Shown piece after piece: positions 1-64,000 of a stretch of DNA of 64,000 nt. This DNA comes from a virus, in the IMG/VR virus record IMGVR_UViG_3300042317_000390, positions 96,001-160,000 of that record; one strand, written 5' to 3'. The notes beneath the pieces were generated by a model that saw only the letters and a list, made by a program, of their open reading frames with translations, was not told where the DNA came from and ran no database searches. Every line of letters starts with the position of its first letter. Within the stretch, counting starts at the first letter, position 1. Both the position numbers and the translations under genes were made by a program.

Positions 1-597
1 ACTGCTGCCAACAGCAGTGCAACTGTTACAGGGTCTGGAACATCTTTTACTACAGATCTAAGCCCCGGTTGGTTCATAAACGTAAGAGCTAATACGTCAT
101 TCAACGAAACCACGAGACAGATTCTATCAATTCAGAGCGATACGCAATTAACTTTAGATTTACCGTTTAATGGTAATTATACAAGTAATGTGTTCTTCTT
201 AGCGGTTCCTCCAACTACAGCTTGGTTATCATCAAATACAACTACGGCTATAACTGGAACGGTTTCCACCTATACGACCAATAATGCTATTATTGGTAGC
301 GGCACTGCCTTTACAACAGAATTGAATAGAGGTTCTATTCTATTGGTCAATAACGACGAACAAGTTGTCGTTTCGATTGCTAATGATACTTTCTTAAGCG
401 TTGGAACGCCATGGACTTCTAATAATTCTGGAGTTAGTGCTTATTCAGTAACGCCAGCTGGATTGACATACCTAAACAGCAATTTCAACTTATACTCTAC
501 CTTTAAGAGATTCCAGATTAAGATTGTTCTTCAGTCAGATGATACCTCTAAAGTTCCAGTATTAGATGATCTAAGAGTCTTAGCGTTACAACTATAA
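1..597 (+). CDS. C-terminal part of large virion structural protein (VrlC/DUF4815-like), 5'-truncated by window edge
   Basis: Frame 1 is open from base 1 to TAA 595-597; C-terminus FKRFQIKIVLQS..P.LDDLRVLAL resembles the end of the large baseplate-associated protein of cyanophage-like T4 phages. Confidence 0.6.
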   Translation, partial: TAANSSATVTGSGTSFTTDLSPGWFINVRANTSFNETTRQILSIQSDTQLTLDLPFNGNYTSNVFFLAVPPTTAWLSSNTTTAITGTVSTYTTNNAIIGSGTAFTTELNRGSILLVNNDEQVVVSIANDTFLSVGTPWTSNNSGVSAYSVTPAGLTYLNSNFNLYSTFKRFQIKIVLQSDDTSKVPVLDDLRVLALQL

Positions 598-600
598 ATA
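593..600 (+). promoter_or_regulatory. T4-type late promoter TATAAATA
   Basis: Exact gp55-dependent consensus overlapping the stop codon, upstream of the 620 ORF. Confidence 0.7.
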
Positions 601-619
601 ATAGAGTCGGAGATATTAC

Positions 620-826
620 ATGTATATCAAGACAGACGTAGAGGGTTTGGTAAAGGATTCGAAATCTGGCGCAATATTGAATGTAGATAATTCGAAATTA
701 GAAGCTTATAAAAAGCAGAAGAATTTCATGGAAAACAATATGCGCAACAGTGACAGAATCAATAAAGTTGAGAGAGATCTCAATGAAATTAAAGAAATGC
801 TAAGCCAATTATTACAGAGAAGTTAA
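620..826 (+). CDS. conserved small hypothetical protein (coiled-coil C-terminus)
   Basis: GGAG RBS; LVKD..SGAILN.D...EAY pattern typical of the small gene following VrlC-like genes. Confidence 0.7.
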   Translation: MYIKTDVEGLVKDSKSGAILNVDNSKLEAYKKQKNFMENNMRNSDRINKVERDLNEIKEMLSQLLQRS

Positions 827-829
827 TAA

Positions 830-3091
830 ATGACCGTAACAGTTGCAAATACCGCAAATAATAATACTTTCGATTATTGGCGCAATAGAACCAATGAAAT
901 AGCATATGCTTTATCAACATATGCTGTTACTGCTGGTGGTTCTAACGCAGCTGTTGGCGATGCTACTATCACTGGAATCTTTACTTCCAATAACTTAACT
1001 ACGAATACAGCCAATATCGTTTCTTCGGTTGTAATTGGTAACTCTACGATATCAACAGCTAATACAACTAGAGTTAATTCTAGTTACATATCTGTTGGTA
1101 ACACTATTACCAATACGATCATCACACCATCTGCTGTTAATACGTCTGCTACATATATTGGATCTAATCTATCGACCAATACTACAACTTTCTGGGTTGG
1201 TCCAACTACATCCAATGCTTATCTTAACAAGACAAATCTTGTAATCAACAGCCCAACTTCTAATATCGTAGTTAACGCAGCTTCGATTTACCTATCAAAT
1301 AACGATTCTCAGGCTCTATTAACGCCTCTTGATCTGACGATTGGTAATAGTATTGTTAATACAACAATTATTACAACAGGCGCTGGTGGTTTAATCGCTA
1401 ATACAACTGCTGTAAAGGTAGGCTCCAATGTTTACGTTAATACTTCAACAGTATTCGTAAGTAACAGCCTAACTAACGTTGTAATTAATACAACATCGTT
1501 TGCTCTTGGTAATAGCGTAAACACGACGATTAACTCGTCATCTATGTCTTCTTATAACGTATATCTTGGCTCAAACGTCATTGCTAATACGTCTACGTTG
1601 TTTATCGGTAATAGCACTATCTATTCAGTAACGAACTCAACCGTTACTGCTATGGGTAATTCTAGCGTTAATACAACTATCAATTCTTCTTCTATTGCTA
1701 CAACTTGGGGCTTCTATGCTAACGATACTGGAATTATCGTTCCAGGTTTAATTACAGGTACGATTAACACTCCAGCTATCGCTTTTGGTACAGGCACAAC
1801 TAATACTGTAATTAATACCACATCGTTTGTAGCATCAAACTCTACTGCTAATACAACAGTAACAGCACTAACGATTTCAACAAGAGGCTCATTAAGCGTA
1901 GCCAACGCTATAATCGAACTTGGATTAGCAGGTAGTGGTTACGCTAACGTTAAGAATGATCTTTTTGTTAGAGGTAATCTAGTTGTTAATGGTAGTTTAA
2001 CGTATACGGGTAACGCAGTTGGTGATCTAATTCCATCAACCGATAGCGTTTACAGCCTTGGTAATACATCAAATAAATGGTTTAACATTGTTGCTAACAC
2101 TCTTTATATCTCTAATAACGCAACAGTTAATAATAACCTAACAGTTACAACGTCTTTAACAGTTGGTGGTGGTACAGGTAATTCGTTTGTTAATTCAACC
2201 GCTCTAAATGTTAACGGCTATCTAATTGCCAACTCAACCGGCGCTTATGGTATTGGTACAGTTAACGCTGTATCTTATACGATTGGTTCTTCTTCGGTTT
2301 CAAATAGTTCTGGTATCTTTATTGCTAATACTACAGGAACTGTTAATACCGCTACGTTCTCTGTTGGAACTGCATTTACGGCCAATTCAACTCTAGTTAA
2401 CGCTGTAGCCATTAACGTTGTTAATCAGGTTAATACTGCTACTCTATACGCTATAACATCAGCTAATATTGCTTCTGCATTCCTAGCTAATTCTACTGGT
2501 GCTTATCACACAGGTACAATTAATGCTGCGTCTTATACAGTAGGAACTACATTTGTAGCTAACTCAAGCTTCGTTAATGCTGTAGCCCTAAATGTTGTTA
2601 ATACATTAAATGTTGGCGGAACTGCTACAAACGTATCTGCTAATTCTACATCGATTAAAATTGCTAACTCTACAACTAGCATTACTATCGTAAACCCAAC
2701 CACTTCCCAGATAGCCCAAGGAAATACCTTCCTTAACGCTAATGGATCTTGGGCAGCTCTACCAACGATTCCAATTTATAACGCTGCTATCACCACAACC
2801 GGTACATCAACGCAGCTTATTGATAGTTATTCGGTCGTTACAGGTTTTGGTGCTGAATATGTTGTTCATGTATTCGATAATAACGCCAATAACAGAACTA
2901 TGTCTAAGCTATTAACTGTTCACGATAGAGGTAATGCTTACGTTACAGAATATGCTCAGCTTGTTACGAACAACGTATTGGGTATATTCTCTGCTAATAT
3001 TGCTGCTAACCTTACGCACGTTGTATTGAACTTTACACCAGCTGGTGCGTATACTAATACAACTGTAAGATTCTTTAGGACTGCTCTATAA
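830..3091 (+). CDS. virion fibre/structural protein, N/S/T-rich
   Basis: 753 aa; N-terminal TFDYWRNRTNE anchor-like motif; repetitive beta-rich body; GDLIPSTD.VYSLG...KW fibre motif. Confidence 0.7.
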   Translation: MTVTVANTANNNTFDYWRNRTNEIAYALSTYAVTAGGSNAAVGDATITGIFTSNNLTTNTANIVSSVVIGNSTISTANTTRVNSSYISVGNTITNTIITPSAVNTSATYIGSNLSTNTTTFWVGPTTSNAYLNKTNLVINSPTSNIVVNAASIYLSNNDSQALLTPLDLTIGNSIVNTTIITTGAGGLIANTTAVKVGSNVYVNTSTVFVSNSLTNVVINTTSFALGNSVNTTINSSSMSSYNVYLGSNVIANTSTLFIGNSTIYSVTNSTVTAMGNSSVNTTINSSSIATTWGFYANDTGIIVPGLITGTINTPAIAFGTGTTNTVINTTSFVASNSTANTTVTALTISTRGSLSVANAIIELGLAGSGYANVKNDLFVRGNLVVNGSLTYTGNAVGDLIPSTDSVYSLGNTSNKWFNIVANTLYISNNATVNNNLTVTTSLTVGGGTGNSFVNSTALNVNGYLIANSTGAYGIGTVNAVSYTIGSSSVSNSSGIFIANTTGTVNTATFSVGTAFTANSTLVNAVAINVVNQVNTATLYAITSANIASAFLANSTGAYHTGTINAASYTVGTTFVANSSFVNAVALNVVNTLNVGGTATNVSANSTSIKIANSTTSITIVNPTTSQIAQGNTFLNANGSWAALPTIPIYNAAITTTGTSTQLIDSYSVVTGFGAEYVVHVFDNNANNRTMSKLLTVHDRGNAYVTEYAQLVTNNVLGIFSANIAANLTHVVLNFTPAGAYTNTTVRFFRTAL

Positions 3092-3423
3092 TGGCAACAA
3101 AAGCTAATCTAGTAATAGATCAAGGAAGTACATTTTCAGTAGATTTGGATCTCACAGATGAAAACGGTGACATCTTAAGTCTTGATGGTTTTACGGCTAA
3201 TTCTCAGTTAAGAAAATGGTATACGTCTTCAAACTCTACAGCATTTTCAACTTCTGTTAACGCAGCTTCTGGTCAAGTAACTCTAACATTAACAGCCAAT
3301 CAAACTGGTTCTTTAACTGCTGGTAGATATGTATATGATGTTGAATTAACAGAAACATCAACTAATGCTATTTCTAGAGTTGTAGAGGGTATAGTAACAG
3401 TTACACCACAAGTTACGAGATAA
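3091..3423 (+). CDS. virion adaptor protein (BppU-like Ig fold)
   Basis: NLVIDQGSTF...GRYVYDVEL...RVVEG.VTVTP.VT pattern; TAATG coupling to the upstream gene. Confidence 0.65.
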   Translation: MATKANLVIDQGSTFSVDLDLTDENGDILSLDGFTANSQLRKWYTSSNSTAFSTSVNAASGQVTLTLTANQTGSLTAGRYVYDVELTETSTNAISRVVEGIVTVTPQVTR

Positions 3424-3425
3424 TT

Positions 3426-3695
3426 ATGGTAAACGTAGTAGTATCTAGACGAAGAAATATAAAAGTTTCATCAAATTCCACTGCTGGGGTTATAGATACA
3501 ACTGTCCCTGTAACTCTAAAGAATGTACCGATAATAAGTAATGGTATCGATACCATAGACGAAATGCATGATGTTAATCTTACTCAAAGGAACGATGGCT
3601 CGACTTTAGTATATGATGAGCCTTCTGATACTTACGTTGTTAAGAAAATAGATTTTGGGGATATTGTGGGAGATCTTGATGGTGGAACCTTTTAA
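3426..3695 (+). CDS. small virion protein ending in LDGGTF
   Basis: 89-aa ORF in the fibre operon; C-terminal DGG-x-F motif shared with the next gene. Confidence 0.6.
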   Translation: MVNVVVSRRRNIKVSSNSTAGVIDTTVPVTLKNVPIISNGIDTIDEMHDVNLTQRNDGSTLVYDEPSDTYVVKKIDFGDIVGDLDGGTF

Positions 3696-3735
3696 ATAAT
3701 AAATAGATTAAAAATCTAAGGGAGCCGAGCTTAAA

Positions 3736-6573
3736 ATGGCCAATAACAGAATTCAAATTAAAAGATCAACATCTAATTCAGTCGTTACTGGTTTAAGTAA
3801 CGGCGAATTTGCGTTTACACAAGCTTCAAATACACTCTGGATTGGCCTCCCAGACGGCTCAGGTGCTTTAAGAGTTGCTGGCGCTCAATACCCAGGTGTT
3901 CTTACAGCAAACCAGGCTATGGTCGTCAATGCCACTTCAGGTATTGATAAGGTCATCGTAGCTAACGCTGTAGTTTCTACTCTTTTTGCTAATGGCTCTC
4001 CCGGCTCAAACGGTCAAGTTCTAGTCACAAACGGAACCTCAATTTATTGGGGTACAGGCACATCAGGCTCTAATACCTATATCCAGTTTAACGACTCAGG
4101 CGTTGCTAACGGCGTTCCCGGCTTCACTTTTGATAAGACATCTAATACTCTTTATGTTGGCGATGTTATTACTATTGGTACAGAGTTTATTGCGAACGAT
4201 ACCGTAATCTTCCTTGGTAATACTACATCAAACACTACGCTTGGTGCTTATAACCAACCATATCAAATAGCTTTAAAGAGCGATACAAACGTTAATACCT
4301 TCATTCTTGCAGGTAACAGTAGCGTTAATACGACATCGTTTGTAAAGGCTAATTCTACTCAATATAGTGAAATTACAAAAACGTATAATGGTACGGTATT
4401 TGGACAGGCTCAAACTTATGTAACTAAAGATCTAAGCGGTCTATATCTACAGACAAGTAATAATTCCTTTGAATTCAGTGAGATCGATCTTAACAGCACA
4501 AATGGTTATTCTCAGGTTACTGGTAAGACTTTCAATCAGTCTACAAGTAATTCATATTCTTATGAAATCTCTTCAAATACGACTACTGCTTTCCTAAGAT
4601 TATTTGACGATACAGGCGTTAATGCTAATCTAGTGGCTAATCAGAGCCAGTTAACGATTGGTAACACTTCTGTAAATGCTGCTATTAACTCATCAGCCTT
4701 CTTCGTTGTTGGTAATACGACATCTTTAGGTTCTGCTGTTTATAATTCAAACGGCGTATCTCTAGGTAATAATACAAGTACAGCTACTCCAGTTGTAAGA
4801 ATGGCTAATACTACAGGTAATACCCTATTAGGTGTTACTTCGCTAGTATTTGGTGGTAACTCTACGACTCTTGCTCCTGTAACAATTAACGGCAATGGTG
4901 CGTCGTTTGGTGATAGCACTGGTACAGCTGCTCCTCAAGTTTATATTGCTAATACAGTAGGTAATACTACAGTTTCGGTTGCGTCTATCGTAATCGGCGG
5001 TAACTCAACTACATTAGCTCCAGTTTCAATTAGCGGCAATGGCGTTGTAATCGGTAATAATACTGGAACAGCTGCTCCATCTATTAACATTGCTAATGCT
5101 TACGGTAATAGCGTATTCAACGTTAATTCTTGGTCGCTTAGTAATTCAACCGCTAATATCTTAATTGCTAATAACGGCGGTGTTTTTGCTAATAACGGTA
5201 CAGTTGTATTCGTTGGTAATAGCACGATTAACGCTACGCATAATTCGTCTGCGTTCTTTATTACTGGTAATTCTACCACACTAGCAACCGCTACGTATTG
5301 GTCAAACGGCGTTGTAATCGGCAATAATACGGTTACTGCTTCACCAACCGTATACTTTGCTAATACGACTGGTAATTCAGAGATAACAGTTTCTTCGATT
5401 AACTTTGCTGGAAATACTACAACTCTAGCTAATGTAACATTAACTGGTAATGGACTAGTTATTGGTAATACAAGCGGAATGGCTTCGCCAGTCCTCTATA
5501 TGGCCAATACAACTGAATCAATTAACGTTGGTGTTAATTATATTCAGCTAACGGGTAATGCTACTACACTAGCTCCAGTTACGATTAATGGTAACGGTGC
5601 TGTATTCGGAACAACTTCTGGTTCAGCTTCTCCTGTAATCAGCGTTGCTAATACAACTGGTAACGTCCTAATTCAGACTTATCAGATTAAGGTAAGTAAC
5701 GCATCTGCTACAGTTCTAACCGCTAATACGACAAAGATCGTATTCACTGGTGCTAACGTTGATGCTCTAGCGGCAGATCTAAAAGTTAATAATGCTGTAA
5801 TTACTAATAATCTTAACGTAAACGCTAATACCACGCTTGGTGATTCTACAGCTGATAGATTAACAGTTCCTGCTCTAGTTAGCAGTAATTTGATTCCATC
5901 TTCTAATCAGATTTATCTACTTGGTAATAATAGCCTAAGATGGGCTGAAGGTCACTTCGCTAATCTACATTCTAATACTGGTTATTTCGACGGCGATGTT
6001 CAGATCGGTGGTAGCCTTGAGGTATTCGGTAACGTTACAACTACAAATGTAACATCGGTTATTGTTTCTGATCCAATGATCTATCTCGCTGGTAATAACT
6101 ACGCTGGCGATTTAGTAGATATTGGTTTTGCTGCTAACTATTTTGATGGTACAACACAACGACATACTGGTCTATTCCGTGACGCTTCTGATGGTGGTAT
6201 CTATAAGTTATTCACAAATTCAGAGCAAGAGCTATCTGGTAATAACCTAGTTAATACCGCTGCTAATGGATTTACTCTTGCTATTCTACAGACCTATATC
6301 GATTCAGCTGGTTTCACTTCAAACGCTACATCGGTATATATTACTGCTAATAGCTCACTTAACGTTCATATCGTAGCTAATACTCTTACGCTCTCAACTG
6401 CTCTAGCAGGAACAGAAGGTGGTACAGGATATAAGGACACGATTGATCAATCAATCCTAGTTGGTAACGTAACCAATGGTTATAACAGACTAACTCTAGG
6501 CGTAAGTGGCTACGTTCTACAATCGAACGGCTCTGCTCTAGTTTATGATATTCTGGACGGTGGTTCGTTCTAA
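3736..6573 (+). CDS. tail fibre/adhesin with Mtd-N-like N-terminus and C-terminal LDGGSF
   Basis: 945 aa; IQIKRS....L..GEFA N-terminus; internal GN(S/T)TTLA repeats; D.MIYL...DIG...HTGLFRDASDG module. Confidence 0.7.
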   Translation: MANNRIQIKRSTSNSVVTGLSNGEFAFTQASNTLWIGLPDGSGALRVAGAQYPGVLTANQAMVVNATSGIDKVIVANAVVSTLFANGSPGSNGQVLVTNGTSIYWGTGTSGSNTYIQFNDSGVANGVPGFTFDKTSNTLYVGDVITIGTEFIANDTVIFLGNTTSNTTLGAYNQPYQIALKSDTNVNTFILAGNSSVNTTSFVKANSTQYSEITKTYNGTVFGQAQTYVTKDLSGLYLQTSNNSFEFSEIDLNSTNGYSQVTGKTFNQSTSNSYSYEISSNTTTAFLRLFDDTGVNANLVANQSQLTIGNTSVNAAINSSAFFVVGNTTSLGSAVYNSNGVSLGNNTSTATPVVRMANTTGNTLLGVTSLVFGGNSTTLAPVTINGNGASFGDSTGTAAPQVYIANTVGNTTVSVASIVIGGNSTTLAPVSISGNGVVIGNNTGTAAPSINIANAYGNSVFNVNSWSLSNSTANILIANNGGVFANNGTVVFVGNSTINATHNSSAFFITGNSTTLATATYWSNGVVIGNNTVTASPTVYFANTTGNSEITVSSINFAGNTTTLANVTLTGNGLVIGNTSGMASPVLYMANTTESINVGVNYIQLTGNATTLAPVTINGNGAVFGTTSGSASPVISVANTTGNVLIQTYQIKVSNASATVLTANTTKIVFTGANVDALAADLKVNNAVITNNLNVNANTTLGDSTADRLTVPALVSSNLIPSSNQIYLLGNNSLRWAEGHFANLHSNTGYFDGDVQIGGSLEVFGNVTTTNVTSVIVSDPMIYLAGNNYAGDLVDIGFAANYFDGTTQRHTGLFRDASDGGIYKLFTNSEQELSGNNLVNTAANGFTLAILQTYIDSAGFTSNATSVYITANSSLNVHIVANTLTLSTALAGTEGGTGYKDTIDQSILVGNVTNGYNRLTLGVSGYVLQSNGSALVYDILDGGSF

Positions 6574-6589
6574 TAAGGATAGATATATT

Positions 6590-7117
6590 ATGGATAATGA
6601 TGAAAAGGTAGACAATAAAGAGAATCAATACTTAACCTTATACGTTCAAAAACAAGAACAGCTTATGCTGGAATATATAAGGAAAAGTATTGATCTCGAA
6701 ATTAGATCAATGATTCTTGGTAACGTAGTTAAAGATATTTCAACTAAATACGAAGAATCACAAGATCAGATTAAAGTTCTTAATGGAAGTATGGATCAAG
6801 CAGTTAAGGGGCTAGATGCGTTAACCGTTGATAAGAAAATGTTTGAAGAGAGAGTTTCTCAATATGAGAATCGAATCAAACAACTAGAAAAAGAACTTAG
6901 TGAGACGCTTGTTGAAAAGAATCAATTTGGTAATGAGCTTTCTACTGTAAAAGGTCAGATTGACGATTATAGAAGATCTTCTGAAGAATCTAGAAGAGAA
7001 CTACAACGTCAGACCGAAGAGTTGAATAGCATTCATAGAGAAATGGAAGAACTTAGATCTATGAAAGGCTCCGATACTAAAAAGGCAGCTAAAAAAGCAT
7101 CAATTGATGAATTTTAA
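6590..7117 (+). CDS. coiled-coil protein (possible fibre assembly factor)
   Basis: Start reassigned to ATG 6590 after AAGGA RBS; E/K/Q-rich heptads. Confidence 0.6.
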   Translation: MDNDEKVDNKENQYLTLYVQKQEQLMLEYIRKSIDLEIRSMILGNVVKDISTKYEESQDQIKVLNGSMDQAVKGLDALTVDKKMFEERVSQYENRIKQLEKELSETLVEKNQFGNELSTVKGQIDDYRRSSEESRRELQRQTEELNSIHREMEELRSMKGSDTKKAAKKASIDEF

Positions 7118-7154
7118 TATACTCAGTATATACTGAGCTTTAGGAGAGCCTAGA

Positions 7155-8459
7155 ATGGCTAATACGATTTTCAAACTGCGTCGTTCAAGCGTCGCAGGTA
7201 AAGTTCCTAATACAGCTTCGCTTTCAATTGGCGAACTTGCTATCAATTTATCCGATAAAAAACTATATTCTTCTGATGGTAGTCAGATTTTTGAAACTGG
7301 TGCCAATCTAAACTCCCTAAACGTTTCCACAAATACAACTCTTAACGTAGTTAACGTTGCTTCAAACGCTACGGTCAACAATATTATTTTTACGGGCGGT
7401 ATCTTCGCAAACGGCGAGTTTGGTACATCAGGACAAGTATTATCTACAAACGGTTCTGCTGTTTACTGGGGAACCGGTGGTGGTTCAGCGAATGGTATAT
7501 TGGATGTAAGACAACAATACGTAGGCGATGGCACGTCAAATACATACATCGTAACTGGTGGATATAGACCAAACGATATATCAGTATTCATAAACGGCGT
7601 TATGCTTCGTAATGGAGTTGACGTAGACGTTACCGATGGTGGTACGTTTAGTTTTACAACTGCTCCAGTTAATGGCGCTCTAATTGACGTTGTTGGTATT
7701 GGTACGCTCTACGCTAATGGTGTATCAACAACAACGTCGCAACAATTTACTGCGAATGGTACAGCAAATAGTTTTACGATTTCTGGTGGATACGTTCCAT
7801 ATCAGATTCAAGTATATCTAAATGGTGTTAAACAGATACCAGGAACAGACGTTATTATTTCTTCTGGTAGCACTGTAGATTTTACTTCAACTCCAGCAAA
7901 TAATTTCATAGTAGATATTTTTGGTTATCAAACTTCTTTATTATTATCTATTGATACTACAGCACAGTATACATGGACCAATACTCATACATTTACGCAG
8001 ACTATAATTGGAACAGTTAATAATTCTTTATACATAGGCGGAACGTCTGCTGCTAACGTTGTTTCTAATGCACAATTACAAGCTAACCTTTCGAACTATC
8101 AGACTTCTGCCGGATTAGCCAGTAACGTTGCAATTCTAACTGCTAATAATGCCAATAATCTTCTTGGATATACATGGGCATCACCTGGTGCAATAGGGTC
8201 GGTAACAGCTAACACTGGTGCATTTACGAACGTATCTGTTAATACCACTGTTAGCATTGGAAATTCAACAGTTAATTCAACTGTTAATACATCAGTATTA
8301 CAGATTTCTAATACTACAGGAACAGCAAATATAACACCAACATCTATTTTCTTAGGGAACTCTTCAGTGAATTGTGTTATAAATAGTACGTCAGTGTATG
8401 TTAATGGCGTAGATTATAACCCAACCACAGCCCTAGCAATAGCAGTCGCATTAAGTTAA
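7155..8459 (+). CDS. fibre/baseplate-attachment protein, Mtd-N-like N-terminus
   Basis: FKLRRSSVAGKVP...L.IGELAINL.DKKLY; two GY.P..I.V..NGV domains; C-terminal ALAIAVALS. Confidence 0.7.
   Translation: MANTIFKLRRSSVAGKVPNTASLSIGELAINLSDKKLYSSDGSQIFETGANLNSLNVSTNTTLNVVNVASNATVNNIIFTGGIFANGEFGTSGQVLSTNGSAVYWGTGGGSANGILDVRQQYVGDGTSNTYIVTGGYRPNDISVFINGVMLRNGVDVDVTDGGTFSFTTAPVNGALIDVVGIGTLYANGVSTTTSQQFTANGTANSFTISGGYVPYQIQVYLNGVKQIPGTDVIISSGSTVDFTSTPANNFIVDIFGYQTSLLLSIDTTAQYTWTNTHTFTQTIIGTVNNSLYIGGTSAANVVSNAQLQANLSNYQTSAGLASNVAILTANNANNLLGYTWASPGAIGSVTANTGAFTNVSVNTTVSIGNSTVNSTVNTSVLQISNTTGTANITPTSIFLGNSSVNCVINSTSVYVNGVDYNPTTALAIAVALS
8378..8385 (+). promoter_or_regulatory. possible late promoter TATAAATA (intragenic)
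   Basis: Exact consensus about 90 nt upstream of the 8473 ORF. Confidence 0.45.
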
Positions 8460-8472
8460 GGAACTCTAGAAA

Positions 8473-8793
8473 ATGCCAGCAGCTTTTAAAAATTATCAAA
8501 GTAGGGCAGTGGGAACATCCAACACTCAGGTTGGTTCTTATTCAGTTCCTTCGTCAACAAATGCTATGATGTTGACCCTATCATTATCAAACATTACTAC
8601 ATCCCCAGTTACTGCCAATGTTTATCATAACAATGGCGCCAATAATACTTCTATTGTATCATTGGCGCCAATTCCTGTTGGTGGTTCTTTGGAAATTAAT
8701 AAAATTGCCCTTCAAACCGGTCACTCAATATATGTTGTTTCAAACACTGCGAGTAGTGTTGATGCAGTGATGAGTGTGATGGAGCTCACATGA
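8473..8793 (+). CDS. small virion adaptor protein
   Basis: 106 aa beta-rich; AAGGA RBS; ATGA overlap with the next fibre gene. Confidence 0.65.
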   Translation: MPAAFKNYQSRAVGTSNTQVGSYSVPSSTNAMMLTLSLSNITTSPVTANVYHNNGANNTSIVSLAPIPVGGSLEINKIALQTGHSIYVVSNTASSVDAVMSVMELT

Positions 8794-10019
8794 GCGGATA
8801 TATCGGTCCAAAAACAGCAGACGTTCCAGTAGGAACAATTAGCACTAAAGGAACTATTAGCGGTAACAACATTGTTATTGGTGGTGCTACTGTTAACTCC
8901 ACTGTGTTTACGGGTACTGCTAATAATTCAACTTACGCTTTTGGTAAAACAGAAGGTAATTTAAACGTAAACTCTGCTGTTTACGCTAATGGATCATATA
9001 CTAATACGTTCACGGTTGGTAATTCAAATTATTTTGTTGCTAATGGTAATGTTGGACTTAGTACAGCTACCCCTAATTTTAAATTAGACTTAAGAAATGG
9101 CAGAGCACAGTTTGCTTGTGCTAACGAAGCATTCTCTATAGGTTTAAGATATAACGAAAACACTAATGGTGTTTGGTTAGGTTCTCCATCGGCCAACGCA
9201 TTTCAAATTTCTAATGCTGGTGGTGGTGCTTTATTTAATATTACTGGTAATGGTAATGTTCTTATTCCTGCAGGTAATTTAGGAGTTGGAGTTTCTTCGC
9301 CAAATCATAGTATTGCTACTACTGTTTCGATGGCTATTACTGCTTCTGGTGGTGCTCAATATTTGCTCATGGGTAATCAAGATTCTGGTGGAGTTAATAA
9401 ACCAGGTATAATAAGAAGTTTTAATGGTGGGCAGTTTGAAATCGGTTTTGGTGATTCTTGGACAAATTCTACTGGTGGTAATTTTACTAATGTATTTGCT
9501 GTATATAGTCCCGCCGGAACAGTATGTTTAAAAGGTGGAAATACTTCTGCTGGTGGTACTGGTATTACTTTTCCTACTACACAATCTGCAAGTTCTGACG
9601 CCAATACTCTTGATGATTATGAAGAAGGTTCATGGACACCAGTATTTACTGCCGACACACCACCAACCGGTGTTACATACAGTTCTAGAATTGGTACATA
9701 TACTAAGATAGGCGATCTAGTCTATGTCAGATGTACCATTCTACTTTCAAGTAAAGGTACAGGTGGTTCAGGAACAGTCTTTATAACCGGATTACCATTC
9801 TCCGCTGCTGGTTTAGCCAACGGATATGCCTATCAAACTTTAGGTGGTTATTGTTATCCATCTTCGGGTGACACATTTACAGCCATGTATGGATGTGTTT
9901 ATGATAGTGGCTCAGCTATTATAACGTCATCGGCACCAGGCGCACTTTCTACAATAGCTTGGTCATCTTATGGCAACATTTCAAAAATTAGTTTTTCAGG
10001 CACTTATAAGATAAGTTAA
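8790..10019 (+). CDS. tail fibre / receptor-binding protein
   Basis: MSGYIG start; ANGNVG repeats; C-terminal ANTLDDYEEG.WTP...YTKIG..V...GLPF receptor-binding-type domain. Confidence 0.75.
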   Translation: MSGYIGPKTADVPVGTISTKGTISGNNIVIGGATVNSTVFTGTANNSTYAFGKTEGNLNVNSAVYANGSYTNTFTVGNSNYFVANGNVGLSTATPNFKLDLRNGRAQFACANEAFSIGLRYNENTNGVWLGSPSANAFQISNAGGGALFNITGNGNVLIPAGNLGVGVSSPNHSIATTVSMAITASGGAQYLLMGNQDSGGVNKPGIIRSFNGGQFEIGFGDSWTNSTGGNFTNVFAVYSPAGTVCLKGGNTSAGGTGITFPTTQSASSDANTLDDYEEGSWTPVFTADTPPTGVTYSSRIGTYTKIGDLVYVRCTILLSSKGTGGSGTVFITGLPFSAAGLANGYAYQTLGGYCYPSSGDTFTAMYGCVYDSGSAIITSSAPGALSTIAWSSYGNISKISFSGTYKIS

Positions 10020-10071
10020 CCCTAATTAACTACGCCGGATTAGCGTAGTCGGACACAGAAAGGTAAATAAA

Positions 10072-10338
10072 ATGGCACTAACAGAAACTAAAGTAATCGA
10101 TCAAATCACAGTCACAGAGAACGGCACCCTTCTTGTAAGAGAAGCAACAAGAGTCCTTCGTGACGGCGAACAAATCGCACAGACCTATCACCGTTGGTCT
10201 TTTGCTCCCGGTTCAGACATTTCAGAGATGCCTCAGAATGTTCAGGATATTGCTGATGTAACATGGACTCCAGAAGTCATTGCTGCTTATGAAGCACAGA
10301 TAGCAGCCAGCGTTGCAACCCCACCAGTAGCAGAGTAA
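10072..10338 (+). CDS. putative fibre chaperone/accessory protein
   Basis: 88 aa directly after a fibre gene; AAAGG RBS; ends WTPEVIAAY. Confidence 0.6.
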   Translation: MALTETKVIDQITVTENGTLLVREATRVLRDGEQIAQTYHRWSFAPGSDISEMPQNVQDIADVTWTPEVIAAYEAQIAASVATPPVAE

Positions 10339-10341
10339 TCG

Positions 10342-11763
10342 ATGCCAATATCAAAGTCATTAACAACAGCACTAATTGATGGTACTGGAGCTATAACTCC
10401 AGCCAACGTCACTGTGTCAACCAATACTATGACTGTTGGCACAGCAATGTATGTTGTTGCTAATGGCAATGTTGGTATTGGAACTAATGCCCCTGTTGGT
10501 TATCCAAATTATACGACATTAGAAGTAAGAAATACTGGTGGTGGATTGTTACGACTAGGTAATAGCGCCACCAGCGCTGGTTATATTTACAATGACGGTA
10601 ATAATATGGGTATGTATAATCTAACATCTACTGGTTTGTTAGATTTTGGCGCCAATGGTCAATTACAAATGAGAATAACTCCCAGCGGCAACGTTGGTAT
10701 TGGTCTTACTAATCCATCATACAAACTTGATGTCACAGGAACATTTAGAGCAACAGGCTATACCCATGCCGGTGGTCTTGTTGCAGGTGCAAATCTTGTA
10801 GCTAACGACTTAACATCAACAGCAGCACTTCGAATTGGTAATAGTGGCGGCGACAGTCTTTTTATCGGGCAGTTTGCAAACTCTCATATATGGATGCAGG
10901 GAGCTTATTTTAATTCTACTCTTGCTACATATGCTCTGATATTACAACCATTAGGTAATGGTGTTACTATTGGTTCTAATAATGTACCCCAGAATTCCAG
11001 ACTTATGGTTATGGGTATTGGTCAAACTTCTAATAATATTTCTGATTCTGGATATCATGATGCTTCTATAATGATAGCTGCCAAAGATGGTTATTATGGC
11101 GGCGGCGGGGCTTTGTATTTTTCTACCAAAAATGATAATGGAACATATCTGCCTGTTTGGGCTATGAAGTTGTTTTATACAAACGGCATTGCCAATGGTG
11201 TTGGTGATTTGGTATTTTCAGGCAGAGCAAGTGGCTTGGCCACAGGCACCACAGAACGTATGAGATTGAATTCTGACGGTGTATTAGGTTTGACTGGTGG
11301 TAGAATACAGTTTCCTGCCACACAAGTTGCAAGCACTGACGCCAACACCCTTGATGATTATGAGGAAGGAACTTGGACACCAACACTAGAATGTTCAACA
11401 ACAAACCCAACTTTAACTTATAGCTTACAGGCAGGAAGATATACAAAAATTGGTAATGTGGTATTTCTCAATTTTGATTTAAGATGGTCTTCTTTAACAA
11501 ATATTGGTTCTGGTAACCTATGGATAGGAGGATTACCATTTGGTTCACAATCTCAATACGAAGCTGGTGTAGTAAGCGAAAAGTTTGGAGTTTCAAATCC
11601 TGCTGGTAGTTATGGAGTTAATGTGGAAACATTCGCGGGAACATCCAGATTATATTTAACAGGTAATAGAACAGACAATGGTGGTTCTCCTGCATTTGGC
11701 GCAGGAACATTAGCAACAGGCCAATCAGGTTATCTAATAGGCGCTATAACATATAAAATTTAA
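10342..11763 (+). CDS. tail fibre / receptor-binding protein (paralogous C-terminus to 8790..10019)
   Basis: GNVGIGT repeats; same ANTLDDYEEGTWTP...YTKIGN...GLPF domain. Confidence 0.75.
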   Translation: MPISKSLTTALIDGTGAITPANVTVSTNTMTVGTAMYVVANGNVGIGTNAPVGYPNYTTLEVRNTGGGLLRLGNSATSAGYIYNDGNNMGMYNLTSTGLLDFGANGQLQMRITPSGNVGIGLTNPSYKLDVTGTFRATGYTHAGGLVAGANLVANDLTSTAALRIGNSGGDSLFIGQFANSHIWMQGAYFNSTLATYALILQPLGNGVTIGSNNVPQNSRLMVMGIGQTSNNISDSGYHDASIMIAAKDGYYGGGGALYFSTKNDNGTYLPVWAMKLFYTNGIANGVGDLVFSGRASGLATGTTERMRLNSDGVLGLTGGRIQFPATQVASTDANTLDDYEEGTWTPTLECSTTNPTLTYSLQAGRYTKIGNVVFLNFDLRWSSLTNIGSGNLWIGGLPFGSQSQYEAGVVSEKFGVSNPAGSYGVNVETFAGTSRLYLTGNRTDNGGSPAFGAGTLATGQSGYLIGAITYKI

Positions 11764-11773
11764 GGAACAATAA

Positions 11774-14071
11774 ATGGCAGGATATATCGGTCAGACTCCG
11801 GGTCAAGGTCAGATTCAATACTTTACGTTCACATCAACGAATGGTCAGACCACATTTACTGGCGTTGACGATAACAAATATGTATTAAACTATTCTGTTG
11901 GCTTCTGCGATGTGTTCCTCAACGGTCGCCGTCTAACTCCAACATCTGACTATACTGCCATCGATGGTTCAACTATCGTTCTACAATCAGCAGCATCCCT
12001 TAATGACGTTCTATTTGTTGCTTCTGCTTCTACTTTTGATACAGCAGACTGGGTTACTAATGCTGTAAACTATGTTTATACTGCATCATCAGGCCAAACA
12101 ACCTTTACTGGTGTTGATGATAATTCTAATACTCTTTCTTATGTTAATGGAACTATTCTGGTATCTGTTAATGGTATCAACATTCCACAATCAGACTATA
12201 CAGCAACTAACGGAACGTCAGTTGTATTGGATATTGGTGTTAATGCTGGTGATATTGTTCAGATTTTCTCTTTAAGAACTATGGCTGTTGTGAACTTCTT
12301 ACCGCTAACTGGTGGGACAATTTCAGGTAATGTTACTGTTGGTAATAGCACTGTTAACACTCAGATTTCTGCTGGTAATATCGCTCTGAATGGTTCGTCA
12401 TTAATTATTGGAAATTCCACTGTTAATGTTGTTGTTACAGAAACTAGCTTGAAGATTTCTAATAGTTCTTCTAATGTTACTTTTGGTTCTGGGCCAGCAA
12501 CTATCAATGCTATTGCTTCTAATACGTTTACTATTGGAACAGCCGCCTATGTTGTTGCTAACGGTAATGTTGGTATTGGTACAGCAACACCAGACTATAA
12601 GCTAACCGTTCCCGGTGTAATCGCAACAAACAGTTCTTTAAGAGTTTTTGGTGGGTCCAACCCATTCGTATCACTGGCAGATAACAGCGGTATTGGTACA
12701 GCTTATCTACAGGTTGCTTCAAGTATCTTGAATCTATATTATGTTAATTCTGTTTCTGTTTCTGCTGGTGGTTCTACTAGGGCCATCTTTGCTGCTAATG
12801 GTAATTTTGGAATTGGTAACACAAATCCAGTCACAAAGTTACACATTACTAGCAACGATCAAGGCGGCGATCTGATAAGACTCACATCAAGTAACAATAA
12901 TGGAACTTCTATGAGTTTCATAAGTTCTTCTACAAACGGAAGAACCTATAGAATTGGATCTAATTATTCTTCCGGTGCTGGTGAGTTTTCTATATACGAT
13001 TCTACTGCTTCATCTACAAGACTTTTGATATCAAATACAGGTCTTATACAGACTTATGCTAATAATATAATTCGTACTGGATTAACAACTGGTGCTTTAC
13101 AAGTATTAGGCACAACTTACGATCAAAGATTAGCGAGTTATGATATTGCTATTTTTCAAAATGATGATGCTGCTGCTATTAGAATTGTTGAAGCTAATTC
13201 TTCTGCTTCTATATCAGAATTAAGTTTGTGTTCTGGTGATGGGCCATCTTCTAATGTTTCAGTCATAGGATCAACTGGATCAATAGCTTTTGCCACTGCT
13301 AGATCAGCAGGAACTCCTGGTTACGTGCTAACAAATGAGCGTATGCGTATTGAAACAACAGGAAATATTGGTATTGGTACCAACGCTCCAACTGCTTCTA
13401 GAAGAGTCCATATTGTTGATGGTTCTCTTAGAGTAAAGATGGAAGCAACTACTAACAATGGTTATTGTTCTTTAGACATGACCAGTAAAGATGGTTCTGG
13501 CGTTTCTACAAATATATATGCTGGTATGGGTATATCTAGCGCCTCTTCTTGGGAAATTTTTGATCAAACAAATAATCATTTAGCCCACAGATATATGACT
13601 GGAGCATCTGGTTTTCATGACTTCAGAACTCAAGGTCTACAAAGATTATTAATAGACGCTAACGGTCAGGTAAGAAAACCATACCAACATGCATGGTTTT
13701 ATTCTGGCGGTACTACCCTTGCAACAACAACATGGGTGGTTTCCAAACCATCATCAGCAGTTATTTCTAATGCTAATTATAATACTTCTACTGGATTGTT
13801 CACTGCCCCTGTTGCTGGAAAATATATGATAGGATGTTATGGATTATTTTATCCTCATACAGGAGTATTTACATCTTCTATTTGGAAAAATGGTGCATCT
13901 TATGGTCAACAAGTCCAATCTGGTTATGATTCTTCTCAACACACATTAGTTAATATTACAGTAATAGTAGATATGGCAGTAAATGACACTATCGGTTTTG
14001 CTTTTTATAGAACCGATAGCGCTAACCTCTATGGTGGTCAGTGGAACCAGTGGGGTTATTTCTTAGGATAA
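11774..14071 (+). CDS. tail fibre with C-terminal C1q-like domain
   Basis: MAGYIG start; two GQTTFTGVDDN domains; GN.GIGT repeats; YNTSTGLFTAPVAGKY C1q-like signature. Confidence 0.75.
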   Translation: MAGYIGQTPGQGQIQYFTFTSTNGQTTFTGVDDNKYVLNYSVGFCDVFLNGRRLTPTSDYTAIDGSTIVLQSAASLNDVLFVASASTFDTADWVTNAVNYVYTASSGQTTFTGVDDNSNTLSYVNGTILVSVNGINIPQSDYTATNGTSVVLDIGVNAGDIVQIFSLRTMAVVNFLPLTGGTISGNVTVGNSTVNTQISAGNIALNGSSLIIGNSTVNVVVTETSLKISNSSSNVTFGSGPATINAIASNTFTIGTAAYVVANGNVGIGTATPDYKLTVPGVIATNSSLRVFGGSNPFVSLADNSGIGTAYLQVASSILNLYYVNSVSVSAGGSTRAIFAANGNFGIGNTNPVTKLHITSNDQGGDLIRLTSSNNNGTSMSFISSSTNGRTYRIGSNYSSGAGEFSIYDSTASSTRLLISNTGLIQTYANNIIRTGLTTGALQVLGTTYDQRLASYDIAIFQNDDAAAIRIVEANSSASISELSLCSGDGPSSNVSVIGSTGSIAFATARSAGTPGYVLTNERMRIETTGNIGIGTNAPTASRRVHIVDGSLRVKMEATTNNGYCSLDMTSKDGSGVSTNIYAGMGISSASSWEIFDQTNNHLAHRYMTGASGFHDFRTQGLQRLLIDANGQVRKPYQHAWFYSGGTTLATTTWVVSKPSSAVISNANYNTSTGLFTAPVAGKYMIGCYGLFYPHTGVFTSSIWKNGASYGQQVQSGYDSSQHTLVNITVIVDMAVNDTIGFAFYRTDSANLYGGQWNQWGYFLG

Positions 14072-14096
14072 TAAATAATATCAAAAAGGCAGTTAA

Positions 14097-15719
14097 ATGA
14101 CAAGTAAATTACTAAGTCAAGCAATAGGTCTAAGCGGAACCACAGGAAATAGTACTAACATTACTCTTTCCTCGAACGGTTCATTGCAACTTGCTGCCAA
14201 TGGTGGAACTGATATTTTCATTTCAGCCAACGATAATATTGGTTTTGGTAATACTGCTCCTGTCCATAAAGTTTCTATAAATGGCACTACATTTATCAGC
14301 AATAATGCTATAATCAATGCCAATTTATATTTCGGTACAACTACATCAAATACATCCAGATTGTTTCTGTCTACTCCTTCTGGAGACGGAACAGTAACGC
14401 TTTCTGGCGACGGGACTAATTTTGGTGTTTATAGAGCTGTTGGTGGTAGCTATTTTCAGCTTGGTACTACGACTGCAGTTCCTTTATATATTATTTCAAA
14501 CAATTCAAACAGAGTGATGATAGCAGCGAATGGTAATATTGGTATTGGAAATAGTAATCCAGCATATCCACTATATGTAGCTGCAGCAGCCGACGGAGCT
14601 ATTGTTGGGTTTGAATCAACTTCTTCAAACGGTTTCTATTCTACATATTTCAATGGATCTTCGATAACAGGCTATATTGGGACTGCTAATCGTGTTGCTT
14701 CCGGTAGTAATACAGATTTTGGTATTGGCACTCCAGGCGCTGCTGGCGTATTTTTATCAACAAACAATTCAGTTAAATTTTATGTTTCTGCAAACGGCAA
14801 CGTTGGTATAGGGACCACGCCTAGTTCTAAACTGCACGTATATGGAGATGCTAATTCTTCTGTAATAAAAATAACCGACGCTACTTTAGGATCCACTTAT
14901 GGGTCTTATGTCAAAGGTTATGGCGTTGGTGGTGTTGGGGGTTTTACTGAAATTGGAGTTGTTGATTCTGATAATTATTCAAAAGGAATAACAATATCGC
15001 AACAAGCTAATTATGTAGCTTTCAACACTGGTTATGCTGGTTCTAATTCAAACGTAGAACGTATGAGAATTGCCGCTAATGGCAACATCGGTATTGGGAC
15101 TGCATCCCCAACTCAAAAACTGCATGTCGTAGGTCTTATCAATTCTAGTGATGGTAGTTCAGATAGATCATATATTGGATGGAAAGCTGGTTCAACATAC
15201 GGATATAGCGGTCTTCATCTAATTAATATAGATAATTCATCTCTTGTTCTGGGAACTAACAATACTGCCAGAACAATTATTGATGTGAACGGTAATGTTA
15301 TTAGTCCGAATCAACCTTATTGTAGAGCAGTTTCCAGCGCTGGTAATGTCACTGTAGTTAATGGAAACCAAGTAATTCCATATAATAGTGCACTATCTAA
15401 TATTGGCAGCCATTTTAATACTTCAACATACAGATTCACGATGCCAGTGGCAGGTAAATATCTGGTAACAGCTTCTATTCAGTTAAATGGAGGTTCGGCT
15501 CAATATTATAATTTGTATATTAGAGTAAATGGTTCAGGGCAATTTGGCACCTTCCAAACAGGTTCTGGTCTAGCATATCAACAATTCAGTACAACTGGCG
15601 TCGTCAATGGAAGCGCCACAGATTATATAGACGTCGCTCTTTTTGCAGTTTCTGGTAGTGGAACTTTAGAATGTTCAGGCGATACTAGATGCTCGCTATC
15701 AATCACTTTATTAAGTTAA
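14097..15719 (+). CDS. tail fibre with C-terminal C1q-like domain
   Basis: Multiple ANGN(I/V)GIG repeats; FNTSTYRFTMPVAGKY C1q-like signature. Confidence 0.75.
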   Translation: MTSKLLSQAIGLSGTTGNSTNITLSSNGSLQLAANGGTDIFISANDNIGFGNTAPVHKVSINGTTFISNNAIINANLYFGTTTSNTSRLFLSTPSGDGTVTLSGDGTNFGVYRAVGGSYFQLGTTTAVPLYIISNNSNRVMIAANGNIGIGNSNPAYPLYVAAAADGAIVGFESTSSNGFYSTYFNGSSITGYIGTANRVASGSNTDFGIGTPGAAGVFLSTNNSVKFYVSANGNVGIGTTPSSKLHVYGDANSSVIKITDATLGSTYGSYVKGYGVGGVGGFTEIGVVDSDNYSKGITISQQANYVAFNTGYAGSNSNVERMRIAANGNIGIGTASPTQKLHVVGLINSSDGSSDRSYIGWKAGSTYGYSGLHLINIDNSSLVLGTNNTARTIIDVNGNVISPNQPYCRAVSSAGNVTVVNGNQVIPYNSALSNIGSHFNTSTYRFTMPVAGKYLVTASIQLNGGSAQYYNLYIRVNGSGQFGTFQTGSGLAYQQFSTTGVVNGSATDYIDVALFAVSGSGTLECSGDTRCSLSITLLS

Positions 15720-15742
15720 TTATGTCAATCAAGGAGTAAACA

Positions 15743-16024
15743 ATGGCAAATTATACAATTACTTACACAGCAACTGAAGATCTAGCTATGCAGTATGCCG
15801 CAGCTTCTGTTGATGATTGGATTCAGAACGCAGCACACGAAAGAGCAAGAATTGCTATTGATGAAATCGTAGCAGTTGCTGTTCAAAAGTTTCTAGAAGC
15901 TGGTCAATCAATTCCCGGTTCTAAGGATGAAATCGTAGCAGCAGCTTTTGATAATGGTTGGGTAAAAACAGCCGCTCAGAGAAATGAAGAGGCACTAGCC
16001 ACTATTCCAGTAGCAAATACCTAA
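15743..16024 (+). CDS. putative fibre-associated small protein
   Basis: AAGGAG RBS; 93 aa, follows C1q fibre; W..NA..ERARIAIDEI. Confidence 0.6.
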   Translation: MANYTITYTATEDLAMQYAAASVDDWIQNAAHERARIAIDEIVAVAVQKFLEAGQSIPGSKDEIVAAAFDNGWVKTAAQRNEEALATIPVANT

Positions 16025-16045
16025 ATACCAATAAAAAGGTAAAAC

Positions 16046-19000
16046 ATGTCAGTAACCAATGACTTATCCAGACTAGCTAATAACGCAAATGTTATCATTA
16101 ATTCAATCACAGTAAACTCTACTGCGATCACTTCTGTTAACGTTGCGGGTATTACTATTAACTCTTCTGGATATACTGGTGATGCTAATAATGCTGCTTA
16201 TCTAGGTGGGTCTAGTTTATCGACTATTCAAGGACAAATTACCTCTAACGCATCTTCTGCGTATAGTAATTCAGTAACATACACTGATACAAAGATAGGA
16301 ACTGCGAACAGTGCTATTATAGCTAATGCTAGTGCTGCCTATAGTAATGCTACTTCATATACAGATACTAAAATTGGTACAGCTAATAGCGCTATTGTGG
16401 CCAATGCTTCAGCGGCTTATAGTAATTCTGTTTCTTATGTTGATACCAAGATTGGTACAGCTAATTCTGCAATTACTGGAAACGCTGCTACTGCATATAC
16501 TAATGCTGTCAGCTACACAGATACGAAAATAGGAACTGCTAACTCGGCAATAGTCGCTAATGCATCTGCTGCATATACTAACGCTACAGTATTCGCTTCC
16601 AATGCTACAAACGTTAATACTGGTACACTAGCAGAAGCTAGATTACCATACCGTATGAATCAGAATGTTCGTAATACAGATACGGTAGAATTTGGCGGAA
16701 TGACTCTTACTGGAAATCTAGTAGTTTCTGGTAACGTCAATATTATCGGCGCTAATAACTTATCAGTGTCTGATAATATGATTTATCTTAATTCTAATAA
16801 TGACGTTAGTAATCCAGATATTGGTATTGCTGGTAATTATAACGATGGTACTTATGCTCATACTGGTATCTTTAGAGATGCAACCGATGGTATATGGAAA
16901 GTATTTGACAACTATGGTCCAGAACCAGATGCTAGTCCATACATTGATACAAGTAACACTAGTTTTCGTTTAGCTAACTTCCAAGCAAATAACTTTTATG
17001 GTGGTAATACTACTGCTAATTGGTTTGTTGCTAATACTTCTGGCGCATATACTACGTTATTAAGCGGTAATGTATCTTCATCTTCATATGTATCTGTAGG
17101 TAATTCTACTGTTAATGTTGTAGCTAACTCATCATCTATAACGTTTAATTCTTCTGTTGCGGCTTATGCTAGTTTTTATAAACCTTCAGCTAATGGTTCT
17201 GCTTATGTTGCGGTTGTAGGTTCTAATAACGCATCTAATCCTTATTGGAATGGTTGGCAATTTGTTGCGCCGGGGGTGTTCGCAAACTCATCTGCTGGTA
17301 ATGCGTTTCCTAGAACTTCTCATTTTTATTCTTTTACTAGCACCTCAAATCCATCAGATTTGTATTATAATATTCAAGCCGGTAATGATAGTGGAATTGG
17401 TACTGGTATAAAAATTTATGCAGTTAGTACAACTAATTCAAGAACTGGTATTGATATTTCAGCTAATGGTAATGTTGGTATTGGAACTACATCACCATCA
17501 AGCAAATTAAACATTAACAGTAGCACTAATGATGGTTTAAAAGTCACAGATGGTACAGTAACGTCTATTCTTTATAACACCTCTAGTTCTTCTGGTTCTA
17601 TTGGCACCGTATCTAATCATACATTTAATATTTACTCAAACAATACAATTCGTGCATCTTTTACAAATAACGGTGATCTTCAAGTTGGAAATCAATCTGC
17701 TGCAGCTAATACTTTAAGATATTTTGATCTGCAAAATACGGATACTGGTGTAAGTGCTGGTGCTATTATGCGTTTTATTACTGCTAATAGTTCTGGTGGT
17801 GCTGCTACTACTGTTGATATGGTTAAGTATAAAAATGGTTCATTCTATATTAACAATAATGACGGTTCTGGTTCTACAAGTTTTGGAACTGCCGGGACAC
17901 AACGTTTATATATTGGGGCGAATGGTAACGTTGGTGTTTCTACAACATCGCCAGCATATGCATTAGATGTTAATGGAATAATAAATTCACAAGATCAATT
18001 CAGAGCTTACGGCGGCGGTGGTGATGTTCGTCTAAACGGTAATTATGCTGGAAATACAGCAGTTGTTGGTACTGTAGGTTCAACCGGTTTTGGTATCATG
18101 ACCAGTAACGATCCTTCTCGTTTATGGATTGCTTCTGGAGGTAATGTTGGTATTAATACTAAATCACCACTAGGTAAATTTACAGTCAGACCATCGACCG
18201 ACAATACAGCTATTACATTAAGCGATGGTGATCCATCAACAGGAGCTTGGATTCGTAATGATGGCTCTAATATGGTCATTTCAACCAATGTTGGTGAAAT
18301 GTATTATGGATATAGCGGTTCGTCTAAAAATCTATATTTTATGCCTGGCGGCGGATCTTCTGGACTTACAATAGGAACAGATAGAGTTGTTTACGCACCA
18401 GTTCAATTTAGATCGCCTGTAATATATGATTACGATGATACAACTTATTATATTGATCCTAATTCATCATCAAAAATATCAGGTCTTATAACCTTTAATA
18501 CAGCTTATGGATCTTCTGTTTTACAAGATGGCCAAGGATTTGTTATTAATGGTAACTATACTAATGGTTATTATAGTCACAGATTTAGAAAATGGGACGA
18601 TGGAAATGGCGTTCCATTATATGTTCAATATACAACAGGAACTATCGGAAGCTGGTCAAATATAGCAAAATTCGGACCAGGTGGAAATGGTGAAACTGCA
18701 CAGTTTTCTGTATTTGGTTATGGGTATGCATCTGGTTCTTGGAGAGCGCCAGTATTTTATGATTCTGACGATACTGGCTACTACATAGATCCAAACTCTA
18801 CATCAGACCAAGCACTAAGAATTAGAGGTGGTGCTTATTTTGGTCCAAATGCGTCTTGGAATAGATATCTATGGGTAGGTACAAACGGTCGTCCGTCTGA
18901 TGAAGCGTCTGTTTGTGCGACCGATGGTAATTTGCATATTGATTGCAAATCAGGAAATATGATCTATTTAAATTATTATAGTAATGCAAATGTGTATCAA

Positions 19001-19888
19001 GGTGGTTCTGGTTTCTTCTATTCAGGAACTTCAATTAGAGCACCTATATTTTATGATACTGACGATACAGCCTATTATGCCAATCTTGCTGGTGCTTCTA
19101 GACTTTCTGGCATTCAAAGCACAGGACGTTCTGGTAACTGGGATTCAGATTTCCAAAACACACCCGCCGACTCTTTCCGTTATGGTGGTGACTTAAACTC
19201 TGGTACAAACTGTCCTACTGGCGGTGGTTGGTGGGTTCAACAAAACTTCAGACACTCTAATTCTTCTAACTATTGGGGTGTTCAAGTTGCATGGGGTTGG
19301 GAAGATAAAGCACATGAACTATATACCAGAAACATCACTGGTAATAGTTTCAGTAGCTGGATTAGATATTCTAACTCTAATAACGGCGGTTCAATTCTTA
19401 TTGCTGATCTTTCAGCATCTGGTGCATCTACTATTGAATCGACAACATGCTTTAATGATAGCACATATAAAGCATATGAAATTCAATTCCAAGTTGTTCC
19501 CGGTTCAATGAGTGCTGGTATCTATATGCAGTTCTATGTTGGTGGCGCATGGAGAACGGCGGCTGGTGACTATAGAACATACTCTGCCATCTGGAATGCT
19601 GGTGGTTCACAAGGTTATGGACCAAACAGCTATATTGATATAGGTTGTGGTGGTCGTATTCGTAACTATGCCGGTATTACAGGTATTGCTTCTATTGTAT
19701 ATCCATCAAGAACAGATACTATGCCAATTATGACTGGTATTGCTGGTGCATGGGATTCTACGATTGATGGTGGTAACAAGATAAACTTTACTGGTTTGCT
19801 ATCATTTAACTCTGCGATTTCTGGTTTCAGAATTTATGCCTCTTCTGGCACAATATCTGGTTACGTTAAGGTATATGGAAGAAAATAA
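16046..19888 (+). CDS. long mosaic tail fibre
   Basis: 1280 aa; 26-aa YTDTK stalk repeats, GNVGIGT repeats, three RxP.(F/I)YD.DDT.YY modules. Confidence 0.75.
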   Translation: MSVTNDLSRLANNANVIINSITVNSTAITSVNVAGITINSSGYTGDANNAAYLGGSSLSTIQGQITSNASSAYSNSVTYTDTKIGTANSAIIANASAAYSNATSYTDTKIGTANSAIVANASAAYSNSVSYVDTKIGTANSAITGNAATAYTNAVSYTDTKIGTANSAIVANASAAYTNATVFASNATNVNTGTLAEARLPYRMNQNVRNTDTVEFGGMTLTGNLVVSGNVNIIGANNLSVSDNMIYLNSNNDVSNPDIGIAGNYNDGTYAHTGIFRDATDGIWKVFDNYGPEPDASPYIDTSNTSFRLANFQANNFYGGNTTANWFVANTSGAYTTLLSGNVSSSSYVSVGNSTVNVVANSSSITFNSSVAAYASFYKPSANGSAYVAVVGSNNASNPYWNGWQFVAPGVFANSSAGNAFPRTSHFYSFTSTSNPSDLYYNIQAGNDSGIGTGIKIYAVSTTNSRTGIDISANGNVGIGTTSPSSKLNINSSTNDGLKVTDGTVTSILYNTSSSSGSIGTVSNHTFNIYSNNTIRASFTNNGDLQVGNQSAAANTLRYFDLQNTDTGVSAGAIMRFITANSSGGAATTVDMVKYKNGSFYINNNDGSGSTSFGTAGTQRLYIGANGNVGVSTTSPAYALDVNGIINSQDQFRAYGGGGDVRLNGNYAGNTAVVGTVGSTGFGIMTSNDPSRLWIASGGNVGINTKSPLGKFTVRPSTDNTAITLSDGDPSTGAWIRNDGSNMVISTNVGEMYYGYSGSSKNLYFMPGGGSSGLTIGTDRVVYAPVQFRSPVIYDYDDTTYYIDPNSSSKISGLITFNTAYGSSVLQDGQGFVINGNYTNGYYSHRFRKWDDGNGVPLYVQYTTGTIGSWSNIAKFGPGGNGETAQFSVFGYGYASGSWRAPVFYDSDDTGYYIDPNSTSDQALRIRGGAYFGPNASWNRYLWVGTNGRPSDEASVCATDGNLHIDCKSGNMIYLNYYSNANVYQGGSGFFYSGTSIRAPIFYDTDDTAYYANLAGASRLSGIQSTGRSGNWDSDFQNTPADSFRYGGDLNSGTNCPTGGGWWVQQNFRHSNSSNYWGVQVAWGWEDKAHELYTRNITGNSFSSWIRYSNSNNGGSILIADLSASGASTIESTTCFNDSTYKAYEIQFQVVPGSMSAGIYMQFYVGGAWRTAAGDYRTYSAIWNAGGSQGYGPNSYIDIGCGGRIRNYAGITGIASIVYPSRTDTMPIMTGIAGAWDSTIDGGNKINFTGLLSFNSAISGFRIYASSGTISGYVKVYGRK
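16238..16585 (+). repeat. about 4.5 tandem 78-bp (26-aa) coding repeats
   Basis: Unit I..NA.(A/S/T)AY(S/T)N..(S/T)Y(T/V)DTKIGTANSA visible in the translation. Confidence 0.85.
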
Positions 19889-20340
19889 TGAAGCTATATA
19901 AGAAAAGACATAAAGATGATACTGAAACATTCTGGCGCACTTCTGATTGGGAAATCATCGGTCAGGATAAGACAGAAGCATGGGCTGAATTTCAGCTTTG
20001 GTTGGCGCAAGGTAATACACCAGACCCTGCCGATGACGAAGATGATACTCGTATCATTACTTTTATATCTGACCGTCAGTTCTTTCAACAGGCGGCTATT
20101 CAGGGTTTCATTTCACAAGAGGATGCTCTACAGGCAGTTAAGACAGGTTTTATTCCTGCTCCACTACAGGCTATTGTTGATACAATCACAGACCCCACAG
20201 ACAAGTTCAATGCAGAAATGCTTTTGTCTGGAGCAACAGAGTTTCAAAGAAACCATCCACTAACAAGTGTGATTGGCACAGCATTTGGGATGACAGAAGA
20301 AGATATAAATACTTTTTTTAGATCAGCATCAAATTTATAA
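19888..20340 (+). CDS. putative tail fibre assembly chaperone
   Basis: TAATG-coupled to the fibre; W.EFQ.WLAQGNTPDPAD and ISDRQFFQ...A..F.R.HPL...G....I..FF..A patterns. Confidence 0.6.
   Translation: MKLYKKRHKDDTETFWRTSDWEIIGQDKTEAWAEFQLWLAQGNTPDPADDEDDTRIITFISDRQFFQQAAIQGFISQEDALQAVKTGFIPAPLQAIVDTITDPTDKFNAEMLLSGATEFQRNHPLTSVIGTAFGMTEEDINTFFRSASNL
20304..20311 (+). promoter_or_regulatory. late promoter TATAAATA
   Basis: Exact consensus about 40 nt upstream of the 20354 ORF. Confidence 0.55.
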
Positions 20341-20353
20341 GAGGCAAACTAAA

Positions 20354-20716
20354 ATGGCAGTAACATATACATGGGAAGTCACCGGTCTAAAGACTACAAC
20401 AGTCGGTTCTGCTGACGATGTTGTAGTTCAGACATATTGGAAAAAGATTGGCAACGATGGTAATGGAAACGAAGGAACTTTCTCTGGAGCCACTCCATTT
20501 ACTGCCAATACGATGCCAGCAAATACATCCTTTATTCCATTTAATCAGCTAACAGAAGCTGATGTTCTTACATGGATTAAGGCAGTAGTTGTTGGTTCAT
20601 ACGAAGAACACGTCAATACACAGATTCAGAAGCAAATTGACGATAAAAAGAATCCTGTAGTAGAAGCAAATCTACCATGGGCACCAGCGCCAAATACGGC
20701 AACTAGCAATACATAA
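20354..20716 (+). CDS. fibre-associated hypothetical protein
   Basis: TYTW.V..L...V....W...FIPF.QLTE..VL.W...LPW pattern common next to phage fibres. Confidence 0.65.
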   Translation: MAVTYTWEVTGLKTTTVGSADDVVVQTYWKKIGNDGNGNEGTFSGATPFTANTMPANTSFIPFNQLTEADVLTWIKAVVVGSYEEHVNTQIQKQIDDKKNPVVEANLPWAPAPNTATSNT

Positions 20717-20733
20717 TTAGGAGATAGTAAATT

Positions 20734-20913
20734 ATGGATAAGACTGTAAAACTTGAGTTGACGATTGAACAGCTAAACGTTGTTATGGGTGGCCTTGTTA
20801 AGCTACCAATCGAAACAGCAATGGGAACTTTTAATGCCGTTCAGATGCAGGCTGACGCTCAGCTGAGATCGCCACCACCTGAAGGGCCATTATCGGACAA
20901 GGTTATCAACTAA
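20734..20913 (+). CDS. small hypothetical protein, 59 aa (absent from ORF track)
   Basis: AGGAG RBS; MDKTVKLELTIEQLNVVMGGLVKLP...KVIN*; followed by a terminator. Confidence 0.7.
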   Translation: MDKTVKLELTIEQLNVVMGGLVKLPIETAMGTFNAVQMQADAQLRSPPPEGPLSDKVIN

Positions 20914-20917
20914 AATT

Positions 20918-20943
20918 AAAGGGACCATTTCGGTCCCTTTTTT
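20918..20943 (+). terminator. rho-independent terminator
   Basis: AAAGGGACC-ATTTC-GGTCCCTTTTTT. Confidence 0.85.
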
Positions 20944-20947
20944 ATTA

Positions 20948-20955
20948 TATAAATA
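20948..20955 (+). promoter_or_regulatory. late promoter TATAAATA
   Basis: Exact consensus directly after the terminator, upstream of the 20991 fibre and gp13 operon. Confidence 0.8.
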
Positions 20956-20990
20956 AAGATAAAAACACTAACCAGAGGGGAAAGTGAACC

Positions 20991-22265
20991 ATGGCAGATA
21001 AAGATTTTATCGTTAAGAACGGTATAGTAGCCGGGGCAAATAATCTAACATTAGGAACTGCTTCTTATTTCGCTTCTAACGGTAACGTTGGCTTTGGTGA
21101 CGCAAATCCTTCCTACAAACTTTCAGTCACAGGCACATTCAACGCATCAGGTAATATCACACAGGGTGGAACAAGAGCTGTTCTTAACGATAGTGGTACA
21201 TGGTCTATTAGCGTTACTGGTAATGCTGGAACCTCTACAAAAGCATCTACTTTAGCACAGAGCGGTGGTTCTGGTGCAGCTATGACATTTAACTGGTCTG
21301 GTCAGTCAGGTCAGCCATCATGGCTTTGGGGTTCAAATGATGGTACAAATATTTACGTTTATAATCCATCAAACTTTAATGTAAATTCTGCTTCATATTC
21401 AACATCGTCCGGCAGTGCTAGTAGTGCTACAAATGCTACAAACCTAACTGGTGGAACTCTTACCGCATCTTCTGGAACAATTAACGGAAATCTAACTGTA
21501 GCAGCTGGTGATTTATATTGCTATCGTTCTGGTGGAGCTTCCGGTGTATTGTTTTTAAATAGTGCCGGTAATAGATATGTTTATTATGATGGTACTAGTT
21601 ATTATATGCCAGGAGCTGAACTATATGTTAATGGAACACAAGTTGTTAAAAACAGTGGTACGTGGTCTATTAGCGTTACTGGTACATCAGGTGGCGTAGC
21701 TTGGACTAATGTATCTGGAAGACCAACAAACCTTTCCTCTTTCACTAACGATCTTGGTAACTACGGTAGCTGGATTACAGCTTCTGGTACATTAACTGGT
21801 CCAGTTAGTAGCGGTTCTTTCTGTTATACGACTCAGGGTCTTGGTGTTGGTACTTCTTATAACCAAGGTGCAGGTTATATTAACGCTACACAGAATATTA
21901 CCGCTTTCTATTCTGACGAAAGATTGAAAGAAAATATTACAGTAATTAAAGACGCACTAGCTAAGATTAAACAAATTTCAGGTGTTTTATACAACAGTAA
22001 CGATCTTGCCGCATCTTTTGGTTACACAGATAAAAGCGAACAGGTTGGTGTTCTTGCCGGACAAATCAAGAAAGTTCTTCCACAAGTCGTTAAGCCAGCA
22101 CCATTTGACTTAGCAAACGATAAAGATGGTAATACTATTTCTAAGACCGGTGAACATTATATGACAGTTCAATACGAGAAAATCGTTCCTCTGTTAATTG
22201 AAGGTATCAAAGAATTAACAGCTAAAGTTGAAGAATTAGAATCTAAACTAACAGAGGGCAAGTAA
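20991..22265 (+). CDS. tail fibre/spike with C-terminal intramolecular chaperone (peptidase S74)
   Basis: MADKDFIVKNG N-terminus; FYSDERLKENI...GVLAGQ...VQYEKIVPLLIEGIKEL autocleaving chaperone signature. Confidence 0.85.
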   Translation: MADKDFIVKNGIVAGANNLTLGTASYFASNGNVGFGDANPSYKLSVTGTFNASGNITQGGTRAVLNDSGTWSISVTGNAGTSTKASTLAQSGGSGAAMTFNWSGQSGQPSWLWGSNDGTNIYVYNPSNFNVNSASYSTSSGSASSATNATNLTGGTLTASSGTINGNLTVAAGDLYCYRSGGASGVLFLNSAGNRYVYYDGTSYYMPGAELYVNGTQVVKNSGTWSISVTGTSGGVAWTNVSGRPTNLSSFTNDLGNYGSWITASGTLTGPVSSGSFCYTTQGLGVGTSYNQGAGYINATQNITAFYSDERLKENITVIKDALAKIKQISGVLYNSNDLAASFGYTDKSEQVGVLAGQIKKVLPQVVKPAPFDLANDKDGNTISKTGEHYMTVQYEKIVPLLIEGIKELTAKVEELESKLTEGK

Positions 22266-22266
22266 T

Positions 22267-23007
22267 ATGTCAGTGCCAACTTCTAGATCTGAATTCGCAG
22301 AGTATTGCCTAAGAAAATTAGGTAAACCAGTTATTGAAATTAACGTAGACGATGATCAGGTTTCTGATCGTATTGATGAAGCATTACGTTACTACTGGGA
22401 TTATCACTTTGATGGTTCAGAGAAAACCTATTATAAAAAGATAGTTGACTCCACCGATATATCAAACAGATATATCACTATGCCAGATAATATTATTGGC
22501 GTTGTTAATATATTCGATCTAGGATCAGCTTTAGGTCTTAATAACCTATTCAATATTCGTTATCAGATCGCATTAAACGATCTTTATACCCTAACATCAG
22601 TCTCTATGGTTCCATATTATATGGCTATGAGTCATGTTCAATTCCTTGAGCAGATGTTAATTGGCAAGCAACCACTAAGATATAACCGTCATATGAATAA
22701 GCTTTATATTGATATGTCATGGGATCAGATTTCTCCCGGTAACTATATTATAGTAGAAGCATATCAAGTTGTTGATCCAGACGTTTATACGAAGGCTTGG
22801 GGAGATCGTTGGTTACAGCGTTATGCTTCTTGCCTAATTAAACAACAGTGGGGTCAAAATCTTAAAAAGTTCGAAGGTATGAAAATGCCAGGTGGACTAA
22901 CCTTTAACGGTCAAAAGATTTATGACGAAGCTACCACCGAAAGAGCTGATCTTGAGAGAGAAATGATTTACACATACAGCTTGCCTGCAACCGATATGAT
23001 AGGTTAG
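22267..23007 (+). CDS. gp13: neck protein gp13
   Basis: YCLRKLG.PVIEINV...Q..DRIDEAL; KQQWGQNL.KF.G..MPGG; ends DMIG. Confidence 0.92.
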   Translation: MSVPTSRSEFAEYCLRKLGKPVIEINVDDDQVSDRIDEALRYYWDYHFDGSEKTYYKKIVDSTDISNRYITMPDNIIGVVNIFDLGSALGLNNLFNIRYQIALNDLYTLTSVSMVPYYMAMSHVQFLEQMLIGKQPLRYNRHMNKLYIDMSWDQISPGNYIIVEAYQVVDPDVYTKAWGDRWLQRYASCLIKQQWGQNLKKFEGMKMPGGLTFNGQKIYDEATTERADLEREMIYTYSLPATDMIG

Positions 23008-23017
23008 GACGGACTCG

Positions 23018-23605
23018 ATGGAAGCTTTCGTTTATTGTTGGACGGATAAAAAAACAAATATGTTATATGTTGGTTCTCATAAAGGATCAACTGATGATGG
23101 ATATATTTGTTCCAGCAAGTATATGATGGAAGAGTATAACAAACGTCCTAAAGATTTTAGTAGACAGATTATCGCTGAAGGTGATTTGTCTGATATGAGA
23201 AAGTTTGAAACTAAAATACTTCAAGCTGTGAACGCCAGACTTGATGAACAGTTTTATAACATGCACAATAACAATGGTTGTTATATTTTAAAACGTCACA
23301 CAGAGTCAACAAAAAGAAAAATCAGCGAAAGCGAAAAGGGTAAAGTTGTATCCCAAAAATCAAGACTTAAAATGAAAAATAGTAAAATTGGTTTCAAAAA
23401 CAATAGATGGGGAACACCCCATAACGAAGAAACTAAAAGAAAAATGTCGTTATCGGCGCAAGGAAGAAAGTTCAAAGAAGAACATAAATATAAACTATCG
23501 CAAGCTAAATTAGGGAAAAGTTGGTTCCATAATCCTAACAATAACTCAAGCGGTTTATATTTTCCAGGAACGGAACCAGAAGGCTGGATTAAAGGAAGAA
23601 AATAA
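23018..23605 (+). mobile_element. free-standing GIY-YIG homing endonuclease with NUMOD3 repeats (Seg-like)
   Basis: FVYCW...LYVGSH GIY-YIG variant; FYN; HTESTKRKIS and HNEETKRKMS NUMOD3 motifs; sits between intact gp13 and gp14. Confidence 0.85.
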
Positions 23606-24333
23606 TGTCAGGCAGTACCAATTTTTTCTTTAATAATTTCCAAGCCAGCCAAGAACAGTTTCTTTTAGAAAATTTGATTATAGAGTCAATTTCTATTTAC
23701 GGCCATGACGTTCAATATATACCCAGAAAACTGAACAATTATGACGATGTATACGGAGCAGATGACCAATCTTCGTATGATGTTGCATATCCTATAGCAA
23801 TGTATATTGAGTCCGTAGATGGGTTTACCGGAGATGGTGATTTTTTATCTAAGTTCGGCGTTGAGATTAGAAATCAAGTTACTTTTTCTGTTGCTCAGAG
23901 AATATTTGCTGAAGAGGTAGGAAATAACACAACACAAGTAAGACCCAACGAAGGAGATTTAATTTATTTTCCTCTTAATGGTAAATGCTTTCAGATCAAA
24001 TATGTTGAAAAATTCCAGATGTTTTATCCTCTGGGTAAATTGTATACTTGGAAAATGGTTTGTGAACTATTCGAGTATTCAGGCGAAAGAATGAATACTG
24101 GTATACCTGAAATAGATAGTCTTGAGAAGAAACTAAGCACTAATATTCTAGATTGGTTAATTGAAACCGAAACGTCTGATGGTATCTTAACAGAAGACGA
24201 TGAATATCTAGTTCTTGAAAATTCATCTATGTCAGATCTAGTTCCAGCAGCTGATAACGATGAGATTCAAAGGGAGTCTGATTTATTCGTTGATTTCTCT
24301 TCAATAGATCCATTTAGCGAAGGGAACATTTAA
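23605..24333 (+). CDS. gp14: neck protein gp14
   Basis: LIIESI.IYG.DV.YIPR; SKFG.EIR; RPNEGDLIYFPL; CELFEYS. Confidence 0.92.
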   Translation: MSGSTNFFFNNFQASQEQFLLENLIIESISIYGHDVQYIPRKLNNYDDVYGADDQSSYDVAYPIAMYIESVDGFTGDGDFLSKFGVEIRNQVTFSVAQRIFAEEVGNNTTQVRPNEGDLIYFPLNGKCFQIKYVEKFQMFYPLGKLYTWKMVCELFEYSGERMNTGIPEIDSLEKKLSTNILDWLIETETSDGILTEDDEYLVLENSSMSDLVPAADNDEIQRESDLFVDFSSIDPFSEGNI

Positions 24334-25193
24334 TGTTTAATCAAACATTCTATTTCAGTCTTATTCGTAAATATGTTATTCTTATGGGAACGCTACTGAA
24401 TAATATCCGTATCACTAGAACGGATAAAGATGGCAATGTTACATCGTTATTAAGAGTTCCTGTAACGTATGCGGCTAAAGATAAGATGCTTGCTCGTGTT
24501 ATGCAAGATCCTGGAATTGATAGACCATCAGCGACAACACCACTTCCTATGATCTCATTCGAAATGGGAAAGATGTCATATGATGGTTCTAGAAAGTTAA
24601 ACACAGTCGGTAAAAGTTCATATAGAAGCGATACCGATGCTAGTAAATTTAAATACCAATATAATCCAGTCCCATATAATATAAATTTCAAGGCGTTCGT
24701 TTACGCTAAGAATGTTGAGGATGGAACTAAGATCATAGAACAAATTCTACCTTATTTCACTCCAGACTGGACTACAACCGTAAATCTAATTCCAGAAGTT
24801 GAAGTTAAGATTGACATCCCAATCGTTCTAAATAATATTGGTTATAGTGATAACTATGACGGTGAATTTAAGGATAGAAGGGCTATTATTTGGGAATTAG
24901 ATTTCACACTGAAAGGATACATCTATGGTCCAGTTAAGTCTTCTGGTATTATTAAGTTTGTTAAAACTAACTTCTACATTCCAGCAACAAACACAGCCGT
25001 TGAAGGTAGAGGTATCACGCCGATTGCAGAGAGAGTCACGGTACAACCAGGATTAGACGCTAACGGTAATCCAATAAATTACTATGGCGCTCCTAATACG
25101 AGTATAGATACTTTACCATATGTAGAAATAGACGCTGAAGATGATTATGGCTTTATTACTATGATATATGAAGAAGATGAGGTAAATGACTGA
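24333..25193 (+). CDS. gp15: tail sheath stabilizer/terminator gp15
   Basis: FY...IRKY...G.L.N.I; PVPYN; I.EQILPYF.P; W.L.FT.KGY.YGP. Confidence 0.92.
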   Translation: MFNQTFYFSLIRKYVILMGTLLNNIRITRTDKDGNVTSLLRVPVTYAAKDKMLARVMQDPGIDRPSATTPLPMISFEMGKMSYDGSRKLNTVGKSSYRSDTDASKFKYQYNPVPYNINFKAFVYAKNVEDGTKIIEQILPYFTPDWTTTVNLIPEVEVKIDIPIVLNNIGYSDNYDGEFKDRRAIIWELDFTLKGYIYGPVKSSGIIKFVKTNFYIPATNTAVEGRGITPIAERVTVQPGLDANGNPINYYGAPNTSIDTLPYVEIDAEDDYGFITMIYEEDEVND

Positions 25194-25605
25194 AAAAGAT
25201 AATGACCCTATGGGTAAAGCTCTAGGGCTACCTGCTCTAGAGTTTGAAAAAACTATAGATAACATGTTAGCGAAAGCTCATGACGATAGTGCTAGAAACG
25301 ATTTCGAGGCAGCTAGATCCAATTTGTATGAAGTAATACAAAGTGGTAAAGAGGCCATGGATAAGTTAGGTCAAATAGCTGCATCTTCCCAACATCCACG
25401 AGCGTTTGAAGTTCTATCTAAAATGATGGAAACTATGATTCAAGCTAACAAAGATCTGTTGGAACTTCAAACTAAAATAAGAGAAATAGATGTAGCTGAT
25501 GCACCAACCAATGAAAAGGCTAAGACTATTAACAATAATCTTTTCGTTGGCTCAACTGCTGAATTACAAAAAATGATCAAGGATATGAATACTAAGAATG
25601 ACTAA
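25186..25605 (+). CDS. gp16: terminase small subunit
   Basis: D.E.AR.NL; HPRAFEV; NNNLFVGSTAELQKM. Confidence 0.92.
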   Translation: MTEKDNDPMGKALGLPALEFEKTIDNMLAKAHDDSARNDFEAARSNLYEVIQSGKEAMDKLGQIAASSQHPRAFEVLSKMMETMIQANKDLLELQTKIREIDVADAPTNEKAKTINNNLFVGSTAELQKMIKDMNTKND

Positions 25606-27244
25606 TAGCGATGCTGGTTATAAGGGTAATGTTAATCTAAAGAGATCAAATCAAAATATAGAATGGACTCCTGATCTCGTTCAAGAATACGTCAAGTGTT
25701 CTCAAGACCCCGTATACTTCACAGAAACCTATATGAAAATCATCAACGTCGATGAAGGTCTAACGAGCTTCAAGTTGTATGATTACCAGAAGAATATGGT
25801 TAAATCCTTCAAGGACAATCGTTATAGTATTGTAACTACCGCTCGACAGGCTGGTAAATCTACCACGACTTGTGCTTTTATTCTTTGGTATATTATTTTC
25901 AATCCAGATAAAGTTGTTGCTCTACTAGCCAACAAGGGTGATACGGCCAGAGAAATTCTAGGTCGTGTTCAGCTTGCATATCAGCATCTGCCTAAATGGT
26001 TACAACAGGGCGTTGTTGAATGGAACAAAGGATCGTTCGTTCTCGAAAATAACAGCCGTGTTATCGCTGCTGCTACTTCTGCCAGCGCCATCCGTGGTTT
26101 CTCTATTAACCTACTATTCATCGATGAGGCAGCGTTTATTGAAAACTGGGATGAATTCTTTACATCAGTTTATCCTACAATTTCATCAGGCACAGAATCA
26201 AAGATTATTCTAGTTTCTACCCCGAATGGGTTGAATCACTTCTATGCCACTTGGATTAACGCTATTGAAAATAAGAATGGTTACAGCCCTATTCTAGTTA
26301 ACTGGAAAGAGGTTCCAGGCAGAGACGAAGAATGGAGGAAAAGTACCATTGCAGGTATGAACTTCGATGTTGAGAAGTTCGATCAGGAATATAACTGTGA
26401 GTTTCTAGGATCTTCTGGTACACTGATTGCTGGTTGGAAACTCAAAGAATTAGTTCACCAAGCACCAATGGTCGAACGTGATGGCATGATTCAATATATT
26501 AAGCCAGAAGAAGGTCATGTGTATATTATGGTATGTGACGTTTCTCGTGGTAAGGGTCTGGACTATTCGGCATTTCAGTTATTAGATGTGACCAAGATGC
26601 CATACAATCAAGTTTGTGTATTCAGAAATAATGCTGTTGCACCGGTAGATTATGCTGATATTATTCACAGAACAGCTAAAGCATATAACAATGCATCAGT
26701 TCTTGTTGAAGTGAATGATATTGGTGAGCAGGTAGCTCACACTCTACAATATGATTTTTCTTATGAAAACGTTCTATTCACAGAGAACGCAGGTAGATCA
26801 GGTAAAAGAATTACAGGTGGTTTTGCATCAGGCGGTAAGATCGACAAGGGTATTAGAACCACAAAGATTGTGAAGTCTGTTGGTTGTTCAATTTTGAAAC
26901 TTCTTGTTGAACAGAACCAACTAGTGTTAAACGACTTCCACACAATAAATGAGCTTTCGACGTTTTCTAAGAAGGGAACTTCTTATGAGGCTGAACCAGG
27001 CAAGCACGACGATATGGTAATGTGTCTCGTTTTGTTTGCTTGGCTTTCAGACCAGCAATACTTCAAAGACTACACTGACATTAATACTTTGATGTCTCTA
27101 AGGGAAAAAACAGAGGAAGATATGGAGCAGGACATGGCTCCTTTCGGATTCGTGGATAATGGAAGAGACGATGAATTTGTAGAAGAAGACTATGAAAAGT
27201 ATGTAGCTGACAGCTGGATTTGGAGCAATCCTCAAGATTTCTAA
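25598..27244 (+). CDS. gp17: terminase large subunit
   Basis: ARQAGKST Walker A; LFIDEAAF Walker B; STPNG; DVSRG..LDYSAF; HDDMVM nuclease motifs. Confidence 0.96.
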   Translation: MTNSDAGYKGNVNLKRSNQNIEWTPDLVQEYVKCSQDPVYFTETYMKIINVDEGLTSFKLYDYQKNMVKSFKDNRYSIVTTARQAGKSTTTCAFILWYIIFNPDKVVALLANKGDTAREILGRVQLAYQHLPKWLQQGVVEWNKGSFVLENNSRVIAAATSASAIRGFSINLLFIDEAAFIENWDEFFTSVYPTISSGTESKIILVSTPNGLNHFYATWINAIENKNGYSPILVNWKEVPGRDEEWRKSTIAGMNFDVEKFDQEYNCEFLGSSGTLIAGWKLKELVHQAPMVERDGMIQYIKPEEGHVYIMVCDVSRGKGLDYSAFQLLDVTKMPYNQVCVFRNNAVAPVDYADIIHRTAKAYNNASVLVEVNDIGEQVAHTLQYDFSYENVLFTENAGRSGKRITGGFASGGKIDKGIRTTKIVKSVGCSILKLLVEQNQLVLNDFHTINELSTFSKKGTSYEAEPGKHDDMVMCLVLFAWLSDQQYFKDYTDINTLMSLREKTEEDMEQDMAPFGFVDNGRDDEFVEEDYEKYVADSWIWSNPQDF

Positions 27245-27256
27245 GAAAGCCTATTT

Positions 27257-27264
27257 TATAAATA
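27257..27264 (+). promoter_or_regulatory. late promoter TATAAATA
   Basis: Intergenic, upstream of the tail sheath gene. Confidence 0.85.
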
Positions 27265-27312
27265 TAAAAAATGTTTAAAACATAAGTTCTCGCATAAAGG
27301 GAGATAATAAAA

Positions 27313-29850
27313 ATGGCTTTTCAACTATCACCAGGGGTTAATGTATCAGAAATCGATCTAACAACGGTCGTTCCTGCTGTAGCCACTTCAGACGGTGCCT
27401 TTGCTGGCGTATTCCGTTGGGGTCCAGTAGGAGAGAGAGTTCTCGTTGATTCTGAGAATACTCTAGTTTCAAGATTTGCTAAACCTTCAAATTTTAATGC
27501 TGAAACGTTCTTCACGGCAGCTAACTTCTTATCATATTCAAACCGTCTATATATTTCACGTGCTGCTGACACAACTGGTGCAACTCCAGTAGCTTCAGGC
27601 AACACTTCTGGCGCCAACAGCATCATCCAGATTGGTGATACTTCAGCCATTTCTGTTGGCATGTATCTAGTTACAGTTAGCAACACTGCAGCTATGAATC
27701 TTGTTTCAACGGTTTCTGTTCTAACAAAGAATTCAACTCACGTTACTCTTTCACAGAACACCACTGCTACATCAGCAAACGTAAGCTATTATTTTGCTCG
27801 TCCAGAAACAGCATATACCGCAGTTGGCTTCGATCCATCAAGCGCCTCCGCTTATGTTGCAAATCTAGTTAATCAGATCGTAAAGAACGAAAACGACTAT
27901 ACTGCAAAGGATGGTAATTTCGATTCTGACCTCATGTATGTTGCAAAGTATCCAGGTGATCTTGGTAACTCACTAAGAATCGGTGTTTGCGATACAGCTA
28001 ATAGCTATTCTTCAAACCTAGCAGCCACTGGCACAAAGGTTGAATTTAGAGTTGGTGCTAATTCTGCAACAGTTAAGTTCGTAGGTACAACCAACGCTGC
28101 AGCCGCTACTCTTGCTTCAGGTATTACTGTAGGCGATCAGATCCTAGCTGGTAACAGCACGATTGGTCTTCAGTATCTACAGGTAATAAGCGTAGAAGTT
28201 GGTTCAAATAGCTCATTCGTTAACACAGCCAGTCTAACGTTCGATGGTAATACAGCCATTAACAGCAACCTAAACTTCATCACACTTACAGGTAATCCAT
28301 ATACCAACGGTGACGTTATCGTTTATGCCAATACAACAGCACCAGCCGTTTCTGGTCTAGTTGGTGGTACAAACTATCACGTAGTTCAGGCTAACTCAAT
28401 TGGCTTCAAACTAGCCACTACTGCATTCGGTGACGAACTAGATATTGCTGCAACCCCAGGTTCACTTGGTTCTTTCGCAGCTAATACTAACGTCCTAAGA
28501 ATTAACTTTGAAGATCCATTCAGACTTCGTACCAATTATACATCAGATACAGTTGATCGTAATTGGGAGTTCTTCAACGTTGTTGATTCTGCTCCAGGTC
28601 AGTCTGATTACGTTCTCTATAACGGTAATACAGCTGCTCAGGACGAAGTACACGTAGTAGTCGTTGATAACGATGGTGGTTTCAGTGGTACACCAGGCAC
28701 CATTCTTGAAGTCTATAAGGGTCTTTCAAGAGCTACAGACGCTAAGAACAACGATGGTACAGGCAATTACTATAAAGACGTTATCAATCAGTCATCAAAG
28801 TATGTCTGGTGGGCTAACGACCGTAGCGTTGCTCCATCTGCAACTGCTCTAAATGTTGCTTCTTCAACCGCTACAGCACCAGCTGATATCAATCTAGTAT
28901 ATGGTACAGACGGTCTAAGCGAAAACGATGCAACTCTAGCAGTTCTAGGTTCTGCTTACGATCTATTCACATCAGCAGAAGATATTGATATTTCTCTAGT
29001 TCTACAGGGTAAGCCAATCGGTGGAACCACAGTAGTTAACGGAACAACAGTATCTAACTTCATGCTAGCAAACTATATCATTGATAATATCTGCGAAACA
29101 AGAAGAGATTGTATTGCTCTACTATCACCAGATAAGTCAACTGTTATCAATAACTCTGGTGCAGAAGCTCTAACCGTTAAGGCTTGGAGAGGCGCTGTCC
29201 ATAGTTCATCCTATGCAGTTCTTGACTCTGGTTATAAGTATCAGTATGATAAGTATAACGATCTTTACCGTTGGGTTCCACTAAACGGCGATATTGCCGG
29301 TCTATGTGTTAGAACAGATAGCACAAACGACGCTTGGTGGTCACCAGCTGGTTTCAACCGTGGTCAGATCAAGAATCTCGTTAAGCTTGCTTGGAATCCA
29401 CGCAAGTCTGAAAGAGACGTTCTATTCAGCAACGGTATTAACCCAGTTGTAACATTCCCAGGTCAGGGAACGGTTCTTTATGGCGATAAGACTCTACAGG
29501 CAAAACCATCTGCATTCGATCATATCAATGTTCGCAGATTGTTCATTGTCCTAGAGAAAGCTATCTCCACAGCTGCTAAGTATCAGTTATTCGACTTCAA
29601 CGATGCTTTCACAAGAGCACAGTTCAGAAATCTAGTAACTCCATATCTACGCACGATCAAGGGTCGTCGTGGTATCACAGACTTCTATGTTGTCTGCGAT
29701 GATACTAATAATACACCTGCGATTGTTGATAGCAATCAGTTCGTCGGTGATATCTATATTAAACCTTCGAGAAGTATTAACTTCATCCAGCTAAACTTCA
29801 TTGCTGTACCCACCGGTGTACAATTCTCTGAAGTAGTTGGTAAGTTCTAA
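27313..29850 (+). CDS. gp18: tail sheath protein
   Basis: LSPGVNVSEIDLT; F.WGP; W.SPAG.NRG; INVRRLF; IKP.RSINFI.LNF. Confidence 0.96.
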   Translation: MAFQLSPGVNVSEIDLTTVVPAVATSDGAFAGVFRWGPVGERVLVDSENTLVSRFAKPSNFNAETFFTAANFLSYSNRLYISRAADTTGATPVASGNTSGANSIIQIGDTSAISVGMYLVTVSNTAAMNLVSTVSVLTKNSTHVTLSQNTTATSANVSYYFARPETAYTAVGFDPSSASAYVANLVNQIVKNENDYTAKDGNFDSDLMYVAKYPGDLGNSLRIGVCDTANSYSSNLAATGTKVEFRVGANSATVKFVGTTNAAAATLASGITVGDQILAGNSTIGLQYLQVISVEVGSNSSFVNTASLTFDGNTAINSNLNFITLTGNPYTNGDVIVYANTTAPAVSGLVGGTNYHVVQANSIGFKLATTAFGDELDIAATPGSLGSFAANTNVLRINFEDPFRLRTNYTSDTVDRNWEFFNVVDSAPGQSDYVLYNGNTAAQDEVHVVVVDNDGGFSGTPGTILEVYKGLSRATDAKNNDGTGNYYKDVINQSSKYVWWANDRSVAPSATALNVASSTATAPADINLVYGTDGLSENDATLAVLGSAYDLFTSAEDIDISLVLQGKPIGGTTVVNGTTVSNFMLANYIIDNICETRRDCIALLSPDKSTVINNSGAEALTVKAWRGAVHSSSYAVLDSGYKYQYDKYNDLYRWVPLNGDIAGLCVRTDSTNDAWWSPAGFNRGQIKNLVKLAWNPRKSERDVLFSNGINPVVTFPGQGTVLYGDKTLQAKPSAFDHINVRRLFIVLEKAISTAAKYQLFDFNDAFTRAQFRNLVTPYLRTIKGRRGITDFYVVCDDTNNTPAIVDSNQFVGDIYIKPSRSINFIQLNFIAVPTGVQFSEVVGKF

Positions 29851-29885
29851 TAAATAAGAATAAAAACTCAAAAGGAGTAATATAG

Positions 29886-30497
29886 ATGCCCTTTAATATT
29901 AATAGTTTCAAAGCAAATGGTCTGACATATGGAGGTGCCAGACCATCCCTATTCCAAGTAGTCGTAACTCCTCCACCAGCGATTCCTGTTAACCCAATCG
30001 CTCTTAGCAAGTTTGTATTTACTTGTAAGGCAGCTGAGTTACCAGAATCAACGATTTCTAATATCGAAGTTCCATATTTCGGTAGAAAGATCAAGGTTGC
30101 TGGTGAAAGAAGCTACGCTGATTGGTCAATCACAGTAATGAACGATGAGGACTTCTCAGTTCGTTCAATGTTCGAAGCTTGGATGAACGGTATTAACACT
30201 GTTCAGTCAAACATTCGTCTACCAGAAGCATCAGCTGAAGGCTATAAGGCTCTCGCAGTTGACGTTACGCAGTTTGGTAAAGACGGTGCTATTCTTCGTA
30301 CATGTCAGTTAGTTGGTGCATTCCCAACTCAGGTTAGCGGTATTTCACTAGGTTGGGATACAGCTAATGCAGTTGAAGAGTTCACAGTTAACTTCTCATA
30401 CGATTATTGGCTACCAATCATTGAAGACGCTTCACTCCAGACAGCTGGTAAGGTTACACCATACCTTGGCGAAACTGAAGTTGGCCCAGTATTCTAA
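29886..30497 (+). CDS. gp19: tail tube protein
   Basis: GGARP.LF.V; CKAAELP; GR..KVAG.R.Y.DW.ITV.NDEDF; EEFTV.F.YDYW. Confidence 0.95.
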   Translation: MPFNINSFKANGLTYGGARPSLFQVVVTPPPAIPVNPIALSKFVFTCKAAELPESTISNIEVPYFGRKIKVAGERSYADWSITVMNDEDFSVRSMFEAWMNGINTVQSNIRLPEASAEGYKALAVDVTQFGKDGAILRTCQLVGAFPTQVSGISLGWDTANAVEEFTVNFSYDYWLPIIEDASLQTAGKVTPYLGETEVGPVF

Positions 30498-30558
30498 TAC
30501 TAAGTATTATATAATTGTGGGGGGAGAGTTTTTCTCCCTCCAATATTTGGAGATTTAA

Positions 30559-32358
30559 ATGGCAGAGTTTTTCGGTTTCGAATTCAGAAAAAAGAAGCAG
30601 GACGTAGAGTTACCATCATTTGCTCCACCAAAGGACTCAGATGATGGGGCTGTTGTCGTTTCTGCTGGTGGTGCTTTTGGTACATACGTAGACTTAGATG
30701 GCACAGTAAGATCTGAAGCAGAATTAGTTACAAAGTATAGAGAAATGTCTCTTCAGCCTGAGTGTGACTCAGCAGTTGATGAGATTGTAAACGAATCAAT
30801 CGCTATCGATGAAGATAAAGTCGTAGAAATTAATCTTGAAGATGTTAAGATTAACGATAACATTAAGAAGATTATTCGTGAAGAGTTTGATAATTGTTTA
30901 AAGATTCTAGAATTTAATCGTTTTGCTTATGAGATTTATCGTCGTTGGTATATTGATGGTCGTTTATACTATCATGTAGTAATTGACGAGAGAGCGCCAC
31001 AAGAAGGCATCAAAGAACTTAGATATATCGATCCTCGCAAGATACGTAAGGTCAGAGAAGTTCAGAAGAAAAAAGTTCAAGCTAATAACCCAGGCGATGC
31101 AGTAGTAACAAAAACTGTTAACGAATATTTTATTTTTAATGATAAGGGATTTAATTTTGGCAATAAGGCAGTTGGACCATCAACCACCGGTCTAAAGATT
31201 GCTAAGGACTCTATTCTTCATGTTGTTTCTGGTCTAACGGACAACCAAGGAACGATGGTTCTTTCATATCTTCATAAAGCGATAAAACCACTAAACCAGT
31301 TGCGCACACTGGAAGATGCCTTGGTAATTTATCGTCTTGCTCGTGCGCCCGAACGCCGTATTTGGTACATTGACGTTGGTAATCTACCTAAGATGAAGGC
31401 AGAACAATACGTCCGTGACATTATGGTTAAGCATAAGAACAGATTAATATATGACGCCCAGACAGGCGACATTAGAGACGACCGTAAATTCATGACGATG
31501 CTTGAAGACTATTGGCTTCCTCGTCGTGAAGGTGGTAGAGGTACGGAGGTTACTACCCTACCAGGCGGTCAGACACTAGGACAGATGGATGACGTTCTTT
31601 ACTTCCAGAAGAAGTTTTTGAACGCTCTAAACGTCCCAGTGTCACGACTTAATTCAGATGCTCTATTCTCACTAGGTAGAGCAACAGAAATTACCAGAGA
31701 CGAATTGAAGTTCGTTAGATTCATTACAAGACTAAGAAATAGATTTTCTCAGTTATTCTTAAAGATGCTAGAGAAGCAACTAGTTCTAAAGGGTGTCACG
31801 ACTCTTGATGACTGGAAAATATTCTCTAATGACATCAAGTTCGATTACGAAAAAGATAATTACTTCACCGAACTTAAAGATGCAGAAATTGCTCAGGGTC
31901 GTATTCAGCTTGCCGATGCGTTCCAGAATATTGCGGGTAAGTATTATTCACACACTTGGATTCGTAAGAATATCCTACATCAATCAGATGAAGATATTGA
32001 AGTACAAGATGCTCTAATTAATTCAGAGAATCAGTCTCAAGATCCAAGATGGATTAACCCAGTTATTGAACAGAATCTCCAGATGGTTCAGCAGATAGAT
32101 GCTATGAATCAACAACAAGATTTAATGCCAGGAACTGAAGGCTCTATGGGTAGAGACGAAGAATTAGTTAAAAAGATGGAGCAGGTTCGTAACGCTCAGA
32201 TCATCGTTAAGCAGATGAAGCAGCTTGGTAAACCTAATAGAACTCCAAAGGATGAAGAAAAGTACAAGGCAGCAATTCAGGTATTAGCTAAGAATAAAGA
32301 CCTAGCTACCAGAGTTACAGGAACAGCCGGTACACAACCAGAACAACAGCAAGGATAA
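30559..32358 (+). CDS. gp20: portal vertex protein
   Basis: RWYIDGRLYYH; YRLARAPERR..YIDVGNLPK.KAEQY; EDYWLPRREGGRGTE.TTLPGG. Confidence 0.96.
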   Translation: MAEFFGFEFRKKKQDVELPSFAPPKDSDDGAVVVSAGGAFGTYVDLDGTVRSEAELVTKYREMSLQPECDSAVDEIVNESIAIDEDKVVEINLEDVKINDNIKKIIREEFDNCLKILEFNRFAYEIYRRWYIDGRLYYHVVIDERAPQEGIKELRYIDPRKIRKVREVQKKKVQANNPGDAVVTKTVNEYFIFNDKGFNFGNKAVGPSTTGLKIAKDSILHVVSGLTDNQGTMVLSYLHKAIKPLNQLRTLEDALVIYRLARAPERRIWYIDVGNLPKMKAEQYVRDIMVKHKNRLIYDAQTGDIRDDRKFMTMLEDYWLPRREGGRGTEVTTLPGGQTLGQMDDVLYFQKKFLNALNVPVSRLNSDALFSLGRATEITRDELKFVRFITRLRNRFSQLFLKMLEKQLVLKGVTTLDDWKIFSNDIKFDYEKDNYFTELKDAEIAQGRIQLADAFQNIAGKYYSHTWIRKNILHQSDEDIEVQDALINSENQSQDPRWINPVIEQNLQMVQQIDAMNQQQDLMPGTEGSMGRDEELVKKMEQVRNAQIIVKQMKQLGKPNRTPKDEEKYKAAIQVLAKNKDLATRVTGTAGTQPEQQQG

Positions 32359-32364
32359 TATATC

Positions 32365-32598
32365 ATGACTGATAAATATACTTTAGATGATTTACTTATT
32401 TCAGCCGCTGAGCAGAAACCAGTTGAGTTTGAAGCAGCTTTTAATGATCTCGTAGTTGATAGAATTAGAGATAGAGTTGAAGCTCGTAAAGTTGAAATCG
32501 CTCAACAGTTATACAATTATGAGCCAGAACAAGAGCCAGAAGCTGAGCAAGAACCAGAATACGAAGAAGATTCTTTAGAAACATCAGAGGAAGAATAG
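32365..32598 (+). CDS. prohead core protein (gp67-like position)
   Basis: Small acidic protein directly after portal; assigned by synteny. Confidence 0.55.
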   Translation: MTDKYTLDDLLISAAEQKPVEFEAAFNDLVVDRIRDRVEARKVEIAQQLYNYEPEQEPEAEQEPEYEEDSLETSEEE

Positions 32599-32599
32599 A

Positions 32600-33595
32600 A
32601 TGGCAAAGAAGCCTTTAAAAGACGTTTTAGCTGGTGTTAAATCCAGCAAGGTCGTTAAGCTAAACCATAAGGATATGTACCAATGGAACTCTCCTGATGG
32701 TCTAAAGTTTATTGACGATAAGCATCCAGTAGAGAAGCACGAAGATCGTGTTGGTAATGGCGACGATGTTTATACTGGTTCAACGAAGCCAGCTAAGTAT
32801 CCACGTCAGGAAGCAAGCGTTTACGAAGAGACAGACTCAAATATAACCAACCAGAAGCTAGGTGCTGGTGAAAAAAAGACTGCAATTATGTCATTCTCTG
32901 AATCCTGTGGTTGTAACAATACTAAAGAAGGTATGCAGTGTGAAGTTCATGGTATGGACGAATGCCCAGGTTACACCGACAAAAAAGATCGCAAGTTACT
33001 TGTCGATAAAAAGACCAACGAAGGAATCGAGATTGGCAAGGCTCTAAGAGTCGGTAATCAGTTTACAGATTCTCATCTTATGAAAAATAAGAAGGATTCA
33101 AGAAGTTTAGGCAAACCAGCTGGTCTTCTTGATAGAACAAACAAGACAATCGGTAAGTTAAAAGGATCAACTTTCTTAGTAAAGAAGATGACTGAAGATG
33201 AACAACTAGATGAATTGTCTGGAAGAATTTTAGCTGCATATGTTAAAAAGGCAGCTAGTGAAGTTCAGAAACTAAAGAATATCAAAGATCCAATGAATAG
33301 AAAAGCTTCTGATATGGTTAATATAGATAAGAGAGAAGCTGGTATTGAAAAAGCAAAAAACAAGTTAGACGAAGTTGCTCCTTCAGATCCAAAGATTGAA
33401 GATTGGATCAAGTCAAATAAAGAGCGTTTCGTTAAGGAATATGGTAAAGAAAAAGGCATGAAAATTCTTTACGCCAAAGCTTGGAAGATGCACGGACGTT
33501 CTGAGTCTGGTAATTCTCCAGCTACTCTTACAGATTACACTGGACCGGGAGCAGCCGGTTGGTCAACGGGCAGACTTGATACAGGGACACTCTAA
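32600..33595 (+). CDS. putative internal head/prohead core protein
   Basis: Charged 331-aa protein between gp20 and gp21; QLDELS...L..YVKKA and KLDE motifs; F.K.YG.....I.YA.AWK. Confidence 0.55.
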   Translation: MAKKPLKDVLAGVKSSKVVKLNHKDMYQWNSPDGLKFIDDKHPVEKHEDRVGNGDDVYTGSTKPAKYPRQEASVYEETDSNITNQKLGAGEKKTAIMSFSESCGCNNTKEGMQCEVHGMDECPGYTDKKDRKLLVDKKTNEGIEIGKALRVGNQFTDSHLMKNKKDSRSLGKPAGLLDRTNKTIGKLKGSTFLVKKMTEDEQLDELSGRILAAYVKKAASEVQKLKNIKDPMNRKASDMVNIDKREAGIEKAKNKLDEVAPSDPKIEDWIKSNKERFVKEYGKEKGMKILYAKAWKMHGRSESGNSPATLTDYTGPGAAGWSTGRLDTGTL

Positions 33596-33843
33596 TGATA
33601 TTCAAATTACTAGGAAACGAAATCGATATTAATAGCACAGCAAACGATGTTTACACAAGCGTTCTTGTTCGTGTTGTTAATAGAGGAACTGCTAATACAA
33701 TTCTAATTCAAAAATATTCTAACGGTGTTCAATTCGCATCAACTACCGTATTGGGTAATAGTGAGATTGTTATTCAAAAAAGCGGTTCTGATATTATCAT
33801 AGGCGCTAATATGGTAGCAACTCCTATAGCTTACAAGTATTAA
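33595..33843 (+). CDS. hypothetical protein in head module
   Basis: 82 aa, TAATG coupled. Confidence 0.6.
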   Translation: MIFKLLGNEIDINSTANDVYTSVLVRVVNRGTANTILIQKYSNGVQFASTTVLGNSEIVIQKSGSDIIIGANMVATPIAYKY

Positions 33844-33852
33844 GGGAAAGAA

Positions 33853-34530
33853 ATGAAACTCATTACCGAATTATTTGAAGATGTAGAATATCTTTCAGAA
33901 GCAAAAGAAAGCGGAGAGAAAGAGCATTATATTCACGGCATCTTCTTACAGAGTAATATCAAGAATCGTAACGGTAGAATTTATCCAGAGCAAGTCATGG
34001 ATAAAGAAGTTGCTCGTTACATCAAGGAAGTTGTTGATGCAAAGCGTGCCTATGGTGAGCTAGGACATCCAGCTGGTCCACAGATCAATCTTGATAGAGT
34101 TTCACATATCATCACTGAATTAAAGAAAGATGGACCAAATTATATCGGTAAGGCAAAGCTAACTGATACTCCAATGGGTAACATCGCTAAAGGTCTATTA
34201 AAGTCTGGTGCTAAGCTAGGCGTTTCTTCTCGTGGTATGGGTTCATTAAAGCCCATGAAAGAAGGCGTTATGGAAGTTCAGCCAGATTACAAGATTGCAA
34301 CGGCAGCTGATATCGTTGCAGATCCTTCCGCTCCAAGTGCGTTCGTTGAAGGTATTATGGAAGGAGTAGAGTGGATCTATGATCCAGTTAAAGGAACTTG
34401 GCAAGAAGAGCAGCTTCATATTATTAAGCAAGAAGTTCATCAGATGTCAAAAGCTGAATTAGAAGAACAGAAGTTAGCTATTTTCGAGAATTATCTAACT
34501 TCATTAGCACTAAAATCCAAGTTATTATAA
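33853..34530 (+). CDS. gp21: prohead protease
   Basis: MKLITE; GIFLQ...KNRNGR.Y; GELGHP; LGVSSRG.GS; D.VADPSAP.AFV. Confidence 0.96.
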   Translation: MKLITELFEDVEYLSEAKESGEKEHYIHGIFLQSNIKNRNGRIYPEQVMDKEVARYIKEVVDAKRAYGELGHPAGPQINLDRVSHIITELKKDGPNYIGKAKLTDTPMGNIAKGLLKSGAKLGVSSRGMGSLKPMKEGVMEVQPDYKIATAADIVADPSAPSAFVEGIMEGVEWIYDPVKGTWQEEQLHIIKQEVHQMSKAELEEQKLAIFENYLTSLALKSKLL

Positions 34531-34533
34531 ATA
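34526..34533 (+). promoter_or_regulatory. late promoter TATAAATA
   Basis: Overlaps gp21 stop, upstream of gp22. Confidence 0.85.
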
Positions 34534-34563
34534 AATTAAAATTCACAATAGGAGACTATTTCA

Positions 34564-35754
34564 ATGGCTAATAACGAACACGACCTTGAAGACGTTGCTA
34601 ACCTAGACGAAGCCAAGAAAAAGGCTTGGGAAGGTAAGCACGAGGAAGAGGAAGAAGAAAAGGAAGATGAAGATTCTTCCAAGAAGTCTGTAAAAGGCAA
34701 GAAGAAAAAGGAAGAGGAAGAAGAAGAGTGTGGAAAGAAGATGGACGAGGAAACTCTCGCTGCTTCTTCACTACATCCAGCTGCTCGTTCCGTTGCCGAC
34801 GACAAGGCTCTAGCCGCATCAAAGATTGGTATGATGCAGCATATGATGGGCGTTATGGGCGCAATGAGCAAGCAGGATCTAACACATTGGTTCAATGCTA
34901 CTATGGCTCAGTTTGGTCCAGGTAAGGATTGGGGCGTTGGTGATAACTCCGCTCATAATCAAGCTACAATCGACTCCAAGCTCGGCGCTGGCCCAAAGAC
35001 CGCTTATCCAATGCCACATCTAAGCGTCAAGGAAGACGTTGAGGCAATGTTTGATGGTCAGGATCTTTCAGAAGAGACAAAGGAAAAGGTTTCAACTCTA
35101 TTTGAAGCCGCCGTCGCCGCAAGAATCATTGCTGAGCAGACACGTCTTGAAGAAGAGTTTGAAGCTAAGTTAGCAGAGGAAGTTGCTACTATCGGTGAAG
35201 AGCTAACGTCAAAGCTCAACACATATCTCGACTACGTTGTTGAAAATTGGATGACAGAGAACGAAGTAGCTATCGAATCAACCCTACGCAATGAACTCGC
35301 TGAAGAGTTTATTGAAGGATTGAAGAACCTATTCGCTGAGCATTATATCAATGTTCCAGAGGATAAGGTTGATGTTCTCGAAGCAATGGCTGATAAGGTC
35401 GCTGCTCTTGAGACAAAACTTGACGAATCAATTTCTGAAAACGCAGAGTTAAAAGGTTTCATTCTAGAAGCTAAAGCAAATGAGATTTTTGAAGAAGTAT
35501 CTTCTGATCTTGCACTAACTCAGAAAGATAAGTTTTCTGCTCTAGCAGAAGGAATTGAGTTCGACGGTGATCTTGACACATATACTAAGAAGCTAATGAT
35601 TGTTAAAGAGAACTATTTTAAGAATGAAACAACTTCATATTCTTCAAACATTGAAGAAGAAACATTTGAAGGTGAAGTCGCATCAACAGTTGGCGTTGAC
35701 CCAGTCGTTAACCGCTACGTTGCTGCACTTTCCAGAACAGTTAAGAATACCTAA
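34564..35754 (+). CDS. gp22: prohead core scaffolding protein
   Basis: LSEE.KEK..TLFEAAV; YLDYVVE.W..ENE.AIE; F.EG.K.LF.EHY..VP. Confidence 0.93.
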   Translation: MANNEHDLEDVANLDEAKKKAWEGKHEEEEEEKEDEDSSKKSVKGKKKKEEEEEECGKKMDEETLAASSLHPAARSVADDKALAASKIGMMQHMMGVMGAMSKQDLTHWFNATMAQFGPGKDWGVGDNSAHNQATIDSKLGAGPKTAYPMPHLSVKEDVEAMFDGQDLSEETKEKVSTLFEAAVAARIIAEQTRLEEEFEAKLAEEVATIGEELTSKLNTYLDYVVENWMTENEVAIESTLRNELAEEFIEGLKNLFAEHYINVPEDKVDVLEAMADKVAALETKLDESISENAELKGFILEAKANEIFEEVSSDLALTQKDKFSALAEGIEFDGDLDTYTKKLMIVKENYFKNETTSYSSNIEEETFEGEVASTVGVDPVVNRYVAALSRTVKNT

Positions 35755-35756
35755 TA

Positions 35757-35764
35757 TATAAATA
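35757..35764 (+). promoter_or_regulatory. late promoter TATAAATA
   Basis: Intergenic, upstream of the major capsid gene. Confidence 0.88.
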
Positions 35765-35798
35765 AAAATAAGCTTATTTTCTAAGAAAGGAAAAATAA

Positions 35799-37187
35799 AT
35801 GTATCTAGCTGAGGAAATTCAAAACAAGTGGGCACCAGTCCTCGACCACGACGCTCTTGGTAAGATTAAGGACCAGCATCGTCGTTCAGTCACAGCAGTT
35901 ATGCTTGAGAACACAGAGAAGGCTCTCCGTGAAGCAGCTGCTCATGGTGACTTCCAGACACTAACAGAGACATCTTCTCTAGTTCCTGCTAACCTAATGG
36001 GTGGTTCTTCATCCACACAGGGTACAGGTGGTATCGATACATTCGATCCAGTTCTAATTTCTCTAGTTCGTCGCGCAATGCCAAACCTCATTGCTTACGA
36101 CATCTGCGGCGTTCAGCCAATGACAGGTCCAACAGGACTTATCTTTGCTATGCGCTCACGTTATACAAATACCTCAACCTACAACTGGTCAAACTCCAGC
36201 GGTGGTCCAGAGACATTCTATAACGAAGTCAACACTGCATTCTCAACAGTTCCAAATGCTGACGCCAACGTTGCATTCGGTGGTTTCAAGGGTACAATCC
36301 CAGGTGCCACAAATACAACACCACTAACAGCTACAAATACCTATAACACTGCTACAGGTATGTCAACAGCTCAGGCTGAAGCTCTTGGTACAGACTCAAA
36401 TACTGCATTCCCACAGATGGCTTTCTCAATCGAGAAGGTTACTGTTACTGCAGTATCACGCGCCCTCAAGGCAGAGTACACCATGGAACTCGCTCAGGAT
36501 CTCAAGGCTATTCACGGTCTTGACGCTGAGACAGAGCTATCCAACATTCTCTCCGCTGAGATCCTAGCCGAAATCAACCGTGAAGTTGTACGTACAGTCA
36601 ACATCACAGCTGAGCCAGGCGCTCAGGAGAATGTCACGACAGCTGGCGTCTTCGATCTTGACACCGACTCAAACGGTCGTTGGTCAGTTGAGAAGTTCAA
36701 GGGACTAATGTTCCAGCTAGAGCGTGAAGCCAACCAGATCGCCAAGCAGACTCGTAGAGGCAAGGGTAACATCGTTATCTGTTCTTCAGACGTTGCTTCT
36801 GCTCTACAGATGGCCGGTGTTCTAGATTACGCTCCAGCCCTTAACTCAAACAACCTACAGGTTGACGATACAGGCAACACCTTCGCTGGTGTTCTAAATG
36901 GTCGCCTAAAGGTTTATATCGATCCATACGCTCTAGGTGGTAACTATCTAACAGTAGGTTATAAGGGTTCAAGCGCATTCGATGCTGGCCTCTTCTACTG
37001 CCCATACGTTCCACTACAGATGGTTCGCGCAGTCGATCAGTCAAGCTTCCAGCCAAAGATCGGCTTCAAGACTCGTTATGGCATTGTTGCTAACCCATTC
37101 GCTCAGGGTCTAACCCAGGGTCTTGGTGGTCGCACAATCAGCACTAACAAGTATTATCGCCGCATCATCGTTAACAACCTTATGTAA
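35799..37187 (+). CDS. gp23: major capsid protein
   Basis: LVRRAMPNLIAYDICGVQPMTGPTGLIFAMR; SRALKAEYT.ELAQDLKAIHGLDAE; FYCPYVPL; FQPKIGFKTRYG. Confidence 0.98.
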   Translation: MYLAEEIQNKWAPVLDHDALGKIKDQHRRSVTAVMLENTEKALREAAAHGDFQTLTETSSLVPANLMGGSSSTQGTGGIDTFDPVLISLVRRAMPNLIAYDICGVQPMTGPTGLIFAMRSRYTNTSTYNWSNSSGGPETFYNEVNTAFSTVPNADANVAFGGFKGTIPGATNTTPLTATNTYNTATGMSTAQAEALGTDSNTAFPQMAFSIEKVTVTAVSRALKAEYTMELAQDLKAIHGLDAETELSNILSAEILAEINREVVRTVNITAEPGAQENVTTAGVFDLDTDSNGRWSVEKFKGLMFQLEREANQIAKQTRRGKGNIVICSSDVASALQMAGVLDYAPALNSNNLQVDDTGNTFAGVLNGRLKVYIDPYALGGNYLTVGYKGSSAFDAGLFYCPYVPLQMVRAVDQSSFQPKIGFKTRYGIVANPFAQGLTQGLGGRTISTNKYYRRIIVNNLM

Positions 37188-37228
37188 GAGTTGCTAAGTA
37201 GACCCCGTAAACAAGGGGGCGAGAAACT

Positions 37229-37253
37229 GGGGGGCGTTTGCCCCCCTTTTTTT
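37229..37253 (+). terminator. rho-independent terminator after gp23
   Basis: GGGGGC-GTTT-GCCCCC followed by T8. Confidence 0.88.
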
Positions 37254-37563
37254 ATCTATGATTCAATGGAACAAAATCTCTTTTTAATCTAGTTTTTAAT
37301 CTATGGCAATTAGCGCATAGAGTTTTCAAATTTTCTATATTATTATTCTTTTTATCACCATCCATATGATCAACGTCTAATTGACATGGGTGTATAGGTA
37401 CAAATCCACATTCCTCACAAACCATCTTTTTATGAATGGTGTATGGTTTCCTTTTATTTTTTTCTCTGTAATTTTGTTTGCATCTCCTAGAACAAAATTT
37501 CTTATCCAATCGTCCAGATATTTCTACCTGACAATGCAAACATTTTCTGGGATAAATACTCAT
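37252..37563 (-). mobile_element. small HNH endonuclease with N-terminal Zn-finger
   Basis: CLHC...KKFCSRRCK; CEECG...LDVDHMDG...NN..ENL.TLCANCH HNH signature; AGGAGG RBS on the minus strand. Confidence 0.85.
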
Positions 37564-37621
37564 GCTGAACCTCCTAACAGGTTTAGAATCCGTGGGAGTT
37601 GGCGCTCCGTGACGGATATAT

Positions 37622-37643
37622 TCTAATATTTATAAATATTAGA
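37622..37643. promoter_or_regulatory. 22-bp palindrome holding two divergent late promoters
   Basis: TCTAATATTTATAAATATTAGA: TATAAATA on + (37631-37638, toward gp3) and on - (37627-37634, toward HNH). Confidence 0.75.
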
Positions 37644-37662
37644 TGTTTAATTAGGAGTTAAT

Positions 37663-38184
37663 ATGACAGCCATAGATAACACACCATCTAATAAGAACTT
37701 TCTTAGTCCACTTAACTTTAAGTTCACGATTAAGAAAGCGCCTCATGTTAATTTCTTCATCCAAAAAGTTAATATTCCTATGATATCGTTAAGACAAGTG
37801 GATATTCCTAGCCCACTAGTCAGAATGCCTATTCCCGGTGATCACATTGATTACACTAATCTCAATGTATCCTTTAAGGTAGATGAAGACCTACAGAACT
37901 ATCTTGAGATTCATAATTGGATTAAGTCTCTTGGTAAACCAGAAGACTCAGATCAATACTATCAAATACAACAAAAAGATAGCTGGACTGGTGAAGGTAT
38001 CTATTCAGATATTTCAGTTATGGTTCTTTCCAGCACTAAGATGGCTAATTATGAAATAGTATACACAGACGCCCACCCCGTATCATTATCTGGATTAAAC
38101 TTCACTACAACAGATACTGATGTCAATTACGTAGAAGCTACAGCTACATTTAAATATACACTTTACAATATCAATAAAGTATAG
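37663..38184 (+). CDS. gp3: tail tube terminator/completion protein
   Basis: NFLSP..FKF.I...P...FF.Q.VNIP; F.VDEDL.NY.EIHNWI; P.SLS.L.F. Confidence 0.9.
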   Translation: MTAIDNTPSNKNFLSPLNFKFTIKKAPHVNFFIQKVNIPMISLRQVDIPSPLVRMPIPGDHIDYTNLNVSFKVDEDLQNYLEIHNWIKSLGKPEDSDQYYQIQQKDSWTGEGIYSDISVMVLSSTKMANYEIVYTDAHPVSLSGLNFTTTDTDVNYVEATATFKYTLYNINKV

Positions 38185-38190
38185 TATAAT
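38162..38190 (+). promoter_or_regulatory. sigma70-type early promoter for uvsY
   Basis: TTTACA-N17-TATAAT, about 28 nt before the uvsY ATG. Confidence 0.7.
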
Positions 38191-38218
38191 ACTACATTAT
38201 TCATTAATGAGGTGACAT

Positions 38219-38656
38219 ATGAAACTAGAAGAAATTCTAGAACTGTGGGAAGCAGATTCCAAAGTTGATAAAACTGAATTAGGCGATGAAGCTTTAGTAA
38301 TTCCAAAACTACACCACAAATACTATAGAATATATACACAAGAGCGTCTTCTTCTCCGTAAACAAGAATCGGAAATGAAGCAGCTTAAGCTTGATAAATA
38401 TGAGTTCCTAACACAAGGACCAAATGAAGAAACCAAAGATAAGGGTTGGAGATTACCACCAAAGGGTATGGTATTAAAGAGTGATATTCCCATGTATCTA
38501 GAAGCTGATGTAGATATTGTGAACTTATCTTTAAAGATCGGAATACAGCAAGAAAAGATCGACTTACTGGACTCAATCATTAAAAGCATCATGAATAGAG
38601 GGTATCTAATCAAGTCCGCTATTGATTGGCAGAAGTTTATCATGGGATCTTCTTAA
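38219..38656 (+). CDS. uvsY: recombination mediator UvsY
   Basis: W..DS..D..EL..E...IPKLH.KY; YL.AD; NRGY.IK.AI.W.KF. Confidence 0.9.
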   Translation: MKLEEILELWEADSKVDKTELGDEALVIPKLHHKYYRIYTQERLLLRKQESEMKQLKLDKYEFLTQGPNEETKDKGWRLPPKGMVLKSDIPMYLEADVDIVNLSLKIGIQQEKIDLLDSIIKSIMNRGYLIKSAIDWQKFIMGSS

Positions 38657-40107
38657 TGGATCTAGTACAAGTAGAGAAATTCAACGAAGTATATGTAAAG
38701 GTTAAGTCTGAACCTGGCATCATGATGGAGCTAAGTGAGCATTTCACTTTTGAAGTTCCAGATGCTAAATTTATGCCTTCATACCGAAACAAATATTGGG
38801 ATGGCAAGATCAGACTCCTTAACCCTATGACTGGTCTTATCTACGCTGGACTAGTAAGATATATTGAAGATTTCTGTAAGTCAAGATCCTACAAACTAGA
38901 ATATCAATCAGATTTTTCCTGTGAAGAGTTTTCCTTTAAAGAAGCTAAAGAGTTCATTCTAAATATTAAACCTACAATGCAACCAAGAGATTATCAAATG
39001 GATGCATTCGTTCATGCTGTTAGGGAGAGAAGATCACTACTTCTTTCTCCCACAGCCTCTGGTAAGTCTTTTATAATTTATTTGCTCGTGAGGTATTATG
39101 CTCGTAAAACTCTTATCGTTGTACCAACTACTTCTTTGGTCAGTCAGTTGTCCTCTGATTTTGCTGACTACGGGTTTAATTCATCTAAGCTCGTTCATTG
39201 CATTTCTGGTGGTAAAGATAAACAATCAGACAAACCTATTACAATTTCCACCTGGCAGTCTATATTCAAACTTCCAAAATCTTATTTCGAACAATTTGAG
39301 GTAGTAATTGGCGATGAAGCTCACTTATTTCAAGCAAAATCACTCACTTCTATACTGGACAAGCTTACTGACTGTAAGTATCGGTTTGGTTTCACTGGAA
39401 CTCTTGATGGTTCAAATACCCATAAACTGGTTCTTGAAGGCTTGTTTGGTCCTGTCAGGAAAGTAATTACAACATCAGAACTAATTGAAAAGAAGCACCT
39501 AGCAGACTTTCAGATTAAAGCTATCGTCTTAACATATCCTGATGAAGTTAGACAAATGATAGCCCGTTTAGATTACCAAGCTGAGATGGATTTCCTAGTA
39601 AGATTAGAGGCAAGGAATAAATTCATTAAAAATTTGGCTTTATCTTTGGAAGGTAATACGCTATTATTATTCCAGTTTGTGGATAAACATGGTAAAGTAT
39701 TACAAGATATGGTTTCTAAAGAAGCAGGAAATAGGAAGGTATTCTTTGTTCACGGAAAAGTTGATGGTAATGATAGAGAAGAGATTAGAAGAATTGTTGA
39801 GAAGGAAACCAATGCTATCATTGTTGCTAGTTTTGGTACTTTTTCTACCGGTGTTAATATTAAGAATCTTCATAATGTTATTTTCGCTAGTCCTTCTAAG
39901 TCTAGGATTAGAAATCTCCAATCAATAGGTCGTGGATTGCGTAAATCAGATACTAAGACTTCTTCAACTCTATATGACATCTCTGATGACATGACATGGA
40001 AATCAAAGAAGAACTATACCTTGTTGCACTTTATCGAACGTATCAAGATTTACAATGAAGAGAAGTTCAAGTATAAATTGTATAAAGTTCACTTAGACAT
40101 TAAGTAG
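38656..40107 (+). CDS. uvsW: SF2 DNA helicase UvsW
   Basis: Start reassigned to ATG 38656 (TAATG overlap); WDGKIRL; SPTASGKS; GDEAH; GFTGTL; QSIGRGLR. Confidence 0.95.
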   Translation: MDLVQVEKFNEVYVKVKSEPGIMMELSEHFTFEVPDAKFMPSYRNKYWDGKIRLLNPMTGLIYAGLVRYIEDFCKSRSYKLEYQSDFSCEEFSFKEAKEFILNIKPTMQPRDYQMDAFVHAVRERRSLLLSPTASGKSFIIYLLVRYYARKTLIVVPTTSLVSQLSSDFADYGFNSSKLVHCISGGKDKQSDKPITISTWQSIFKLPKSYFEQFEVVIGDEAHLFQAKSLTSILDKLTDCKYRFGFTGTLDGSNTHKLVLEGLFGPVRKVITTSELIEKKHLADFQIKAIVLTYPDEVRQMIARLDYQAEMDFLVRLEARNKFIKNLALSLEGNTLLLFQFVDKHGKVLQDMVSKEAGNRKVFFVHGKVDGNDREEIRRIVEKETNAIIVASFGTFSTGVNIKNLHNVIFASPSKSRIRNLQSIGRGLRKSDTKTSSTLYDISDDMTWKSKKNYTLLHFIERIKIYNEEKFKYKLYKVHLDIK

Positions 40108-40129
40108 TTATTTCATTCACCACATAGTG

Positions 40130-40158
40130 ATTATACCGTAAGTTGAAATTTTAGTAAA
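40130..40158 (-). promoter_or_regulatory. sigma70-type promoter pointing antisense into uvsW
   Basis: Minus strand TTTACT(40158-40153)-N17-TATAAT(40135-40130); the -35 abuts the gp55 RBS. Confidence 0.6.
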
Positions 40159-40168
40159 GGAAAATATT

Positions 40169-40735
40169 ATGGATACGGAAGAAAAAAAGAAGCCAAAGAG
40201 AAAGACAAATTATATCAATAATAAAACTCTCTATGGAGCTATGATTCATTACAAGAATGATCTGAAACAGTCTATTGAGCTTGATGCTGACAAGCCTATT
40301 GTCCCAAAGTATATTGGTGAGTCTATTCTTTTGATTTGTAATAATCTTGCGAAGAAACCAAACTTCTCAGGGTATACATATAAGCAAGATATGATTAGTG
40401 ATGGTATCATGGATTGTATCTCAGCAGTTGATAACTTTGATCCAGACAAGACGAATAATCCATTCGCATATTTTACTCAGATTGCATGGAACGCTTTTCT
40501 CAGAAGAATTCAGAAAGAGAAGAAGCAGACCTATATAAAGCATAAGAACTATGAGAATAGTTTCTTACTCATGGATGTATTCGATGAGGCTAATAAGTCA
40601 GTGCATCTTAAGACTAACGAATATTCCGTTGAAATCGTGAAATCTTTCGAAGACAAGTTGACTAAAACCAAAAAAGCAGCTAAGCTAACTGGAATTGAAA
40701 AGTTTTCTATTAAGGAAGAAGAAAATGAAGAATGA
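40169..40735 (+). CDS. gp55: late-transcription sigma factor
   Basis: YINNK; YIGE.IL.I...LA.KPNFSGY.YK.DMI.DG; FDP.K..NPFAYFTQI..NAFLRRI.KEKKQ. Confidence 0.96.
   Translation: MDTEEKKKPKRKTNYINNKTLYGAMIHYKNDLKQSIELDADKPIVPKYIGESILLICNNLAKKPNFSGYTYKQDMISDGIMDCISAVDNFDPDKTNNPFAYFTQIAWNAFLRRIQKEKKQTYIKHKNYENSFLLMDVFDEANKSVHLKTNEYSVEIVKSFEDKLTKTKKAAKLTGIEKFSIKEEENEE
40658..40686 (+). promoter_or_regulatory. possible sigma70 promoter in the gp55 3' end
   Basis: TTGACT-N17-TAAGCT upstream of the gp47 operon. Confidence 0.35.
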
Positions 40736-40913
40736 TCATTTAATCCCTGTTAATGTAAAGGATATTATCAGCAGATTGGGCGATAATGGATTAACGCCTA
40801 ACGAGAGACTGGTTCTTATCCAGAGACTTGAGGCCATTCAGCAGTATTGCTCTGATGCACTCAAGAAGTATAACTATGTTGATCTTGGACAGGTTTATAC
40901 GGGTAGAAAATGA
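40725..40913 (+). CDS. hypothetical protein
   Basis: ATG 40725 in frame with the listed TTG ORF; ATGA overlap with gp47. Confidence 0.6.
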   Translation: MKNDHLIPVNVKDIISRLGDNGLTPNERLVLIQRLEAIQQYCSDALKKYNYVDLGQVYTGRK

Positions 40914-41965
40914 AGATAGCTTTAATTACCGATACTCACGCTGGTGTTCGTAACGATAGTTTAGCTTTCCATGACTACAGTAAGAAGTTTTATGATAACG
41001 TGTTTTTCTCCTATCTGGATAAACACGAAATCAAAACTGTTGTTCACTGTGGTGATATTGTAGATCGTCGTAAGTATATCAACATTAACTCAGCGTATCG
41101 GTTGAGAAAAGACCTCATTGAGCCTATCGTAGATCGGGGTATTGATTACCATCAGATCATAGGCAACCATGATACTTACCATAAAAATACTAATGAAGTT
41201 AGTTCTTTTATTGAACTTTTCAATCGTTATCCTATAAATATATATGATAAGGCTACTGAAGTAGTTTTTGATGATCTTAAAATATTGTTCCTACCTTGGA
41301 TTTGCGATGATAATAAGGATCATGCGTATGATCTAATGAGGAATACGGATGCACAAATTTGTTTCGGACATCTTGAAATTCAAGGATTCGAAATGTATAA
41401 AGGATCTATTATCTCTTATGGTATGGATCCAAAACTTTTTACTAGATTTGATCTCGTTGCTAGTGGTCATTATCATCATAGGTCAAGCAGCGGCAATATT
41501 CATTATCTGGGGAGTCACGCAGAGTTTACTTGGTCTGATTATAATGATCCACGAGGCTTTCATGTTTTTGACACGGAAACGAGACATCTAGAGTTTATAC
41601 AGAATCCTTATAGTATGTTTAAGAAGATTACATATAACGATCAATACCACAAGTTGATCGATCAAATGAACTTAAGCCCATATAAGGAATGCATTGTTAA
41701 GGTTATTATTCAGCAGAACAATAACCAGTATTGGTTTGAGAAGTTCATAGAACGTCTAGAAAAAGAAAATCCCATAGAGATTCAGATAGTAGAAGATCAC
41801 CTCAATTTAGGTCTTGAGGACGATCACGATATTATTGATGAAGCGGAATCTACTATTGACATCTTTAAAAAATACATTAGGAATTTAGATATAAAAGACG
41901 TAGAACGTAATAGACTAGAAGACAAAATAGCAGAACTATATCATGAAGCCTTAACTTTGGAGTAA
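40910..41965 (+). CDS. gp47: recombination endonuclease subunit (Mre11/SbcD-like)
   Basis: ITDTH.G.R; GD..DRRK; GNHD; GHLE..GF; SGHYH; W.D..D.RGFH.FDT. Confidence 0.95.
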   Translation: MKIALITDTHAGVRNDSLAFHDYSKKFYDNVFFSYLDKHEIKTVVHCGDIVDRRKYININSAYRLRKDLIEPIVDRGIDYHQIIGNHDTYHKNTNEVSSFIELFNRYPINIYDKATEVVFDDLKILFLPWICDDNKDHAYDLMRNTDAQICFGHLEIQGFEMYKGSIISYGMDPKLFTRFDLVASGHYHHRSSSGNIHYLGSHAEFTWSDYNDPRGFHVFDTETRHLEFIQNPYSMFKKITYNDQYHKLIDQMNLSPYKECIVKVIIQQNNNQYWFEKFIERLEKENPIEIQIVEDHLNLGLEDDHDIIDEAESTIDIFKKYIRNLDIKDVERNRLEDKIAELYHEALTLE

Positions 41966-41968
41966 ATT

Positions 41969-42262
41969 ATGAACAGACGTGATTTATTTGGGTTCTTACC
42001 ATTAGCACCAGTTTTGGTAGCTGCCGCCGTTATTTCCGAATCACAAGCAGAAGAGAAGCCAGCAGATAACAATGCTAACACATTACGTCTTATGGGTATG
42101 AAGAAGAACAAAGAACCTTATTATAATGATAAGGCGATTATGTATCTTGGTAATAATTATGTCCCAGATGATACAACTCACGTAACTATGGCAGTTGGTC
42201 GTGATGGTAATCTTTGGCTTAAATCTGCTGATGGTGATTGGAAGAGAGTGGTTACGGAATAA
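41969..42262 (+). CDS. hypothetical protein with Tat-like signal peptide
   Basis: MNRRDLFGFL + hydrophobic stretch + SQA. Confidence 0.6.
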   Translation: MNRRDLFGFLPLAPVLVAAAVISESQAEEKPADNNANTLRLMGMKKNKEPYYNDKAIMYLGNNYVPDDTTHVTMAVGRDGNLWLKSADGDWKRVVTE

Positions 42263-42495
42263 TGTCTAGAATTAAAATCACATATTTACGCAGTTGGCGT
42301 GAATGCGATTGTTGTGGTTCATATGAAGACGTTGATGTTGTGGTCACTAAGGATTATAATATAATTTACGAGGGTTGGAAGGGAGGACATTTTGGTGACG
42401 GTATTGACGTTGAAGAACCAAAGGTCATTCTCCCAAAAATCCTAGAAGCTCTTGGTCATGAAGTGATAATGGAAGATTACTATGAAGAACAATAA
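42262..42495 (+). CDS. hypothetical protein (CDCC motif)
   Basis: Likely ATG 42262 (TAATG overlap), in frame with the listed ORF. Confidence 0.55.
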   Translation: MSRIKITYLRSWRECDCCGSYEDVDVVVTKDYNIIYEGWKGGHFGDGIDVEEPKVILPKILEALGHEVIMEDYYEEQ

Positions 42496-42913
42496 TATCG
42501 TTAACAACGTTGTTGAACGGCTAAAGCAACAACCTATTGGCGACCTAATTACAGAAGAAGATCTGTATGATATTGTCAATCAGGCTATTCCAAAGGTATT
42601 CTTTGAGAAGCGGCAAGAAACAGAAGGCTCTGGTTATCATACCAGAACAGTTGAGAAAGAGCCTTTGATCTTTGAGATCATGCGTCAGGTTCTTAAATCT
42701 CACGTTGAACAATTGGTGAAGGATTGGGCTGTTGAAAATGCAGACAAGATTCTTGAACACTGGAAAATGGTGACTGACCAAAACATTGTCAATTACGTTG
42801 AAAAGATCCAGAATGAAAAGGTCAATAGCCAAGTTAGGGATATGTTATCCAAATTCTTGGACCAAATGAATCTGGAACGTGCTAAAATGGGACTACCGCA
42901 TATATACCTATGA
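42482..42913 (+). CDS. hypothetical protein
   Basis: 143 aa, overlaps both neighbours in operon fashion. Confidence 0.65.
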   Translation: MKNNNIVNNVVERLKQQPIGDLITEEDLYDIVNQAIPKVFFEKRQETEGSGYHTRTVEKEPLIFEIMRQVLKSHVEQLVKDWAVENADKILEHWKMVTDQNIVNYVEKIQNEKVNSQVRDMLSKFLDQMNLERAKMGLPHIYL

Positions 42914-44616
42914 TTTACTTTAAAAAACTCCGATGGAAAAACCTCCTATCGACCGGCAACGTATTCACAGAGATAGACCTAGCGAACAATCCAACTACGC
43001 TTATAGTTGGAATAAATGGGGCTGGGAAATCCACGATTCTGGATGCTCTGAGTTTTGGTCTTTTTGGAAAACCCTTTCGAAAGATCAACAAGCCACAGCT
43101 TCTAAACACAATTACTCAAAAGAACCTAGTAGTAGAGATTGAATTCTCTATTGGAACTATTGAGTATAAAATCATTAGAGGCATCAAACCTAATGTATTC
43201 GAGGTACATCAAAACGGTAAACTATTAAATCAATCTGCTGAGTCTAAGGACTATCAAGAGATTCTTGAGAAGCAGATTATTAAGGTTAACCACAAGTCGT
43301 TCTCACAAGTGGTCGTTCTTGGATCGGCTACTTTCCAACCTTTTATGCAATTATCCGCTCAGCAGAAAAGAGAAATCATAGAGGATCTGCTAGACCTACA
43401 GATCTTTACGACTATGAATTCTTTATTAAAAGATAAGAACAGCGAGAACGACTCAAAGATTACAAAGAACAATACCGAAAGAAAAGTTATTGAGTCTAAG
43501 ATTGAACTCACCGAACAGCATATGTTTGAGATGCAGAATAACACCGGTGAGATCATTGCTGAAAAGAAGAAGCAGATTTCTAAGCTAGAAGATGAAGGTC
43601 TTGCTATATATAATGAGTTAAAGGATTATGAGGACAAGATCGCTAAGATGGAAGGTGATCTTGAAGACATTCAATCTATTAACGAAAGAATAAACAAACT
43701 TTCTAAACTCAAGCATAGAATTGAAGCTAGAGTTAATGTTATTAATGAGGAAGTTAAATTCTTCACAGAGAATACAACTTGCCCTACTTGTAAACAGGAT
43801 ATAGCTGAAGAATTCAGAGATAAGACTGTTAACATTAAGAAGCAGGAAATCTCTGATAACGAAGCTGGACTAGAGACTCTAGCTGAGCAATATGATAAAG
43901 AGAAACAGCAGCTATCTGTTAGCATGAATAAAGCGGCTGATGTTCATTCGTTGAAGCTAGAACGTATTAGGTGTATGGAGAGCGTTAAGGCTATCAAGAA
44001 TAATATCATTCAGTTAAATAAAGACGTTGAAAAGCTCAAAGAAGTTAAGTCCATAGAAAAGGACGAACGGCTTAATGGGTTTAAACAGGATCTTGAAAAG
44101 ATCGCAGAGGACTATAATCTTCTAATTGAAGAGAAGAATGTATTAAGTTCTGCTGCTGTGTTGTTGAAGGATAACGGTATCAAGGCTAAGATTATTAAGC
44201 AGTATATTCCAATCATAAATAAACTGATTAATAAATATCTATCAGCTATGGACTTCTTTGTATCCTTTGAGTTAGATGAGAATTTTAAAGAGTCAATCAA
44301 GTCTAGACACAGAGACGATTTCTCTTATGATTCTTTCTCAGAGGGCGAGAAACAAAAGATAGATTTAGCATTATTGTTCACGTGGAGAGCCATCGCAAAG
44401 ATGCGCAATTCTATTAACACCAATCTACTAATTATGGATGAGGTATTTGACTCTTCTCTTGATTTAAATTCAACAGAATATCTGATTAATATCATCAGAG
44501 ATATAGCCAAGGATAATAATATCGTTATCATATCTCACAAAGAACACATGAATGAGAAATTCACCAACGTAATTAAATTTGTTAAAATCAAAAACTTTTC
44601 ACAGATTCAGAGGTAA
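42910..44616 (+). CDS. gp46: recombination ATPase subunit (Rad50/SbcC-like)
   Basis: G.NGAGKST; CPTC zinc hook; FSEGEK..IDLALLF; LLIMDEVFDSSLD; ISH. Confidence 0.96.
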   Translation: MIYFKKLRWKNLLSTGNVFTEIDLANNPTTLIVGINGAGKSTILDALSFGLFGKPFRKINKPQLLNTITQKNLVVEIEFSIGTIEYKIIRGIKPNVFEVHQNGKLLNQSAESKDYQEILEKQIIKVNHKSFSQVVVLGSATFQPFMQLSAQQKREIIEDLLDLQIFTTMNSLLKDKNSENDSKITKNNTERKVIESKIELTEQHMFEMQNNTGEIIAEKKKQISKLEDEGLAIYNELKDYEDKIAKMEGDLEDIQSINERINKLSKLKHRIEARVNVINEEVKFFTENTTCPTCKQDIAEEFRDKTVNIKKQEISDNEAGLETLAEQYDKEKQQLSVSMNKAADVHSLKLERIRCMESVKAIKNNIIQLNKDVEKLKEVKSIEKDERLNGFKQDLEKIAEDYNLLIEEKNVLSSAAVLLKDNGIKAKIIKQYIPIINKLINKYLSAMDFFVSFELDENFKESIKSRHRDDFSYDSFSEGEKQKIDLALLFTWRAIAKMRNSINTNLLIMDEVFDSSLDLNSTEYLINIIRDIAKDNNIVIISHKEHMNEKFTNVIKFVKIKNFSQIQR

Positions 44617-44619
44617 GAT

Positions 44620-45330
44620 ATGGCTAAGACCAGTAAGTTAGTTAAAGAATTACAACAGCTATTAAAGAACAAAGGCTACGATCCTGGTCCAATTGATGGT
44701 GATCTTGGACCTAAGACGATTGATGCTATTAAGAAAATAGTATCTAATGTTTCCAAGCCAGTAGTTAGTAAGGCGGCTGAAGTTAAACCAGCTGTCGTGG
44801 AAAAGGCAAAAGAAGTAACACAGAAGGTTGTAGAGGTAATTAAACCAACTCCAGTTCCAGAGTTTGATGCTAATACCCTAAAGGGCAGAGAGCGTCCAGT
44901 ATTTGCTAAAAAAGTCTTCATGGATCTTGGTTGGAAAGATTACCAAGCAGCTTCTATGGTTGGTCAGTTCATGCAAGAATCATATGCTGATCTTCGCACT
45001 AATATTTGGGGCGATAACCATACAGCTTATGGTATTGGTCAGTGGCGTGATTATAACAACCAGCCAGGTAGACTAACTGATCTATTCAAGTTTGCTCAGG
45101 AACGTGGTAAGCCAATCCACGATCTAGAAACACAGATTCGTTTTGCTGATTGGGAACTAACTAAAGGTTCTGAGAAGAGTCTTGGTAAGAGACTAAAGGA
45201 ATCTAAAAATATTGATGAGGCGCTAGAAATAGCTATTGGTTATGAGCGCCCAAGAGGTTATACTAAGGATAATCCACGTGCTGGCCACGGCTGGGCTAAC
45301 AGAGAGAAATTTGCTAAGAGCTTACTATGA
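44620..45330 (+). CDS. endolysin-like: peptidoglycan-binding domain + phage tail lysozyme-type catalytic domain
   Basis: VKELQQLL..KGYDPGPIDG.LGPKT..A PG-binding motif; AASMVG.FMQES...AYGIGQW...R...L lysozyme motif; YERP. Confidence 0.8.
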   Translation: MAKTSKLVKELQQLLKNKGYDPGPIDGDLGPKTIDAIKKIVSNVSKPVVSKAAEVKPAVVEKAKEVTQKVVEVIKPTPVPEFDANTLKGRERPVFAKKVFMDLGWKDYQAASMVGQFMQESYADLRTNIWGDNHTAYGIGQWRDYNNQPGRLTDLFKFAQERGKPIHDLETQIRFADWELTKGSEKSLGKRLKESKNIDEALEIAIGYERPRGYTKDNPRAGHGWANREKFAKSLL

Positions 45331-45794
45331 AAATTGATGATCGATATTTGTTAGAGAAATGTGAAGATTTTGATTTCAAAGATCCACCTTTCGATCCGAT
45401 TGAGTTCGCACAGAACTTAGTTAAGTTTATGTATGATGAAAATGGACTAGGGGTAGCAGCAAATCAGGTTGGTGTTCCATATCGTATTTTCGCCATGAGA
45501 GGTTCACCAGAGAACTTTGTTTGTTTTAATCCCAAGATTGTTCAATATGGAGAAATGGAAGTTGTCCTAGAAGAAGGTTGTCTTTCATATCCAGGTCTTG
45601 TTGTTAAAGTAAAAAGACCACAGCATATCCGTGTTCGTTTTAATACCCCTAATGGTGAAGTCCTAACTAAACAGTTTACAGGTATGACCGCTAGAGTATT
45701 TCAACATGAGTATGATCATCTAGATGGTATTCGTTTTTACGATAAAGCTAATAAATTTCATAGAGATAAAGCAATGAAGGAATGGAAGAAATGA
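45327..45794 (+). CDS. def: peptide deformylase
   Basis: GLGVAANQVG, EGCLS and QHEYDHLDG motifs. Confidence 0.95.
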   Translation: MKIDDRYLLEKCEDFDFKDPPFDPIEFAQNLVKFMYDENGLGVAANQVGVPYRIFAMRGSPENFVCFNPKIVQYGEMEVVLEEGCLSYPGLVVKVKRPQHIRVRFNTPNGEVLTKQFTGMTARVFQHEYDHLDGIRFYDKANKFHRDKAMKEWKK

Positions 45795-45916
45795 ATTATT
45801 TCCCATTTAAGGAATTACAACAAAGAGTCGATGACGCAAACGAACTTGTCCTCTTTACTATCGTAGTATTTTTAGTATATATTTGGGTAAAGTTATTCTT
45901 ATATTGGGACAAATAA
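45791..45916 (+). CDS. small single-TM protein, 41 aa (absent from ORF track)
   Basis: MNYFPFKELQQRVDDANELVLFTIVVFLVYIWVKLFLYWDK*; ATGA overlap with def and abuts the next ATG. Confidence 0.6.
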   Translation: MNYFPFKELQQRVDDANELVLFTIVVFLVYIWVKLFLYWDK

Positions 45917-46480
45917 ATGAATATCTTCTATCTAAGCGAAGACCCTGTTCAAGCTGCTCAGTGGATGGTAGATCGTCACGTAGTTAAGATGATCTTAGAA
46001 TCTGCTCAGCTTCTATCTACAGCACATCGTTTGATGGATGGAAACGAAATCCTACTAGAAGTTGATATACTTCAGGAGGATGGTACACTTAAAACTAAGA
46101 AAAAGAAATGGTGGTTACTCGATGACTCTCGTGAAGAACTTATATACTCAGCTACGCACATTAATCATCCGTCTGCTATATGGACTCGCACAAGCGTCGA
46201 GAATTATAATTGGCTAGTCGATCATCTATTCGCCTTAATGGACGAATACACTTACCGTTACGAAAAGAAGCATAAGTGTTCTGGTGATCTTAGCTATATG
46301 CTACAATCACCTCCCAAGAATCTTAAAGATTGGGATATGACACCTATGCCTTCTTGTATGGCAGAAGAATATATTATTTCCGATAATCCAGTTGACAATT
46401 ATCGAAACTATTATATAAAGGGTAAGGCACATCTACATAAATGGAAAAAACGTGAGGTTCCCCCTTGGTTTCAGAGTTAA
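45917..46480 (+). CDS. pyrimidine-dimer DNA glycosylase-like (DenV/Pyr_excise family) protein
   Basis: MNIFYL..DP..AA....D.HVVKMILESAQLLSTAH; H.NHPS..W; YR.YY...K. Confidence 0.75.
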   Translation: MNIFYLSEDPVQAAQWMVDRHVVKMILESAQLLSTAHRLMDGNEILLEVDILQEDGTLKTKKKKWWLLDDSREELIYSATHINHPSAIWTRTSVENYNWLVDHLFALMDEYTYRYEKKHKCSGDLSYMLQSPPKNLKDWDMTPMPSCMAEEYIISDNPVDNYRNYYIKGKAHLHKWKKREVPPWFQS

Positions 46481-47046
46481 AAGAAACTATAGTTTATGAT
46501 GATATTATCCCCGTAGAGTTACAAGACGAATTTGAAAATACTCTGATGAATTATCCTAATTGGAGATTCATCAGAGATATGTCATATTCTAACAACGAAG
46601 CTTTTCCTTCGTATGGTTTTAATATGATGTTCAAACACCCTAGCTTTGGGGTTACGTCTCCACTGTATGAGAAAATATCAGTTCCGATAGCTAATGCTAT
46701 TCTGGAAAAGAAACTTATTGAATTTGAAGATATTCATTTCAATAGATCTTTTCTACAACTCCCGTTAGCTGATAAGTTTATCAAACCACATAATGGTATA
46801 CATTTAGATCTTCCACAAGATCATTATGCTTGCGTATATTATGTGAATGATTCTGACGGAGACACTATACTTTACGAGCAAACTAGGTATAATACGTTGC
46901 CTAGTTCTCAGAATGTTCCCACAGTAGAACATAAAAGAGTTACCCCTAAAAAGGGTAGAGTGGTTATATTTGATGGTGCTAGATACCATTGCTCTAGCCA
47001 ACCAAGAGATAGACACCGCTGTATTATCAATTTCGACTTTGTGTGA
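46465..47046 (+). CDS. 2OG-Fe(II) oxygenase
   Basis: HLD; YYVNDSDGDT; PKKGR.VIFDG..YH.SS.P; R.IINF. Confidence 0.85.
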   Translation: MVSELKETIVYDDIIPVELQDEFENTLMNYPNWRFIRDMSYSNNEAFPSYGFNMMFKHPSFGVTSPLYEKISVPIANAILEKKLIEFEDIHFNRSFLQLPLADKFIKPHNGIHLDLPQDHYACVYYVNDSDGDTILYEQTRYNTLPSSQNVPTVEHKRVTPKKGRVVIFDGARYHCSSQPRDRHRCIINFDFV

Positions 47047-47056
47047 GGTATATATA

Positions 47057-47431
47057 ATGGTAGATATGTTTAATTCCGTAAAAGAATTTCAGACCGCAGT
47101 TGGTCAGCACGTAGGCACTAAGCCAGAGTTTCCTGATGATAAAGAACGTATTCTACGTATGAGATTATTGGAAGAAGAGTTTGATGAATACTTACAAGGC
47201 GAACAAAATCACGATCTTGAAAATATTGCAAAAGAGTTGGCAGATATTATATACATCGTTTGTGGGACTGCTGCTTCTTATGGCATTCCGTTAAACGAAG
47301 TATTCGCTGAAGTCCATCGTTCTAATATGGATAAGTTAGTTGATGGTAAGCCAGTTCGCCGTGAAGATGGTAAGATTTTAAAACCAGAAGGTTGGACTGC
47401 TCCAGATATCAAAAGCATCTTAGGGATTTAA
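47057..47431 (+). CDS. MazG-like/PRA-PH nucleotide pyrophosphohydrolase
   Basis: ATG 47057 after GAGG; LR..L.EEE..E; KELAD..Y...G; EVH.SNM.K; REDGKILKP. Confidence 0.88.
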   Translation: MVDMFNSVKEFQTAVGQHVGTKPEFPDDKERILRMRLLEEEFDEYLQGEQNHDLENIAKELADIIYIVCGTAASYGIPLNEVFAEVHRSNMDKLVDGKPVRREDGKILKPEGWTAPDIKSILGI

Positions 47432-47433
47432 TA

Positions 47434-48798
47434 ATGGTCAATGTGATTGTTGCTAGAGACAGATTAGATTGTTCTAAACTAGAAGGTCAATTTGTAGACG
47501 AAAGTCATTTTGACGTTTTAGTAGAAGAAGATACTGACTGTTATATGCCACCGCTTTGTGATATGCTCACTAAAGCTAACTGTGGTATGAAAGATTGCGA
47601 ATCTTGCGAAGCAGGATCTGATGAGAAAAGAATCGCTTTCAAGTTTCGTAAGAACTACTTCACCAAGGAAGAGTGCGACGAAGCCTATATCGGTCTTCAT
47701 GGTGCAGCAACTCAGAGCTTTAATAGAGGTCTAGCTGCTGGTCCTCGTGGATTAGAAGGCGATGATTCTAGAGAATGGGTAACTCCTTACCAGACAGCGG
47801 TATTGAGTTATTTCATCGAAGGTGGATCTAGTCTTAACTCATTCATTGGCGAAGGTGAAGTAAACGTCAAGTCTATCAGAGAGCGTTATGCTACTCTTAA
47901 GCATAATGAAGAGACTAGAGGTAGCGTTTGGCTTCCAAGTGAGATTTCTAAACATTATCCAGATACCGAAAATTGGTTCGATAGATGGGCTGATGGTTTA
48001 GATAACTATTCTCTGGAAGAAAAGAGAACGGAAGCACTACGTGTTTCTAAGGAATGGATCTCAACTACTAATTATGCTAAGCCAGTATTCTCTGGTGTTG
48101 CCGGTTGGTATGATCGTTATCCTCGTATTCCTTATGGAAGACCTACTGCTTATACCGAGCATCACCCAGAACTATTCGAAAGGGCATATCCTTTCCTACA
48201 GTCTTTGAATAAAGGTTTCAAGGAACTATTACCTTGGCGTTGGTCTAATCAGAGATCAGTAGCTGATAAGATTGATTCAAAGTTCTTAGTTCCAGATACT
48301 GTATTCACTACGATTACAGTTAACAAGACCTTTAGAACAGCCGCTCATTACGATGCTGGTGATTACCAAGACGGTCTTAGTAATCTTCTTGTTCTAGGAA
48401 GTGGAGAGTATACTGGTGGTTATCTAGTATTTCCAGAGTATCGGATAGCAGTTAATGTTCGTCCCGGTGATCTACTTCTGGTTAATAATCACGAGGTTCT
48501 TCACGGCAATACACCTATTGTTCTTGACCATCCAAAGGCAGAACGTATTTCGGTTGTGTGTTACTTCCGAGAGAACATGCTAAAGCTTAAGTCCTATAAG
48601 TATGAAAATCTACGTAGGCAGTTTGTCGAGGAACGCAAGAATAATCAGAATCATCCTAGTTGGCATCGTTTATGGAATGGTATCTCTCCAGATATGTGGA
48701 AGTCAACTGAGTGGAGAGATTTCTTAGATAAGCATAATGCTGTTGATGAAGACGGCGTAGTTAACGTAGGCTTCAAAGGGTTTGAAAGCTTCGCTTAA
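47434..48798 (+). CDS. TET/JBP-family 5-methylpyrimidine dioxygenase
   Basis: FTTITVN..FRTAAHYDAGD (HxD), GGYLVFPEY..AV..RPGDLL, LHGNTP (distal His), ERISVVCY.RE (2OG-binding Arg); ATG 47434 preferred to upstream TTG. Confidence 0.85.
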   Translation: MVNVIVARDRLDCSKLEGQFVDESHFDVLVEEDTDCYMPPLCDMLTKANCGMKDCESCEAGSDEKRIAFKFRKNYFTKEECDEAYIGLHGAATQSFNRGLAAGPRGLEGDDSREWVTPYQTAVLSYFIEGGSSLNSFIGEGEVNVKSIRERYATLKHNEETRGSVWLPSEISKHYPDTENWFDRWADGLDNYSLEEKRTEALRVSKEWISTTNYAKPVFSGVAGWYDRYPRIPYGRPTAYTEHHPELFERAYPFLQSLNKGFKELLPWRWSNQRSVADKIDSKFLVPDTVFTTITVNKTFRTAAHYDAGDYQDGLSNLLVLGSGEYTGGYLVFPEYRIAVNVRPGDLLLVNNHEVLHGNTPIVLDHPKAERISVVCYFRENMLKLKSYKYENLRRQFVEERKNNQNHPSWHRLWNGISPDMWKSTEWRDFLDKHNAVDEDGVVNVGFKGFESFA

Positions 48799-49922
48799 TG
48801 AATACAATATTCGATACGTTATCAATAGACAGGAATGAGATTAAATGGGAAGATTATCTTTTCGATCTCACTCCTGTTGAAGAAGTAAATGGTATATTCT
48901 TCAAACGTGAAGATAAGTTTGCTCCTTTAGGTTATGGTGGTATTAACGGTTCAAAGTTACGCCAGTGTATTTGGTTAACTGAACAATACGTTAAGACTGC
49001 TAAGAATCCTATTGGTGTTATATCTGGTACGAGCGTAAAGTCACCACAGCTACCTATGGGATCTGCAGTAGCAGAACACTTCGGTCTTAAGAGTATTCAC
49101 GTTATCGGTTCAACCAAAGCTGATATAGCTCATAAGCATGAGAATGTTAATACAGCTACTTGGTTTGGTGCCGAGTTCTACATCAATAAGCATATAGCTT
49201 ATAATCCAGTATTACAGAGAAGAGTTCAAGATATTCTTTCTAAGGATGAAAGAGTTAAGGATTACTTTTATCTGGAATATGGTATCACAGTAGATCACAA
49301 AGTAAACTCACCAGAAAGAGTAGAGAGATTTCACTATGTTGGATCTGAGCAAATTAAAAACATACCAGAACATATTACCACTTTGGTTATACCAGCTGGT
49401 TCTTGTAATAGCTGCACTTCTATTCTTTACGGTCTTGCTAGATTTCGCCCTAAGAATCTCAGAGACGTATATCTTATTGGGATTGGACCAAACAAGATAG
49501 ACTTCATTGAAGAGCGTTTGGATATTATTGAGAACGTATCTGGTGTTTATACTAAGCCGTTTACTAGAATCTATCATGATACTCCTAACAAACAGCAACA
49601 GTATGAGTCGGGTCTAACTTCTTTCTTTACAGATAATACATCAGATTATAATTTTAATCTGCATCATTATGATCTTCATACAACTAATTATGTTGACTAC
49701 CAAGAAGAAATGCCTTATAGTTACGGTGGAATCGAATTTCATCCTACCTATGAAGGCAAGATGATGACTTACGTTAATGAGCGTATGCCTAATATTCTTG
49801 GTGAGAATACGATGGTATGGATTGTTGGTAGTAAGCCACGTAAAGAAAAGATGTATGATATGCTAAGAGGTAGATTGGGAGAGTTCCCAACTCATATTAA
49901 GGAATTTACCTATGCAGAGTGA
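48798..49922 (+). CDS. PLP-dependent enzyme, fold type II (ACC-deaminase-like), probable DNA aminoacyl decarboxylase
   Basis: LTPVE....FKRED......GINGSKLRQ (PLP lysine); SPQ; PAGS..S; HPTYEGK; WIVG. Confidence 0.8.
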   Translation: MNTIFDTLSIDRNEIKWEDYLFDLTPVEEVNGIFFKREDKFAPLGYGGINGSKLRQCIWLTEQYVKTAKNPIGVISGTSVKSPQLPMGSAVAEHFGLKSIHVIGSTKADIAHKHENVNTATWFGAEFYINKHIAYNPVLQRRVQDILSKDERVKDYFYLEYGITVDHKVNSPERVERFHYVGSEQIKNIPEHITTLVIPAGSCNSCTSILYGLARFRPKNLRDVYLIGIGPNKIDFIEERLDIIENVSGVYTKPFTRIYHDTPNKQQQYESGLTSFFTDNTSDYNFNLHHYDLHTTNYVDYQEEMPYSYGGIEFHPTYEGKMMTYVNERMPNILGENTMVWIVGSKPRKEKMYDMLRGRLGEFPTHIKEFTYAE

Positions 49923-51084
49923 GCAGCAGCTAGGTAGATGGTCTGAATTAACTAACCAACCAGAAATAAAAGATCTTCAATATGGTATGGACTTTCGTGA
50001 GCCACGGTATCGCCGTGAAGTCTTTCTAAGATTTTATGAGTTTCATCTTAAACATAGAAGCCATCCCGGTGGTGTATACTTTGCTTTTCCATGGTTAACG
50101 AAATACTATGGGATGGACATGGAAGATAAGTTGTGGATAGCGTTCATTAACGGATGCTCTCAGAATATTGTTACATCTTCTATGATCTACGAGAGATTCC
50201 CCAAGTTTAAAGATGTCAACGTTGATGAATTATCTGACTGGTGGGATACAGTTCATCCCAAATTTAAAGCAGGCAGTGGGTGGGATTCAGATAGAAAATA
50301 CTGTAAAGTTGGAAAAACAGGATTCCCTTCTTGCGTAAAATCGTATAAAGATAACGTAGACAAATACGGAACCCAAGAGAATATGTTTGGTTGTCTAACT
50401 ACTAATGACAACCAATTCTATAATTTTGGTAAGGTATGGGATCATGTAAGAAATAATTTTCTATCTTTTGGAAGATTATCAACTTTTTCATATCTTGAGT
50501 ATTTACGAATCCAAGGAATTAATATAGACTGTAATAGTCTTTTCTTGGACGATATCAGCGGATCAAAGTCTCATCGTAACGGTCTGTGTAAAGTATTAGG
50601 TCGTGATGATTTAGATTGGTGGGATGCAGAGGCTTCTCAGAATAAAGGTTTTGAGGGCTATAAAAAAGAAACCATTGAATGGTTAGTTAAAGAAGGTGAT
50701 ACTCTTCTGTTGGAAGCTAAAGAACGGATTAAGCATCCAGACGTTAGTTTCTTCACGATGGAATCAACCTTCTGTTGTTATAAGTCTTGGCATCGTCCTA
50801 ATCGTCGTTATCCAAACGTCTATATGGATATGATGTATAATAGAATCAAATACGCAGAGGAAGAGTGGGGAGATAAGTTTCAACATTTCTGGAAGATGCG
50901 TAGAGATTCTTTACCAGAACATCTTAGATTAGAAGACAATCCTGCTGATCCGGGTTTATGTAAAGAGAAGCAAAATCATTACCTAAATACAGGTCAAGTT
51001 ATTATGATGGATGAAGAGTGGGATTGCTTTAAGAACGACTTTAACGATAACACTAAGAATACCCTTGAAAGGTTCTTTGGATGA
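49912..51084 (+). CDS. amino acid:DNA transferase (aGPT-Pplase2-like, HhH-glycosylase fold)
   Basis: FGRLSTFSYLEYL; SHRNGL; F.MES.FC.YK; RRYPNVY.D; flanked by PLP enzyme and P-loop kinase as in ViI/M6-type loci. Confidence 0.75.
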   Translation: MQSEQQLGRWSELTNQPEIKDLQYGMDFREPRYRREVFLRFYEFHLKHRSHPGGVYFAFPWLTKYYGMDMEDKLWIAFINGCSQNIVTSSMIYERFPKFKDVNVDELSDWWDTVHPKFKAGSGWDSDRKYCKVGKTGFPSCVKSYKDNVDKYGTQENMFGCLTTNDNQFYNFGKVWDHVRNNFLSFGRLSTFSYLEYLRIQGINIDCNSLFLDDISGSKSHRNGLCKVLGRDDLDWWDAEASQNKGFEGYKKETIEWLVKEGDTLLLEAKERIKHPDVSFFTMESTFCCYKSWHRPNRRYPNVYMDMMYNRIKYAEEEWGDKFQHFWKMRRDSLPEHLRLEDNPADPGLCKEKQNHYLNTGQVIMMDEEWDCFKNDFNDNTKNTLERFFG

Positions 51085-51617
51085 AAATCTTTGCTATCGG
51101 TGGTGAGCCAGGTTCTGGTAAGTCCACTCTAATGAAAGAAATACTTAGAAAGAATGTTTTTTCTTCTATGTTTGATCAAGTAAAGTTAGTTCCATATCAT
51201 CAATCAGGATTTGTATATATTCTTGGCAAGTATGAAGAAGGTCAAGTCTTCTCTGGCACAGATCGTATGTCTATGGCGGTTCAACCAGAGGCAGTGAAGT
51301 TTCTAGCCTCCCTTCCTGACAATTCTATTGTCCTTTTTGAAGGTGACCGGCTCTTCACTGCCTCTTTTCTAGAGCATTGCGTAGAGAAGTATGATACAGA
51401 AATCATCTATCTAGAGACTGATAAAACTATCAGAGAAGAAAGATATAAGGAAAGAGGCAGCGATCAGAACGAAACTTGGTTACAGGGTCGTCAAACTAAG
51501 ATTGCTAATATCCTTTCCAATATGGTTTTGATGTTTAATACGGTTAAGTTTAAAAACAATAACAAAGAAGATCAGAAAGTTATTGTTGATCATATTATGA
51601 AGACTTTGGAGGCATAA
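51081..51617 (+). CDS. P-loop kinase, probable 5-hydroxymethylpyrimidine DNA kinase (5-HMUDK-like)
   Basis: IGGEPGSGKST; LGKY.....F.GTDRMSM; FEGDRL; R..ERGS.Q...W..GR.TK. Confidence 0.8.
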   Translation: MKIFAIGGEPGSGKSTLMKEILRKNVFSSMFDQVKLVPYHQSGFVYILGKYEEGQVFSGTDRMSMAVQPEAVKFLASLPDNSIVLFEGDRLFTASFLEHCVEKYDTEIIYLETDKTIREERYKERGSDQNETWLQGRQTKIANILSNMVLMFNTVKFKNNNKEDQKVIVDHIMKTLEA

Positions 51618-52066
51618 TGACACTAAAACCTAATATAGATACCATGTATCCATTCGCATCATCACCAACAGGTTCTGTTAGCTCTGCTGAAGAGTATAAG
51701 TTTGAAAACGGTCACACTTGGTCAGTAGGTGGAGAAGAGAGAATTAGAGTTAACGAAAGCGGCGCTCATTTTACTGCATCAACATGGCCACCTAAATATA
51801 AATATAAGGAAGACCAGATTATTGCTGACTTCCATGCCTATATAGATAAGACGTATGGGCAGCACTATATGACTGAAGAGCAGAATATAGAATGTTTCGA
51901 TGTTTGGTTGGCTCTTGGTGATTCTTTACCAACTTTCCGAAACACAGCTATTAAGTATCTTTGGCGTTACGGCAAGAAGAAGGGCAGTAATAAGGATGAC
52001 CTTATGAAGGTTCTTCATTATACGTTAATGATGCTTTATAACGATCATTATAAAGGTAATAAATGA
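51617..52066 (+). CDS. DUF3310/SaV-like protein (putative nucleotide kinase)
   Basis: YI..TYGQHY; F...AIKYLWRYGKK.G....DL.K.LHY. Confidence 0.75.
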   Translation: MTLKPNIDTMYPFASSPTGSVSSAEEYKFENGHTWSVGGEERIRVNESGAHFTASTWPPKYKYKEDQIIADFHAYIDKTYGQHYMTEEQNIECFDVWLALGDSLPTFRNTAIKYLWRYGKKKGSNKDDLMKVLHYTLMMLYNDHYKGNK

Positions 52067-52251
52067 GAACACTAGAACAATACGAGGCAGATAAGAAAAA
52101 GCTAAAAGAAGAGTTCGGTACAGGTATACAGTGTCCAGCTTGTGGTGATGAATTAGTTATTTCTGATCCGGGTGTTATTTTACTATCAAACCCTCCTAGA
52201 AAAAAAGTTCATTGTCCAACTTGCAAATATAAAAATACTATTACAGCATAG
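52063..52251 (+). CDS. small Zn-ribbon protein
   Basis: CPAC...CPTC. Confidence 0.65.
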   Translation: MRTLEQYEADKKKLKEEFGTGIQCPACGDELVISDPGVILLSNPPRKKVHCPTCKYKNTITA

Positions 52252-52262
52252 AAAGGTATATT

Positions 52263-53120
52263 ATGGAAATTAAGATCCCAGTTGAAAAGTTGAGAGATAG
52301 GAAGCTATTCGTAGCCACTCCTATGTATGGTGGTGTTTGTGCAGGTATGTTTGCTAAGTCATGCGCTGACCTATCTGCTATTTGTACGCAGTATGGTATT
52401 CCACTTCAGTTTTATTATCTATTCAACGAGTCTCTAATTACACGTGCACGTAATTATTGCTGCGATGAATTTATGCGTTCCGACGCTCAGCATATGATGT
52501 TTATCGATTCTGATATCGGCTTCAATCCTCAAGACGTTATTGCTCTTATGGCACTACAGGCTAATGAGGAAGAGAAGTATGATATCATTGGTGGTCCATA
52601 TCCTAAGAAGTGTATCTCTTGGGAGAAGATTAAGCACGCAGTAGATAAGGGCGTTGCCGATGAAGATCCAAACGTTCTTGAGAAGTTCGTTGGTGATTAC
52701 GTGTTTAATCCGAAGGGAGATCAGACTAGTATTCCTCTAAGTGATCCGGTAGAAGTATTAGAAATCGGAACGGGCTTTATGATGGTCACCAAGAAGGCCA
52801 TGCAGAAGTTCTACGATTCCTATAAGGATCAGTATTCTTATAAGCCAGATCATGTTCGTACAGAGCATTTTGACGGCACTCGTGAAATTCTAATGTTCTT
52901 CCAGGCAGAAGTAGATCCAAAGTCAAAGCGTTATCTTTCTGAGGATTATTGGTTCTGTCAGAAGGCTCAAGAGATCGGACTACGTACGTGGTTCTGTCCT
53001 TGGATGAAGTTACAGCATGTTGGAACCTATATTTTTGGCGGTTCTCTTGCTGACTTGGCTTCAATCGGTGCTTCGGCAACGGCTGATCCGGGTAAACTTG
53101 GTGGTAAAAAGAAGAAGTGA
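52263..53120 (+). CDS. GT-A-fold glycosyltransferase-like protein
   Basis: FVATPMYGG; ESLITRARN; FIDSD (DxD); GTGFMM; YLSEDY.FC; H.G. Confidence 0.75.
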   Translation: MEIKIPVEKLRDRKLFVATPMYGGVCAGMFAKSCADLSAICTQYGIPLQFYYLFNESLITRARNYCCDEFMRSDAQHMMFIDSDIGFNPQDVIALMALQANEEEKYDIIGGPYPKKCISWEKIKHAVDKGVADEDPNVLEKFVGDYVFNPKGDQTSIPLSDPVEVLEIGTGFMMVTKKAMQKFYDSYKDQYSYKPDHVRTEHFDGTREILMFFQAEVDPKSKRYLSEDYWFCQKAQEIGLRTWFCPWMKLQHVGTYIFGGSLADLASIGASATADPGKLGGKKKK

Positions 53121-53137
53121 AATAACGGAGCTAAATT

Positions 53138-53794
53138 ATGAAGATTGATGTAGATACGGTAAATGTTCTGAAGAATTTCTCGAAGATTAATTCTTCAATC
53201 GTAGTCCAAGAGGGTAATGTTCTAAAGACCATTTCTCCTACTAAGACTATCATGGCGAAGGCAAACGTCAAGACTGACTTTCCAAAGCGTTTTGCTATCT
53301 ATGAGCTAGATCGGTTTCTTGCTACTCTCAGCACGTTCACTGATCCAGAACTGGATTTCAAGAATCGTCATGTTGACGTTAAGGATAATCGTCGTGTTAC
53401 GAATTATCTATATGCCGATGAAAGCACCGTCATTAAGGCACCAGAGAACGAAATCAGCCTTCCAACGGTTGACGTTAAGTTTACTCTGATAAACGACGAC
53501 CTGAAGACTATCGAAAAGTCTAGCGGTATTCTCAATCTACCAGATATTGTTATTACTGGTGATGGTAAGAATATCTATATCCAGGCAGCTGATACAAAGG
53601 TTTCTTCTGGTACAACTGACTCTATTGAGATCGGTCTAACAGACAAGACCTTCCGTGCTATCTTCAAGGCTGAGAATATCAATAAGATTATTCCCGGCGA
53701 TTATGATGTTAGTATTTCATCTAAGGGTATCTCACGGTTCGTGGGAAATGGTGTAGAGTATTATATCGCAGTTGAAGCCACTTCAACTTTCTAA
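53138..53794 (+). CDS. gp45: sliding clamp
   Basis: T..VLKNFS.IN.SI....GN...TIS..K...A.A; F.IY.L..FL; Y.IA.E; precedes gp44. Confidence 0.93.
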   Translation: MKIDVDTVNVLKNFSKINSSIVVQEGNVLKTISPTKTIMAKANVKTDFPKRFAIYELDRFLATLSTFTDPELDFKNRHVDVKDNRRVTNYLYADESTVIKAPENEISLPTVDVKFTLINDDLKTIEKSSGILNLPDIVITGDGKNIYIQAADTKVSSGTTDSIEIGLTDKTFRAIFKAENINKIIPGDYDVSISSKGISRFVGNGVEYYIAVEATSTF

Positions 53795-53796
53795 TT

Positions 53797-53823
53797 GAAG
53801 GGGGTTTATCCCCCTTCTTCTTT
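53797..53823 (+). terminator. probable terminator after gp45
   Basis: GAAGGGGG-TTTAT-CCCCCTTC followed by TTCTTT. Confidence 0.7.
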
Positions 53824-53839
53824 ATTATGGAGCGATGAT

Positions 53840-54058
53840 ATGTCTAGAAGAATGCCAGAAGATCAAATAATTCAAACTCTGTTTGGTCCAGAGGTAGTAA
53901 TGAAAACATGTAATACATGCGATAAAGATCTACCAATATCCAACTTTTATTATTCTTCTCATACGTCTAATAATGTTAGAAACCAGTGCATCAACTGTTG
54001 GAAAAAGCACAATGGTCGTTCTAACTTCGCTAACGTCGCTATGTTTGAGGTGAGATAA
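53840..54058 (+). CDS. small Zn-finger protein
   Basis: ATG 53840 after GGAG; KTCNTC...F......C.NC, like the N-terminal finger of HNH/EndoVII proteins. Confidence 0.55.
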   Translation: MSRRMPEDQIIQTLFGPEVVMKTCNTCDKDLPISNFYYSSHTSNNVRNQCINCWKKHNGRSNFANVAMFEVR

Positions 54059-54996
54059 TGAATGAAGAATTTCTTTGGGTAGAAAAGTATCGACCGGCAA
54101 CAATTCAAGATACTATTTTACCTTGTGAATTAAAGGCTACGTTTCAACAATTCGTAGACCAGAAGAATATCCCTAACTTAATCCTATCAGGTTCAGCCGG
54201 TGTTGGTAAGACAACTGTTGCTCGTGCTATGCTAGAACAGTTGGGTTGTGACTATATCGTAATTAACGGATCTATGAATGGCAATATCGATACCTTACGA
54301 AATGAAATTCTCAACTTTGCCTCATCCGTCAGTTTGCTTGGCGGGAGAAAATATGTCATCCTTGACGAAGCAGATTACCTTAATGCCAACAGCACTCAAC
54401 CTGCACTTCGCAACTTCATGGAAGAGTTTTCCAGAAATTGCGGATTCATCCTTACGTGCAACTTCAAGAACCGTATCATTGAGCCTCTTCATTCTAGATG
54501 TTCTGTAATTGATTTTAAGATCAGCAAGAAGGCTATGGCTAAACTTGCTACACAGTTCTTCAAGAGAGTAAAATTTATTCTTGATGCTGAGAAGGTAGAA
54601 TACGATCCAGCAGTTGTAGCAGAAGTTATCAATAAGCATTTCCCAGATTGGCGTAGAGTTCTTAATGAACTTCAGCGTTATTCTGCTACAGGTAAGATTG
54701 ATACGGGTATTCTTGTTAACCTACAGGAATCATCCATCAAGGATCTTATCGCTCTGCTTAAAGATAAGAACTATACAGAAGTATGTAAGTGGGTTAAGAG
54801 TAACCTAGATACAGACGTAAATACACTATATAATCAGTTCTATGAAGTATCAAACGATGTATTCACTAAGAATGGTGGTGCTCAGATGATTCTTCATATC
54901 GCTAGATACCAGTATCAAAATGCGTTTTCTGCTAATCCAGAAATCAACTTTCTAGCGTTCCTTATTGAAGTTATGAAAGACTGTGAGTTCGCCTGA
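54058..54996 (+). CDS. gp44: clamp loader large subunit
   Basis: LWVEKYRP; G.AGVGKTT; ILDEAD; QPALR.FMEEFS.NC.FILTCN; PL.SRC. Confidence 0.96.
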   Translation: MNEEFLWVEKYRPATIQDTILPCELKATFQQFVDQKNIPNLILSGSAGVGKTTVARAMLEQLGCDYIVINGSMNGNIDTLRNEILNFASSVSLLGGRKYVILDEADYLNANSTQPALRNFMEEFSRNCGFILTCNFKNRIIEPLHSRCSVIDFKISKKAMAKLATQFFKRVKFILDAEKVEYDPAVVAEVINKHFPDWRRVLNELQRYSATGKIDTGILVNLQESSIKDLIALLKDKNYTEVCKWVKSNLDTDVNTLYNQFYEVSNDVFTKNGGAQMILHIARYQYQNAFSANPEINFLAFLIEVMKDCEFA

Positions 54997-55454
54997 TGAC
55001 TAAGTTTCTAAATGTACTAATGGAGGAAAGAGAATCAGAGAAATCTGTTGAGACGAAGAAGAAGGAAGCATATGATTGGCGCTATGAAAATAGCATCATG
55101 AATGGACCAAAGGTAGAGATAGATGGTGATTACTCTCAGTGGAGAATCAACAATATTCTTTCCAAGCATAAAGATATTGTTCCGTTTATCAACGAAATGA
55201 ATATCAATTATCAGGTTTCAAACCATATGCACTATAGCTATCTTCATGGTGCAGTTAGAAAATATCGTCGTCAGTATACAAAAGGTGAAACTAAACAGGA
55301 AAAAGCAGCTAGAGAGAAAGAACAAGAACTTATCTCCTTGATTTCTGAGCACTATAAATATAATATTGTTCGTGCTAAGGAAGTCCTAAAGATTCTCACA
55401 GCGGAGCAAATTAATGAAATAAGAAAAAGAAAAGAAAAAGGTGGAGTAAAATGA
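54996..55454 (+). CDS. gp62: clamp loader small subunit
   Basis: Position between gp44 and regA; Y..W.IN..LS...D.....NEMN; Y.Y....A.E.L.ILT.EQ. Confidence 0.85.
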   Translation: MTKFLNVLMEERESEKSVETKKKEAYDWRYENSIMNGPKVEIDGDYSQWRINNILSKHKDIVPFINEMNINYQVSNHMHYSYLHGAVRKYRRQYTKGETKQEKAAREKEQELISLISEHYKYNIVRAKEVLKILTAEQINEIRKRKEKGGVK

Positions 55455-55852
55455 ATGAATTTTTGGACTCTTTAGTAGAGGTGAAATTTGCAGAAGAAGA
55501 AGATTTTTTAAAGATTAAAGAAACTTTGACACGTATTGGTGTTGCTTCTCGCAAGGAAAAGAAATTATATCAATCATGTCATATTTTTCATAAACAGGGA
55601 AAGTATTACATAGTACATTTCAAAGAAATGTTTTTGATTGATGGAAAGGATTCTAATTTTTCAGAAGAAGATAGAGGTCGTAGAAACAAGATCGCACATC
55701 TTCTTCAGGAATGGGGTCTTTTAAAAGTAGTTGAACCAGAAAGAATTACTGAACCATTAGCATCTATGAGTCAGATTAAGATCATCAATCATAAAGAAAA
55801 GCATGATTGGACTCTTGAGGCTAAGTATAATATGGGTCGTAAGAAAAAGTAA
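55451..55852 (+). CDS. regA: translational repressor RegA
   Basis: DFLKIKETLTRIGVASR..KKLYQSCHI.HKQGKYYIVHFKE. Confidence 0.96.
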   Translation: MNEFLDSLVEVKFAEEEDFLKIKETLTRIGVASRKEKKLYQSCHIFHKQGKYYIVHFKEMFLIDGKDSNFSEEDRGRRNKIAHLLQEWGLLKVVEPERITEPLASMSQIKIINHKEKHDWTLEAKYNMGRKKK

Positions 55853-55868
55853 TTGAAGGAATTATATT

Positions 55869-56219
55869 ATGTGGCCATTTAAAGTTGAAAAGAAACCAAG
55901 AACACCAGCAGAAGAACAGATTGAGTTAATCAGAAATATTCTGTTTCCTCCTACAAAAGTAGATGAGCAGTATGGAGAAGATGGTGTTTTGCGTAAATGG
56001 CAAGTAGATTATTCTGCTGATATGAATCTTTATGCGGCTTTAATAGATCTTCAAGAAGGCCATAATGATAAGGCAGTCCATAATACCATTAATGATATTC
56101 AGGATAGACTTATCAAAGTTAGAGAAATATTAGAAGAACACATGCAGCTAAGTAAGGAAGCGGATTACATAGTTGTTGAAAACTTGAAGGAAGAGATTGA
56201 TGTCGATTCAAGAGAATGA
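55869..56219 (+). CDS. hypothetical protein
   Basis: 116 aa with AAGGA RBS. Confidence 0.65.
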   Translation: MWPFKVEKKPRTPAEEQIELIRNILFPPTKVDEQYGEDGVLRKWQVDYSADMNLYAALIDLQEGHNDKAVHNTINDIQDRLIKVREILEEHMQLSKEADYIVVENLKEEIDVDSRE

Positions 56220-56376
56220 CATTAAAGAGATAGTTCAGCTTATCGAAAAGATGATTGATAAAAGATATCATTATCTACACGAGCGAGAATATGAAAACTA
56301 CAATACATGTAGAGCTATTAACGCCGAATATCAAGTTGTCGTAGAAGAATTAATAAAAAAAATAAAAGAATTTTGA
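56200..56376 (+). CDS. small hypothetical protein, 58 aa (absent from ORF track)
   Basis: MSIQENDIKEIVQLIEKMID...IKEF*; GAAGGAAG upstream. Confidence 0.5.
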   Translation: MSIQENDIKEIVQLIEKMIDKRYHYLHEREYENYNTCRAINAEYQVVVEELIKKIKEF

Positions 56377-56394
56377 AAAAATCGAAAAAAACCA

Positions 56395-56423
56395 TTTACT
56401 TCTAGGTTGAGTTACTATATTAT
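56395..56423 (+). promoter_or_regulatory. sigma70-type early promoter with A-tract UP element
   Basis: A-tracts, then TTTACT-N17-TATTAT. Confidence 0.7.
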
Positions 56424-56452
56424 AGATATATTAGAAATAAGGAGTAACGACT

Positions 56453-56626
56453 ATGGACAACATCAATCTCCAAGTCCAAGACGAGACGGGAAACTGGCGT
56501 ACATATACCGTTACTCAAAATAATTCCCAGTTAATCATAATGGGGATGCGACAGCTACAGTGGCAGTTTCCTTCGAGACGCATTCGTGCTGTTGATGATT
56601 GTGGTAGAGTAGTTGACATACTTTAA
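56453..56626 (+). CDS. small early protein, 57 aa (absent from ORF track)
   Basis: TAAGGAG RBS; MDNINLQVQDETGNWRTY...RIRAVDDCGRVVDIL*. Confidence 0.75.
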   Translation: MDNINLQVQDETGNWRTYTVTQNNSQLIIMGMRQLQWQFPSRRIRAVDDCGRVVDIL

Positions 56627-56646
56627 TTAAATAGGAGAAATATATA

Positions 56647-56853
56647 ATGGTAAAGACTCAGACAGATCGTGTTATTAATGCTCTCGTGACTAAGGGTCAG
56701 GCTCTAACAGCCAAGCAGATTTCAGCACGTTTCGGTGCAGCTAATCCACATGGTCTAGTTTACAGCCTTCGTAAGAAGGGTCTAAACATCAAGCTAGTTA
56801 CCACAAAGGATTCTCGTGGTCGTGAGACTTCGAAGTATACATACGTAGGCTAA
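56647..56853 (+). CDS. small winged-HTH DNA-binding protein
   Basis: AGGAG RBS; LTAKQISARFG..NP...VYSLRKKG.NI. Confidence 0.7.
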   Translation: MVKTQTDRVINALVTKGQALTAKQISARFGAANPHGLVYSLRKKGLNIKLVTTKDSRGRETSKYTYVG

Positions 56854-56855
56854 AT

Positions 56856-57065
56856 AAAGTTTCGTGGGTCTGGGCGAAAGAACGCAAGACCCTAGTTGGT
56901 AAGGGAGATCACCACCCTTGGATACACGCCGTCCGTATGGAGATTTCCGGCGCAACCGGACGAAAGGCCAGCCCAAGGGGAACCGGGTCATTAAAACACA
57001 ATGGGGTTTTAATGATTTTCAATCAACGGTTCTTAAACAGACACCAACACCCACGGAATAACTTT
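56856..57065 (+). ncRNA. unidentified structured non-coding RNA (~210 nt)
   Basis: GC-richer than its surroundings; nested helices including a long closing stem and several hairpins; CTAAATA late-like box at 56850. Confidence 0.6.
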
Positions 57066-57077
57066 ACAGGAGTTTAT

Positions 57078-57308
57078 ATGCCTACCTATTACAGGTGTAG
57101 AACATGTTCTCGTATAACTAGCTTCTACCCTTGGGGGTGTATGAAACCATTTTGTGAAGTAAAGAGAAACCTTCTTGGTGATGTTATATGGAATCTCTTT
57201 ATTTTCATAGCGGTAATAAGTATAATATTCTTAGCGGCGAGTAACTTTGTTGTTAACGCTAAACTAAGAGATTTGTACGGCGTACAGTATACGGTTATTC
57301 CCCGATAG
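57078..57308 (+). CDS. small membrane protein with N-terminal Cys motifs
   Basis: AGGAG RBS before ATG 57078; CRTC..C...C then one TM segment; stop codon lies inside the 5' end of tRNA-Asn. Confidence 0.5.
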   Translation: MPTYYRCRTCSRITSFYPWGCMKPFCEVKRNLLGDVIWNLFIFIAVISIIFLAASNFVVNAKLRDLYGVQYTVIPR

Positions 57309-57374
57309 CTCAGCTGGTAGAGCAAGGCACTGTTAATGCCTGGGTCGGAGGTTCGAGTCCTTCTCGGGGAGCCA
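57299..57374 (+). tRNA. tRNA-Asn(GTT)
   Basis: TCCCCGA/TCGGGGA acceptor, AGGCA-CTGTTAA-TGCCT, GGTTCGAGTCC, encoded CCA. Confidence 0.95.
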
Positions 57375-57388
57375 GTTAGGTTGGTCGC

Positions 57389-57396
57389 TATAAATA
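57389..57396 (+). promoter_or_regulatory. late promoter TATAAATA
   Basis: Exact consensus upstream of two secreted-protein genes and three tRNAs. Confidence 0.7.
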
Positions 57397-57440
57397 GACT
57401 CGTGTGGATCTAAGGTTAGTCCACAACTATGGAGATTAAA

Positions 57441-57734
57441 ATGAAAAAGACCCTTATTGCTTTACTAACCGTGCTAACACTAGCAACGACTGCTGCTCCA
57501 GCTAACGCTTGGTGGCGTGGTGGTTACTACGGAGGATATTACGGTGGTTATGGATGGGGCGGTTACGGTGCTGCTATGGGTATCGGTGCAGCTATCGGCG
57601 TTCTAGGTGGACTAGCAGCTTCTGGCGGTTATGGATATGGTTACGGCTATAATCCATATTACGGATATGCTCCACCACGTGGTTATGGTTATCCTTATGG
57701 TTATCCTTCTAATGGATATTACTACGGATGGTAA
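57441..57734 (+). CDS. secreted Gly/Tyr-rich protein
   Basis: GGAG RBS before ATG 57441; signal peptide MKKTLIALL...PANA; GGYYGG low-complexity body. Confidence 0.75.
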   Translation: MKKTLIALLTVLTLATTAAPANAWWRGGYYGGYYGGYGWGGYGAAMGIGAAIGVLGGLAASGGYGYGYGYNPYYGYAPPRGYGYPYGYPSNGYYYGW

Positions 57735-57736
57735 TC

Positions 57737-58132
57737 ATGAAAAAGATCATTCTCGTTTTATCGTTGCTTATAGCATCGAGTGCTTATGCGGGCAACGAGA
57801 TAGATGTGTGTAACGGTTGTAAGATTTATTATTCAACTCCAAGAAGAGTTGTAGTAAAGAAAACCGTTACGAGACAAGTTCCTGTTCCAGTAGCAGTCCC
57901 TGTTGCTCCGGCACCAATGCCTGTTCCTGTTGCGGTTCCAGTGGCTCCAATACAACAGCCTGTAGCTGTTCAGTATTATCCTGCTGGACCTGGACCAATC
58001 ACTTCAACTATGATGGTTCCAGTAGCAGTTCCTGTAGCACCACCTCCTAGAGTTTGTGCTTGGTATATTGATCCATACGATCTGTTCGGACAGTTGTTCG
58101 GTAATCCAGATCTGGTTCAATCTTGTTGGTAA
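57737..58132 (+). CDS. secreted Pro/Val-rich protein
   Basis: Signal peptide MKKIILVLSLLIASSAYA; PVPVAVPVAP repeats; paired Cys. Confidence 0.7.
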   Translation: MKKIILVLSLLIASSAYAGNEIDVCNGCKIYYSTPRRVVVKKTVTRQVPVPVAVPVAPAPMPVPVAVPVAPIQQPVAVQYYPAGPGPITSTMMVPVAVPVAPPPRVCAWYIDPYDLFGQLFGNPDLVQSCW

Positions 58133-58140
58133 ACTAATAC

Positions 58141-58216
58141 GCCCAAATAGCTCAGCTGGTAGAGCAACTGATTTGTAATCAGTAGGTCGGGAGTTCGAAT
58201 CTCTCTTTGGGCACCA
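58141..58216 (+). tRNA. tRNA-Thr(TGT)
   Basis: GCCCAAA/TTTGGGC acceptor, ACTGA-TTTGTAA-TCAGT, GTTCGAATC, encoded CCA. Confidence 0.95.
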
Positions 58217-58221
58217 TAATT

Positions 58222-58297
58222 AGCGGGTGGGAGGTATAGTATCTCATCGGTCTCATAAACCGATAGAAGTTGGCGCAATTCCAACACTCCGCTTCCA
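58222..58297 (+). tRNA. atypical tRNA with CAT anticodon (Met or Ile2)
   Basis: ATCGGT-CTCATAA-ACCGAT anticodon arm; GTTGG-CGCAATT-CCAAC non-canonical T arm; AGCGG/CCGCT acceptor; CCA end. Confidence 0.7.
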
Positions 58298-58309
58298 AAA
58301 GGACACGTT

Positions 58310-58411
58310 ATGAAAGTAGATTATAGACTATTAGTCGTTTTCAGAGTTTTATCTTTCTTTATTATTATGATTGTATTCGGTTTTATTGGTGCAGATCTAT
58401 TTGGCGGTTAA
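58310..58411 (+). CDS. 33-aa hydrophobic peptide between tRNAs (absent from ORF track)
   Basis: AAAGGA RBS; MKVDYRLLVVFRVLSFFIIMIVFGFIGADLFGG*. Confidence 0.5.
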   Translation: MKVDYRLLVVFRVLSFFIIMIVFGFIGADLFGG

Positions 58412-58412
58412 T

Positions 58413-58487
58413 GCGGGTATAACTCAGGGGTAGAGTGTCAGCCTTCCAAGCTGTTCGTCGCAGGTTCGAATCCTGTTGCCCGCTCCA
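58413..58487 (+). tRNA. tRNA-Gly(TCC)
   Basis: GCGGGTA/TGCCCGC acceptor, CAGC-CTTCCAA-GCTG, GGTTCGAATCC, U73, encoded CCA. Confidence 0.95.
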
Positions 58488-58587
58488 AGTTGAGGGTAAT
58501 ATTAGGGCAAGGTCAAGCGGGATCTGCGTGGCAGGTTTCGTGAGGTGTCTAGTTTGTCTAGGTTAGACGGGGCTTGATCAATATATT

Positions 58588-59016
58588 ATGAATCGTGATC
58601 ACAAATACATGGCTTTTACTAGACGTATGGCCATAAATAATCATAACGACAATAGAGCAAAGTTGGCGGCTAGTCTTGTTATTCGTAACGAGATTATTTC
58701 GGTTGGCTACAATTCATACAAGACCCATCCTCTTCAAAAGAGATTTTCAAAGAACATAGAGGCTATATTTAAACATGCTGAAGTCGATTGTATTATTAGT
58801 GCGTTGCGCCATGTGGAACAGGAAGAAATGGCGAAAGGGACGCTCTACGTCTACAGAGTCAAGAAACTAACTAAAGATCACGTAGAGTGGTCTGATGGAT
58901 ACGCAGAGCCTTGTATTGGTTGTCAACAGGCTCTGCGTCATTTTAAGATTAAACGAGTTGTGTATTCTACTGACGATGATTATATGTATTGTGAGAAGAT
59001 ACCAACTAAGTGGTAA
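58588..59016 (+). CDS. zinc-dependent cytidine/dCMP deaminase-family protein
   Basis: IISVGYN; HAE; PCIGC; IKRVVYS. Confidence 0.85.
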   Translation: MNRDHKYMAFTRRMAINNHNDNRAKLAASLVIRNEIISVGYNSYKTHPLQKRFSKNIEAIFKHAEVDCIISALRHVEQEEMAKGTLYVYRVKKLTKDHVEWSDGYAEPCIGCQQALRHFKIKRVVYSTDDDYMYCEKIPTKW

Positions 59017-59665
59017 ACGTCTCATAAACCTTATCTACAAAATCTACCTTATTCTTCACAAATATCTGAGCAGGTTCGTTATCAACAGCTATCATGATAA
59101 CAATCTGTGGAATCTTAATCTTATAGATCCATTCGAACATAATAGCATAACAGCTTGACTGAATAAAGTAATCTTGGATCCACTCTTCCTTCTTTTTCTT
59201 AGCGGAAGTCTTATAATCTATAATCGACGGTATACCCTTATATTCGGCTACTAGATCGGTTCGACCCGCCGCCCGTAGGAAATTAGAGTAAAGGGCTAAC
59301 TCGATCCCTAAGACGTTATCTACGTGTTCGTCTAGGTAGGGTTTTATAGTATTGAACATATCTAGATTAGATGGAATCACTCCATCTTTGTAATCTTTAT
59401 TTAAGATATAATTCTCTGCCAAGGTATGCATGGCAGTTCCTCTCTTGGAAGCACGAGTTGTGGTTTTTTGAGCTTCCTCTTCACCAACTCGTTTCCTCCA
59501 TTCAATAAGAAAAGATTTGTCTGCCTTTTCGGAAATAACAGTGGTTACTGATCTGAATCTCTGACCGTTTGGTAAGAAGTAATATCTTTTACCGTTTTCA
59601 TAGTCCATACCAATATCATCTACTTCTGCGACAAAATTATGTTTGAATATCTTTCTGTGTGCCAT
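59006..59665 (-). CDS. PD-(D/E)XK exonuclease
   Basis: SVTTV; WRKRVGEEEA; RGT.MH; AGRTDL; IIDYKTS; Y.IQ...YA. Confidence 0.88.
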   Translation of the reverse strand: MAHRKIFKHNFVAEVDDIGMDYENGKRYYFLPNGQRFRSVTTVISEKADKSFLIEWRKRVGEEEAQKTTTRASKRGTAMHTLAENYILNKDYKDGVIPSNLDMFNTIKPYLDEHVDNVLGIELALYSNFLRAAGRTDLVAEYKGIPSIIDYKTSAKKKKEEWIQDYFIQSSCYAIMFEWIYKIKIPQIVIMIAVDNEPAQIFVKNKVDFVDKVYETFTT

Positions 59666-60287
59666 CAGTCACCGTATATATTGCGTCCATACGAGAAGTT
59701 GTAATGAAGTTATTTGGGTTATTCGGATCTGGTGCTATCCAGTTAAGTGCGATTGGACCAATACCTTTCGCCATATAATAACGAGCACCAGCTGTCTTCT
59801 TACCCCAAGATTGTTGATACACCATAGTGATAATATCGGTGTATCTATCTCCGTTTGATAAAGTCATTTCTGGAATATGTGATTCCCAAATAACCGTTTG
59901 GGTTCCAGACATGAATTGGGGAGGATTAGATCTAATTGGATCCATCTTAGGAAAATTACGATAGAAGCCTCCAATCTCTCCAAATTCTCCCCAACCTATA
60001 CCCGGATTCATAACTACTTTTTTGCGATTAGTAAACCAACCACCAGTTGGATAATCATCACGCCATTCCATTAACCCTTTGCCCGCCTCATAACGTAGAT
60101 ACCAAGTATCTACCCATTCTCCCTTTTCATTATAATCAACATAAAGTAAGTCTTTACCATCTAATGATAGAACAAACTTAACGATAAGATCTGGCATAGA
60201 CTTATCTACTGTTTTGTAATGAAAGTTGTGAATCTTTCCGGGTAGTGGACTAGGCCAATAATTTGGGACAAAGAATTTATCTGCCAT
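59637..60287 (-). CDS. hypothetical protein (Trp-rich)
   Basis: 216 aa in the operon; ends with ARYYMAKGIGP. Confidence 0.65.
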   Translation of the reverse strand: MADKFFVPNYWPSPLPGKIHNFHYKTVDKSMPDLIVKFVLSLDGKDLLYVDYNEKGEWVDTWYLRYEAGKGLMEWRDDYPTGGWFTNRKKVVMNPGIGWGEFGEIGGFYRNFPKMDPIRSNPPQFMSGTQTVIWESHIPEMTLSNGDRYTDIITMVYQQSWGKKTAGARYYMAKGIGPIALNWIAPDPNNPNNFITTSRMDAIYTVTDGTQKDIQT

Positions 60288-61048
60288 TATACTTGAATCC
60301 TCATCTTATCTTTAAGAATGATATACTCTTTAACGAGAGCAGATCTGACAATATCTTCAGCATTGAATTCTATGAGAGAGAATGATCTCATATTTTTAAC
60401 AACACGCATGAAATCAGTTAAACCGTTCTTCTCGTGTTCTCTGGTGAAGTCAGACTGTCTGAAGTCTCCACAGAAGATAACTTTACAATTATGACCTACA
60501 CGTGTGATAACGGAATCAAGTTCATGTAAAGTAGCGTTCTGCATTTCGTCTACGATAACTATGCAATCGTTGAGAGTAATACCACGTATAAAAGATGTAG
60601 ACATGAACTCAACAATATTCTTATTCTTAAGGTAGTCGTATGCATCGCCTCTACCAAATAGTTCGTTACATATTGCATAATATGGTGCTTCGTATACTTT
60701 CGTTTTTTCTTTAGAGTTACCTGGAAGAAAGCCCATATCTCTAGTCGGAACAACTGTTCTAACGATTACAATTTTCTTATAAACAGATTCTGGATCGTTT
60801 AGTATTTGTTTCAACGATAGATACATTGCCATAAAGGATTTACCTGTACCGGCAATGCCATGGAGCATAAGATTCATATCTTCAGAAAACGCCTTGAAAG
60901 CCCATCTTTGGTTTTCAGTCAATGGATCAAAGTGTCTTAAGTTGAAATTTAATTTCTCTTGATAATTCTCTTTTTGTGGTTTTCCTTGTTGGCGAAGAAG
61001 TCTTTTTTCTCTACGGGTTAATCTTTTTGTTATATGTTCTTCTTCCAT
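60287..61048 (-). CDS. phoH: PhoH-like ATPase
   Basis: G.AGTGKS; RDMGFLPG..KEK; FIRGIT; DEMQN; TRVG; GD..QSD; DIVRS.LVK. Confidence 0.95.
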   Translation of the reverse strand: MEEEHITKRLTRREKRLLRQQGKPQKENYQEKLNFNLRHFDPLTENQRWAFKAFSEDMNLMLHGIAGTGKSFMAMYLSLKQILNDPESVYKKIVIVRTVVPTRDMGFLPGNSKEKTKVYEAPYYAICNELFGRGDAYDYLKNKNIVEFMSTSFIRGITLNDCIVIVDEMQNATLHELDSVITRVGHNCKVIFCGDFRQSDFTREHEKNGLTDFMRVVKNMRSFSLIEFNAEDIVRSALVKEYIILKDKMRIQV

Positions 61049-61055
61049 TTTACCT

Positions 61056-61298
61056 CTAAAATGTGTTGATGGTACTCCGTGTAATGCCTTTATTATTTCC
61101 CTTCTTGATATGTTTTAACAGATCACGGAAACCCTGATCAGGTTTAGCCATACCTCTGCCAGAATGGATCATAGGAGCGCCATTTACGAGTTGAGTTACA
61201 TTTGGATTCTCTTCAAGGTAAACTTCAAGAGCAGAAATACTCATGAAGTCTTCATACTCTTCGCCAGTTTCATTATTAAGAAAACGATATGTGGGCAT
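61056..61298 (-). CDS. conserved small protein (MPTY.F.N..TGE family)
   Basis: Typical gene upstream of phoH in T4-like phages; KPD.GFRD.L. Confidence 0.7.
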   Translation of the reverse strand: MPTYRFLNNETGEEYEDFMSISALEVYLEENPNVTQLVNGAPMIHSGRGMAKPDQGFRDLLKHIKKGNNKGITRSTINTF

Positions 61299-61525
61299 TA
61301 ATCACCTGTTGAATCGAGATATGGACGCTTTACCGAAGTAGCATCCTTATACTTAGTCTTCATAGGAGTGTTCTTGCCCATGGTACCAGTGACCATGGGC
61401 GCTCCGTTAACTAGAAGTTCAACATGAGGATGATCTGCAATCTTCTCTTCCATTTCAGAGATAGACATTAGTTCTTCCCATTCTTCTCCTGATTGAGTAT
61501 TACGCAGCTTATAGATAGGCATCAA
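61298..61525 (-). CDS. tandem paralog of 61056..61298
   Basis: MPIY...N..SGEEWEE.MSIS..E......P.V..LVNGAPM. Confidence 0.7.
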   Translation of the reverse strand: MMPIYKLRNTQSGEEWEELMSISEMEEKIADHPHVELLVNGAPMVTGTMGKNTPMKTKYKDATSVKRPYLDSTGD

Positions 61526-61725
61526 TCGCTATCCTTATTCCATTCGAATTGATAATCATCACCAGACTCTTCGTCTTCAACTAATGAAGAAATATCTCTG
61601 GTTCTTAATGCACGCTCAACTCTTTTAGAGTTTCGCTTGTTTTCTCTTTCACGAGGATTATCGCTGTATTCGTCGTGATCTGAATAATCGTTTTTACGAA
61701 ATTTCTTTAGTGCTGATTTACTCAT
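61522..61725 (-). CDS. hypothetical protein
   Basis: 67 aa charged protein, overlapping operon genes. Confidence 0.6.
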   Translation of the reverse strand: MSKSALKKFRKNDYSDHDEYSDNPRERENKRNSKRVERALRTRDISSLVEDEESGDDYQFEWNKDSD

Positions 61726-62138
61726 TCTACAATTAGCCCTGGTAGCCCTTCTTTTACGTGATTGATTGTGATACCGTTAAATGGTAACTTCTTATCCTTA
61801 ATTGCACATAGAAGTTTAGCATCCTCTGGTGCAACTCTTTCTAGTAACTCCACAAACATAGACTCTCTTTTTGCCTGTGGTAGGTTATCATAGAAGCCCT
61901 TGATGTAATAACGTAGCTTCTCACACTCTCTAATGAGAACGTGTTCTTGGTCAACTAGATCGTTTGGCTTATAGGGAGGTTCGCCCTCTGGAAGTAACCA
62001 TACTACGTTTGGATCAAAAGCACCCTGTAGAATGATTCTTAGTTGAATGCTATCGTTAGCTTTTATTGCGTCAATCTTTTCTTGAGTCTTCTTTAATTTA
62101 GCAACCTTTGCTAGAAACTCACATAGTCCAATCTGCAT
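61722..62138 (-). CDS. conserved hypothetical protein
   Basis: FDP...W.LPEGEPPYKPN; KRE.MF..LLE....EDA.LL...KDK.L. Confidence 0.7.
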   Translation of the reverse strand: MQIGLCEFLAKVAKLKKTQEKIDAIKANDSIQLRIILQGAFDPNVVWLLPEGEPPYKPNDLVDQEHVLIRECEKLRYYIKGFYDNLPQAKRESMFVELLERVAPEDAKLLCAIKDKKLPFNGITINHVKEGLPGLIVE

Positions 62139-62148
62139 TTAATTCTCC

Positions 62149-63006
62149 TCAGAATTCAGAAATATATTCAGTTAAATTTTTAAGTTTATTTGCCATAAAA
62201 TAGCTTAGCAATTTACTTCTATCACGATTGTTCTGAGAATTATATTCACACATAACCTTCTCATGAATTTCGCTAGGAGTATAACTAAGATCAATAAGCT
62301 GTGCATTACGATGATAGTTCCTTGATACAGTTGTTTCCATATCATTAGGATTCATAGTAATATATTTTTCAATCTTCTTTGCAGTTAATGGTCTCTGTCT
62401 TTCTCCGATAACAAAACAGTTATCTGATGAAAGAATATTTGGAACACCATCGCCTGAGTCGCCCTTCATGATATGCTCTTTTAGGAACCTATCTGGATCG
62501 TCGTGAGTGATCCATTTCTTTCTGGTAGGGTCATACTGTTTAACATTAGCATACTTGTGCAACTGGATGAAATCCTTGTCTCCTGACAAGATCAAAATCT
62601 TTTCTCCAGTATTTAGGCTAGAACCAAATTCTTCGACAAGTGTGCCAATAACATCATCAGCTTCTGCAGACTCAATATCAATTACCTTATAAGGAAAATA
62701 TTCTTTGAGTTCAGATCTAATCTTATTCATACACTCGAAGATATTCTTCCAGTCTAGTTCTGAGGCTTCTATGTTCTTCTTACGATTGGCTTTATAGTAT
62801 GGGAAGATCTTTTTGCGCCAATAGTTTGTATTGTCACAAGCGATAACCATTTCGCCATAGTCTTCTTTGAATTTAACTCTGTAGGATCGAAGAGAGTTGA
62901 GAATCATATGGCGAACCATATTCTCTTCGAGTTGTGCGTTAGTGTGGTTTCCCAACTGCATTAGTAGGTTGGATAGCATCACTTGATTCAGATCAACGAT
63001 AATCAC
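62149..63006 (-). CDS. rnh: T4-type RNase H / 5'-3' flap exonuclease
   Basis: IVD.NQV; YWR...FPYYKANRK; EADDVI; ILSGDKDFIQL; GDSGDGVPNILS. Confidence 0.93.
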   Translation of the reverse strand: MIIVDLNQVMLSNLLMQLGNHTNAQLEENMVRHMILNSLRSYRVKFKEDYGEMVIACDNTNYWRKKIFPYYKANRKKNIEASELDWKNIFECMNKIRSELKEYFPYKVIDIESAEADDVIGTLVEEFGSSLNTGEKILILSGDKDFIQLHKYANVKQYDPTRKKWITHDDPDRFLKEHIMKGDSGDGVPNILSSDNCFVIGERQRPLTAKKIEKYITMNPNDMETTVSRNYHRNAQLIDLSYTPSEIHEKVMCEYNSQNNRDRSKLLSYFMANKLKNLTEYISEF

Positions 63007-63013
63007 GAAACAC

Positions 63014-63412
63014 CTATTCTTCGGTTTCTTCAGCTTCTTCTGGGTCTTTTAAATCTAAACTGATTTCATCTACTATTTTATAAGGAGAGTTCTCGTCAGT
63101 TGGTTCTTCGAATATGTTATCAGCTATAACTTGAAACGGATGAAAGATCTCATATTGTTTACATAGCAACGATCTAATTGCTTCAATTAGAAAAGCCCCA
63201 TCTTTGATATCCTCATCAACATCATCAGCTAAACCAAATCCTGCTATATCTAAATGATTAAAAATGATAGGAGCAAGATTTAATATAGTTTCTTGGATAT
63301 GATATTGACGCATCATATCCATATTGTGATGTATATCTTCTAGATTTGGTTCCTTAGCAGAATTGTTATGCTGCTTAGGAAATGTAATAACGTTATTTGA
63401 TTTTCCTGACAA
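63014..63412 (-). CDS. hypothetical protein
   Basis: NNVI.FPK N-terminus; E..RS.L......HP.Q. Confidence 0.6.
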   Translation of the reverse strand: MSGKSNNVITFPKQHNNSAKEPNLEDIHHNMDMMRQYHIQETILNLAPIIFNHLDIAGFGLADDVDEDIKDGAFLIEAIRSLLCKQYEIFHPFQVIADNIFEEPTDENSPYKIVDEISLDLKDPEEAEETEE

Positions 63413-63448
63413 GTATATTACCTTATTCTATACTGAACGTAAAGGTAT

Positions 63449-64000
63449 TTATTCGTGATGATACACTACATTACTACCTGAACCATAAAATTGAAAGTCG
63501 TAAATTCTGCAATCTTTATGATTGGTATAGATAGCACCTTCCACAGCTGTTCTTTTATTTTCTGGAACGTAGAAAAGAAAGAATCCACCGCCGCCTGCGC
63601 CTAATAGTTTACCACCAATCGCTCCAGCGTTAATAGCCGTGGTATAGATTTGATCGAAATAGTCTTGAGTGATATCTTCACATACTGTTTTCTTTTCAAT
63701 CCAAGATTCATGAAGTAATTCACCAAACTGATCTAGCTTACCTTTATGAATAAGATCCATAGCAGTATAAGCTTTTTCCTTTTGACACTTTACTTTATTG
63801 AACTTTTCAATATCAATAGTCATAGCCTTTTGCTGCTTCTGAAGAATGTTATTAGCATTTCTTCCTCTACCAGAATAGACTAGCATAAGGTTCTTTTCAA
63901 GCTTGCCAACGTTCGGATTAGTTAAGCGAACTTCTTCAACATCAACTTCGCCGTTTCTCTTAAACTTTAGAAGATTGAAACCACCGAAAGCAGCTGCGTA
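63449..64000 (-). CDS. hddA: GHMP kinase, D-glycero-D-manno-heptose 7-phosphate kinase-like (5'-truncated by window edge)
   Basis: Frame open to base 64000 (YAAAFGGFN...); FG.LLHESW..KK; GAIGGKLLGAGGGGF. Confidence 0.8.
   Translation of the reverse strand, partial: YAAAFGGFNLLKFKRNGEVDVEEVRLTNPNVGKLEKNLMLVYSGRGRNANNILQKQQKAMTIDIEKFNKVKCQKEKAYTAMDLIHKGKLDQFGELLHESWIEKKTVCEDITQDYFDQIYTTAINAGAIGGKLLGAGGGGFFLFYVPENKRTAVEGAIYTNHKDCRIYDFQFYGSGSNVVYHHE

Follow-up and report, generated by a model that had tools for sequence, protein, structure and literature searches.

A four-gene TET/JBP-family cassette in an uncultured T4-like phage genome probably directs post-replicative thymidine hypermodification

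Four overlapping genes in the genome of an uncultured T4-like phage raise the question of which modified base they make, and from which pyrimidine. The genes lie on the plus strand of a 64,000-nucleotide window (the whole stretch of DNA analyzed, positions 96,001 to 160,000 of IMG/VR record IMGVR_UViG_3300042317_000390), and the source record is a 100%-complete genome of 168,653 bp (~168.6 kb). In order, they encode a TET/JBP-family (5mYOX) Fe(II)/2OG dioxygenase of 454 aa (47434..48798), a fold-type II PLP enzyme of 374 aa (48798..49922), an amino-acid:DNA transferase (AADT, formerly aGPT-Pplase2) of 390 aa (49912..51084) and a P-loop kinase of the Ploopntkinase3 clade of 178 aa (51081..51617). 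The open reading frames and overlaps of the original prediction were reproduced: TAATG between the TET and PLP genes (1 nt), 11 nt between PLP and AADT, and ATGA between AADT and kinase (4 nt). A further TAATG joins the kinase gene to the next gene at 51617, and the gene run goes on. A scan for sigma-70 promoters was at chance (44 found, 42 expected). The sole strong terminator was downstream of the gene for the gp45 sliding clamp (53138..53794, plus strand; PF09116 gp45-slide_C, E 6e-14), which lies outside the cassette and whose synteny is kept in all related loci.

The first protein matched Tet_JBP (PF12851) in the Pfam search with E 6e-25 and 87.7 bits against a cut-off of 34.9, and in the genome scan (90.3 bits) its gene was the single Tet_JBP gene of the genome. 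The catalytic motifs read from the letters were located at residues 305 (HYDAGD), 357 (HGNT) and 371 (RISVVCY); H305, D307, H357 and R371, which make up the HxD...H iron triad and the 2OG-binding Arg, were unchanged across 19 homologues. Phmmer against PDB sequences gave marginal TET matches only (E about 0.1). The AF2 model (pLDDT 74) has the TET-type double-stranded beta-helix fold, with CcTet, NgTET1, TET2 and CMD1 as top Foldseek PDB matches (E 2e-8 to 2e-6).

The second protein is 47% identical over 378 columns (E 3e-117) to gp226 of phage ViI, which has been shown experimentally to be the decarboxylase of O-seryl-thymine (O-SerT) (PMC8989533). The fold-II lysine motif claimed for it was borne out, as Lys53 aligns with gp226 Lys92 and is unchanged in nine homologues. 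The Pfam PALP profile fell below the cut-off (E 0.078), as it did for gp226, although the fold-II identity was supported by the likeness to gp226 and by the structural model. The AlphaFold model (pLDDT 85) matched 4d9e, 1j0a and TrpB by Foldseek (E 1e-9 to 1e-7), and its fold neighbors are D-Cys desulfhydrase, ACC deaminase and TrpB, all fold-type II. The template for gp226 was likewise 1j0a, indicating the same fold relatives (PMC8989533). Phmmer against PDB sequences returned nothing useful for either the PLP enzyme or the kinase. In one related locus (L068), the PLP position is taken by a 346-aa gene; the idea that it encodes a divergent PLP enzyme was rejected, since it is a second AADT-family paralogue.

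The protein starting at 49912, in which aGPT-Pplase2-like motifs had been noticed, matched ADDT (PF18724) in Pfam with E 5e-22 and 79.1 bits against a cut-off of 26.2; ViI gp247 and M6 gp51 match the same family. It is 27% identical to ViI gp247 and 38% identical to the gene-3 product of Coopervirus, the closest cultured AADT. AADTs of its clade (P0003) were accompanied by TET and PF18751 genes in all 23 of the loci retrieved. The fourth protein is a P-loop kinase, as originally predicted, with Walker A at residues 8–15 and a match to Ploopntkinase3 (PF18751; E 1e-12, 48.2 bits, Pfam cut-off 27). The name 5-HMUDK did not hold, because the protein matched neither of the characterized 5-HMUDK models, PF18748 (HMUDK_HMUD1) and PF18747 (HMUD2), to which M6 gp54 and ViI gp67 (PF18748) and ViI gp243 (PF18747) belong. 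Its similarity to M6 gp54 was weak (31% over 97 aa, E 3e-5), as was that to ViI gp67 (E 0.003), and its best cultured match was in Caulobacter phage Cr30 (37%). We found no assayed PF18751 member in the literature. The kinase gene overlaps the AADT gene by 4 nt and was linked to an AADT in 23 of 23 loci; by analogy, the kinase is predicted to act on 5-hmU in DNA.

Based on these assignments, we consider it probable that the four genes form a post-replicative thymidine hypermodification cassette whose likeliest product is 5-(2-aminoethoxy)methyl-dU. The phage ThyX would supply dTMP, and replication would proceed with ordinary T. The dioxygenase, a predicted thymine-in-DNA hydroxylase, would then convert some thymines of the polymer to 5-hydroxymethyluracil. 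The PF18751 kinase may phosphorylate the new hydroxyl, a step proposed by analogy with the 5-HMUDKs. The AADT would exchange the phosphate for an amino acid joined via its side chain, and the gp226-like enzyme, a predicted decarboxylase of the amino-acid:thymine adduct, would strip the carboxylate so that the side chain becomes amino-alkyl. Such a pathway would most likely arrive at a 5-NeOmdU-like base, already known from phage ViI, by a different entry route; the product presumably protects the DNA against host nucleases. Phage 5mYOXs that have no C5-MT nearby have been described as T-dioxygenases, with PF18751, AADT and GATase as their linked genes (PMC13229309 and a preprint), and counting against the pathway is the report that some ParB-less clade C1 5mYOXs were inactive in E. 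coli (PMC13229309).

The amino acid attached by the AADT is most likely serine. This choice is favored because the PLP enzyme needs a free alpha-amine and because the genome encodes no radical-SAM enzyme or isomerase, the absence noted for the window being true of the whole genome. In the tree, the cassette AADT falls in a clade apart from both the Ser (ViI gp247) and the Gly transferases, so that the PLP argument by itself carries the serine assignment. An appreciable minority possibility is the same pathway with Thr, Cys, Lys or Orn; the amino-alkyl thymine formed would then be another one, perhaps a base not described before. The separate clade and the low identity to gp247 are consistent with such a substrate, as is the varied specificity of AADTs, among which gp247 transfers Ser, gp51 transfers Gly and putrescine is also used (PMC8989533). 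Serine is nevertheless the sole side-chain-linked precedent, and the PLP enzyme closely resembles the O-SerT decarboxylase. Relatives of the AADT at 79% identity (L053) were found without a PLP gene, and the adduct may therefore differ between phages.

The PLP step could also be read differently. Desulfhydrases, deaminases and beta-replacement enzymes are the structural neighbors of the model, and the enzyme might catalyze the beta-elimination or beta-replacement typical of fold II on the adduct, or provide the AADT with a modified amino acid. We regard this as improbable, since gp226, a proven decarboxylase, shares both the fold relatives (1j0a) and the lysine at the identity given above.

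The substrate of the dioxygenase is almost certainly thymine and not 5mC, oxidation of T being predicted from gene context. The statement that the 64 kb hold no dUMP hydroxymethylase and no C5-MTase proved true of all 168,653 bp: no ThyA-family (PF00303) gene, dUMP or dCMP hydroxymethylase, and no C5-MTase were found in the whole genome, which encodes the thymidylate synthase ThyX. It is because of these three observations that thymine is preferred. The original prediction had also allowed for oxidation of 5-methylcytosine, leading to a hypermodified cytosine as a new base. 5mC is indeed the substrate of phage TETs in clades A and B, and a kinase role on 5hmC has been proposed for some contigs (PMC8256090), but the complete genome contains neither a C5-MTase nor a ThyA-family dCMP-modifying enzyme, its cluster relatives also lack a C5-MTase, and published work places C5-MT-less 5mYOXs with thymine (PMC13229309), which makes the cytosine route very unlikely. 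Least credible is that the four genes work on free nucleotides or RNA, or are unrelated neighbors in a replication-gene region: PF18751 carries the name of a nucleotide kinase, and the MazG and ThyX genes do indicate an active nucleotide metabolism, but TET, AADT and PF18751 genes are linked in phage lineages unrelated to one another, among them T4-likes and Mycobacterium Coopervirus, polymeric DNA is the substrate of the AADT and gp226 families (PMC8989533), and the cassette genes overlap one another.

The proposal that the hydroxymethyl handle is made after replication and then enters ViI-type kinase, AADT and PLP steps is thus supported in its logic, and no dUMP hydroxymethylase is encoded; what was lost from the original interpretation is the cytosine option, the 5-HMUDK name and the novelty it implied. 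Metavirome contigs with no dUMP hydroxymethylase and with TET_JBP beside T-hypermodification genes had already been described by Lee et al. 2021 (NAR, PMC8989533, Fig. 2 sequences 22–25), and O'Toole et al. 2026 (PNAS, PMC13229309) proved that phages have T-dioxygenases and tied these to PF18751 kinases, AADTs and GATases. The cassette is a further permutation of this published pathway type, not new chemistry. It shares with the metavirome TET_JBP clusters the TET_JBP gene in place of a dUMP hydroxymethylase, the lack of a C5-MT, and the adjoining AADT (PF18724) and kinase (PF18751). It differs in its T4-like replicon, its lack of ParB, and a ViI-type PLP decarboxylase that is absent from the co-occurring domains of O'Toole et al.; the co-located ParB of their ParB-dependent T-dioxygenase subclass has no counterpart here.

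With the ViI 5-NeOmdU pathway (dUMP hydroxymethylase, 5-HMUDK gp67/gp243, Ser:DNA transferase gp247 and PLP enzyme gp226), the cassette has in common the kinase/transferase/decarboxylase logic, the conserved PLP lysine, the AADT Pfam family and the lack of a radical-SAM isomerase. In ViI the genes are scattered and 5-hmU comes from a ThyA-like enzyme at the nucleotide level, whereas here they are clustered, 5-hmU would come from oxidation of T in DNA, the kinase is of another family and the AADT sequence is distant. The ThyA-like dUMP hydroxymethylase behind 5-hmdU in ViI/M6-type phages is missing from this genome, which has ThyX instead. Genes 1–4 of Mycobacterium phage Coopervirus (cluster B) encode ParB, a hydroxylase (TET), an AADT and an "adenylate kinase", that is, the same order of TET, AADT and kinase, with PF18751 kinases about 30% identical. 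Coopervirus differs in having ParB, in lacking a PLP gene, and in its much shorter TET of 324 aa (29% identical over the catalytic core). Trypanosome JBP1/2 with the base-J glucosyltransferase also convert T to 5hmU after replication by a TET/JBP enzyme and then decorate the hydroxyl, by glycosylation rather than by phosphate activation and amino-acid transfer; the nearer likeness to that system is in sister phages with TAGT only (L004, L013).

The analysis adds four points: recurrence in six contigs, a swap-in slot, a kinase outside the 5-HMUDK families, and the tails of the TET and AADT proteins. The order TET, PLP, AADT, PF18751 was seen in six further viral contigs (L035/L056, L066, L067, L072, L070 and L071), two of which (L070 and L071) add a methyltransferase-like gene. 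About 44 T4-like contigs have a conserved TET gene followed by a swap-in slot, which is where the cassette lies, and sister phages carry the published GATase/GNAT cassette versions. In two contigs (L073 and L074) the same PLP and AADT families stand alongside HMUDK1, HMUDK_hel and a ThyA-like gene, and the back-end chemistry therefore appears to take 5-hmU from any source. Among 50,697 phage records, megablast of the four genes gave no match, and no cultured phage had a TET and a PLP gene together.

The C-terminal ends of the dioxygenase (GFESFA, 48778..48795, plus strand) and the AADT (TLERFFG, 51061..51081, plus strand) resemble that of the phage DNA polymerase (TLESFFT), and the same pattern occurs in sister phages. 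Within the genome's 244 ORFs, the strict motif [ST]LE.FF.?$ was found in the DNA polymerase and AADT only, and a loose form in three; most of 62 TET ORFs from related loci end in [ST]LExFF. This shared short tail, a putative clamp-binding peptide with gp45 as putative docking partner, suggests sliding-clamp tethering, and TET and AADT probably act at the replication fork or close in its wake. Complex prediction for gp45 with the last 45 AADT residues scored 0.38, the best control scoring 0.00 ("weak support"; 58 of 80 solved complexes attain that mark, as do 2 of 110 mismatches, and passes at or below 0.60 are more often wrong than right). At least 72% of the contacts agreed between runs, and the partner pLDDT was at least 51. 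This pass may reflect likeness only, because the RB69 clamp has already been solved with the polymerase peptide. That a T4-type phage can bring a DNA-modifying enzyme to the clamp is known from T4 alpha-glucosyltransferase, which binds gp45 (Sommer et al. 2004; PMC13216743), whereas here the contact would be made by the polymerase-like C-terminal peptides of TET, AADT, TAGT and GNAT.

Other phage T-dioxygenases need a ParB activator on double-stranded DNA (PMC13229309), and this genome had neither a PF02195 match nor, by tblastn, any match to the ParB-like ORF that sister cassettes carry. We speculate, tentatively, that TET and AADT (with TAGT and GNAT in sister phages) are recruited to gp45 by a peptide copied from the DNA polymerase, which would couple oxidation and transfer to the fork and replace the ParB activator. 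If this speculation is correct, the clamp tether could explain the inactivity of ParB-less clade C1 enzymes expressed alone in E. coli.

No TET-initiated thymidine hypermodification pathway yet has a determined end product, and this cassette is the chemically simplest to read. Close or family-level precedents from experiment exist for three of the four steps, and co-expression of the four genes should therefore yield a defined nucleoside, with a PF18751 kinase assayed for the first time. If the proposed pathway is correct, phages could arrive at the ViI base, or one closely related to it, without altering the nucleotide pool. The swap-in slot after the TET gene offers a handle on how phages shuffle their DNA chemistry, and the polymerase-like tails on how post-replicative modification keeps up with replication.

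The record from which the window derives is 168,653 bp and was rated complete by CheckV. The region corresponds to the block of a T4-like phage devoted to replication and recombination; its genes run in the order gp55, gp47, gp46, lysozyme, peptide deformylase, MazG, the four cassette genes, a DUF3310 gene, a zinc ribbon gene, a conserved 285-aa gene, the gp45 sliding clamp, gp44/62 and RegA. The positions of the four ORFs were in exact agreement with those of the original prediction. Adjacent ORFs share 1, 11 and 4 nt at their junctions; the DUF3310 gene (51617-52066) comes next and overlaps the kinase stop, again by 1 nt. Several PHROGs contain fusions of DUF3310 to "nucleotide kinase" proteins, and the gene was retained in the backbone even where a contig has no kinase. 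The 285-aa gene (52263-53120; phrog_1574, function unknown) was always directly before gp45 and was conserved at 47-92% across all related loci (66% in phage DLP_6, 57% in phage Cr30), with a faint Anp1 glycosyltransferase hint and nothing more. Directly upstream of the cassette are a second 2OG-Fe(II) oxygenase (46465-47046; PF13640 match below cut-off, C-terminus NFDFV) and a MazG/PRA-PH pyrophosphohydrolase (46970-47431), the former present in few sister contigs and the latter in most. ARAGORN also identified, genome-wide, a permuted tmRNA together with seven tRNAs (entry C1:67840-68221, outside the window).

Profile searches assigned the first cassette gene (47434-48798) to the TET/JBP dioxygenases (PF12851, E 6e-25) and the third (49912-51084) to the amino-acid:DNA transferases, or AADTs (PF18724, E 5e-22), as had been predicted. 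The HxD, H and R ligands of the TET were unchanged in 19 homologues, and the top solved-structure matches to its AlphaFold model were all TET-family DNA dioxygenases. The other two proteins did not match the profiles expected of them. The second (48798-49922) fell below the cut-off of the Pfam PALP model, and was assigned as a fold-II PLP enzyme based on its predicted fold and its similarity to gp226, the decarboxylase of Salmonella phage ViI. The two are 47% identical along their length, with Lys53, unchanged in nine homologues, aligned to gp226 Lys92. The model of the PLP enzyme (pLDDT 85) resembles fold-II PLP enzymes, among them 1j0a, the template reported for gp226 (PMC8989533). The P-loop kinase (51081-51617) matched PF18751 (Ploopntkinase3, E 1e-12) and not the 5-hmdU DNA kinase (5-HMUDK) models; in Pfam the characterized enzymes belong to PF18748 (M6 gp54 and ViI gp67) or PF18747 (ViI gp243), and their similarity to the window kinase was weak and N-terminal only. 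Based on this assignment and similarity, the kinase lies outside the assayed 5-HMUDK families, yet its action is probably 5-HMUDK-like.

In the whole genome we identified no ThyA-family enzyme (which would cover dUMP and dCMP hydroxymethylases), no C5 cytosine methyltransferase, no radical-SAM enzyme and no ParB. The absence of a hydroxymethylase, a C5 methyltransferase and a radical-SAM isomerase, originally claimed for the 64 kb only, therefore extends genome-wide. ThyX is encoded. Since the ThyA family and C5 methyltransferases are absent and ThyX is present, ordinary T would be made and incorporated by the phage, and its oxidation in DNA is the only visible source of a hydroxymethyl-pyrimidine. 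For the same reasons cytosine, which the original prediction had allowed as the oxidized base, is a very unlikely substrate.

The proposed pathway, as read from sequence, would convert T to 5hmU, phospho-5hmU, a side-chain-linked aminoacyl-T and, finally, a decarboxylated amino-alkyl-T. Phage enzymes of the TET/JBP family (5mYOXs) that have no accompanying C5 methyltransferase oxidize T in DNA (PMC13229309), AADTs move amino acids onto phosphorylated 5-hmU in DNA, and ViI gp226 decarboxylates O-seryl-thymine (PMC8989533). Homology to these assayed enzymes supports the predicted T oxidation, transfer and decarboxylation steps. Serine is the favoured amino acid donor because the PLP step requires a free alpha-amine, the genome is without an isomerase and the PLP enzyme closely resembles the O-SerT decarboxylase. 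Serine is not confirmed by the phylogeny of the AADTs, in which the window enzyme grouped with TET-linked AADTs and a Coopervirus enzyme, apart from the ViI gp247 (Ser) and M6 gp51 (Gly) transferases.

A TET 51-71% identical to that of the window occupies the same syntenic slot in 44 viral contigs, and the content 3' of its gene varies in a cassette-like manner. In addition to the PLP, AADT and kinase version of the window, we observed a version with a GATase, an unknown gene, a GNAT, a weakly ParB-like gene, an AADT and a kinase, shorter GATase versions, a version with an AADT, inositol-1-phosphate synthase and kinase, and versions with only a kinase or only a TET-associated glycosyltransferase (TAGT). 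At least seven different cassettes lie between the conserved TET and the DUF3310/gp45 backbone in about 44 T4-like contigs (L004-L047; e.g., L011:9353-14349, L010:1375-4767, L004:6547-7335). The PLP gene was found in six further contigs, and thus the order of the four genes is a recurrent one. Instead of it, other loci of the window AADT clade carry either genes of a methyltransferase-like family or a second paralogue of the AADT. One family of 246-261-aa proteins adjoins the same clade whether or not the PLP gene is present (L053:7217-8002, L058:1234-1974, L057:7250-8023, L070:288-1061); the only hint of its function is a weak resemblance to RrnaAD (SAM methyltransferase), and it is a candidate tailoring enzyme. 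The 446-494-aa ORF of the GATase-type cassettes (L011:11503-12843, L020:11581-13065) has no counterpart in the genome of the window phage and matched ParB-like PHROGs weakly (E 3e-6) and no Pfam model. It could correspond to the ParB-type activator that O'Toole et al. reported (PMC13229309).

Kinase type tracks the source of 5-hmU. An AADT-seeded search retrieved 23 loci, in all of which (23/23) a PF18751 kinase accompanies a TET. In two contigs, L073 (6206-10670) and L074, PLP and AADT genes of the window's families occur beside HMUDK1 (PF18748), HMUDK_hel (PF18723) and a ThyA-like gene, and therefore the back end of the pathway would take 5-hmU from either source.

Two cultured relatives have other cassettes linked to an orthologous TET. 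Caulobacter phage Cr30 (KF301602, 51812-60681) encodes a TET, a dGTP_diPhyd_N protein, an AADT (E 1e-52), a TAGT-like gene, inositol-1-P synthase and a PF18751 kinase, and Stenotrophomonas phage DLP_6 (KU682439, 24235-28525) encodes a TAGT, an NTP-transferase/APH fusion and a TET. Both TETs are annotated as "SNF2 DNA repair protein". We know of no report of DNA modification in either phage.

The polymerases of T4 and RB69 dock on gp45 via a C-terminal peptide. Putative clamp-binding tails of this kind end the window phage's DNA polymerase (TLESFFT), AADT (TLERFFG) and TET (GFESFA), the only three of 244 ORFs with the loose motif; the strict motif was restricted to the polymerase and AADT. In the related loci, most TET, all TAGT and many AADT and GNAT ORFs had the same kind of tail, and PLP, kinase and GATase ORFs mostly did not. 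In two sister phages, the polymerases end in NLEDFF and TLEDFF and the TETs in SLESFF. The T4 alpha-glucosyltransferase binds gp45 (PMC13216743). Complex prediction gave weak support for a clamp contact and was not counted as evidence.

The concept of TET-initiated T hypermodification is already published. Lee et al. (2021) described contigs without a dUMP hydroxymethylase in which TET_JBP adjoins T-hypermodification genes (PMC8989533), and O'Toole et al. (2026) proved T-dioxygenase activity and annotated PF18751, PF18724 and GATase neighbours (PMC13229309). The window locus is a further permutation of this kind, ParB-less and with a ViI-type decarboxylase, and its chief use is as the chemically simplest test case.

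Follow-up and report, generated by a model that had tools for sequence, protein, structure and literature searches.

An uncatalogued family of structured RNAs found in or beside the tRNA clusters of unrelated tailed phages and proviruses

Among the structured non-coding RNAs of phages and prophages are GOLLD (RF01998) and ROOL (RF03087), which are of unknown function, are often found near tRNA islands and have pseudoknotted, conserved folds (PMC12286853). Both are large, at ~580-800 nt or more, and form homo-oligomeric cages. Phage T4 encodes two small stable RNAs that are likewise of unknown function, rnaC (139 nt) and rnaD (119 nt), also termed species 1 and 2 RNA; the two genes follow tRNA-Arg head-to-tail and leave a gap of 1 nt, so that tRNA processing presumably frees both RNAs. 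Theta ribozymes are minimal HDV-like elements whose defining feature is that they cleave no further than 5 nt from a tRNA 3' end (PMC10879173); they are ~50-60 nt in length, have the HDV double-nested pseudoknot and have been shown to self-cleave. The RNA described here has a new fold and a genomic habit that is common to the enigmatic phage RNAs GOLLD, ROOL and T4 RNAs C and D, and it ties into the question of why phage tRNA islands also harbour these.

The window, which is the whole stretch of 64,000 nucleotides analysed, is part of a 168,653-bp IMG/VR virus record with a genome G+C of 0.385, and its source is, judging by a RegA (55451-55852) that is ~65% identical to cyanomyovirus RegA, a T4-type myovirus. 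The structured RNA of ~200 nt lies on the plus strand at 56860-57058, in a 224-nt gap between ORFs 56647-56853 and 57078-57308 for which the list of open reading frames gives no credible ORF. The upstream ORF encodes a winged-helix protein of 68 aa with a weak match to Pfam HTH_39. The initial annotation of this DNA had described the RNA as richer in G+C than the genome, which it is (0.50 versus 0.385), and as ending just ahead of the ribosome binding site of the next ORF, and indeed 19 nt separate its 3' end from the ATG at 57078, with AGGAG in that gap. Its parts and the genes that follow it are listed below.

56850-56856 (+), CTAAATA box, read from the sequence, 3 nt 5' of the terminal helix; a possible late-type promoter, putative
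56860-56869 (+), 5' strand of S1, the 10-bp terminal helix joining the 5' and 3' ends; 10 of 10 pairs change on both sides, 89.9% paired
56874-56885 (+), hairpin hp1, GCG-AAAGAA-CGC, with invariant GC, AAAGA loop and GC, from the covariation and conservation columns
56886-56889 (+), invariant linker AAGA, within GCAAGACCC, which is kept in at least 21 of the 22 cluster representatives
56890-56893 (+), CCCU, 5' strand of the pseudoknot stem; partner 56902-56905, 100% paired in 28 sequences
56895-56900 (+), GUUGGU, 5' strand of S2, inside the loop of the pseudoknot hairpin; 6 of 6 pairs change on both sides, 94.6% paired
56902-56905 (+), AGGG, 3' strand of the pseudoknot stem, from pairing across the 28 sequences
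56906-56914 (+), conserved junction AGAUCACCA, family consensus AGAWMA...; GGGAGA (56903-08) and A 56911 conserved
56915-56979 (+), S3 domain, in which S3 (56915-21/56973-79) closes a three-way junction; 7 of 7 pairs of S3 change on both sides
56928-30/56966-68 (+), S3a, within the S3 domain; 3 of 3 pairs change on both sides
56932-41 (+), hairpin A, within the S3 domain; 2 of 3 pairs change on both sides
56946-60 (+), hairpin B, within the S3 domain, with loop C-GCAA (56951-55), then GAAAG; 5 of 5 pairs change on both sides, GCAA conserved
56981-57031 (+), S4, a variable hairpin with base AACCG/CGGUU; 4 of 4 modelled pairs change on both sides
57032-57038 (+), conserved junction CUUAAAC, 5' of the 3' strand of S2; CUUAAA in nearly all rows of alignment A5, A 57036 conserved
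57043-57048 (+), ACCAAC, 3' strand of S2, from covariation
57049-57058 (+), ACCCACGGAA, 3' strand of S1, from covariation
57078-57308 (+), small Cys-rich membrane ORF of 76 aa from the ORF list, outside the RNA and given as context only; overlaps the start of tRNA-Asn
57299-57374 (+), tRNA-Asn(GUU), first of three same-strand tRNAs (ARAGORN, Rfam)
58141-58216 (+), tRNA-Thr (ARAGORN, Rfam)
58413-58487 (+), tRNA-Gly (ARAGORN, Rfam)
Positions conserved in at least 21 of the 22 cluster representatives (+): GC 56874-75; AAAGA 56877-81; GCAAGACCC 56884-92; A 56894; GGGAGA 56903-08; A 56911; C 56933; G 56940; GCAA 56952-55; A 57036

Relatives of the upstream 68-aa ORF are encoded at 49 IMG/VR loci, of which only one (L001) carries the RNA, at 80% identity and with compensatory changes visible, and hence the two are not tied together; tBLASTN of the same ORF against isolate phages gave no match. 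Exact-pattern scans built from blocks common to the window copy and L001 added more copies from viral contigs, a single one from 185,579 species genomes (L078) and 17 from metagenome contigs. With a covariance model (R1), made from ten copies and a hand-drawn structure, members of the family score 36.8-170.5 bits and every other locus at most 20 bits; chance pattern matches at L053, L057, L059, L064, most of the genome-scan loci and L119-L148 were rejected by this model. A looser scan of viral sequences from which the AAAGA block was left out yielded zero new members. The family as it stands comprises 30 copies, 28 of them distinct sequences, in 22 clusters at 85% identity.

The carriers include T4-like myoviruses, a complete alphaproteobacterial-type provirus, other viral contigs, metagenome contigs and a single tRNA array on a Paracoccus megaplasmid. 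Their genomes span 38-62% G+C, and each genome checked has one copy of the RNA. Two of them (G000 and G002, the latter holding L062) are distantly related T4-type phages in which the RNA is downstream of regA. Another (G003) is a 49.9-kb virus with a G+C of 0.50, whereas the complete provirus (G004, 48.7 kb) has a G+C of 0.62 and carries the RNA after its Rz1/LysC lysis gene. One carrier clade has a weak match to a Mu-like head protein. No protein was common to the four carrier genomes compared, and there is therefore no obvious protein partner encoded alongside the RNA. BLASTN of the window copy, L056 and L062 against 50,697 isolate phage records found no homologue, nor did BLASTN of L078 against the PLSDB plasmids, and thus no isolate phage carrier is known. 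The only named-isolate bacterial carrier found is Paracoccus sp. ME4, with L078, in which the RNA occupies 1975-2156, on its 535-kb plasmid unnamed1 (NZ_CP151277.1); a family-level covariance model search of 151 Rhodobacteraceae genomes returned this known copy only (1 of 151). As the isolate is named and its genome assembled, the question becomes experimentally approachable if the strain can be obtained and cultured.

The fold of the plus strand has a minimum free energy of -68.0 kcal/mol (z = -2.90, with 0 of 200 shuffles equally stable), that of the minus strand being slightly less exceptional (z = -2.40). Every helix listed in the initial annotation is in place and is also part of the minimum free energy fold. 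Comparison of homologues gives covariation support to S1, S2, S3, GCC/GGC, TCC-GTAT-GGA, TCCGG-CGCAA-CCGGA and AACCG/CGGTT, although for the last of these it is the base that covaries; the inner extension which it encloses, GGTCATTAAAAC/GTTTTAATGATT, is present but this 12-bp stretch (56986-57017) is specific to the window copy, and S4 varies in length from ~10 to 80 nt across the family. In the covariance model alignment of the 28 distinct sequences (A5) 86.8% of the cells of the nested structure are paired (58.0% after shuffling of the 3' partners), with a covariation score of 0.674 as compared with 0.175 for shuffled partners and 0.09-0.14 for partners slid by 1-3 columns. None of 500 shuffles matches the observed value on any covariation measure, and in S1, S2, S3, S3a, hairpin B and S4 every pair has changes on both sides. 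A caveat that applies to these values is that A5 was fitted to the model and so somewhat favours the structure, but the effect is so large, and the pair types in each column so many, that the structure is hardly in doubt. In hp1 two G-C/C-G pairs are invariant, while the third pair is GC in 9 sequences, UA in 6, GU in 3, AU in 1 and unpaired in 9.

Two additions to the earlier picture come from the homologues, namely the wide distribution of the family and a pseudoknot. The latter is formed by CCCN (56890-93) and N'GGG (56902-05), which pair in 28 of 28 sequences, the fourth pair being U-A in 14, C-G in 11 and G-C in 3. Since the 5' strand of S2 occupies the loop of this hairpin, the two together make an H-type pseudoknot on which S1, of 7-10 bp across the family, is able to stack. 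RNAalifold offered an alternative in which N'GGG pairs with the 5' part of S3, but this is broken by L051 and L054, whereas the S3 pairing covaries. A further alternative, the switch proposed earlier between GGGTCT and AGACCC, can be drawn in the window sequence but does not hold in the family, where it is 45.5% paired, the same as the shuffled value, and shows no covariation. On the plus strand G-U pairs outnumber A-C combinations (62 versus 32), and in most members all six frames are interrupted by stops; the plus strand is hence the RNA strand and the element is non-coding.

About 31 positions are invariant and most of them surround the pseudoknot. This invariance is partly built in by the way in which members were found, as the exact-pattern scans demanded AAAGA..GCAAGACCC...GGGAGA; against such a bias, L058 was found via another block, and every member recovered by the scan in which AAAGA was not demanded nevertheless has it. 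Natural RNA folds that are new and have dozens of invariant nucleotides at a pseudoknot are rare, and past cases have been ribozymes, riboswitches or parts of ribonucleoproteins.

Searches with the models of known RNAs identified nothing in place of a new family. When the whole window was searched with Rfam 15 at gathering thresholds only the three tRNAs passed, and with E up to 10 the region 56600-57300 gave just two chance matches, to eukaryotic snoRNA and lncRNA models. Among the 13 family loci outside the window that were scanned with Rfam, all matches were to tRNA and tmRNA and lay outside the RNA itself. The view that it is not a tmRNA, RNase P RNA, SRP RNA, hammerhead or group I intron was borne out, as was that of a novel multibranched phage RNA linked to a tRNA cluster, on the strength of the Rfam result at gathering and permissive thresholds, the strong covariation among 28 distinct homologues and the enrichment of the 22 clusters at tRNA arrays. 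No description of the family was found in the literature, with the limitation that the DNAVirus_* models of 10,006 viral csRNAs (PMC10690425; at most 151 nt) were outside the comparison and could overlap with it in part. The family is an uncatalogued one, and it is carried by unrelated tailed phages and proviruses in or beside tRNA clusters.

Like GOLLD and ROOL, it is an RNA of phages and prophages that lies near tRNA genes, about half of the 22 clusters having a tRNA or tmRNA on the same strand no more than 400 nt away. Those RNAs are, however, 3-4 times larger, and nothing points to oligomerisation of the present one; the GOLLD and ROOL covariance models had no match at E up to 10 in 56600-57300, nor did they match any of 13 other loci with E up to 1. 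The stable RNAs rnaC and rnaD of T4 are similar in being small RNAs of a T4-type phage encoded beside a tRNA gene, but rnaC ends in a tRNA-like T-arm, which the new family does not have, and R1 with filters off on T4 69000-75000 gave at most 4 bits over either gene. Theta ribozymes are also phage elements a few nt from a tRNA 3' end, as the new RNA is in five clusters (3-5 nt), but the latter is three times longer and occurs without an upstream tRNA as well. A HDV-like or theta topology (P1, P1.1, P2, P3, P4) was considered and rejected, as the single nucleotide that separates the S2 5' strand from the pseudoknot 3' strand leaves no P3/L3 and no HDV-family model matches. RNase P RNA (P4 pseudoknot, CR-I, CR-IV, CR-V) was rejected too, on a different order of strands, the lack of a AGGAAAGUCC-type block and the absence of a model match at E up to 10.

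The position of the RNA relative to tRNA-type genes is clearest in five clusters, where it starts 3-5 nt past such a 3' end, the CCA end of a tmRNA included. S1 begins 5 nt past the CCA of tRNA-Asn in L116 (of the L116/L109 cluster), and the RNA starts 4 nt past tRNA-Met in L096, 3 nt past tRNA-Thr in L104 and ~3 nt past tRNA-Arg(UCU) in L061/L063. Neither these spacers nor the first bases of S1 are conserved. The Paracoccus copy lies inside a 24-tRNA array and ends ~9-12 nt before tRNA-Gly, and that of L062 is in an array of 12 tRNAs, while L093 has tRNA-Gly 200 nt upstream. In the window, L001, L058 and L062 same-strand tRNAs are found 157-387 nt downstream, and in the first three of these tRNA-Asn is at 201-387 nt. 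For the other half, approximately, of the clusters no tRNA is present within the available sequence, many of those contigs being very short. All 24 tRNA genes of the Paracoccus plasmid array are on the same strand and within 8 kb. A second spacer element of ~75 nt, near-identical in the two, occurs between the RNA and the next tRNA in L096 (120-201, minus strand) and L104 (1659-1717, minus strand); hairpins are predicted for it, but with two sequences only there is no covariation. A hairpin after the RNA in L056 was tried as a tRNA-like element and had no tRNA score.

One member sits within a tmRNA gene. In L092 the RNA is a ~190-nt insertion that fills the intervening segment of a permuted, alpha-type tmRNA gene (RF01849 99.2 bits, RF04321 94.3 bits), flanked by ...CCUCCACCA and UAA on one side and by UUAUGAU and GGGGGCG, the 5' acceptor strand, on the other. 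The Rfam consensus spacer of such genes is short and is drawn without base pairs, and the RNA is a guest there and not part of the tmRNA; ARAGORN finds no tmRNA in the window, and tmRNA, which is marked by a tRNA-like domain and a tag reading frame, was rejected as an identity for the RNA. The spacer of a two-piece tmRNA is removed by the same enzymes that finish the ends of tRNAs, which makes the L092 spacer equivalent to a spacer between tRNAs. The gene itself (L092:347-846, minus strand) is on a metagenome contig, encodes the tag ANDNQAYGDLRLAA and lies beside a PstS-like phosphate-binding gene and a porin-like gene. It is in this sense that the family uses the processing sites of tRNA and tmRNA as landing places, in phages of very different hosts.

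Members without an upstream tRNA tend to show promoter-like boxes, read by eye, that end a few nt before S1. L118 and L090 have TTGACA (CACCTTGACA) and, after a spacer of 17 nt that has diverged between the two, TATATA, the end of which is 5-6 nt from S1, and the L060 clade has TTGCAT, 17 nt and TAATAG. A sigma-70 consensus scanner did not call these boxes in L118, L090 or L060 because their -10 hexamers lack the final T. In L062 GGCTAAATA is found 4 nt before S1. The CTAAATA described in the initial annotation as a late-like box is directly 5' of the window RNA as claimed, and like the L062 element it is suggestive of a promoter, for which it is a candidate only. The word is depleted in the window (8 found versus 20.7 expected), but most copies are not ahead of genes, and a general role as the late promoter of the window phage is unsupported; the strand-biased word is TATAAATA (12 on the plus strand versus 1 on the minus). 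This distribution of TATAAATA over the whole window fits T4-type late promoters on the coding strand of the phage. A search for a terminator after the window RNA found none, and as the CTAAATA box is no more than a candidate promoter the RNA may stay the 5' part of an mRNA in this phage.

The genes directly 3' of the RNA are unrelated across clades. They encode the small Cys-rich membrane protein in the window, L001 and L058, PhoH in G003, a small basic Cys-rich protein in L098 and L086, and several hypothetical proteins. The 76-aa membrane ORF of the window is conserved in L001 and L058 only and belongs to no Pfam family. Recurrent neighbours that are not adjacent are class II ribonucleotide reductase, upstream in G003, L096, L104 and L109/L116, and dCMP deaminase, downstream in the window, L001 and L099/L101; PhoH is near the RNA in the window (60287-61045, minus strand) and in G003. 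Little weight is given to these three since they are ordinary companions of tRNA genes in aquatic phages.

Taken together the data make it very probable that the locus is a real RNA gene of an undescribed family, and from the sequences we infer that the RNA is expressed, has discrete ends and is stable. On balance we favour a stand-alone RNA that is matured via its own promoter or by tRNA-processing enzymes and that acts in trans through its invariant core. In the fold that covariation shows, S1 clamps both ends and can stack on S2 and the CCCN/N'GGG pseudoknot, and so long a stack would protect the ends; the fold is completed by the AAAGA-loop hairpin at the S1/S2 junction, the three-way-junction domain with its invariant C-GCAA loop and the one length-variable hairpin. 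To judge from gene order, the 5' end may be set by a promoter start at S1 or freed by 3'-end trimming of an upstream tRNA, and the 3' end may be freed by RNase P cleavage at a downstream tRNA or tmRNA. The weakest step is action in trans, in which the pseudoknot core would be a pocket for a partner that is alike in very different hosts (those of phages with 38% to 62% G+C); as a matter of speculation the likeliest partner would be either a small molecule or a constituent of the translation or tRNA machinery. Action in trans is favoured because the genes 3' of the RNA are unrelated across clades. At 170-210 nt the RNA is small enough for direct biochemistry and structure determination.

A bolder reading, which we consider rather unlikely, is that it represents a new functional class of RNA that is itself active, as a ribozyme on tRNA-type precursors or as a free aptamer that soaks up a universal small molecule, e.g. 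a defence signalling nucleotide, and that it has spread via tRNA-processing slots. A tRNA-processing ribozyme and a decoy or anti-defence RNA were among the possible roles put forward in the initial annotation. As to catalysis itself, an RNA of a new class that cleaves itself, or is catalytic in some other way, would trim the 3' trailer of an upstream tRNA or a downstream leader much as is proposed for theta ribozymes beside phage tRNAs, and the five clusters in which the RNA starts 3-5 nt past a tRNA-type 3' end agree with the site that defines the latter (PMC10879173). The compact pseudoknotted core with its ~31 invariant nucleotides is also typical of ribozymes. The topology is not HDV-like, however, and no Rfam ribozyme model matches, neither the 3-5 nt spacers nor the first bases of S1 are conserved, many members have promoter-like boxes or ORFs upstream instead of tRNAs, and host RNase P together with 3' trimming already accounts for release, so that this is a doubtful proposition.

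Slightly less credible again is a free-standing aptamer, a sponge or sensor for a nucleotide or an immune signalling nucleotide that has no expression platform. A conserved junction and pseudoknot core are typical of riboswitch aptamers, hosts of such different G+C would require a universal partner, and class II ribonucleotide reductase, dCMP deaminase and PhoH often place nucleotide-acting genes nearby, but in the parts of marine phage genomes that hold tRNAs such neighbours are ordinary, nothing points to a ligand and the known aptamer families give no match.

The suggestion in the initial annotation of a cis-regulator, here a 5' leader, riboswitch or protein-binding operator controlling the ORF at 57078-57308, is very improbable. 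It is true that in the window and in L058 a gap of 12-19 nt leads from the end of the RNA to the start codon of one and the same small ORF, that several other members are closely followed by an ORF, and that no terminator lies between the RNA and the ORF. Yet the downstream ORFs belong to unrelated families (PhoH, the small Cys-rich membrane protein, hypotheticals), which by itself makes a cis-regulator unlikely, L001 has ~190 extra non-coding nt between the RNA and its homologous small ORF, and tRNA or tmRNA genes, not ORFs, border the RNA in L078, L096, L104 and L092. There is also no conserved alternative pairing or sequestration of the Shine-Dalgarno sequence, the proposed switch having failed; a riboswitch or cis leader was rejected on the unrelated genes, the lack of a terminator and this unconserved helix. 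That there is no RNA gene at all, with chance helices or a protein-coding stretch in its place, can be dismissed, for although the window copy has one open frame, which belongs to ORF 56937-57308, the covariation exceeds all 500 shuffles on every measure, covariance model scores reach 170 bits, and most members are stopped in all six frames and differ in length by other than multiples of three.

Some minor observations concern the surroundings of the RNA. The small basic ORF directly 3' of the RNA is conserved between L098 and L086, where it begins ...KRPKTKRRVRCT(L/I)CTPHRW, and it differs from the downstream ORF of the window. The ~190 extra nt of L001 (L001:3478-3669), which is the window's closest relative, are G+C-rich and hairpin-rich, and there are ~80 extra nt upstream (L001:3208-3285); these may be another RNA or a small insertion. 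Between tRNA-Asn and tRNA-Thr of the window there are two odd, secreted-looking ORFs, one at 57429-57734 that is Gly/Tyr-rich with GYYGG-type repeats, and one at 57728-58132 that is Pro/Val-rich with PVAVPVAP repeats and a signal-like N-terminus and falls in no Pfam family. Finally, the ORF at 57078-57308 overlaps the first 10 nt of tRNA-Asn (57299), so that cleavage by RNase P would cut its mRNA at the stop codon.
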